Shown: positions 1 through 46,877 of the stretch, piece after piece
Layout of the letters: each line of letters opens with the position of its first letter
Numbering within the stretch: the first letter of the stretch is position 1
Assembly: GCA_025603075.1 (NCBI GenBank)
Contig: MU626415.1
Location: forward strand, 1 to 46,877
Length of the DNA stretch: 46,877 nt
Source of the DNA: Neoconidiobolus thromboides FSU 785
Taxonomy: Eukaryota; Fungi; Entomophthoromycota
Reading direction: 5' to 3'
The notes under the pieces: model-generated
Told to the model about the DNA's origin: nothing
What the model saw: only the letters and a program-made list of their open reading frames with translations
Database searches by the model: none
Translations under genes and position numbers: made by a program

Positions 1-768
1 ATCTCCTGACATAGTCCAACAAACATTGTTTCCTGGTTCACCAAAGTAAGAACCCTTAGCACCATCATCACACTTAAGATAGTATGAGTCAGCTGGTGGA
101 CATGTTGGTGGTTTGGTAGGTTGTGGGCAAGTAGTGATATTAATCTCTCCAGTTGAACATACACCTTTAACTGGAGCTCTACATGTGTAAGCATCAGCTT
201 TTCCGCCCCAACAATCGTTACCATCAGTTTTACCGAAAGTATGTGTCTTTCCATCTAAACCAGTACAAGTAGTTTCTGGTTTTTCCTTTGGTGGACATGG
301 AGGAGGAGTAGGTTTAATGTATTTTTTAGGACAAGTTGAGATATCTTTTTCATTAATAGCACATTTATCATTAGTCTTTGGACCACATTTCCATTTGCGT
401 CCACTCTTTTTCCAACATACATTATCGCCATAGTCATAGAAGCTAGATTTGCCACCAGAATTCGTAGTACATTCTATATCTGCAGAGTTTCTTGGTGGGC
501 ATGCTGGCATTGGTTCTTCACACTCTTCTTTGACGTTAGAGTAACCTTCAGCACACATACCATCTTTACCAATAAAACTACAAGACCAATTTGCATCGCC
601 TTCCATCCAACATTCTGGACCTCCAACCATATCATAATTATAGGTACTTCCATTTAAAGTACAGGTGTCCCCATCTAATGGACAATTGGCTTCGTCATAA
701 TACCCCTTAGCAGAAACAGCCAGTGCTCCTAGGAGTGCAGCAATTAATGGATTATTAATTGATTTCAT
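1..768 (-). CDS. Secreted cysteine-rich tandem-repeat protein, paralogue of 4112..5371; 3' end runs off the window
   Basis: Manual translation from the ATG at 768 is open for 256 codons to base 1: MKSINNPLIAALLGALAVSAKGYYDEANCPLDGDTC...CWMEGDANWSC...CPPKEKPETTCTGLDGKTHT...CPPADSYYLKC...NNVCWTMSGD. It has a hydrophobic signal peptide and at least 3.5 six-Cys repeats. The ORF track omits it because there is no stop in the window. TATAAAAAGGG lies on the minus strand at 843..853. Confidence 0.9.
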   Translation of the reverse strand, partial: MKSINNPLIAALLGALAVSAKGYYDEANCPLDGDTCTLNGSTYNYDMVGGPECWMEGDANWSCSFIGKDGMCAEGYSNVKEECEEPMPACPPRNSADIECTTNSGGKSSFYDYGDNVCWKKSGRKWKCGPKTNDKCAINEKDISTCPKKYIKPTPPPCPPKEKPETTCTGLDGKTHTFGKTDGNDCWGGKADAYTCRAPVKGVCSTGEINITTCPQPTKPPTCPPADSYYLKCDDGAKGSYFGEPGNNVCWTMSGD

Positions 769-3700
769 TCTAAATTAAGGGAATAAATTATACAGATACA
801 CAGTACCAATCCCACTTTTAAGCAATAAATGTTGTAAAGTTGCCCTTTTTATACTTTTTTTGCTTGACATTTTACTATTTGGTTGATTTTAACGCTCTTT
901 CCCATTAAGTTACCAATAAAGATAAATTTAGTGTAATTGAAAAGTTGATCATTTTAAATTTCAGTTTTCTGTCTATCAAATAAGTTTATTAAAAATTTGT
1001 ATGAAGATCTTTCTATTACTATAGAAAATAGCCCCCCATCAAATGTGCCAAAAAATAGGAATAATAAATTTAAATAAACTTAGCGATCTTTTTTTTTATG
1101 GCTCTTTTTTGGTAAATGATAGCTCAGGATATTACAGTAACCACAGCCGTTAGATACTAATTATTCTTTAAATGTTAGTAATTTGTTACGCAATAAAAAA
1201 TATAATGTAGTTTGGATTCAGTTTTAGATATTGTTAAAAATACACACATTAAATGTAATTAACTGTTCTTTGATTTTAATATATTATATAATAGCACAAG
1301 AATTGTCATTGCGTCTAAATTGTATTAAATTAAATTGTATAAGGTATACAGCTTTAGTTCTATTTCTTTTTTATTTAACATATTTTAGTGTTATACCATT
1401 GATTTATTTAAATCTCTTATTAAAGCTTAAAAAATATGTACAATTAGCTTTTAGGGTACCTTTTGGAATTTTTAAAACTATCAGTAAATATTAAAGCTGA
1501 TCTTAAATAACTTGATTTTTTAAGTAAAAGCAATTGATTGCAATAACAAATATCTTTTACGTTTAAAATCAAACATTGTTTTAGAGTAAGTATACTTTGA
1601 TTTTCCAATTCTATACCTTTGTCATCAATTCTCATCAAAAAACAGCTATAATGAGAAACCCTCAAATAAGTAAAATAATTAAAATTGAACTAAAGTACTG
1701 TCCAACTTAGATAGTGCTATTTGTGATTCAGTTCGTTTGGATAAATCGCGACCTACTTAGCAATAGCTTTTATAACAAATAGCTTGATTAAAGTATGTTT
1801 TTAAGGCTTGGACATGAGATTTAACTTAATTTTATTAAAATTTATTCTCAAATGAACGGTTAAATGAATCTCATTTTACTCAAATTATCTTTACATGAAT
1901 TTCAAAATGTCAAAATAATTTAAAGTCCTTTATTAAAACCAAGTTGTTGTGAAGTTGTCAGATCTTTATTTTAAAGACTAACTTTTTAAATCTAAATTTG
2001 TTTCAAGACTTTACGATTTTAATGTAATTTAAAATTGTTGTTAATCACTGTTTGAAAAATGGTTCGATACGAAATAAAGCCATATTTTAAAAAAATCCCA
2101 CTCAGGATATTTCTAGTTACACCACTTGTGGCTGGCCTCTAGACTTCATAATTCTTTAAAGCTAGCATTTTATATAATATGCTGCTCTTTTAAAAACTCA
2201 AGGTGAATCCAGTATATTTTATTCAAAAGCGAAATATTTAATGAGGGTATTAGTAATTTTTTAAGGCTTCCAAGATAGAATTACATCTTGTAATAAAATG
2301 TCAATTCAAGCGATTTTTTTTTCTGAATGTATAAATTTATTGATGTTAGTACATTTTTGATTTTTGATTTTAAAAAAAATCTGCAGCTAAGCCACTCCTA
2401 ATATCTAGATCTGAATATTGTTTTATCTGGTTTAAGCTACTTTTCACCTGCTGCTAGGAACACCTATAAAACATAAGTTTCCGATTAAAGTGCTATACAT
2501 TGCTATATCTAAGGTTTTGGATTTCATTTGATATAATCTATATTTATATAATGTCTTCAACCTACCATGACTATAACAAGAAAAAAGTGCAATCAAACTG
2601 TAATAAAATAATTCGATTATCGTTGAAAATAAAAATAGGGAAAATCAAAACATTGTAGTAAAATTAAAATAATTGCGGTTAAAACTGTAATATTTTTGCT
2701 ATAACCATGATTAGTTGAAAATACTAATTTTAAACTATTGTGATTATTTTTTTCTAGTTTTTTTGGTAATTATAAATTTATTAAATATTTATTCGTTTTT
2801 AAGGTATAAAAATAATACTTATTGATGCTACAATAACCCTACAAGTGATGTAAACTCTTCGATTATTAGCCATTTCTAGGTATTGCTATTATAGTAACTA
2901 CCATTGTACCGAAGGATATTAGTCCAATACTCTAATTTTGATATTACACAAATATTATAGTGGTAAAAGGAATATTTTTATTATAAATTAAATATTTTGA
3001 AATAGTTTTTAAAAAACAAGTAGACGTTATAGATATGGTATTGTACTTTATTTGAAAATTCAAAACACAGAGTATAAACAATACTTGACTATAAAGACAG
3101 CTTTACTTAAAGTACTTTAAGAACTTAAATGTTGGTAGGATAGAATTGAAAATACTATACTAAAAATATGATTTTATTATAGTCGAATAAAACCTTCACT
3201 CGCTCACCTGTTGCATCCACTTACCTATGTGCATTATTATCTTTATCCTCTTTCATTATACACTCATAATCTTAACGTTTGAAGCTTTACATTTTAAATT
3301 TTTTTAAAAAACATTCAAAAAATCCTAAAACTACAAATGAGATTTTAATTTGTGTATTTCAAATAGTTGACATAAATATTTTTATGAATCTTTCTAAGTT
3401 TCATCGTTTTGGTTACATTTTATAATATAATGCTCTTCCTTTATGTATTTGTTGTGATATACTTTTATTCTATTCTATCTTAAGTTATTAAATTTGACAT
3501 TTAAATATTCAATATTAATAATCTTTTTTAACTTGTAGAATAAAACTTTCAACAAAACAACAAACTTGACTCATTTTCAAAAGTATGATTTTGTTAATAT
3601 TTGAAGATTATAGATAATAAAAATCTTTTGTGAAGTAGCAGCAATATTTACAGATAAGTATTTGTCAAACTGATTTCTCCAATTTAATTCTAGTATTTTC

Positions 3701-4111
3701 GGCAGAATTTCAACATAAAATTTACTTCAATAAATGGCTAATAATTTTACAAAAATTGGTTCAGCTGTGTTCCAATTTTGGACTGATTTTCCTTTGATTC
3801 TTTAGCATTTTGGTTTGATCATTAATTGAAGTGAGAATCAATACCGTTGATCAATTTTAACTATCTTTTAACATTTTGTTAAGATCAAGTTATAATAAGA
3901 AATAAAGAGAGCGAAATAGCTGATTTTAAAAAAATAAAAGACTATTTTCATAAGTGATAAACTAATTGGATTATCATTAAAAATCAAAATTTCAAAAGTG
4001 GCTCATTAAAATATATGTTATAGTCTATTTTGAAATTGTTCTCCTTTGTTTTTACTATTACTTTCTTAATTCTGTAGATATTGACTATCTATTATATTTT
4101 TTATTTTAAGA

Positions 4112-5371
4112 ATGCGTTCCTACTGTAGTTTATTACTTTTAAATGTTTTGTTGGGGGTAAAAGCTGGGGATTATAACAGTGTTTCTTGTCCACCAGTAGG
4201 TGCTACTTGTAAGTACCAAGATGATGTTTTCAACTTAACAAATCAAACTACTCCTCCATGCTGGAAGGGTGATGGCGAGGATGGTTACGATTGTATTCCA
4301 TTAGAAAGTGATGGCGAATGTAATGAAGGCTACATTAATATAGTGCAATCTTGTAAAAAAATTGATCCACCTAGTTGTCCAGCTAAGGATCAAGGAAACT
4401 TATCATGCAAGGCTCATGGATTAATTTCCGATACTACTGCATCTTCACCTGGGGCTAACATATGCTGGTATAAAGATGATAATGATTCCTGGAAATGTTT
4501 ACCAACTATAGATAACAATGAATGTGGTGAAGGACAATTAGACATAACTACTTGTAAGTTTGATGAACAAAAAGATGAAGCACCTAAATGTCCACCAAAA
4601 GACAAACCTTCCACTCAATGTACTGGTGACAATGGGAAAACTTATACTTTATTTAGACCTGGTAAATTCCATTGTTGGACTTTTAAAGAAGACAAATGGA
4701 GTTGTACCTCTAAAAGTTTTGGTACATGTGACAAAAATGCTTTGGATATATCTACTTGTGAAGTAGAAAATCCAGCGCCATCATGTCCTGAAGAAAAATA
4801 CTATAATTTAAGATGTAAGAATGTCAAATCTGGCGAAACTTATATTGCAGGCAGCCCACAAGAGTACGTCTGTTGGGCCAAAAATCGTAAGCAAAGCAAC
4901 GAATGGGGATGTACTAAAAAATCAGATAATGGTGAATGTAAAGATAGTCAATTAGATATTAGTGCTTGTACATTTTCAAAACCAAAGGAACCTTGTTTAC
5001 CAAGAGAAAGTAAATGCACTTATAAAAACAAAGAGTATACTATCTTCGATCCAACAGCTCCTAAATGTTGGAAAAAGACAGATTATGGATACGAATGCTA
5101 TTTACGTAAAGAGAAGGAGGTTTTGTGTCCATCAGGATTTACTGATGTAAAAGTTTGTTATCCTAAATGTCCCAAACAGACAGCTACCTGTGATACTATC
5201 AACGATACTTATTCTCCATTGAGAGCTCTTTCTTCTTTAGACCCTGAGGCTTTGTGCTGGGATCCATCTAATGGTAATGATGATCCATTATCATTTAATT
5301 GCTTCAACAAAATCAAAGGAATCTGTCCATTAGGATCAGCCGACATATCTCAATGCGGTGCTAAATATTAA
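4112..5371 (+). CDS. Secreted cysteine-rich protein with six 6-Cys repeats of about 60-70 aa, 419 aa, intronless
   Basis: Signal peptide MRSYCSLLLLNVLLGVKA is followed by six units C-x6/9-C-x(16-21)-CW-x-C-x-C-x5-(D/N)I-x-x-C (36 Cys), separated by Pro/Lys-rich linkers. Confidence 0.92.
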   Translation: MRSYCSLLLLNVLLGVKAGDYNSVSCPPVGATCKYQDDVFNLTNQTTPPCWKGDGEDGYDCIPLESDGECNEGYINIVQSCKKIDPPSCPAKDQGNLSCKAHGLISDTTASSPGANICWYKDDNDSWKCLPTIDNNECGEGQLDITTCKFDEQKDEAPKCPPKDKPSTQCTGDNGKTYTLFRPGKFHCWTFKEDKWSCTSKSFGTCDKNALDISTCEVENPAPSCPEEKYYNLRCKNVKSGETYIAGSPQEYVCWAKNRKQSNEWGCTKKSDNGECKDSQLDISACTFSKPKEPCLPRESKCTYKNKEYTIFDPTAPKCWKKTDYGYECYLRKEKEVLCPSGFTDVKVCYPKCPKQTATCDTINDTYSPLRALSSLDPEALCWDPSNGNDDPLSFNCFNKIKGICPLGSADISQCGAKY

Positions 5372-6563
5372 ATGAACTTATTTTTAAAAAGGAATAAACT
5401 AAAATTCAAAATATTGTATTCTATTAAACTATTAGTCTTTTGGTTCATTTTATAAAATCATGACAATCAAGGAAAACATAAGTTGCTTTATTTTTACCTA
5501 AAATAAACTAAAGTAATTATTAATATCCTATTAAAAAATAGATCTCAATGACAGTGTTCATTAAGTCAAAATATATGTTCAAAATGATTGAAGGGCGCCG
5601 AGTTATTAGCAACAACAGAAAAGAACAGTTGAAAATAAACTTCAGTGCAAGCCCCTTCCACCTTTTAAGCTAAACAGTCGTAAACAAGAAGAGAAGCTAC
5701 TTGTGTTAATAAAGCTTTTTGTTTGGAAAGACGAATCCAAGGTAAGAGGAGATAATAGTGGGAGCCAAAAATAAGCTTATTATACTACTGGTTAATGGGC
5801 TAAGTTATAAAAACAACTAATAAAAAAAAAACAAGATTTGAACAAGGACGAAAAAGGCTTGGGATAAAAAAGCGATATAGATATCAAATGCTTTCAGGAA
5901 CATTAGGAATTCTCAAAGGTTGAAGAACAAGATGATTAAATCGTTTGAATATAAAAACAGGTAGAAAGCGATGAGCAGGAGTACTCAGAATAATAACGTA
6001 AGTAAGTAGAGACGATAATACTATCAGATATAGAGATGTGTAGCAGAAACTTGAATACCATAAGTAGCTTATCGTAAGCTAGTTTTCAGCTTAAGATATA
6101 AAACTTAACTGTATGAGCGATAAATATTCCAAAAGCCAACATTAACGTCAGGAGGAATTATTTCAAAGTATAGATCGAAATAAAATGAATGAAAATAAAA
6201 AACATTAAATATGTAATCATAAACTTCAATATATTATAAATGGCTTATTACTAATAAAATAAGGTTATTTAAAGTTTTTTAGTTATTTTTAATTCTAAAT
6301 ATATATTGTTGAATAGAATAGGTTAAATGTTTTGCTTCTTTACTTTTTTCATATTACACCTTATTTGTTGTATTAGAATTACAAAAATATTGTCAACCCA
6401 AATAATGTAATAGTATGGTTTACTAAATAAATTTAATAACACTTTTAGCATTTATACTAGTAATTTCAAATATCTAAATTTATTTTTAGGCTCAAAAAAT
6501 CAAATTATATATTCGCTATTAAAGTTTCGAAAATTAAATTTCAAGTTATCGTCATATTTATTT

Positions 6564-7421
6564 TTAATCAAAAAGTTTACGTGGTACTTCTGAATCAATG
6601 TAAGAAGGTAATGGGATATTTAAAGCCTTTAAAGTGATAGCAAAGATATCCATATTACGAACAGAATTGTCTAATTTTTTTGGAGAAATACCAGGTCCAG
6701 AAGCACCAAATAAGACTTGGGTTTCTGCCTTTGAATTTCCACCATGTCCTTTACCAACACCACCATGATCAGCAGTCATTAAAATTAGAGTTGAGTCTCT
6801 TAACTTAGCTTCTTCAAGCTTGGCTAATATTTTCCCAATATAACTATCGACTAATTTATATTCTGCAATATACTCCTTACTTAACCATCCTTTACTATGC
6901 CCAGTTTCGTCAATATCACCAAAATAGACAAACATAAATTTGGAGTTTTTGCCACGTGTGGTAATATAATCTAAACTTGAGGTAAAAACAGTTGTATCGT
7001 TAGAAGTCACTTTGTCTAATTTTAAGCCTTCTTCGGTAAGACCTTTGTTTAATGGAGCCCAAGAGACAATGGAAGCAATGGTAGCATTAGGATCATGATT
7101 TAAGATAGTTTTAAAAACAGTTGGGTACTCATTCTTATTATAATAGTGGTCATTAATGTTACCATTAGTAACGCCATGTCGTTCTGGAGTTACTCCAGTT
7201 AGCATAGAACCCCAATTTTGACCTGACCAAGTTGGTTTCATGGCTTGAGCATTGCTAGTATAAGCACCAGACGCAAGGAGTTTATGAATGTTTGGAGTTT
7301 CAATTTGTTGGTAAAAATTACCAGCACCATCTAAACCGATAAAGAGGACTCTTTCAATTTTACTGCTTTCAATAGCGTTAAAGCACAATAAACTGGAAAC
7401 TAAAATATTAGCGACTTTCAT
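6564..7421 (-). CDS. Secreted alkaline phosphatase superfamily enzyme (type I phosphodiesterase/nucleotide pyrophosphatase-like), intronless
   Basis: N-terminal signal peptide. Metal/catalytic motifs are FIGLDG, PTWSGQNWGSMLTG (Ser nucleophile position), DIDETGH, TADHGG and GHGG. Confidence 0.88.
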   Translation of the reverse strand: MKVANILVSSLLCFNAIESSKIERVLFIGLDGAGNFYQQIETPNIHKLLASGAYTSNAQAMKPTWSGQNWGSMLTGVTPERHGVTNGNINDHYYNKNEYPTVFKTILNHDPNATIASIVSWAPLNKGLTEEGLKLDKVTSNDTTVFTSSLDYITTRGKNSKFMFVYFGDIDETGHSKGWLSKEYIAEYKLVDSYIGKILAKLEEAKLRDSTLILMTADHGGVGKGHGGNSKAETQVLFGASGPGISPKKLDNSVRNMDIFAITLKALNIPLPSYIDSEVPRKLFD

Positions 7422-7471
7422 ATCTAATTGGAATTAAACCTTTAGGTTAATTATTTGGTCTAATTTATTCT

Positions 7472-7500
7472 CCTTTTTATATCTTATCAACCGCACGTGG
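7472..7500 (-). promoter_or_regulatory. TATA box plus CACGTG E-box (Pho4/NUC-1-type element) upstream of the phosphodiesterase gene
   Basis: The minus strand reads TATAAAAAGG at 7472..7481, 51-60 bp upstream of the ATG. GCACGTGG is at 7493..7500. The assignment to a particular factor is inference. Confidence 0.5.
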
Positions 7501-8260
7501 ATTTACTATTTCGAATTTGTGCATTCATGTCAAAATGGTAGAGCTAACTTTATCTCTAGCTGACTAAAATCAAGATGTAATATTACATTTTTGTATTTAT
7601 GTGAAATAGAATAATAATGACAATTATAATTTAGATTAGAATAAACCAGACTTTTATTATTGTATTTGTAAAAAAACCTCAATAAATATTGCTCTTACTC
7701 TTTTAATAGTCAAATTCTATTGTATGATCCAGAAGCGTCATTCAAACTTTTACTTTACTGTGTACATGATTTCTTTTCCTTATCTTAATATTATTATTGT
7801 GTTTTACTTTTCATTAATCTGTTTTTTCATTATCTACATTTCTATATACTTTATTATTTTTAGAATATTAAGTCACCCAACAATATTGATTGAACAAATC
7901 AAATTTAAAAGCATAGCATGCAAGATTGTTATTATTTTCAATTATTAAATTTAATGTATAAATGCCAATTAAAGAACAATAAATAGATATTAAAAACCAA
8001 CAAAGCGTATGTAGTACAATTATAGTTATCAAAGCAACCGGGTTATATTTATATTTAAATATTTTTACAATAGTGATTTAACAAATCAAATTTACAAACC
8101 AAAGCATGGAACATAGCTGTTATCTTGGATTGTTATATTTACTGTATAAATACCGATTAAAGAATAACAAATAAATGTTTAAATACACAACATACTATAG
8201 TAATTACAATTACAATTGTTAAACCAGTGCAAGTATTTTATTTTATTGTTTTTTACTATT

Positions 8261-8356
8261 TGGGGATGTGTTTTTATTTAACAATTTTACTAACAATTTT
8301 CCACTTAAATAGCGCTTAGAAGAAAGAAGAGTGCTGAAGTCAAAAAAACACCCCCA
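8261..8356 (+). mobile_element. MITE copy A
   Basis: TGGGGATGTGTTTTT...TTTTACTAACAATTTTCCACTTAAATAGCGCTT...AAAAAAACACCCCCA, with terminal inverted repeats. Confidence 0.8.
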
Positions 8357-8642
8357 TATGATAGAGTAAAATCAATAATCAATAAAGCAAAGTAAGTTTT
8401 TTAAATTTAAAATGATAACAATTAAAGCTTTATTTCCTGTTAATATTGTATGCTAGTATATATGCTATAACAAATGTTTTTATGTAAATGTTTTTTATAG
8501 TCAAAGCATTTTATAGTAAATTAATTAAAGCTCATACTTTACAAATAACATTTAAAGTAATATTTATGTTTGACATTATCTGAGTTATTATAAATAATTG
8601 ATGAAAACAATACATGAACTATTTTATCTGATGTTATATAAA

Positions 8643-8743
8643 TGGGGATGTATTTTTTCATTTAATAATTTTACTAACAGTTTTTCCACTTAAATAGCAC
8701 TTAAAAGACGGAAAAAGTAATGAAATAAAAAAAAACATCCCCA
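8643..8743 (+). mobile_element. MITE copy B
   Basis: Perfect TIR cores TGGGGATGT / ACATCCCCA and an internal TTTTTCC...GGAAAAA hairpin. Confidence 0.85.
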
Positions 8744-8892
8744 ATGCTGTCTTGATAGAATTTTTTTAATGTAAGAAATTAGGGTATAAAAAAATAATAG
8801 TGATAATTGCGTGCTTTTTAAAAATAATATTAGCTTTTAATTGTACATTTCTTTTTCATTTAAACAAAAAATACATCCGTATATATTATATA

Positions 8893-8993
8893 AAGGAACG
8901 TTTTTTTTAGTTTCATTACTTTTTCCATCTTTTAAGTGCTATTTAAGTGGAAAAACTGTTAGTAAAATTATTAAATGAAAAAATGCATCCCCA
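8893..8993 (-). mobile_element. MITE copy C, inverted and nearly identical to copy B
   Basis: The reverse complement matches B across the interior. The outer end CATCCCCA is intact and the inner end is decayed (AAGGAACG). Confidence 0.85.
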
Positions 8994-9028
8994 TAATATT
9001 CAAAGTTAAAAAGAAAGCAGAAAAATTT

Positions 9029-9080
9029 GGTTAAGAATTCCACCAACAATTATTCTACTCAAATAGTACTTAAAAAAGTT
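9029..9080 (+). mobile_element. Degenerate internal MITE fragment
   Basis: TTAAGAATTCCACCAACAATTATTCTACTCAAATAGTACTTAAAAAAG aligns to the MITE interior; no TIRs are present. Confidence 0.5.
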
Positions 9081-9093
9081 TATATTTTAAATA

Positions 9094-9190
9094 TGGGAAT
9101 GTATTTTTTTGCTTAATAACTTTACTAACAATTTTTTTGCTCAAATAGGCTTAAAAAATAGAAAAAGTTATGAAACTAAAAAAAAACCCA
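9094..9190 (+). mobile_element. MITE copy E
   Basis: TGGGAATGTATTTTT...TACTAAC...CAAATAG...AAAAAACCCA, flanked by ATAT-type sequence on both sides. Confidence 0.8.
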
Positions 9191-9208
9191 TATAATCAAA
9201 TAACTATA

Positions 9209-9309
9209 TGGGGATGTCTTTTTTTGTTTAAGAATTTTACTAACAATTTTTCCACTCAAACAGCAGTTAAAAGATGGAAAAAGTAATGAAGCCAAAAAAA
9301 ACATCCCCA
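9209..9309 (+). mobile_element. MITE copy F, closest to consensus
   Basis: TA|TGGGGATGTCTTTTT...AAAAAAACATCCCCA|TA. A further right-end fragment follows at about 9347..9370. Confidence 0.88.
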
Positions 9310-9864
9310 TACTATATATATTAATCTTTAAATAATTTATACAGCTATGAAACCAAAAAAAACATCTTCAGTATTTAAAAGATAATACTTTTTTTTCAAA
9401 TTTTTATACAAAATAGCCTTACTCTATAAATTAAATAAATTAAAAGTCATCTTTAGCTTATTTTTATTTACAAAAAAACTGATGAGCTATTTAAAAGTCT
9501 ATACTTTTAACTAATTAAGGAAATTTTATTTTAATTAAATAGGAGTATTGTTTTTTATAAAAAAAAATAGCATAATATTCAATTTTACTTTTGGAATTTT
9601 TAAGTGACTCCCCTATCTTTGCAACAATATCTCAAAAATAATTGATCTAATCACATTGAAACTTTGTACATAATCTTTTTTACACTCATACATCAAGTTT
9701 ATGCAAAAAATTGGATTCTTTAATTAAAGCTGGTCAATCACATGAACTTTTTGACCTCCTTCCGTACATTGATTCATTTCACTTAAATATAATAAAACGT
9801 GATGTACATAAAAAAACTTTAAACATTTTATTTTTAAAATATTAAATTAAAAAAAGCATTCTCA

Positions 9865-12800
9865 TCACCAAGGATTGTCAAACACATCTTTAGGAATAAC
9901 AATAGAATTAACTGTTGGCTTACTGTCAAATGTTTCCGAGTTTAACTTAAAGTCCTGATTACTTGACTTATTATTGAATGTCTCCAATCCTAAATTAAAG
10001 TTTTGGTCACTCCCTATTTCCTTCTCTTTATTTGTTTGGTCATCTGTTAAGCCATTCTCAAACTTAAATCCCACTCCTAGATCTACTAAACTATCATCTA
10101 ATTTAATAGGAGTTTCTATAGGAGTTTGTATAGTAGATATGTGATTTATTTTACTTTCCCTTTGTTGCTCCTTACCATTCTTTAACGATGAAAGCAGCTC
10201 TTGAGGCGAAAGTGATTTCTTAGGCTTCAACTCTACATTTCTTTGATTCGAAGAATCAACTTCACTTCCAAACAAGAAGTCATACTTCTTACGTACTTCT
10301 TTACTCTTTAATTTAACCTCTCCTTTATTTTGATTAATATCCCTTTTGCCAGCGTTAATGTCCAAATTTTTAGGCATTATTCCTTTTTTGCCAGCTGGGC
10401 TAGTTTGGGGCTCAGCATTAGCTATTTCTTTGCCTTTGATTGTTGATGACTTTGTTTCTTTAACATTTTCCTTTTTTCCTTTCTCAACTTTGGGCATTAT
10501 ATTCTTTCCTTCGGATTTTACAGATTCCTTAGAAGTATTAGTTTCCTCCTTTTTTTCTTTAGCAGATTTAGGTGATGCTTCACTTTCTTGAGGCTTTACA
10601 AATTCTATCGAAGTTGCTTTATCTTTATTTTCTTGTGGCTTTATAGGCTCTTTGGGCGCCCCGCTATTTTCCTCTTCCTGAGAGTCTATAAGTTTATTTA
10701 TATCCCCTCTATTTTTATCTTCAGTATTAGGCTTATTAGCTTTTTGAGTTTTACTATCAATATTCGAAGATAATTTATCAACTTCGTTATCTTTAACCTC
10801 ATCTCTTACTTCTAAATTACTGTTTTTAACATTTGAATCCTTCGTAATCAGAATAGTTTGTTTATCGATGTGCTTTTTGCTCCCTTTATTTTCCAATACT
10901 TCTTTAAACCCACTCTTTTTACTCTGATTAACACCCATATCTGAAATACCTTTCACTTGACTATCTATTATACTTTCATTTATTTCTTGGTCTTTTTTTG
11001 AACTATTTTTCTCTTTAACACTGAGTTCTTCATCCTTTTTACTTTCAATATTGCCTAGGTTTCCCTTCTCTTTCCCTTTGATCTCATCTACACTTATTGT
11101 TTCTTCCTTTGCTCCTTTACTTTCAATTTGCTCAACATTATCATCCTTGTCAATTAAATTCATTTTATCTTTCTTAGTAAAATCCTCTTCTACAAAAGTC
11201 CAATTTTCTTTAAGTAAATATTCTGGCTGGTTTGATAAATAAATCATTCGGTTTTTAATAAATATGATATTCTTTCTTAAATTTAATACAACTTCATCTA
11301 ATTTAGCTTTATCTTTTTCATTAGCTGTTCTATTAACCTCTTTAATGGCTTTTAAATTACTTTTTAACTGCAAAATCAACAATTGGTCACTTGTAATAAT
11401 TTCCGTCAAAGATTTAGGTTCACTTATCAACTCAGGTTCTAACTCCGTTTGTTTTTTAGCAATAACCTCCTCTGATTTACTACTTGTTAATGTAGTTTCC
11501 TTTTTATTGATTTCTTGATTTGATGTAGCTTTAATATCCTTCTTCTTTGTAATAGTTGGAGATAAATTAACAGGTTGGATGGGGTGAACAGTATTAGGAA
11601 ACATGGGTAACAAAGCCAAATGGATGTTTTTAAATTCATAAATCCTCTTTAATACTTTGTAGCCATTAGCACTATCAATGTTATTAGACAACACTTTTGC
11701 CAACTCAATAATGATCTTAATATCTTTAACCTTAGGGAATCGCATCAATTTATGCAATGTAATAGAATAATCTTGATCAATCACTTTTGAACTATAAAAT
11801 TACTATATTACTTACAAACAATATAAATTACCTTCATCATGAATATAGAATAACATAACTGCAGCTACAAAAGTAACATAGGATAAATCCAATTTATCAT
11901 CTATTATTTTTGAATATTCGAAGATAGAATCCCATAGTAGCAAGGTCTCATCGAAAGTAAATTCTCTCGAGAATAGCAAACGAAACCAACGTAAACCAAA
12001 TAATTGAGGTTCAATTTCTAGCTTCTCAAAGTGTTGGTATAAGACTGGGTTAGTTTCTTTTAGTATATCATAATATGCTCGATAACATGTTTTTAATATT
12101 GGGTTATTTGTTACTGGTGGGTAATTTAGTAGCTTGATGCGCTCATTCTATTAGCTTAAGTTTATACTTTTATTAGTATAATTATCATATAGATTTACCT
12201 TGTTTATTCCATCCTTTTGGTTATTCTATATATTTATTATTTATCAAAAATTAATCTAAATTATCTTACTTTTTTTTGGTTTAATAAATTTCTTGCTTTA
12301 TGTGCTCTAGCTAGCCTATTAGCTTCATCTGGCTCAGGTAGTTCATAAAACGAAGCTGCACCACTCATTAATTTTATAAATAAAAAATAAGATTGGGATG
12401 GTAGATAAGAAGAATCCAACAACTTCAAGTCACTAAAAATCTAATGAATAACTAGAAAAGTTAAATAAATCAAACCTACTCTTTATCGTTAGTCGAATGA
12501 TTTGTATGAATAGAATCCATAGAAACCACATATAAAATAGGAGCTAATAGCTCATGCATCCCTTGACGATATGACAGCTTTGACTTTTGTTTACAGTATA
12601 AAAATAAGATCTCTGTCATAATCTCGTGTATTTTATCTTCTCTAAAAAAGTCTTTTTCTGGGAACGTGCGACTTACATCTAATAAGATCAATTTTCTTAA
12701 CTCCTGATCATTGAAATATTGAGTCCACGGATTCTATTAATTAATTAAGTTATTACTAAACCATTTTACAAAATAAAGCAAAACTACATCTTTCTCTGGT

Positions 12801-13134
12801 GCTAATGGGTTGTAACTTTTGGTTTTACCAGAATATTTGGCCTGTGGTATAACTATAAGTTCCCTTTTTAAACGCTCATATTCCAAATATTGTTTCTCAT
12901 AAATATCCATCCATTTACTAACTTCTTTTGGTAAAATATCTAGGTTGAGCTAACTATTAAAAAATTTATATTTAAACTGGACTTATTTACCTTCCACTTA
13001 ATTGACCTTAATACTTCTTCCTCATTATGCACTCTTCCTTCTGCATACTTTTTAGTATTATCCCACTTGTCTCTGTTGAATTAAGGTTAATCGCTTTATT
13101 TGATGTAAATTTATTTCTTTTACTTTAATTCCAT
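9865..13134 (-). CDS. TBC1D5: TBC-domain Rab GTPase-activating protein, TBC1D5-like, with a long charged low-complexity C-terminal tail; multi-exon
   Basis: Spliced translation from the ATG at 13134: LRSIKWK, NPW.QYFNDQELRKLILLDVSRTFPE, YRQGMHELLAPI (Arg and Gln fingers), LYQHFEKLEIEPQLFGLRWFRLLFSREF. GT-AG introns were traced, including a 27-nt exon at 12199..12225. Confidence 0.85.
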
Positions 13135-13554
13135 TTTTAAATAATTGAAAGTGGCTTTTGTGTTTTAACTTTTATAAATTTTAGTTCCAAGATATTTACA
13201 TCAATTCTAATTTGATGACTTAGTTTTTTGCATTAATAATTTCCTTTTATATTTTTGATTTCTACAAACAGATAGTTTGCCTTTGAGGACATCTTTTAAC
13301 AATTTTCCTAACAAATCGTCCAATTATAATATCACATAAAAATGGACAAAAAATTAAACTAAAAAGGCATCTTCTTATACCCCTTGCATTCAATTCTATT
13401 AACTCAAGTACCAATTCCTTTATCTATAACATTTTCCAAACTATTTTAAAAAAATCATGTTATCTAATATAGCCAATAGAATTATGTATACTCATAAATT
13501 TAAACTATAATCATTTTACATGTCAATTATATAAGATTTATTTTAATCTTTTAA

Positions 13555-16538
13555 ATGACCCACCAAAGTTTGAGTTCAACTTTGAAAATAAATACAGGTG
13601 ACAACACCTCAAAAGAGATTAATGTATTCCTGTTCGAAGACTTATTTAAAGAAAGAGAAGAAGCGGCACCTCAATCACCAACAATAATGAACAAGAAGAA
13701 GAGTTTACCTCAATATGTGCCATTCAACATAACTATGCTAAGAAAAAAGCATTTTATTAGTGAAGTGAATAAAAATGCTAATTTAAATACAAGACAAAAA
13801 TTTGAATCTCCAGCAGTACCAAAAACCTTTATTAGAAAGATAAAACCAAGTGATTTTGATCCTTATTTATCTAGGATCACTTCTTCTTTTAATCAACATC
13901 AACATAGTGCCTCATTTAACCTTCCAGTGCTCCCAGAGGTCGAGAATGCGGCTGAAATTGCAGTAAGTTATCAGGAAAATGATTTACCGGACTTATCTCA
14001 GCTTTCAGAAACCTTTTTTGATACCGAATTTTCTTTAGAAAACGCACGAACATTCAATCTATTATGCTCAATGGCAAGGGATGAAGAGGTAGTTGAAAGT
14101 GAGTTAAATTTGGTGACAAGCACCAAATTACAGGATAAATTATCATTGAACCTAGATAAGGTGGAGGCCCATCTAGTGCATGAGATCAGTAAGAGATCGG
14201 ATGGGTTCTTTTCAGCTTTAAATAAATTGAAAGGTTTGGAATTAGAAACAGAAGAAGCCATTGAAGGTTTCCAAAGGCTTCGTAGCGCTCTTGATGATAT
14301 TAAACAACAACAGGCTAAAGACTCAATAAAAGTTTTACAGCTTCGACAAAGGAAAGAGAATTTATTTAAGTTGGATCAATGCTTTGCCTTATTGAATAAA
14401 ATTTATGCTACCCAACCGGCAATCAAAGCGCTTTTGGATGAAAAGGATTCGTTGGGCGCACTTAAATTAATTTTAGGAATAGAAGATGAGTTGGGCTTTA
14501 AAGGGGGAAAGTCATCCCCAGTTTCATGGCAGAAATATATAGAAGATAATGAAACGTCACCGAAGTTAAAAAACGTGTTGTTTAAAGAATTAAATCCTTC
14601 TAAAGGAGAACAAGGTAAAAAGGAAGAGTTTGGCTTGGCACAATTGAAATGTTTAAAGAATTTTTGGAGTTTTCTGGATATTTCTAAAGCCCAGGCTATT
14701 GTTCAAATGGAAGAGTACTTTGCCACATTGATACTTAATTTTTGTAAAAGGACAGGGAATCAAACATTTAATTTTAAGAAAGAACTAGATCACCTTTTAG
14801 GTGGTGATGAAGGCGAGGAAGAATTGAATTTGGTTAAAGGACAGTTGAATCAAGCCGAGTTAGAACAGCTGAAAGCTTCTTTAAAACCTTTGCTTAGAGG
14901 CCTTAAGATTTCTAACCATTTGCCAGCTGCTATTGCCAGCACTTCAACGAAGCTTATTGAGCTCTTACAACAGCAGATCTTTGACGAGATAATTGGATTT
15001 TTCCAAAACAACAACATTACTGCATTTAAAAACATACCGTTTGATACATCGGATTGGGAGTAAGTTATTATTTATTTATCGTATGCTAATATTTTATAAA
15101 AATAAAACACTAATATTAATTCATTAGGGAAAGTAGCTTTGGTCAAGAGTTGATTAAGATTGATTATGATGATTATTTTAAAATTTTGATATTAAGCTTT
15201 TCAATTTTTATTCAGCAAATTAAGCAAATTAAAAAGTTGGAAAGTATCATTGAGGACCAGGTGGATAGCTTTAAAAAAGAGCTTATAAAAGAAAAGGAAC
15301 TTGAAGATTTTAAGTTATTTAAACAGGAATGGATTAAAGAAATGCAAAGTTTAAGCTTTCAAGTAAGTGAAAAGATACAGTTAATTAGCAATCAGTTGAT
15401 CAGCCTTAGAATCAAAGCAAATGAATATATCCATCCAAATTTATTTTATAAAGTGTACTTTTTAAGTTGGAGATTAATTACCCATATGGAAACAATCACT
15501 GGGAAAACAAATTCTTTATTAAGGACTTCGATTTTTACGAGCGCTAAACTATTTTTAAATATTTATCATCAAGAAAATTTAAAGGCTATAACAAATAGTA
15601 TTGAAAAAGATAATTGGAAACCAGTACCTATTGATATAAACAATCAAAGATCCGTAGATTTAATACAATTTTCGCTTCATAATGAATTCAATCACCCTAA
15701 TCTTAATTACGACACCTCTTTTTTAAACGAGGAACAAAATGTTACTAAAAACAAGTCTCAACATACAACCGATAAAATAATGATTGCGGCTATTGATTAT
15801 TATGCTACTGAAAGTGGTTTGTGCCTTTTATCTTACCTTCAAGACTACCTTAAAGCCAGTATTAATATGCCAGCAATTTCTCAAGAATTGGTAAATCGCA
15901 TTGTATCCATTCTAGATCATTATAATCGTGGTACTTATCGAGCTGTTTTAGGTGCAGGAGCTACTAAAACAGCAGGTATGGCTAAAATTTCGGCAAAACA
16001 TATATGCTTAGCTTCACAAACTTTAGGTTTGTTTGTCGGACTACTACCCTCCCTAAGAAGATCACTCGAGTTATCTTTAGGTCCCCAAAGAGCCTTATTA
16101 GTCATGCAGTTGGATCGTATAGCTAGTGATATGGCCGAACATCAAAACCAATTACATAGCAAGCTGGTAGCTATTTTATCGGATAATGCGAATAACTATT
16201 TACAACAAATGGAAAAGATAACATTTGATCAATGTCCAGCTGATGAAGGACAGGTCAATCCATATATGAGGAAATTGGTTCAAGATGTACAAGCACTACA
16301 TAAAATTATGATCAAGTTTTTGTTGCCGAGGGATATACAAAAAATTATTACGCAGGTGAATTTGGAGTATGCTACATCACTTGAGCAAAAGATCGAAAAG
16401 CTAAAAATTAAAACACCATTAGGGAAGAGGAATTTATTAAGAGATGTTCAGTACTTAATTAAGGGATTGTCGTTGTTGCCTACTCAAATTTCGAATTTAC
16501 ATCATTTAGAAGTAGTGGTCAACGATCTTAAACTCTAA
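13555..16538 (+). CDS. VPS54: GARP complex subunit Vps54
   Basis: LQDKLSLNLDKVEAHLVHEISKRSDGFFSAL and the C-terminal Vps54 motif VLGAGATKTAGMAKISAKHICLASQTL. The two ORFs are joined by an intron at 15060..15128. Confidence 0.9.
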
Positions 16539-17005
16539 TTGTTTTGTTTTGTAATTAATATTAAGTGGACGTATTCATTTTATGATTGAGTTTATGCTAA
16601 TATAAAGAAACCAACATTTTAAATTAATTTTGTTGATTAGAGGCCTTTCATTTTTATTTTTATTTTTATTTTATATACAATTATATCTCCTAGATTTTAT
16701 AAAGATATAAAAAGTTAGCCGAAAAGTAGTAAAGCAAATCCAAAATTAGTACCAAGCTATTTTAAATATACTTTATTGCGTAGACTAAATAAGTGAAAAA
16801 ATATAACATAATAACTTGAACATAATTTGATTAATAATATATTCGAGTGTATTGCTATTTTGTTAAAATTTTAAGCATTTCAAAAAGAATTGAAATGTTA
16901 TCTTATTGGTTTAAACTAAACTTCACCAAGCAATTTTTGATCTTAAAATTCAAAAAAATATTTATTAAACTATCATTTTTTAACACTCATTAGCATCAAC
17001 TCAAC

Positions 17006-17797
17006 ATGGGTAATGACGGAGGTTCCATCCCCAAACGTACTGAATTAGTAAAAACAAAAAAGAAGGCGGTAAAATCTGACAATAGTGAAAAATTGATTTC
17101 AAAATGGCATTTTTGTGCTTTATCTAAGGCTATATTAAGTATGCCTGTAGTTGTATGTGCTTTGGGTAAACTTTATAATAAAGAAGCAATATTAGAACAT
17201 TTAATCAATGGAAGTGCATCCAAATACGGTGACAGTGACAAGATTTGCCCTCATGTAACTTCAATGTCTCATATCAAAGAACTAAATTTAACCGAAAACC
17301 CAACCTTTGATAAAACTAAATCAAGTTCATCACCATTTATTTGTCCATTAAATCAAAAAGTAATGAATGGCAATTTACCTTTCGTTTATATTAGCAAATG
17401 TGGATGTGTATTTTCAAAGGCTGGTATAAAGGACCTAAGAGGTACGGAAATGAAATGTCCGTTGTGTTCAAAGGCTTATGAAGAGGCAGATATAACCGAC
17501 ATTAACCCACCAGAAGAAACGCAAACTGAGTTATTGTTGAAAATAGAAGAAAAGATTAAACAAAAAAAGATGGAAAAACTCAAAAACAAAAAGAAAGGAA
17601 ATAAAAATAACGAAACGGAAATAAAAATTGTGGAAAAAAGAAAAGGTACCGCTACTGAAGAAGCGATTGAGGCAATTAGAAATAAAAAGAAATCAAAGGC
17701 AATCGAATCCATTTTTACTTCTTCTTCTTCTAAGGAACAGGATAGAAAAAATAATAATAACTATTTATGTAGAGGTACTTTTAATAGATATTCCTAG
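17006..17797 (+). CDS. RTF2: Replication termination factor 2 (Rtf2 RING-finger family)
   Basis: Signature N-terminus MGNDGGSIPKRTELVK, WHFCALSK, FICPLN, CGCVFS, CPLC and a Lys-rich C-terminus; intronless. Confidence 0.93.
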   Translation: MGNDGGSIPKRTELVKTKKKAVKSDNSEKLISKWHFCALSKAILSMPVVVCALGKLYNKEAILEHLINGSASKYGDSDKICPHVTSMSHIKELNLTENPTFDKTKSSSSPFICPLNQKVMNGNLPFVYISKCGCVFSKAGIKDLRGTEMKCPLCSKAYEEADITDINPPEETQTELLLKIEEKIKQKKMEKLKNKKKGNKNNETEIKIVEKRKGTATEEAIEAIRNKKKSKAIESIFTSSSSKEQDRKNNNNYLCRGTFNRYS

Positions 17798-18115
17798 TCG
17801 AAATGGATCAATTCAAGCATATGTGTTTAAACGGTTGCTTTTAGTGATTATGTTGTATGTTAAAAAGTAATATTAGTTTTTGATTCTGAAATGATATTAT
17901 AAAGTATTTTTAAAAAGGCAATTGCATTTAATAAAAAATAATCTTAGCGTTAAACAGTATAGTTATTTCTACTTTATATTTGTTTTTATTAATTGGTATA
18001 GGCAATTTATACATATTTTATTGTTATTTTAAGTATAAAGAAGTAAATCGTTATAAAAGTTTAATTTCATCCATAATGATCTAAAATAAGATATCCGGAG
18101 AAGAGCAAAATTGTA

Positions 18116-18214
18116 TAGGGATATTTCTTTTTGTTTAAGAATTTTACTAATAATCTTTCCACTTAAATAGCGCTTAAAAAGTAGAAAAGTAATGAAATCA
18201 AAAAAACATCCCTA
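18116..18214 (+). mobile_element. MITE copy H with variant TIRs TAGGGAT/ATCCCTA
   Basis: The interior matches the family (TTTAAGAATTTTACTAAT...CCACTTAAATAGCGCTTAAAA...GTAATGAA) and the copy is flanked by TA. Confidence 0.85.
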
Positions 18215-19251
18215 TATGCTTTTAGTATAGTCAAATCAATTAAAAAACTAAAGTATTTAAGATACGTTAAATGGGAAGAACAAGAGCCTTTATTAAAATA
18301 GGAGGTACTTTGGATAACATAGCTCAGTTTAAGGAAAATTAGCCTCTTATAGCCTGAGAGCAAAGGCATGGGAGGTAACTTTTTGTGGTAAACCACTACT
18401 TGTGATATGACTAAGAAGAAAATACTAAAAATACATTACTATTAACGAAAGAAAGTAAAAGAAAGACAATCAAATATGATTCTAAAAGTCCAGCTCAAGT
18501 AGTCAAAATATAAATTAAACAAGCTTTCTTTAAACAATGTAGATGTTCGAGAAGTTGAGGTTTTAATTTTATGTTAAAATTAAAGTAATCTTGAAATAAA
18601 GGTCAAATTCTATCGTACAGTATAACATTTGTAGTAATTAATCTATAGCTAATGTAACATTTATTCAAATTATTGAAAAGATCAATTATTCAAATATTAA
18701 AAATAGAAATGTGAAGCGAAAAAATATCCAAAAATGGAAAACTGTAACATTTTGTAGCAAAATGTCTTACTAGTAGTAAGAGTTTAAAGCTTAACAGCTA
18801 TGGAGTAAAACAATACATTAGTAATGGTGACTTAAAGACTCAATAATTAAGGAGCGAAACAAGAAATACTTAATTTTTGAAATCTTTTTGATTTGACTTT
18901 TTTAAAGAGCTAACATTTTGTTACTCCATAACAAAAGAAAGTGAGAACGAGGAGCTAGAACTGAGGATTAAATTTAGAAGACAGTTTGTCTCAAGCTTAT
19001 TAGACAGCCCATTCACTAATAGTGCAATTTAACTAGAGCATCTTCTAGTAGCCTCATTGTATTGGGTCACGATAAATACAGGGATTCACAAGAGCATAAA
19101 TTAAAAATCCAGCCATCAATAGGATCACATTAACTTCATAATAAAAGCCCATATCATAAGTACAACTGGAAGGAACACTTTAAAAGAGTTTTAATTGAAG
19201 AGGAACAAAAGCAACCTCAACAGGAGTACATTCAACCATCTTGTATTTAAC

Positions 19252-19284
19252 TTTATACTTGAATTTATACTTGAATTTATACTT
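19252..19284. repeat. 12-bp tandem repeat (TTTATACTTGAA), about 2.75 units
   Basis: Read directly: TTTATACTTGAA TTTATACTTGAA TTTATACTT. Confidence 0.8.
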
Positions 19285-20829
19285 TCATTCTAACCAAGAC
19301 TAGGCCCAGGCGAAACAACATCAACAGGGCTAGAACTGAACGAAGGAACACTAAATCCACGAAGCACTACCAACCAAGTGGTAAAAAACCAAGAAAACCA
19401 AATTGAGTTTTAATTTTTAGAGCTCTATTCCGCTAAGGCTTTTACACCATGAGCAATTTTTTATTTTTAATTTGTGCGATTGATATTAACTTTTATTGAG
19501 TTATGATATTTGTTGGCTAGGCTTTAAGTTGGAAAAGATTATATTTGATTTTGAGTAATATCAATTTACTATTTTTGGATATAGTACTTTGAGGTGCTTT
19601 TATCAATGAATTATAAGGCAATTTATAAAGTCATCTGACTTTTTGGGCAAGTCCATTTCCTTAAAAGTATAAAATTGTTAGGGCTTAATTTTACAAAAAT
19701 TATCTTCCTTTTAACAAGTATTTGCTGCTGCAATCAATGACTCTCAAATTAATTTTAGCCCAAAAACTCAGATTGTCTTGTAAAATACTTTATATTTTAC
19801 ATCAATTCAACACTTTGAAACTAGTTGAGTAAGTTTGAAAAACTTAAATTAGAAGGGGTCTTAGATTGTTACTCCTGGAGCGATTTTTTAGTAAAACACG
19901 AAAATTCATTTACTTTGTTTAAAAAATCTATACTATTTTACTAAACAATCGAATTTTGAGAGTGACAACCCAAAATCTCTCTCTAGTGTATATCTGTAGG
20001 TATCCTTTGAGCTGGTTCCTTAACTGTTTATGCTTTTCATTTTCACATCGTTCAAGACGCGGTCAAAAATTCATAGGAATAACACTTCATTTCTTGGTGC
20101 CTTGGTTTTCTTGCCAAGATACTCTATCATAGATGATTGGTTCAATTTACTGTTGAAACTTTTTGGACCCAAGATTTATGCTTTTTAATAAAAATAACTG
20201 TGGCTTAAAATTGAAATGAACTATAAAAAAATTGTTAGCAAGTAGCTAACCAATAATAGTAATTGAGGGGCTAATTAATTTGGTACAAGTGTTATATTTA
20301 AAAGTCTTTGAAAAAGCCAGTGGCAGTGTTTTTATTCATAAATTGTTAATCATTTTGTGTAAATTTTGACACTAAAACTAATTTATTGACTGAGAAGTAG
20401 TGTAATTTTAAAAGCTGGAAATTTTTAAAGAATAAATTAATTGATTTAATTAGCTAAAAGTTCTTAAATAGAAAAAATAGAAAAAATAGAATACCAAATG
20501 TTATACAATAACAATGAAAAAATAAAAATAAAAAAAAATAAAGTATTTATATCGTCACTATTATATTGAGATAGAAAATCTACTTAAATTTAAAAAGTAT
20601 ATTTTATATTCAATTTACTAATAAATTTTTACAGCTAAGAATAAAAATAATAAGTTATACTTCAAATCAAATCACACTGATTGACCAATTGTGATAACAA
20701 TGATTGGCTGCCAAAGGTCTTAAAGTTTTAACTAGACCGTTAACAACCCAAAACAATTTGTAAAAAAAATAAAATTTAACTTTATTTTTTTATATAAAAC
20801 TTAATATTAAACTTAACTAAAAATAAAAA

Positions 20830-23619
20830 ATGATGGCTAGGCCAGAACCACAAGACGAAATAATTACTAGTGAAATACCTACTGGTACTCCACCAAATCA
20901 ACAATACCCTTATTTCGATCAAATTAAAGCCCAAGGCACCTATGTTCATCCAGCTTTAATACCAAAACAGCCTTTACAAAGAAGAGCTACAGCCCCTACT
21001 TCAAGACCAAATAATAATCCCCAATTGCAGAAACATCAAAACCCACCCCAACCATCTCAATTGCCAATTAACAACCAACAGAATGGAAAACCAAAGTTAG
21101 AACGTCCAGCTACAATTCATCATCGTTATAAAAGGAAAATTGGTCCTTATACTTTGACTAAAACTCTTGGAGCAGGTAGTATGGGTAAAGTTAAATTGGG
21201 TATTCATGATGTTACTGGACATAAGGTAAGTTTTATTAGCCATAAATGGGATTAAAAGAATAGTAATTAACATGTTTCTATAGGTAGCAGTCAAAATCAT
21301 CACTCGAAAAGTCAAAAAAAGCAATGCGTCATCCGATAAAGATGAAGATGCTGCGTTAACTGATATGGCACATGAAGATAAAAGGGTAATGAGAGAAGTC
21401 AGTATATTATTTTTACTTCACCATCCATTTATTGTTAAAATGGTGGATTTTATGGTTACTCCTCACCACTATTATTTAATGTTTGAGTATGTGGAAGGAG
21501 GTCAATTATTAGATTACATTATTTCTCATGGTAAATTGAATGAACGTACTGCGAGGAAATTCGCTAGACAAATTATTTCTTCTTTAGGTAAGGGATATTT
21601 TATTTTGCGACGTTTCAGTTTATTTATTTATTTATAGATTATTGTCATCGTAATTCAGTTGTCCATAGAGGTATTATATTATATATGTATATACATGTTA
21701 TACTTTTATTAATTTATTTTACTTTAGATCTTAAAATTGAAAATATATTAATATCTAATTCTGGTAGTATAAAAATCATTGATTTTGGTTTATCTAATCT
21801 TTATTCATCTAAATCTCAACTATCTACTTTTTGTGGTTCCCTTTATTTTGCAGCACCAGAATTATTAAGTGCCAAGCCTTATACAGGTCCTGAAGTAGAT
21901 ATTTGGAGTTTTGGCATAGTACTATATGTGTTAATGTGTGGAGAAGTACCCTTTGATGATAAATCAATGACAATGATTCATCATAAAATTAAACGAGGTG
22001 TAGTCAAATACCCAGCATGGTTATCACCTGATTGTCGCCATTTATTATCACGTATATTAGTCACTAATCCAAGTGAGAGAGCTACAATGGTTGAAATTAT
22101 GCAACATCCTTGGATTAATAAAGGATTTCATGGACCTCCAGATTCTTATTTTCCAAATCGATCAGCGCCTGAATTACCAGTAGATTTAGAAGTAATTAAA
22201 CAAATGACTGGATTTCAATTTGGTAGTCCCGAACAGATACAAAAACAAGTAGATAAATCTATCAAAGAATATTTGAAAGAAGCCACATCGCCTACTTTTT
22301 CACCAAGATTAACACCCTGTAATAAGTCAGTTAAAGCACCTATTAGTTATCCTTATCTTTCTATTTATTCTTTGGCTAAAGAAAAATTAGAAAGGGAAAA
22401 GAACAATGACCAATCTATTGTCGTTAAAGAAGAAGATCGTATTGATGAAGACAGTGAAAAATCAAACAGTCATATTGTATTAACTGCCGATTCTGGTTTA
22501 AGTCGATCTAAATCTTGTAAACCTACAATGAATGGTGTAAGTGGAAGATATAATGCAATACCATCAAGACCATCCCAATTAAAAGAATCCAATATGAATC
22601 AAACTAATTTACGTTCAAATGAAACCAATAATGATATAGTTAACAATAATAATAATTCAACTACTATTAGTAGAAATAATAGCGACCGACGACCATCTAA
22701 TGGCACTTTATTACCACCTAATTCAGTAGAAATGACTAAAGATAATCCAACTCCACGTCGCACATCAATCAGATTTAGTGATAAATCACAGATACAAAAA
22801 GTACCCTCTACTAGAGTTAATAAAGAGAAAAGATTATCTGAACCTTTAGAAAAAGTAGAATCAACTGCAACTACAGCCACAACTACACCAACTATACCTG
22901 TATTATCCGTACCTAATGAGCCAATAAAAACCCCACAACGTAAACCTAGTCGATTGGAGAAAATATCCCATTTTTTGAATCGTGGTAGTAGTTTAAGAGA
23001 AGTTAAAACACCACAACCAGCTACTGAAGAGATACATTCTCCTTCAATAAAATCACCCCCAACTAATAATGAGAATCCAAAATTAGATACGAATATACAA
23101 CCTGTATTCCTTAAGGGTTTGTTTTCTGTAGCCACAACAAGTACTAAAAAACCTAAAATAATTCGAGATGAAATATTGAGAGTATTGAAAAGTATGAATA
23201 TGGTATGGCATGAAGGGGATGGCTATATTTCAGTAGCTAAAAATCCAAGCTCACTTAATGCTACCCTTTCACCAATTTTAAGAAAAGTATCTTATACTTC
23301 AAATTCAGAATTATCTTCCAACGAAAATAGTGATAATACAAGAGAAGAGTTTAGTTTACCACCATCCATTCATGAAGTTATTGAAGAAGAAGGAGAGGAT
23401 AATGGAGGCTCTAAAGAAAACCAAATAGGGAAAAGGAAGATGAGAGTCAACAAAAAGAGTTTAATGAAAGAAGGAACTAAGTTAGAAGTTCGATTTGAAA
23501 TACAAATTGTTAAGTTATCATTGATTCGATTATACGGTATTAAATTTCGTCGATTGGTAGGTCATTCTTGGGAGTATAAAGAAATTTGTTCGGAAATTTT
23601 GTCCAAGTTGAGAATATAG
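20830..23619 (+). CDS. KIN1: KIN1/Par-1/MARK-family Ser/Thr kinase with C-terminal KA1 domain; multi-exon
   Basis: [27 protein letters not shown] (split by an intron), [15 protein letters not shown]; KA1 motifs [16 protein letters not shown] and VRFEIQIVK...GIKFRRLVG. Confidence 0.92.
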
Positions 23620-23953
23620 GTAGGAGGTGTAATGAGAGTAATTATGTTATTATTTTAATTTTGGTCAAATAGTAGTGTGAGTGGTGGGAAGTAGAGGAGA
23701 AAGAGGCTTATTACATTTATTCTTTTTTTTATATTATTGCGAATTTTATTTTTTTGGTGAGGTTGCAATAGATTGATGAGGAGGATTATACATTCTATTT
23801 TAGCTTTTTTAATAAAATATTATTTTTGAAAAAATTATGTCATGCCTATAGTTGCTATTCGTTATTTTGAATTAATATTGAGATCCAAAATTGGAAGCTA
23901 AATTAAAATAAACTCAAATAAAAAATTGAAACTATTACCTTTTAAAAATAAAG

Positions 23954-25162
23954 ATGACCCCCAATTCCAATTTATTGAAATTTCAACAAAAGCTATTAAT
24001 AAGTAAAGAAAAAGCTCAATTGTTTGATCGATTTTTAAACAATTATTTCAATAGACAAGATAAAAACGATGAAATTGTAAGTATAATATATCAATTGTCT
24101 TATGACAAAACTAACTCTCTCTATTAAAAGTTAGTAATAAAATTCATCACAGATAATGTTACTACATATTATCATTTAAATTCAGTATTTGAATATTTAT
24201 GTAGCACAGTCATGATTGATAGAAATCCAGAGATGAGAGTGAAGTTATTAAATTTAATACCCAATTTAGTTATACAAGCATATGAAAATAATCAAGTTTA
24301 TCAGTTTGATTCGATTAATTTATTTTTATATTATTTGATGTATGATTCATTTTTGAATTTAGAATTGAAATTTGTAGACTATTTTAAACAAGTAAGTATA
24401 ATTTTACTGTTGTTTTATTTTGTTTATCGAATTATTTACTTTTACTTTCAGTTACTCATTTCCTGGTCAAAAATACCATATTTTACTTCTATCAATTTGC
24501 CCCTTTTAATCTCCACCACTACCACCTTCCTATCCTTAAACCCAGTTGGAAATTCAACCAATGGCTGCTACATACCAATTTCTAACTTTGAAGATCTTAG
24601 AATTAACAATTATGAATCCAATATTCTCACTCATTATCAAACTCAAAGTTTATTTCAAACAAGTACCAATTTCTTTATTCCACAAAAAAAGGAGTATATT
24701 CCACCTCCAAAGTATCCAGATGCTACTATAGAAGAGACTCTTAATAGCTTCAGTCAAAAAGAAAACTCGGATTTACCTTATCAATCAAACATTAATATAA
24801 CACTTCAAACTAGTAATAACAACAATAATGTTCTACCTTTGACTAACTTTAAATACCCTTATGACGATAACTATCGACAATTACCCTATCATCAAATACC
24901 TGTTGGTGTTATGGTTGATATATTAAAGACAAATAATGAACCATACCAACCCATTCCTATTTCATTAGCCAATAAATTACCACACTTAAAAGATAAAACT
25001 AATACGATTGAAAATGCTTTAACAGAATACTATCAACGGATAGAGAGGAAAGAAGAAGAAGGAATAGAGGGAGAAGGGGATAAAAATTTAATGTATTTAG
25101 GCTTTAATTTATCTAAAATCAATCAAGTTATACACAATAGGTATCAATTATTATATGAGTAA
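23954..25162 (+). CDS. CID (CTD-interacting domain)-like protein with a CHERP-like C-terminal motif
   Basis: ATG at 23954 with introns at about 24079..24130 and 24392..24451. The helical N-domain ends LLISWSKIPYF (CID-type W..F). LPYHQIPVGVMVDILKTNNEPYQPI...ENALTEYY resembles the CHERP motif PYFDLPAGLMAPLVK..DHEYKPL...AVEAFY, as recalled rather than searched. Confidence 0.55.
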
Positions 25163-25265
25163 ATAAAATATTATATCACAAAAACAAAAATAAGACATAA
25201 AGTACATATTGATATTTTATTCATTATTATAGTTTTAAACTCCTGAACTTTCCATTTATAAATTT

Positions 25266-26898
25266 TTATAACTTATCTTGCAATTGTTCTTTAACTTCAT
25301 CAAAACTATTTCTTGATTCATACGATTGTTGCATGGAATTATATCTCAATAATCCTTCATAATTATTATTAATACTTAATTGACTCTTCCCCCCATTACC
25401 CACACTAGCAAATGAATTTCTATTAACTTCATTAGCTAATTTATTTCCAACTTTAAACTTTAACTTCCTTTGTGAAAGTTTACTTTGCACTCTTGAGGAT
25501 GCTCTTGAACTTTGGTAATTTTCTGTAACTTTACGTATAGCTTTAATACGATTTGCTACATCAATATAAACATCCGTTTCATCTATAATTTCTTCTTGTA
25601 TTAATTCTTCAAGTACATCTTCAAGTGTGATAATACCCAAGGGCGTGGATTTATCATTGTCACTAACAACGACGGCCATATGAGCTATTTAAAAAAAAAA
25701 GAATTTAACATATTAAAAAAAACAATAATAAAATAAAACTTACAAGTTCCTTCTTGAAATGTATTTAATAAATCAAATAAACTGGACATTTCACTAACTT
25801 TAGGAATATTATAAATCTTAACCATTTTCAATGGAGTACCCACATTAGGTTTTAACATAATTAGAGACTTGGTTAATAATAAACCAATGATATCATTCCT
25901 ATCTTTGCAATAAACAGGGATTCTAGAATGACCAGCTCGATAAATATCTCTTAATGTTATCCAATTTAATTCACATTCTAAATCTACCATAAATACATGT
26001 TTCATAGAGGTCATGATATCTTTTGCTTTTTTGTAACTTAAATCTAATGCTCCACGAATAATGGTTACTTCATCATGGCTTAAACTACCTCCATTAGTGG
26101 AGCCATGAATAGCAACTAATTCTTTTAATTCTGCAATATTATAAATTAATAAATTGATTATTTTTCAATAATATTTCTATTCTTTAATTTACCTGCTCGA
26201 CGATACATAACTCCATGGTTTTCACCTAATAAATAATCTAATGTATAAGCAAAGGGATAAGAGATAGGATACTAAAAAAAGAAAATTATTAAATTATATT
26301 CCATTATAGTAAATTAAATCCTAACTAATATAATAATTAATAACCTCACTGGCCAAGCGAAAAAGGCACCAATCCTAAGTCCATGTCGAGCACAAACCGC
26401 TTGGGGAATCACTTCACCAAAAATTAATATCAAAATAGTAGATATAATGACAGCTGATAAGCCAGAACCAAACATGGATTCAATTAATATTGGTAAAGAC
26501 ATATTAGTTAATGTATTAGCTAACATCATAGTCACTAATAGTAAATGACCATTTTCTCTAATTGGTAAAATACGTAAAGCCCATCGACGTTGTTGTTCAT
26601 CTTGACTATTGCTAAGAATTTGTAAATTTGTTTTATCCAAAGACATGAGACCCAAAGTTAAGCCTAAAACAATGGATTTTAATATATATTTTAAACTCAA
26701 TTAACATGTTAATTCACCCGCTAATAAACCGCCTAAAGCAACTAAAAAGATGACCAAAAATAATTTCCATAAAGAAGCTTCATGCTTTTCTTCTTCAAGT
26801 AGATGGATGGATAAACCAACACTCTTTTGTAGCATAAACAAAAATGAGGTGATGATGTTGAGCAACCATTTACTTAAGATAATGTTTCGTAATCGCAT
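25266..26898 (-). CDS. MAM3: CNNM/Mam3-type metal (Mg2+) transporter, DUF21 + CBS pair, paralogue 1
   Basis: [67 protein letters not shown]. Introns at 26664..26717, about 26271..26328, 26131..26192 and 25685..25743. Confidence 0.9.
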
Positions 26899-27515
26899 TC
26901 GTTTTTATTGGAAGTTTTTTTGTAAAAGGGAATTGAGGTGAATTTTGAGTTTCTGGCTAGAATTTATAGATAATTAAAAAATAGAGAAATAAAATTATTC
27001 TAGATTTTGAAGTGTAAAAAGAAAAGTATCTATATATAGTATGGTTTATTCTAAGGTATAAAGAACAGACCAATAAAAAACAGAACAACTGATCATTTAT
27101 TGGAAAAAACTAGTTTAAAATTTCATCTTTAAAAATAAATTATGATTGTCCAGAATATTTAGTCAATTTGAAATCAATAAAGTTAATAATAGATTAGATA
27201 ACAGATAATGGGCAAAACTTGAGTATTTATGGGGAAAGATTATGAACGCATTTAACTCATTTGTTGTAGTTAAATAACGATATTAGTTTAAGACTAAAAT
27301 AACTGATAAGATTTTATTATTTGATATAAACTATAAATAACCCTATTTACCCCTTTTATAACCTGGCTAATTATTCTAAATTCCAAATATTGCAAAATCC
27401 GATCCATATTAATTAAAATAATTTGAAATGAAAAATCAAAAACTCATTTTTTAGTCATTTGAAATTTTGAATTCTTTAAAACTATAGCGTTATTTTATAT
27501 TTCTATTCCTTTAAG

Positions 27516-29183
27516 ATGTTATCCGACATACTAAAAACTATTGAAGCATACGAAGTAGCTCTTAAATTAGTAGCCATTTTCTTTTTAGTTTGTTGCGGTG
27601 GTTTAATCACTGGTAGCTTAATTAATCATTTCTTCCCCCATTAATAAACTAATCCCATCTTTTTATTAGGTTTAACCCTTGGCCTTATGTCCCTTGATAA
27701 AACGAATTTACAAATTCTAATGAATTCAGGGGACTTACAGAAGAGAGAATGGGCCATGAAAATTCAACCTATACGAGAAAATGGCCATTTATTATTAGTT
27801 ACCTTTTTATTAGCAAGTACATTAACTTTTGAATCTTTACCCATTTTAATTGATCCTTTACTCGGTGGTGGTGTATCTGCTATCCTTTTTTCAACTTTTT
27901 TAACCTTGGTATTTGGCGAAGTAATCCCACAAGCTATTATTACAAGACATGGACTCTGGTTTGGAGCTATGTTTGCTTAGTAAGTTAAATTGTATAAATT
28001 ATTATGATTTACAAATTGAAAAAAAAAAATTAGTCCAGTTCAGGTACTTATTTGGATCATGGTAATATTTCTATAATTATTCTAATTCAGCAATATTAAC
28101 AGTATTTTCAATAAAGTATATCTTTGCTTATCCAATAGCATTATTATTAGATTGGATCCTTGGAGAAAATCATGGAGTATTGTATCAACGTAACGAATTA
28201 AAAGAATTAATGGCTATTCATGAAGCTAGCCACGGAGGTAGCTTAACTACGGATGAAGTAACAATCATTCGAGGGGCACTAGAATTAAATGAAAAAACAG
28301 TATTAGATGTGATGACAAGTATGGAACATGTTTATATGTTGGATTTAAATTCTCATTTAGATTGGAAAACATTGACTGAAATTCAACGGGCTGGTTATAC
28401 TAGAATACCTATTTATCAAGTTACTAAAGATAACATAGTTGGGGTACTATTAACCAAATACTTGATTTTAATTGATCCAGATGATGAAACTCCAATTAAA
28501 AATGTTAAAATTCATCCTATTCCGAAAGTTAAACCCGATTTATCTTTGTTTGATTTATTAAATGAATTTCAAGAAGGGGCAAGTAAGTATTGATAATATT
28601 TTTATTTATTTATTTATTTTTACTTTAATTAGGTCATATTGCAATTGTAAAAGATAAACGGAATAATGAAGCTATACCCATTGGTATAGTTACATTAGAA
28701 GATGTAATTGAAGAATTAATACAAGAAGAAATTATAGATGAAACGGATGTTTATGTTGATGTACCAAAAAGAATTCGAGCAGTTAGAGCAGCTAGTGGAG
28801 CTATTCGATTAAATAGTCAAGGAGTTAATAATAATAGCCAATATAATACCTTTGTTAAAAATTCATATTTAAAATCAGGACATTATACAGCTAAGAAAAA
28901 TAATGAAACACAACCATTATTAAGCCGTAATAATCTAAAATTAAAAAAACGATTATTTGCTTTACCTAAACCAAATGTATTAGTACATTCTCAAGATGAT
29001 AATTTATGTCATGAAGAATTACATCGATTTTATACTAACGAAGACGAAATTCATCATCATTATCATCTAAGACCAGGTACTGAAGAAGATTTGAAAAGAT
29101 ATAATGACAACCGTACAATTTCAACCCATCCAAATCAAAGAAGTCCTAATTCACCAGACCATTTAACTATAGGTTCCATTTAA
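27516..29183 (+). CDS. MAM3: CNNM/Mam3-type metal transporter, paralogue 2
   Basis: ATG at 27516 (MLSDILKTIEAY...CCGGLITG); [51 protein letters not shown]. Introns at 27613..27669, 27980..28033, about 28062..28118 and about 28583..28632; TAA at 29181..29183. Confidence 0.9.
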
Positions 29184-29296
29184 TTTTTTAAACAAATAAA
29201 TGAATAAACAAACTCTATTTTTTATATTTGCATTTTAAAAATAATTTATTTAATACTAAGAATAATAGAATACAATAAACTGTTTTATTATGTTTT

Positions 29297-31722
29297 TTAA
29301 AATAAAAATCTTATTCCATTTTGTTTTGGTTCCGTATTTAATAAAAACCAAGCTTTAATTTTAGAATCCCTTTCTAAATTAATAGTCTCATCTTTTGTAG
29401 TAAAAAATTGGTCCCTCAGCTTAACTAAAACACTTTCACTATATTGATTTAAACAAGAAAATATTAACTCAGAGTATAAATTATTATTGTTATTATTATC
29501 ATTATTATTCTCTTCATTTATTAAATTGCAGTTATTACTTTGTTTTATAATATTATCATTTAATAAGATGTTATTTAATAAATGCCAACAAAATTCATCA
29601 ATTTCTTGTTTTCTACAAAAAAACTTTTCATAAAATTTCGAATACAATTCCATGTCTTTTTGATTTAAATAATAACTAATAATAATACAACCGGCTGCTA
29701 CTGTTTGAGGTGTAAAGCTCAAACATATTTCAAATTTATAACTTTCATTAATTAATAGCCAGGCTAGTTTGCCAATCTCTCTATTGATATTATAAATTTT
29801 AACTAATGAAAATAATACATTTTGTGGGTGAACAAATAAAAATGAAAAATTAATAATAGCTAATAAATGTTTTTCTAATTTCAAACATTGAGTTGTTAAA
29901 TCCATTATTGTTTCTTTAAATCCTAAACTATGCTTGGGATATTTTTTCTTTAATAATGAAATAGCACTCCGCAACACATCATTTAATTTATGCACTGTAT
30001 CTTCTAATTTACATGCTAAAAATACACAAGTGATGGCTATATCCTAGATAAATAAAACATATAAAAAAGGGTATTTATAAATACTCATTATAACCCTTAC
30101 CTTTGGAGAAAAATCGAGTGCGGAAGCTTGAAATAAATAAAACCGATAAAAAGTATATAATGCTCTATTAATACTTGTGGTTGGAATGGCCAAAGTTTTG
30201 CCTAAATTAATAATCATAGAGCAAATTAATTGTTGAAATTGAAATAATTGTTTGAATTGAATATGTGGATGAAATAAACTTTTAGATAGTTCAATTTCTT
30301 TGATACTAATATATTTCTTATTCTTTCGAGTACCAGTGTATTCATCTTCTGATATTTCACCTATCCCAACGCTTTGTAATAGATTGGTTTTTAATTGTAA
30401 GGGGACTTCATTTGTAGTTAGATGCCATAAACCATTGGCTCGATTATCTATTTGTTCTTGTAATTCTTTTTGTAATTTTAATTTTATTTGTTCTTTCTTT
30501 AAGATCGCTTGTCCCTCTTTTTCTTTTTCAATTATTTCTAGTTCACTTTCTTGATCTTTTTGTAAATCTCGTTGATAACTTTCTCCACTCTGTAATGAAA
30601 CTTGAGTTACTGTAGTAACCACTTCTTTATTTATTATTGAATTATCCTTTCTTAATGTGCTTTCTTTACTTTCAATCACTGTGCTTTTTCTTTGTATTAA
30701 ATCTTTATTCTCAATAGAACTATGTTTCCTTTGCACCGTTTCTTTAAGTTGAACTAAGCTACTTTTCCTTTGAGTTGGTGTACACTCTTTATGTCCAACA
30801 AGGCTATTTTTCCTTAATGTTGGTACCAAGTCTTTATTCTCTGATAAGCTATTCTTTCTTAATGCTACTTCTTTATTTTTAATTGAGATATCTTTCCCTA
30901 AACTTGGTGCCCTAGCTTCAACCAAACTACTCTTTCTTGAAACTACTTCTTTATTTCCAATTAAACTATTACTTTTGGAATTTACTATTTGATTTGTGAT
31001 TAAACTATTATTTTTTGGTGTAACAACTTGACTTTCAGATAAACTATTTTTCCTGGCCACAATGTCCTTCGTATGAATCAAGCTACTACTTCTTGGAGTT
31101 CCTCCTCTACTTTCAGTCAAACTATTTTTTCTTTGAGTTAATGTGGATTCTTTAACTTCAGCCAAGATATTCTTTCTTTGAGTTGTTGATTCTTTATTAT
31201 CAATCAAATTATTCTTTCTTATAATAGACTCTTTTTCTTGGAGCAAGTTCTTTTTTTTCTGAGTACTCTCTTTATTGCCAATGCCATTTCGCTTTTTTTG
31301 TGGCAATACTTTGTTATTAATGAATACTGTCTTTTTATGAGCTGGTTCTTTAGTCACAGACAACATTTCATTTTTTTGAGTTACTTGACTATCGTGCATC
31401 TCATTAACCAATTCATCCACCTGATCCTCTTTGACAACAGGTAACACAATTTTAATAATATTCTTTGGGTCCTTTTTCGGTTTCTTTTTCTCTTTTTCTT
31501 TATCTTTTACAACTTTAACTCGTTCTTTTTTAACCTTTTTTTCTTCTTTTTCCTCTATCATTGTAGGTTCAATACCTAAAATATAGAATATATAGAGTTA
31601 TCTACGTTTAATTGATGAGTTGTAAGTTGGATGAAATAATTACCTAATAATTTTTGTTTTGCTATTAATTCTTCCCTTTCTCTTTGTTTATCTTTTTCAC
31701 TTTTGCGTCCTCTTTTAGCCAT
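29297..31722 (-). CDS. Transcriptional cyclin (cyclin K/T, Ctk2/Pch1-like) with a long Lys-rich, repeat-containing N-terminal extension
   Basis: The cyclin box across an intron reads INRALYTFYRFYLF...FSPK|DIAITCVFLACKLEDTVHKLNDVL, with second fold FTPQTVAAGCIII. ATG at 31722 (MAKRGRKSEK). Confidence 0.75.
30629..31273 (-). repeat. Coding tandem array of about 16 imperfect 13-15 aa repeats, consensus KE-x(2-4)-RKNSL-x-E(N/S)
   Basis: Residues 97-311 of ORF 30044..31561 contain 4x RKNSL, 2x RKSSL, RKHSS, RKST and degenerate units. Confidence 0.85.
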
Positions 31723-31868
31723 TTTTTAATGCTCTTAAACTGATTAAAAAAAGAAAAAAGAAAAACTTCAAATTTATAAATAGTCAAAAGTATAATTTAT
31801 TAAAAAATCAAAAAAATAACAAAAAATTGACAAAGATAAATAACAATAAAATCGAATAGATTTCTTCA

Positions 31869-32758
31869 TTACTTTTTAATGAATTTTAATATATATAATT
31901 TTTCTCTTCCTGCTTTACGAATTTTCAAGATCTAATAAATAATAAATATTATACATTGTTCAATAGTATTAAAATAGATTTTACCTCTCCTACTAATCCG
32001 ATTTCTTTAGCCTCTTCAATCAACTCTACTGGTTTGTTTTCAGCCACTGTCACCAAATAAAACACTCCTTTATCTGCCAACAATTCCTTGACTTGAGTCA
32101 TAAACTGATCAATAACTCTCCTACCGAATTTACCACCTGCCCAAGTAGCTGTAATAATATCATCAAATAATGTATCTTTTGTTGAGCTGTACACTTTATC
32201 ACTCGAAAAAACCTCATTATCTTCTGTTTCTACATAAGGTGGATTGAATACAATAATATCTAATTTGATTCCCATCCTTAGACTAGAAACCAAATTACAG
32301 TTGATTAAATTCAAAGTTAGCTAGAATTAATTTTAATTTTAATTTTAATGAAAATAGTAATTATTTTATCCTATTTATAATTAATGTTTTCTATAATACT
32401 CACCTCATTTAACTTGCCATTTTCTTGACATTTCCTTAATGCATATGGATTAATATCCGTACCCATCAATACCACCTCCCTCTCCAGCCTCCTTTTTATC
32501 AATTTACCTAAGAAGTTTAATACCATACCACTACCTACACCGACTTCTAAAACCATACATGGGGTCATATCTTTCAGCTTGTTTCGAGTTAAATCCTCTT
32601 CTAAAGTATCCATTAAAGTAAATGTATCTTCTAATAAATTAAAGAAGTAAGTGCTGTGAGGGAGAATAATCTAATTTGAGTTACTTGCCAGCAGGTTCAT
32701 AAAGTTTCAAATAATCGATGTCCGATACTAAGGTTGGAGTTGGAATTGGACTGTCCAT
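31869..32758 (-). CDS. MTQ2: HemK-family eRF1 glutamine methyltransferase (Mtq2/N6AMT1)
   Basis: IPTP, YEPA|EDTF (GC-AG intron at 32631..32688), LEVGVGSG, TDINPYA, DIIVFNPPYV, WAGGKFGRRVIDQF and last exon RKAGREKLYILKF. Confidence 0.92.
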
Positions 32759-33021
32759 TAATAAATTTAATCTATGTAATCTATTTTTTTTTGAAAATAG
32801 TGAATTAAGTTTGGTTATTTAGTAAATTAATAATTTATTATCTTTTTATAAAAAATCCTGAATTGACCCAAAAAAATTCCAAATTCTTGATGTAACCAAT
32901 CAAGTAGCAAATGATGTCAGCTATTTTCAGTCTACATAGCTAAGTGTTACTAAGTAAGTTGAAGCCAAAAAAAATTATACTATAATATTTTTATATTAAT
33001 TTTTCAATAAAAACAAAACAA

Positions 33022-36000
33022 ATGAGTGATAAAAACCCAAAAATAGATGAAGGTTTATATTCCAGACAACTGTAAGCAAATTGATTATTATCAATATCAA
33101 ACAAATTGAGAATTGAGTTACTAATAATTTTTTAACAATATAGTTACGTATTAGGCCATGAAGCCATGAATCGCATGGCTAATAGTCATGTATTGATTTT
33201 AGGTTTGAATGGACTTGGTGTTGAAATTGCAAAAAACGTGATTCTTGCTGGTGTCAAATCGGTTACTTTACATGATGATCAACCAACAGAGTTAAAAGAT
33301 CTATCTACTCAGGTAAGAATTGGTTTTATTAATCGAATAATTAGTTATTAATGAAGGCTAATTTATTTAGTTTTATTTAACGGAGTCGGATATTGGTAAA
33401 CCAAGAGCTAGTTGTACAGCCGAAAAATTAAAGTTATTAAATCAATATGTACCTGTACATGTTATTAGTGGGGATATTGATGAACAGACAGTTAAAAAAT
33501 ATCAAGTAAGTTTAGAATTTTAATTATTATAATAACAATTTGTTTATTTATATATTTAACTAGGCTATTGTTACTACTGAAATCAGTTTACAAAATCAAA
33601 TCCAAATTAATGAGTGGGCTCGTAAATATGAAGCTAAATTTATTGCTGCTGATATTTTTGGTTTATTTGGGTAAAGATACTTTTATTTAACAATATACAT
33701 TTCAATTATAACGTACTAATACCACCCTACTATTATAATTATTTTAGTATGGTATTTAATGACTTTGGAAGTAATTTCAAATGTTTGGATCCAACTGGTA
33801 ACCCACCAAAAACTGCTATGATTGCTAGTATAACTAATGTATATTTTTTATTTATGTTATATTATAAGTATTGAATCAATGTTGATATTATATCATTTAG
33901 GATAAAGATGGAGTTGTTACTTGTTTAGAAGATACCAGACATGGATTAGAAGACGGGGATTTAGTTACATTTAGTGAAGTACAAGGAATGGAAGGTATTA
34001 ACGAAAGTGGACCATTTAAAATTAAATATTTGGGACCATTTACATTTTCAATTGGAGATCTTAGTAATTATACTAATTATAAAATTGGTGGAGTATTTAC
34101 ACAAGTAAAAACACCCAAAGAAATTCAATTTAAAAATTTATTAGAGTCTTTGAAAGAACCTGAGTTTGTTATTTCTGATTTTGCCAAATTTGATCGTCCA
34201 ATTCAATTACATATTGGTTTTCAAGCATTACATCAATTTAAACAACTAAATCATGATAAGCTACCTAAACCAAGGAATGAAGAAGATGCTATTAAAATGT
34301 TAGAATTAGCCAACAAAATTAATAATGAATTAAAACAGCCTATTCAATTGGATGATAAACTAATTAAAGAATTAGCTTATCAATCTAACGGGGCATTTGC
34401 TCCGATGGCGGCTGTTATTGGTGGTATTGTTGCACAAGAAGTATTAAAAGCAGTCTCTGGCAAATTCCATCCAATTCAACAATATTTATATTTTGATTCT
34501 TTAGAGTCCTTACCAAAGAATTTTAATATTAATGAATCAAATGTACAGCCAATTAATTCAAGATATGATGGACAAATTGCTATATTTGGAAAAGAATATC
34601 AACAGGTATTGCAGAATTGCAATCAATTTTTAGTTGGGTCAGGTGCTATTGGCTGTGAAATGTTAAAAAATTGGGCATTAATTGGATTAGGTTCTGGTAA
34701 AGAGGGTATGATTCATATAACTGATATGGATACAATTGAAAAATCCAATTTAAACCGTCAGTTTTTATTTAGAAGTAAAGATGTTGGCCAATTGAAATCG
34801 CAAACAGCTGCTAATGCTATAATTGAAATGAACCCAGAATTAAAAAACAGTATTAAAGCCTATTCAGATAGAGTAGGTAATGAAACTGAAAATGTATATT
34901 CAGATACTTTCTTCAATAAAATTGATTTTGTTACTAATGCATTAGATAATATTGATGCAAGACAATATATGGATAGTCGATGTGTTTATTACAGTAAACC
35001 ATTATTAGAATCAGGTACTTTAGGTACTTTAGGAAATACACAAGTAGTTATTCCAAATATGACTGAATCTTATTCATCTTCACACGATCCACCAGAAAAA
35101 TCCATTCCAATGTGTACATTAAAAAGCTTCCCTAATAAAATTGAACATACAATTCAATGGGCAAGAGATTTGTTTGAGAACAAATTTAAACAAAATATGG
35201 AAAATACAATTGCTTATTTAGAAAATCAAGAGCAATTTATAAATAGTACACGTAAACAAGGGAATACAGCCAAAGAAACATTTGAATCTGTTAAAAATTC
35301 ATTAATTGATGAAAAGCCTAACAATTTTGAAGATTGTATTGAATTTGCACGGTTTTTATTTGAAGAATTATACAACAATACAATTCAGCAATTATTGTTT
35401 ACTTTCCCTAAAGATACAGTAACTTCATCTGGTACTTTATTTTGGTCAGGACCTAAAAGAGCGCCAAAACCAATTAAATTTGATGTTAACGACCCATTAC
35501 ATTTAGAGTTTATTATAGCAACAGCTAATTTAAGAGCCTTTAATTTTAATATTCTGGAAAATAGGAATATTGATTTCATTAAACAAGCAGTTAATAATAT
35601 TAACGTACCTGAATTTATACCCAAAGCCGGAGTTAAAATTCAAGTCAATGATAATGATCCAATAAATCAAGATTTAGAAGATGATGATGTAGATAATATT
35701 ATTCAACTTATTGCAAATAATAGTAATAATTTTAATAATATTAAAGTTAACGCAGCTGATTTTGAAAAGGTAAAATTTTATATTTATATTTTTACTTATA
35801 TTTATATTTATATATTCATATATTTAGGATGATGATAGTAATTTCCATATTGATTTTATAACCTCAGCATCCAATTTGAGAGCACGTAATTATGAAATTT
35901 CAGAAGCTGATAGACATACTACTAAAGGTATTGCGGGTAAAATCATACCAGCTATTGCTACCACTACTTCTCTAATTACTGGTTTGGTTTGTTTGGAAAT

Positions 36001-36636
36001 GATTAAAATTGTTGATCATATTAAAAGTAAAGAACCATCTAAGCGTACAATTGAAGACTTTAAAAATGCTTTTGTTAATTTGGCTACTCCTTTTGTTGGT
36101 TTCTCAGAACCTATTGCAGCTCCTAAAATGAAGGTAATAATTATAAAGTAAGATTCCAATTGAGCTAATCAATTTGTATATTTCTATAGTTTATGGATAC
36201 CGAATTTACATTATGGGATAAATATTATATTGAAGAAGATCTAACTGTGCAGGAATTAATCGATTATTGTTATGAAAAATATGAATTGGAATTAAATATG
36301 ATTTCCTATGGTGCCTGTATGTTATATTCCGATTTTATCAAAACCACTACTACTCCAGAGAGATTAAATATGAAGTAAGGACTATTTCTATTATAATGAG
36401 AAAATTAAATGATTTATTAACATCATCTTTTGAATAGGCTATCTAAAGCGTGTGAATTGGTTAGTAAATCAAAATTTGGTGACCATGTATCCCATATTAA
36501 TATTGAAATTATGGGCACTACTAAAGATGGGGAGGATGTCGAGGTAAGTGGATTAAGAGTTAAGCTTTGAGATTAATTTATTAACATTATTTTTCTAATT
36601 TAGGATTTCCCACCATTTAGAATAGCTATCAAATAA
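33022..36636 (+). CDS. UBA1: Ubiquitin-activating enzyme E1
   Basis: [10 protein letters not shown]|[60 protein letters not shown], catalytic [21 protein letters not shown]; multiple GT-AG introns. Confidence 0.97.
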
Positions 36637-36801
36637 CTATTACTATAATAAATGAAATTTATTTTTGATTTTACTTTGATTTTAAACTTTGAATTTATAT
36701 TTTTGAAGATTGAATCTTGCTTTAAGGGATTAAGCTTTAATCTTATTTTAAGTCAATTTTATGTATTTATATATAATAAATTGTATAAAATATATATAAA
36801 A

Positions 36802-36883
36802 GGTGCTATGGCCGAGTGGTCTAAGGCGGCGCACTCAAGTTGCGCTCTCTTCGGAGGCGTGGGTTCGAATCCCATTGGCACTA
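36802..36883 (+). tRNA. tRNA-Leu(CAA), intronless, long variable arm
   Basis: Acceptor GGTGCTA/TGGCACT, D arm GCC GAGTGGTCTAA GGC, anticodon arm GCGCA CTCAAGT TGCGC, variable arm, T loop GTTCGAATC; upstream TATATATAAA and downstream T-runs. Confidence 0.92.
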
Positions 36884-37434
36884 TTTTTGATTTTTAGCAT
36901 TTAGTTGTTGAAATAGAAATTAAGGATTTTTGCTTTTGTAATTATGAAATTGAATTTTTTAATAGTAAGTTAAAATTTATTTTATTATAGAATTTTATCA
37001 AAGTGTATATTATTATAACATTCAGTATTTGATAAATAAAGTTTTTAGTTAATAGCAAATTTGTTTTAAAAATTATTTAAATTTTTTTGATCCTAAATTC
37101 TTACTATAAATTAACTTTTAATGTTATGGAATTAATAAGTTATGTTTCAAAATTATTGATCCAACATACTCTATACATTTAATTCATACTTTTTATTATG
37201 AAGATATTGGTTTAATAAAGAAAAATATTAATTTTAAATAATGTTAGAATCTATTAACTTAAGTTTAAATTAACAATTTTTGAATTTATTAAGCATAAAA
37301 GTAAATATTTAATAAATACTTAATTAACAAGTCATACATCAATTTATAAAACTTGAGTGTAAATAATTAAAATAATATAAAATAATATAAAATTTAAAAT
37401 ATTTCTGTTTTATTATATATTTGTAAACATAATG

Positions 37435-37528
37435 TAGGAATGTATTTAAGAATTTTGCTAACAATTTTTCCATTCAAATACCGCTTAAAAGATGGAAAAA
37501 GTGATGAAGTCAGAAAAAACATCCTTTA
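37435..37528 (+). mobile_element. MITE copy I
   Basis: TAGGAATGTATTTAAGAATTTTGCTAACAATTTTTCC...GATGGAAAAAGTGATGAAGTCAGAAAAAACATCCTTTA. Confidence 0.78.
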
Positions 37529-37561
37529 TGTCTTTAATTAAATAGCTATAATCAACAAACA

Positions 37562-37660
37562 TAGGGGGGTATTTTTTCTGACTTCACTTTTTCATCTTTT
37601 AAGCACTATTTGAGTAAAAAAATCGTTAACAAAATTCTTAAACATAAAAATACATCCCCA
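37562..37660 (-). mobile_element. MITE copy J, inverted relative to I
   Basis: TAGGGGGGTATTTTTTCTGACTTC...AAAATACATCCCCA|TA. Confidence 0.82.
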
Positions 37661-37695
37661 TATCGAACCAGTCAAATATTAATTCGATAACCAAA

Positions 37696-37796
37696 TAGGG
37701 GTGTTTTTTTTGGATTCATTACTTTTTCCATCTTTTGAGCGTTATTTGAGTGAAAAAATTGCTAATAAAATCCTTAAACACGAGAATACATCCCCA
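37696..37796 (-). mobile_element. MITE copy K
   Basis: TAGGGGTGTTTTTTTTGGATTCATTACTTTTTCCATC...ATACATCCCCA. Confidence 0.82.
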
Positions 37797-37991
37797 AATA
37801 TTAACTAAACTAAATTGCCATTTATATAAAGTAGTTTGATAAAATCAGTACATCTAATGGTAAAGATATAGCAAAGTAACCATTAAATTTAAGGATTATC
37901 TAGTGTTGTAACTAGTAACTAGCATTTTTTAATCATAAATAAAATTAGTGTAGGCCACATGGATCTTAAAATCAAGGAAAAAAAATCAGAA

Positions 37992-38064
37992 TGATCCCGC
38001 CAGGGATCGAACCTGGAATCTTCTGTTCCGTAGACAGACGCCTTATCCATTGGGCCACGGGACC
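37992..38064 (-). tRNA. tRNA-Arg(ACG)
   Basis: Minus strand GGTCCCG TGGCCCAATGGATAAGGCG TCTGT CTACGGA ACAGA AGATT CCAGG TTCGATC CCTGG CGGGATC A forms a complete cloverleaf with a downstream T-run. Confidence 0.95.
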
Positions 38065-38238
38065 GTTTCTTCTCCCTAGAGAATTTAAACAGTATTTAAA
38101 GTTCTTTAAACATATTTGTAGATATTAGTATATAAAGCCTGATTCAAAGCTGATTCTTAAGCGGCTGACTGTTAGCCAAATTTCGTCTTGTAGACATTCT
38201 TATTAGAAAATGGGGTTAGTTACTTTTTAATCTGCTTA

Positions 38239-38338
38239 TGGGGGTATTTTTTTTGGCTTCATTACTTTTTCCATCTTTTAGCGCTATTCGAGTGGAAAAA
38301 TTATCAGCAAAATTGTTAAACACAAAAATACATCCCCA
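38239..38338 (-). mobile_element. MITE copy L
   Basis: TA|TGGGGGTATTTTTTTTGGCTTCATTAC...AAAATACATCCCCA|TA. Confidence 0.85.
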
Positions 38339-39082
38339 TATTTTGTATATCTGTTTAATTTACGTTTCCTTATTGGAATCTTTTATAGGGGAAAATAGCT
38401 AGGTAGTAGGAAATATTATGACTTGCATTCTCATATATATACCCCACTATAGTTCAAATCGGCACCTCAATATGGACTATTGATAGCTTATTAGAAGCAG
38501 GGTTTGACTATTAGTCGACTATTAATTAATATGGTCAGAAATTAGTTATTTATAAAAAGTTACTTAGCAGGTTATTTTATGCTATTATATACTAAGTGGT
38601 ATATTCAAGAGGAGATGCTCGATAATTAGTTTGAATGGATTTACTATTCCAAAAGTTTAAAAATGATATAATGTGCTTCTTAGTTTTATTTATCTATTTG
38701 ATTTTTATGACAAAAATAAAACTCACTATGATTAGTATTTCTAATTATTGAGTTAAAATGAAGTTACTAAACTTGGAGATTTTTAAGTAACAAAAATTAA
38801 TTAATTGATGAATACAAGTTCATCTGTAAACAATACAATAGAATATCGATCCTTAATAACATAATAAAAATAATATTTAAATAAAGTGAATTACTTTAAT
38901 AATAATAAAATTTAAAATCAACTTTGTTTATAATCTTTTATCTATTTTTTTCTTTGTCCGGCACTAAGAAACATTTCATCAATTCGCGGAGTAATTAAGC
39001 TACTAATTGTCCATTTTTATTTTTTGCTAAACAAATAACAAAAACGTCAGCTTGATTTCTTAATAATTATCAATAAAAAACC

Positions 39083-39598
39083 ATGAAACATATTATAACA
39101 AGTTTAATTATATTACTTCTCCTTCATTTAACAACATGTCTACAGATCAGGTTACAAACAGCTGATCATTCAATACTCACCAATTTCGAAGCTGAGGACG
39201 AGTGTCTGGCATACCCATCCACAATCACCAAAGTAGAAATAAACACTTTAAATACACAAGTTGAATTTTATAGCTCAAGTGATTGTGTTGGGAAGTTGTT
39301 AGGAAAAGTAGATAGAAATTATACGTTTAGTGAAGGGATTAAAATTAAGTCTTTCATGTTGAGTAAGAAGTTTAAAGACGAACCAACGCAAGTGATGGAG
39401 TATTCAACACCACCGCCAAATACAGATAGTGGCCAAGTAAAGAGAAATTTCTTCTTGAATATACTAAGAAAGTTATTCATTGATGATGGGGAAAGGAAGA
39501 GAAATAGAATATTTCATAGGGACAATAAGCCACATTATATATCATCAAAAAAAGCATTTAAAGAATTGAATAAGTATGTTAAAGAGCATCAAAAATAA
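39083..39598 (+). CDS. Small secreted protein of unknown function, 171 aa, with two KR sites
   Basis: Signal peptide MKHIITSLIILLLLHLTTC. The Cys pair DECL...FYSSSDCVG resembles small beta-rich secreted fungal domains. KR occurs at residues 120-121 and 139-140; intronless. Confidence 0.75.
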   Translation: MKHIITSLIILLLLHLTTCLQIRLQTADHSILTNFEAEDECLAYPSTITKVEINTLNTQVEFYSSSDCVGKLLGKVDRNYTFSEGIKIKSFMLSKKFKDEPTQVMEYSTPPPNTDSGQVKRNFFLNILRKLFIDDGERKRNRIFHRDNKPHYISSKKAFKELNKYVKEHQK

Positions 39599-39693
39599 TA
39601 AAGAATGAATTAACAAATAATAATAAAGATTAATAATAGTAGTATCACTATAATAATTTTATTCTTTTAAACTAATTGTTTTTTTAAAAAACC

Positions 39694-40793
39694 TTAATGA
39701 AGTCGATCGAATAGCTTAATACTATTAGGTACAAACTTCCTTAATTTAACATCTGCCATTTCAAATAGATTAATTGTATGTTCGTCCATCCCATAATCCA
39801 AAGCATATACCACCTCCTTAATCCCAACTTGAACTATTTTCTTGGCACAGCCTAATAAAGAAGAACCTATTAATAAAAAAACTCAAAAAAAACTTTAAAC
39901 TTACCAATACAAGGACAAGTATTACAATACAATATAGGATACCCATAGTTGATCCTTTCCCTTCCCGCTTCTAAAAGAGCATTCTCTTCCGCATGGATAC
40001 ACAAACACAAATCCAAGCCTTGTCCCATGGTACTATTTTGATTACATCTAGGGCATCCACCTTCTGAACAGTTAGGTACATTTCTTGGTGTTCCGTTATA
40101 CCCCGTAGCTATTACTCTATGGTCTTTAACTATCAAACAACCTACTCTTCGTTTCATACAGTTGGAACGTTTGGAAGCAAGCTCAGTAAGTAACATGAAA
40201 TAATTATCCCAACCTGGTCGTAGACGTTCTGGGTCAAGTAAATCAAGGATCTTTATGTGGTGGTAATAGCTATCCTTTTCGGTGTAGGGGTTAAAGAGAC
40301 TCACATCGGTGTAGTTCATAACTTCATTTAGAGAACAGACTTCTGGTTGATTACTCTCATCTTTTAAAGACAAAGGATGATTTGTGTATAAGTGGGCATC
40401 ATTTTCAATAATAAAGTTTACAAAGTCTGATGAATTTTTTGTGCCTATTTCTAGCCACCTTTTATATCTATACTCAAGTGGGGCATCCACTTGAACTAAT
40501 AAAAAAAAAGGACGTTTTCTGATCATTAGTATTTGTTTTTTATCTCTTATACTTTAATTGAACTACCTAAGTACTTGGATTGTTGAAGGTAGTAAACCAG
40601 TTTCAATGATAAGCTTTTCTTGCCAGTTATTAGTTACATAATCTAAAAGCGATTTTATATCTTTAAATTCTAATTTTGATTCCTCTTCTTCATTATCAAC
40701 TAATCGAATCTCTTTAAATCCTTCATTCTCTATTAAGTACTCTATAAGTGAACTCTTTCCGCTTTTTATAGGCCCAATAACCCCTATCAACAT
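39694..40793 (-). CDS. DCD1: dCMP deaminase with N-terminal P-loop kinase-like domain
   Basis: GVIGPIKSGKSS; RPGWDNYFMLLTELASKRSNCMKRRVGCLIV; IHAEENALLEAG; CNTCPCI|GCAKKIVQ across an intron; TAA at 39694..39696. Confidence 0.93.
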
Positions 40794-40922
40794 CTTATGA
40801 TTATAAAAAATTACTTTTTACAAATTTTTTAATAGAATTTTATTTCAATTTAAAGCAAATTTAATTGGTTGAACTCGTAAAAATATAGACCCAACACTCC
40901 TTTTATTCTACATGAAGTAAAT

Positions 40923-42668
<1,746 letters not shown>

Positions 42669-42809
42669 TTCTACTTAAAAATAAAAAATAAAAAATTCAA
42701 CTCAGAAATAAATATAAGCAATTACTTAGATTAGCTGACGTAATTCAGTAAATCAAGTTGAAATCCCACAAAATAGTACAGCAATTTTATAGTTTTACTA
42801 TCATTGATC

Positions 42810-45226
42810 ATGGCATATTATGATTATAGTAAAACAAAGCTAAAACAAGAAGATAAACTAGAAGGTATAAGGTACAAATAGACAAATTACAACAATAATA
42901 CTTACGTCTTTTTAAAATTAGTACCATTTCAATCATCATCCATCTATAAACTTCCAATCAACGAATTATCACATGATCCCATAGACGATGAAATAAACCA
43001 GTTAACAGATCATGAAAAAGAGAGCTTAATCATTGAAGACCTGTTATCAATTTTAATAGGGTTTGATGGGGAATACCTGTATATTGAAAAGGCGATCGAC
43101 TTTAAACAAAGTCATGAAGAAATAGATTATGACTTAAGATTAGATATCAGTAACAGTCAATTAGAATTATTAAGTAGGATAACACCGACAGCAAGGCATT
43201 ATAACAGTATTTCGAAGTTTTGTCATCTATTTTCAAGTCACGAGTTTGGGTATGTTAACCACGCTTTAGTAGCAAGTATCAAAGAGATGTTGAAAGAATA
43301 TACGGTATTGATTAACCAACTTGAATACGAGCATAGAAATAATGTTGGTTTTACATTGCAAAAGTTCTGGTTCTATTTCCACCCATCAATCAAAACTTTG
43401 AAATTGATTCGTACTTTGATTTTAACTTTTTATAATATTCCAGACTTAACTTGGGATATGTTTTTTAAAACTCAAGTTCCTTATCAAATAAAAGGGGGGT
43501 TTGTACTGGATATTATCTTTGATCACTTTAGAAAACATAAAGGGTAGGTTCAGTAATTTTTTACATATAGAGTATTTTAACTTTGATTTATTATAGAGAT
43601 GATGATGCTAGTGAATTGTATGAATACTTATTTACACTCAGTTCCAAACCATATTTGAAAATAATTAATAGCTGGATATATGAGGGTATCATCAATGACT
43701 TTTATCAAGAGTTTTTTATAGCGGAAAAAGAAAAGATAGGATTCGAAGAAAGTTTGGAATTTTACTGGGAAAGCAAGTTTGTTGTACAAAATGAAAAAGT
43801 ACCAAGGTTTTTATGTAATCATATCGATATGCTATTGTCTGCTGGGAAGTTAATCAATGTTATCAAGACATGCAATGTGGATTTCGTTCCATTGAAGCCT
43901 CTATTAAATATTGAGGAATTGGATCCTTCTGTCCCTATATCACCTCAACAGTAAGGTGTTTTTATGCTTGCTTATTATGTATTAATCACTCTTTGTTAGG
44001 TATTTTAATGAAATTCAAAGGGCTTACCATCATTCAAATCAAGAATTCATCAAATTAATATTTGATAAATTAATCAAACAATTAAGGTAAGATATAATAA
44101 AAACAATATAATATAGTACAAATAATGTAATTATTTTAGATGCTTCAAAAGATATTTCTTTTTAGAACAATCGGATTTTTTTACCCACTTTTTGGATTTA
44201 GCCAGTGAAGATTTAATAAAACCAGCAAGGATTGTTTCAACAACAAAAATCCAATCTTTATTTGATTTATCCCTAAGAAACCCGAGTTCTGTTACATATA
44301 ATGATCCATTTAAAGATAAATTAGAAATCTTATTCACACATACTAAATTAATAGATCTCATTAACAACATCTCATTAAATGACCAATCCGAGCAACACGG
44401 AACGCCAAAAATGGAAGGTAATGTATTAGAACAGGAGATGGAACCGCCATTGCCTATGTCGGGTATCGAAGCATTTTCAATAAAATGTCAAACTGAATTT
44501 CCAGTCTTTTTAGCCATTACAAAAAATGACACTCATCATTATCAAATTATCTTTCGAAATTTAATGTTGTTAAAACATGTAGAACAATTATTGGGCAACT
44601 CTTTTATCGAACATACCAAGTTTCGTAGACTGATAGCAAGTTCCAAACATGATCCTGTAGCCAACCCATGGCAAGCCCAAATCCATACGTTACAAAATAG
44701 GATGTTAAATTTTATTCAATCATTACTGTATTATATCTCTTTTGAAGTTTTAGAACCCAATTATCAACAGCTTGAAGTTAAACTTCATCATTGTACTACA
44801 CTGGAACAGATCCATAAGGAACATATCAATTTTTTGAAAACCTGCTTTCTACAGTCTACACTATTAAATAGTAAACTTTATGGTATCATAAACAAAATTG
44901 TAAGATCTTGCTTAAGATTTATTCAGTTTACTAAGAAAGTAAATAAATTGGATGTCCCAGAAAGAAGGGATGTTGATCCAGCAAGTTCTATTGATGTATA
45001 TAAATATCTTAGTCATTTTGAGTATCATTTTTTATATCATGTCAAGCTACTTCTTGATGGTTTGCATTATTATGCTGCTTTAGGAAACCCTTGTTACCTA
45101 TCTTTGGCACTTAAAATTGATTTTAATAATTATTATAATGACCTCGAACTATCTATCAATCCACCCTCCTCTGCTTCTTCTTTGTCTATTCCTAATTCGC
45201 CACTATTCGCAGACCATTCTTTTTAA
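42810..45226 (+). CDS. SPC97: Gamma-tubulin complex component 2 (Spc97/Alp4/GCP2)
   Basis: LIIEDLLSILIGFDGEYL, FGYVNHALVASIKEMLKEY, PYLKIINSWIYEG, FFLEQSDFFTHFLDLASEDL, RMLNFIQSLLYYISFEVLEP. Multi-exon; the start at 42810 is inferred. Confidence 0.88.
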
Positions 45227-45380
45227 ATTAATATTTGAAAGCTATTAAAATTATTTAAGTAGTGAATGTTTTTGTTGGAGTTTTATAGTATTGGCTTTGT
45301 TTGGATTACATATTTTTTCCCGTTTTTCATTAATCATACTAGAACAAAAAGGTATTTTCATATGCTTGTTTATTATTATA

Positions 45381-45479
45381 TGGGGCTGTTTTTTTTGGTT
45401 TCATTATTTTTCCATTTTTTAAGCACTATTTGAGTGGAAAGGTTGTAGTAAAATTCTTAAACAAAAAAATACATCCCCA
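45381..45479 (-). mobile_element. MITE copy M
   Basis: ATA|TGGGGCTGTTTTT...AAAAAAATACATCCCCA|TAT. Confidence 0.85.
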
Positions 45480-46104
45480 TATTTTTTAAGTGAGTTATTT
45501 TTATTATTTAAAGCAATTGTTGCATTAACCTGATCTTTTGAATTTTTTTACTCTTATTTAATTTAACAATATTATTATTTTTTCAAAAATAAACAAAGTC
45601 AAAAAAATAGCAGTGGTATTTTAAATAAAATAAAAATAAAAAGATAAAACCAAAGTGTATAATAAATACAAAAACATTTCTAATATTCAAATGGTTATAA
45701 AATTTACAGCCTAAACAAAAAAGGAGCAAAAAAAGATAAAATTTTATTCATTTATTTGAGTAAAGATAACATTTCATTGAATTAAACTTGTCTATCTAAA
45801 TCATTCAACATGTGAATAATATAGGATTATAAACATCCTAATTATTTGATTTACTATTCAATAAAACTATATAAATCATAAAAATAGATTCAGTTAAAGT
45901 CAAAGTAATTGATTATTCTCCTTTTGGCCAATTAGTCACCTCTGTTTTAATACTGAAAACCATTAAACACCTTAAAACAACCTAATTTAGTTGAGCTGTT
46001 CTTTTGGTTCAGTAAAAAGCAACTCATGCTTATTGAACTAAAGTTAATAAAATAAAAGTAAAAATAAGAATATTTGTACATTTATTTGAAATAAAGAAAT
46101 TATA

Positions 46105-46190
46105 TGGGAACCTTTTTTCAACTTCATCATTTTTTCCATCTTTTGAGCACTATTTGAGTGGAAAATAATGAAGTCAAAAAAACATTCCCA
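46105..46190. mobile_element. MITE copy N, symmetric fold-back derivative with two right-hand ends
   Basis: TGGGAACCTTTTTTCAACTTCATCATTTTTTCC...GGAAAATAATGAAGTCAAAAAAACATTCCCA; the left-end/TACTAAC segment is absent. Confidence 0.75.
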
Positions 46191-46266
46191 TGTCCTTATA
46201 TTATTGGGGAGAAATGAGAAGTAAAAGTTTTTGCGTCAAATATATAGGTCACAAATTAAGACCCCT

Positions 46267-46875
46267 CTAAGATAAAATCAAAATAGCTACTTTTGTAACC
46301 TCAAAATGATTTCTAATTTGAGTCTGGTAGCTTATAATATGACCAAGTATAATTAATAGTATAGTTTCCGGTACTTTTATCTGGCTCTTTTCATAATTGA
46401 AGTTACATGCTTTAAAATGGATAGAGTTTAATTTAATTTTTGAGATTTCCTGGTCATCATTATTTCCGACTATTTCCCACGATCCACACAATTTATTATA
46501 GTATATAATATACGATTGGTGATACCCATTGTATTGATAGTTCAACTCAAATAGTTTACCATTCTTTGTTTCAAGCTTGATGTTTTGATAGTTTGCTTTT
46601 TCTGAGTTATCATTACTACCTAATTTAATATTCCACTTTAGTAGCTTTTGGTTTGAAGATGATTCACTCAATGAGGCTAATTGTTCCTTATTTTCCGTCG
46701 TGAGCTTAGAATGTAAATAATTTTTACTCTTGAACTTCAGATTTTTAGTATCTTCTCCACAGACTCTTTTAATCAATAGGTAATTTAAGGCTGTTAATTT
46801 TTTTTCAGTAATCTCATAGGCAATATCACCATCAGTACACCAGTTGGAATAAGGAATTAAAGTAGAAAGGGAGTC
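46267..46875 (-). CDS. Hypothetical protein, 5' end outside the window
   Basis: The frame stays open upstream of the track's TTG start to the window edge (DSLSTLIPYSNWCTDGDIAYEITEKKLTALNYLLIKRVCGED...), over 200 codons without a stop in very AT-rich DNA. No family recognised. Confidence 0.65.
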   Translation of the reverse strand, partial: DSLSTLIPYSNWCTDGDIAYEITEKKLTALNYLLIKRVCGEDTKNLKFKSKNYLHSKLTTENKEQLASLSESSSNQKLLKWNIKLGSNDNSEKANYQNIKLETKNGKLFELNYQYNGYHQSYIIYYNKLCGSWEIVGNNDDQEISKIKLNSIHFKACNFNYEKSQIKVPETILLIILGHIISYQTQIRNHFEVTKVAILILS

Positions 46876-46877
46876 AC

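Follow-up and report, generated by a model that had tools for sequence, protein, structure and literature searches.

The window, that is, the whole stretch of 46,877 nucleotides analyzed here (46.9 kb), comes from contig MU626415.1 of Neoconidiobolus thromboides FSU 785, an aphid-killing fungus. At its start, two head-to-head genes encoding putatively secreted proteins built from tandem six-cysteine modules flank an AT-rich spacer, and the following features are distinguished.

1..768, minus strand: gene A, 5' part (256 codons) of a Met-initiated open frame for a six-Cys-module protein with a putative secretion signal; runs off the contig start
709..768, minus strand: gene A, signal-peptide-like N-terminus, about residues 1-20 (Kyte-Doolittle 2.69 over 10 residues, then a small-residue site; heuristic)
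520..684, minus strand: gene A, module 1 (C1 to C6), profile i-E 9.6e-13
331..501, minus strand: gene A, module 2, profile i-E 4.6e-13
127..297, minus strand: gene A, module 3, profile i-E 1.2e-12
1..102, minus strand: gene A, module 4, truncated: from C1 to shortly beyond C3-W, where the contig ends, profile i-E 1.3e-4 over model positions 1-31
769..4111, no strand: spacer between the head-to-head genes, 3.3 kb, AT-rich (24% GC), no profile match
4112..5371, plus strand: gene B, complete intronless ORF of 419 aa: signal-peptide-like N-terminus, six modules, tail of 4 residues
4112..4168, plus strand: gene B, signal-peptide-like N-terminus, about residues 1-19 (Kyte-Doolittle 2.73 over 10 residues; heuristic)
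4187..4354, plus strand: gene B, module 1, profile i-E 2e-13
4376..4555, plus strand: gene B, module 2, profile i-E 2.6e-13
4589..4759, plus strand: gene B, module 3, profile i-E 1.3e-15; modelled alone, pLDDT 89
4784..4969, plus strand: gene B, module 4, profile i-E 5.1e-12; modelled jointly with module 3
4994..5158, plus strand: gene B, module 5, profile i-E 1.6e-15
5168..5356, plus strand: gene B, module 6, profile i-E 1.7e-9; most divergent module, long loop between C2 and C3

The ORF, the translations and the profile matches bear out the original prediction of two intronless head-to-head genes with tandem modules in each, one of them hidden from the ORF track. The frame of gene A reads from Met through 256 aa with no stop, equivalent to 3.6 modules, and is missing from the ORF list because it runs off the contig end. 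Contig C246:1-1037 in this assembly probably carries the 3' remainder of the gene, and gene A is collinear, module by module, with both gene B and C246. In GenBank, gene B is represented by an identical 419-aa model (P0001) and gene A by a partial model of 248 aa (P0010). Each protein opens with a hydrophobic core whose Kyte-Doolittle value is 2.7 over 10 residues, in agreement with the signal peptides initially proposed, and the same type of hydropathy heuristic detected no later membrane-spanning segment or hydrophobic C-terminal tail in either. When the 46.9-kb window was searched with the module profile, six copies were found in gene B (i-E 1.3e-15 to 1.7e-9) and three full plus one truncated copy in gene A, the next best match in the rest of the window having an i-E of only 2.5. 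Judged from their sequences, genes A and B are paralogues belonging to one secreted-protein family.

Both promoters presumably lie within the spacer. A decayed module was sought there, including in the fragment 3579-3801, and the profile returned none while tblastn gave only chance-level matches. The possibility that the spacer is a repeat or a transposon found no support, as it is unique in the genome except for an 88-bp match.

The module spans 53-63 aa, and in 78 aligned modules six cysteines and one Trp are invariant, with Pro following C1 in more than 90% of them. The motif originally read from the two genes (C1-P, C2, C3-W, an aromatic two before C4, C5, and D/N-I/V-x-x-C6) is recovered in the family signature, which reads C1-P...C2...P-x-C3-W-x-K...aromatic-x-C4...G-x-C5...G-x-x-D/N-I/V-x-x-C6 over 53-63 residues, arranged in tandem after a signal peptide; every module of genes A and B matches the corresponding profile. 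The linkers between modules are 3-11 residues long and rich in Pro and Lys, and the variable sites of the module fall mostly after C2 and between C4 and C5.

In the 24.6-Mb genome of N. thromboides FSU 785, at least 93 modules were counted across 16 contigs, the proteins containing between 2 and 18 each. Of 1.84 billion protein representatives searched with the profile, 30 proteins matched, distributed among N. thromboides (14), Entomophthora muscae (7), Conidiobolus coronatus (2), Massospora cicadina (1) and Logan assemblies (6). All species-assigned matches among them belong to Entomophthoromycotina, which upholds the proposed lineage specificity, and all are annotated as "hypothetical". The 419-aa protein and two module alignments, used as queries in word-index protein searches, returned only the query itself or known members, and ESM Atlas look-ups gave no usable match. 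All complete members have secretion features and, by the heuristics applied, no membrane-spanning segment and no hydrophobic or GPI-type tail. No catalytic domain was found in the family proteins, and fusions to a chitinase, a deacetylase or another wall enzyme occur in 0 of the 30.

Ten internal repeats of one paralogue share 67% DNA identity, with a dS of ~1.45, a dN/dS of ~0.21 and many synonymous changes at invariant residues; by this sequence comparison, the repeats within that paralogue are old and under purifying selection. Another comparison concerns the paralogue P0004, which is 30% identical over 485 aa (E 6e-61) to a relative from E. muscae; in both, the first module is unusual in carrying an additional CxxC. 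The family is therefore older than the split of these genera and present across fungi with different hosts, a distribution that fits a self-directed role at the wall or spore better than a host-specific one. It has also been considered that the genes are chance open frames or decaying, functionless pseudogenes. This is hardly credible and effectively refuted by conservation, since per-module E-values reach 1e-15, the six cysteines persist in all 78 modules, dN/dS is ~0.2 at saturated dS, relatives exist in three other genera, and the structural models are confident.

The claim that the module is unrecognised held in every comparison made. Pfam-A gave no match for the two window proteins (E up to 10), for seven paralogues or for 78 single modules (E up to 1), and ten distant relatives produced chance-level lines only. 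Across queries, such chance-level lines named, for example, CX9C, SCIMP, CHCH and Ig_2. Hevein/CBM18 (PF00187), fungal dockerin CBM10 (PF02013), LysM (PF01476), CFEM (PF05730) and WSC (PF01822) were not among the Pfam results. Against PDB sequences, the protein and module-profile queries either stayed empty or reached COA6 at E 0.5, and neither Foldseek nor VIA matched the single- or two-module models to a solved fold. Thus, no strong match to a described domain family emerged from Pfam, PDB sequences or fold searches. Literature searches on cysteine-rich proteins and secretomes of Conidiobolus, Entomophthora and Massospora turned up CAP/CRISP (PF00188) proteins only and no description of the module. 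Coronatin-2, an insecticidal protein of C. coronatus, was considered as a family member, a lead that found no support. As far as these sequence searches reach, the six-Cys module family is found only in Entomophthoromycotina and was found described nowhere.

The module might also be a described disulfide-rich domain (for example, EGF/furin-like, CBM14 or fibronectin type I) diverged beyond recognition, and hence an extreme outlier, not a new family. This explanation is quite improbable, because all matches of this kind are at chance level, none of the 78 modules is matched by the Pfam models concerned (E up to 1), and PDB sequences searched with the profile returned noise only. In particular, CBM14/peritrophin-A (PF01607) had no profile match (E up to 10 for the proteins, up to 1 for the paralogues and the 78 modules) and no tachycitin-like fold was encountered, and the furin-like/EGFR Cys-rich region (PF00757, PF14843) and EGF-like domains had neither a profile match nor a significant structural match. 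A textbook comparison points the same way, as cysteine spacing and inferred connectivity are unlike those of CBM14 and EGF.

AlphaFold modelled module 3 of gene B alone with a pLDDT of 89.0, and modules 3 and 4 together with a pLDDT of 91.9 (linker block 86; pTM 0.67), and these confident one- and two-module models support the beads-on-a-string architecture of the original prediction. The module is predicted to consist of two beta-hairpins and a short helical turn. C1 and C6 are jointly missing in 26 modules, and two unrelated modules have other residues in place of both C2 and C4; this co-loss of cysteines suggests the disulfide bonds C1-C6, C2-C4 and C3-C5. The exposed aromatics initially proposed have become doubtful, as strand alternation in the modelled secondary structure suggests that the invariant Trp and the aromatic before C4 share a face of hairpin 2 with C4. 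This face probably packs against hairpin 1, so that these residues may belong to the core and not to a ligand site.

On the whole, the family proteins are tentatively regarded, with a probability of about 0.4, as candidate multivalent extracellular binders or cross-linkers of the wall or spore surface. After the predicted signal peptide, 2 to 18 compact modules of ~55 residues follow one another on short Pro-rich linkers, each stapled by its three putative disulfides, and outside the cell the proteins would act as stiff, multivalent scaffolds. The most likely partner would be chitin or beta-glucan, as polymers belonging to the wall or spore surface of the fungus itself, or else insect cuticle. 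Since every bead would present the same conserved surface, an array could hold a repetitive partner with high avidity, while the two variable loops may tune individual beads, and Tyr-rich end modules in one subfamily may permit cross-linking. The following speaks against this wall-binder proposal: the family has no sequence or fold link to known carbohydrate-binding modules, the invariant aromatics are possibly a buried core and not a sugar-stacking platform, no wall-enzyme fusion occurs among the 30 proteins, and the small two-module members resemble typical small secreted effector candidates.

These small secreted members, which occur in several species, lead to a second possibility, namely that the proteins are host-directed effectors whose modules each inhibit or block a target on their own (insect immune serine proteases or pattern-recognition proteins, for instance), in the manner of multi-domain Kunitz/Kazal proteins. 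The family was found only in a clade dominated by insect pathogens, the inferred connectivity and the ~55-residue size equal those of Kunitz/BPTI, and each module has two hypervariable loops reminiscent of variable reactive loops. However, Pfam returned neither Kunitz (PF00014) nor Kazal nor any other inhibitor family (E up to 1-10), and the Foldseek and VIA matches include no Kunitz structure or other inhibitor fold. In an arms race, arrays of 17 to 18 rather uniform modules that stay conserved at saturated synonymous distance would be unusual, and an orthologue-like pair is retained in fungi with different hosts, so that an effector role appears somewhat unlikely.

Tyrosine content bears on a third possibility, also rather doubtful, in which the proteins are not specific lectins and serve as structural glue or matrix, a bulk conidial mucilage or spore-wall layer hardened by Tyr cross-links through tyrosinase or peroxidase. 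Mussel foot protein 2, with its tandem six-Cys EGF modules, offers a parallel. In four paralogues (C106a, C186, C226 and C137) the final two modules are rich in Tyr, P0005 carries a Tyr/Gly/Pro-rich tail, module number varies widely, linkers are Pro-rich, and tyrosinase genes are numerous in the related C. coronatus (55; PMC12387763). On the other hand, the proteins of genes A and B have neither Tyr-rich end modules nor such a tail, their Tyr content being 4.5-4.7%, and the compositional bias typical of adhesive proteins is absent.

Wall or spore-surface binding or cross-linking is the preferred, though tentative, reading. An extended form of it, in which the module is a new fold binding a wall or cuticle polymer and the long arrays with Tyr-rich ends form a cross-linked adhesive or outer coat that sticks forcibly discharged conidia to insect cuticle, is unlikely. 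Were this cuticle-adhesive version true, spore attachment in these neglected insect pathogens would for the first time have a molecular handle. Some entomophthoralean fungi are major natural enemies of aphids, flies and cicadas, and to our knowledge hardly any protein that the group secretes has an established role. Published comparisons of these fungi were built on Pfam domains (PMC11105155), and thus a family without a Pfam model went unnoticed. The family is now defined by a compact, confidently modelled module with three predicted disulfides, no detectable relative and a presence in at least four genera. This yields a profile for annotation, a small stable domain for structural work, and a list of candidates for studies of the wall, the spore surface and host interaction; if the fold is new, it also adds one more scaffold to the disulfide-rich mini-domains.

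Among known systems, the closest in architecture are the insect peritrophins (CBM14 arrays) and the Jacob lectins of Entamoeba, in which, as in the family, nothing but tandem six-Cys modules follows the signal peptide. Their modules have ~55-70 residues and conserved aromatics, are joined by Pro/Ser/Thr-rich linkers, vary in number and come without a catalytic domain. In general architecture, module size, aromatics, linkers, paralogue-varying module number and lack of a catalytic domain resemble those of the family. The CBM14 module itself differs, for it has no sequence match to the family module, its cysteine spacing and its connectivity (C1-C3, C2-C6, C4-C5) depart from those inferred here, and no CBM14 or hevein structure is among the fold matches. 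Kunitz/BPTI domains, whose connectivity C1-C6, C2-C4, C3-C5 is common also to kringle and ShK domains, likewise have six cysteines and secreted tandem arrays, with C1-C6 joining the module ends as suggested for the family, but they combine a hairpin with a C-terminal helix, whereas two hairpins and a very short helical turn are predicted for the family module. The best structural neighbours, the cysteine-rich regions of furin-like and EGFR-HER2 proteins, are stacked, disulfide-stapled beta-hairpin units whose matches are at chance level. Finally, the lineage-specific small secreted cysteine-rich proteins of fungi are likewise secreted, restricted to one clade, multigene with local duplications and annotated as hypothetical. 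Unlike these usually fast-evolving orphans, the family has one defined module, repeated up to 18 times and kept in at least four genera under purifying selection.

The two genes that encode the six-cysteine module, gene B and its partial paralogue gene A, occupy the following positions in the window:

4112-5371, + strand: gene B, an ORF of 419 aa
1-768, - strand: gene A, an uninterrupted 256-codon frame with a Met start that runs past the contig start

They are divergently oriented (head to head) on either side of a 3.3-kb spacer with 24% GC, which is unique in the genome and in which neither a profile search nor sequence comparison found a module relic. By a hydropathy heuristic, both products carry a signal-peptide-like hydrophobic segment at the N-terminus, with no further membrane-spanning segment and no hydrophobic tail. 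The window, contig C158, belongs to an AT-rich assembly (24.6 Mb, 799 contigs), and other genes of the window are eukaryotic and intron-split, encoding Vps54, a KA1 kinase, ubiquitin E1, and a gamma-tubulin complex protein. Directly downstream of gene B is an intronless ORF (6564-7421, - strand) with matches to type I phosphodiesterase/nucleotide pyrophosphatase and the sulfatase superfamily (E 1.5e-27). Vps54 (13555-16538, + strand) is spread over two neighboring ORFs, the N domain at 13555-15063 and the Vps54 domain at 15150-16538, presumably a single gene with an intron or frame change. Two tRNA genes lie about 1.1 kb apart:

36802-36883, + strand: tRNA-Leu(CAA)
37992-38064, - strand: tRNA-Arg(ACG)

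The module was defined from 78 complete copies in 11 open frames of the N. thromboides genome, which were split by a regular expression and then aligned. The six cysteines (C1-C6) and the Trp immediately following C3 are invariant; a Pro follows C1 in 76 of the 78 copies, the position two before C4 is aromatic (W 56, Y 18, F 4), and shortly before C6 there is Asp or Asn (76/78) and Ile or Val (69/78). C1 and C6 delimit a unit of 53-63 residues, which is joined to the next by 3-11 residues rich in Pro and Lys. With the resulting profile, six modules were recognized in gene B and 3.6 modules in its paralogue at i-E 1e-15 to 1e-9, and no match better than i-E 2.5 in the rest of the window. Thus, the tandem modules and the motif of the original prediction are correct and far above chance, and the second gene that it described as absent from the ORF track is real as a frame, missing from the list because it runs off the contig start.

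Genes A and B are collinear module by module, with diagonal identities of 32-41%, and the final three modules of gene B have their counterparts on another contig, C246. This contig starts mid-module about 10 residues beyond the point where gene A (window 1-102, - strand) stops mid-module, and it provides a collinear 3' half. Because of this collinearity and the matching breakpoints, C246:1-1037 (locus L027) probably carries the missing 3' end of gene A, the assembly having broken inside a repeated module pair. In a parallel case, the partial model P0009 at the end of contig C134 apparently resumes where C226 begins.

When all six frames of the assembly were searched with the profile, 93 modules (E <=0.001) were detected on 16 contigs, a large expansion of the family in this species. 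Family members range from several two-module proteins of about 140-150 aa to frames of 530 aa (8 modules), 774 aa (10), 1112 aa (17), and 1207 aa (17-18). Within the 1112-aa frame, ten repeats share only 67% DNA identity, with a mean dS of 1.45, a mean dN of 0.28, a median dN/dS of 0.21, and many synonymous differences at invariant residues. The arrays are therefore old, and purifying selection keeps each bead; that the frames are non-functional is scarcely credible. Amino acid variation is concentrated directly past C2 and in the C4-C5 interval. Two GenBank models of the family deserve comment. P0005 (L023:2307-4360; contig C106, 16.8-18.9 kb) interprets an assembly gap, filled with N, as an intron, and the true gene is probably longer, with additional modules. 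P0002 (N-terminus at L022:5291-5377, - strand) begins at an upstream Met without a hydrophobic core; as a signal-peptide-like segment begins only about 30 residues further on, the second Met is probably the true start.

Beyond this genome, a HMMER profile search of 1.84 billion protein representatives (E <=0.001) returned only 30 proteins.

Profile matches by source
N. thromboides: 14
Entomophthora muscae: 7
Conidiobolus coronatus: 2
Massospora cicadina: 1
Logan assemblies: 6

Every named match is annotated as hypothetical, except for a C. coronatus cluster member called "Secreted protein" in UniProt. The N. thromboides paralogue P0004 (765 aa) is 30% identical to E. muscae P0031 over 485 residues (E 6e-61), and both have an unusual first module with an extra CxxC, so the family is older than the split of these genera. 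A four-Cys core variant without C1 and C6 occurs in C. coronatus, Massospora, and one N. thromboides gene. Some E. muscae and Logan proteins have an eight-Cys variant, in which the C2-C3 loop contains one additional pair. C. coronatus has only the four-Cys version, in several neighboring genes of one 56-kb contig (CONCODRAFT_10452, 10453, and 10457; P0018/P0035, P0019, P0036).

Pfam-A gave no match for the gene A and gene B proteins at E up to 10, nor for seven paralogues, each of the 78 single modules, or ten distant relatives. PDB sequences, searched with the protein and with the module profile, yielded nothing meaningful, and word-index protein searches and the ESM Atlas nothing informative. 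No description of the module was found in the literature, in which "cysteine-rich" secreted proteins of Entomophthorales belong to the CAP/CRISP group and comparative analyses rely on Pfam. A known domain that has diverged past recognition is improbable. AlphaFold2, supplied with the 78-module alignment, predicted module 3 of gene B as two β-hairpins, after which come bridges and a short helical turn (pLDDT 89.0, pTM 0.72); the fold comparison is no match found rather than a proven new fold, since small disulfide-rich domains match poorly. When two consecutive modules were modeled from 65 natural pairs (pLDDT 91.9, pTM 0.67), the linker block reached pLDDT 86, which suggests a fairly stiff connection between modules.

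Cysteine co-occurrence bears on the disulfide map. All six are present in 106 modules and exactly C1 and C6 are missing in 26, these two always being kept or lost jointly; C2 and C4 are replaced together in two unrelated modules (P0003 867-937, P0007 270-342). Such joint losses point to C1-C6 and C2-C4 bonds, leaving C3-C5 by elimination. Apparent single-Cys losses in complete modules proved on inspection to be alignment shifts, and the other irregular rows come from modules that are cut or degenerate (P0006 349-408, P0021, P0023). The same connectivity is found in Kunitz, kringle, and ShK domains, none of which matches the module in sequence or predicted fold.

By strand alternation in the model, the invariant Trp and the aromatic before C4 lie on C4's face of hairpin 2 and probably form a small core packed against hairpin 1. 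The "exposed aromatics" of the original prediction are therefore weakened. Its interpretation is supported in part: the module is new, restricted to one lineage, and strung together like beads, whereas the functions that it proposed are candidates.

Some paralogues have distinctive ends. In those on C106 (C106a), C186, and C226, the array closes with two modules of a separate, Tyr-rich subtype in conserved order, and a two-module protein on C137 has a last module of the same subtype:

L022:2042-2386, - strand: C106a end modules
L025:2049-2396, - strand: C186 end modules
L028:127-474, + strand: C226 end modules
L029:2031-2204, + strand: C137 last module

P0005, the second C106 protein (C106b), ends in a Tyr/Gly/Pro-rich tail. 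These terminal elements could have a cross-linking or adhesive function. A glue or matrix hardened by Tyr cross-links is nevertheless a doubtful role, as both belong to another subfamily and are absent from genes A and B.

After the secretion-type N-terminus, the family proteins consist only of tandem modules, predicted to be disulfide-stapled and to fold independently, on short Pro-rich linkers; no anchor or enzyme domain was found. Outside the cell, such proteins would serve as multivalent scaffolds for a repetitive binding partner. A role as host-directed inhibitor or blocker seems unlikely; a binder or cross-linker of a wall or spore-surface polymer is ranked first, tentatively (about two chances in five), because the family is kept across fungi with different hosts and because its architecture parallels that of peritrophins and Jacob lectins.
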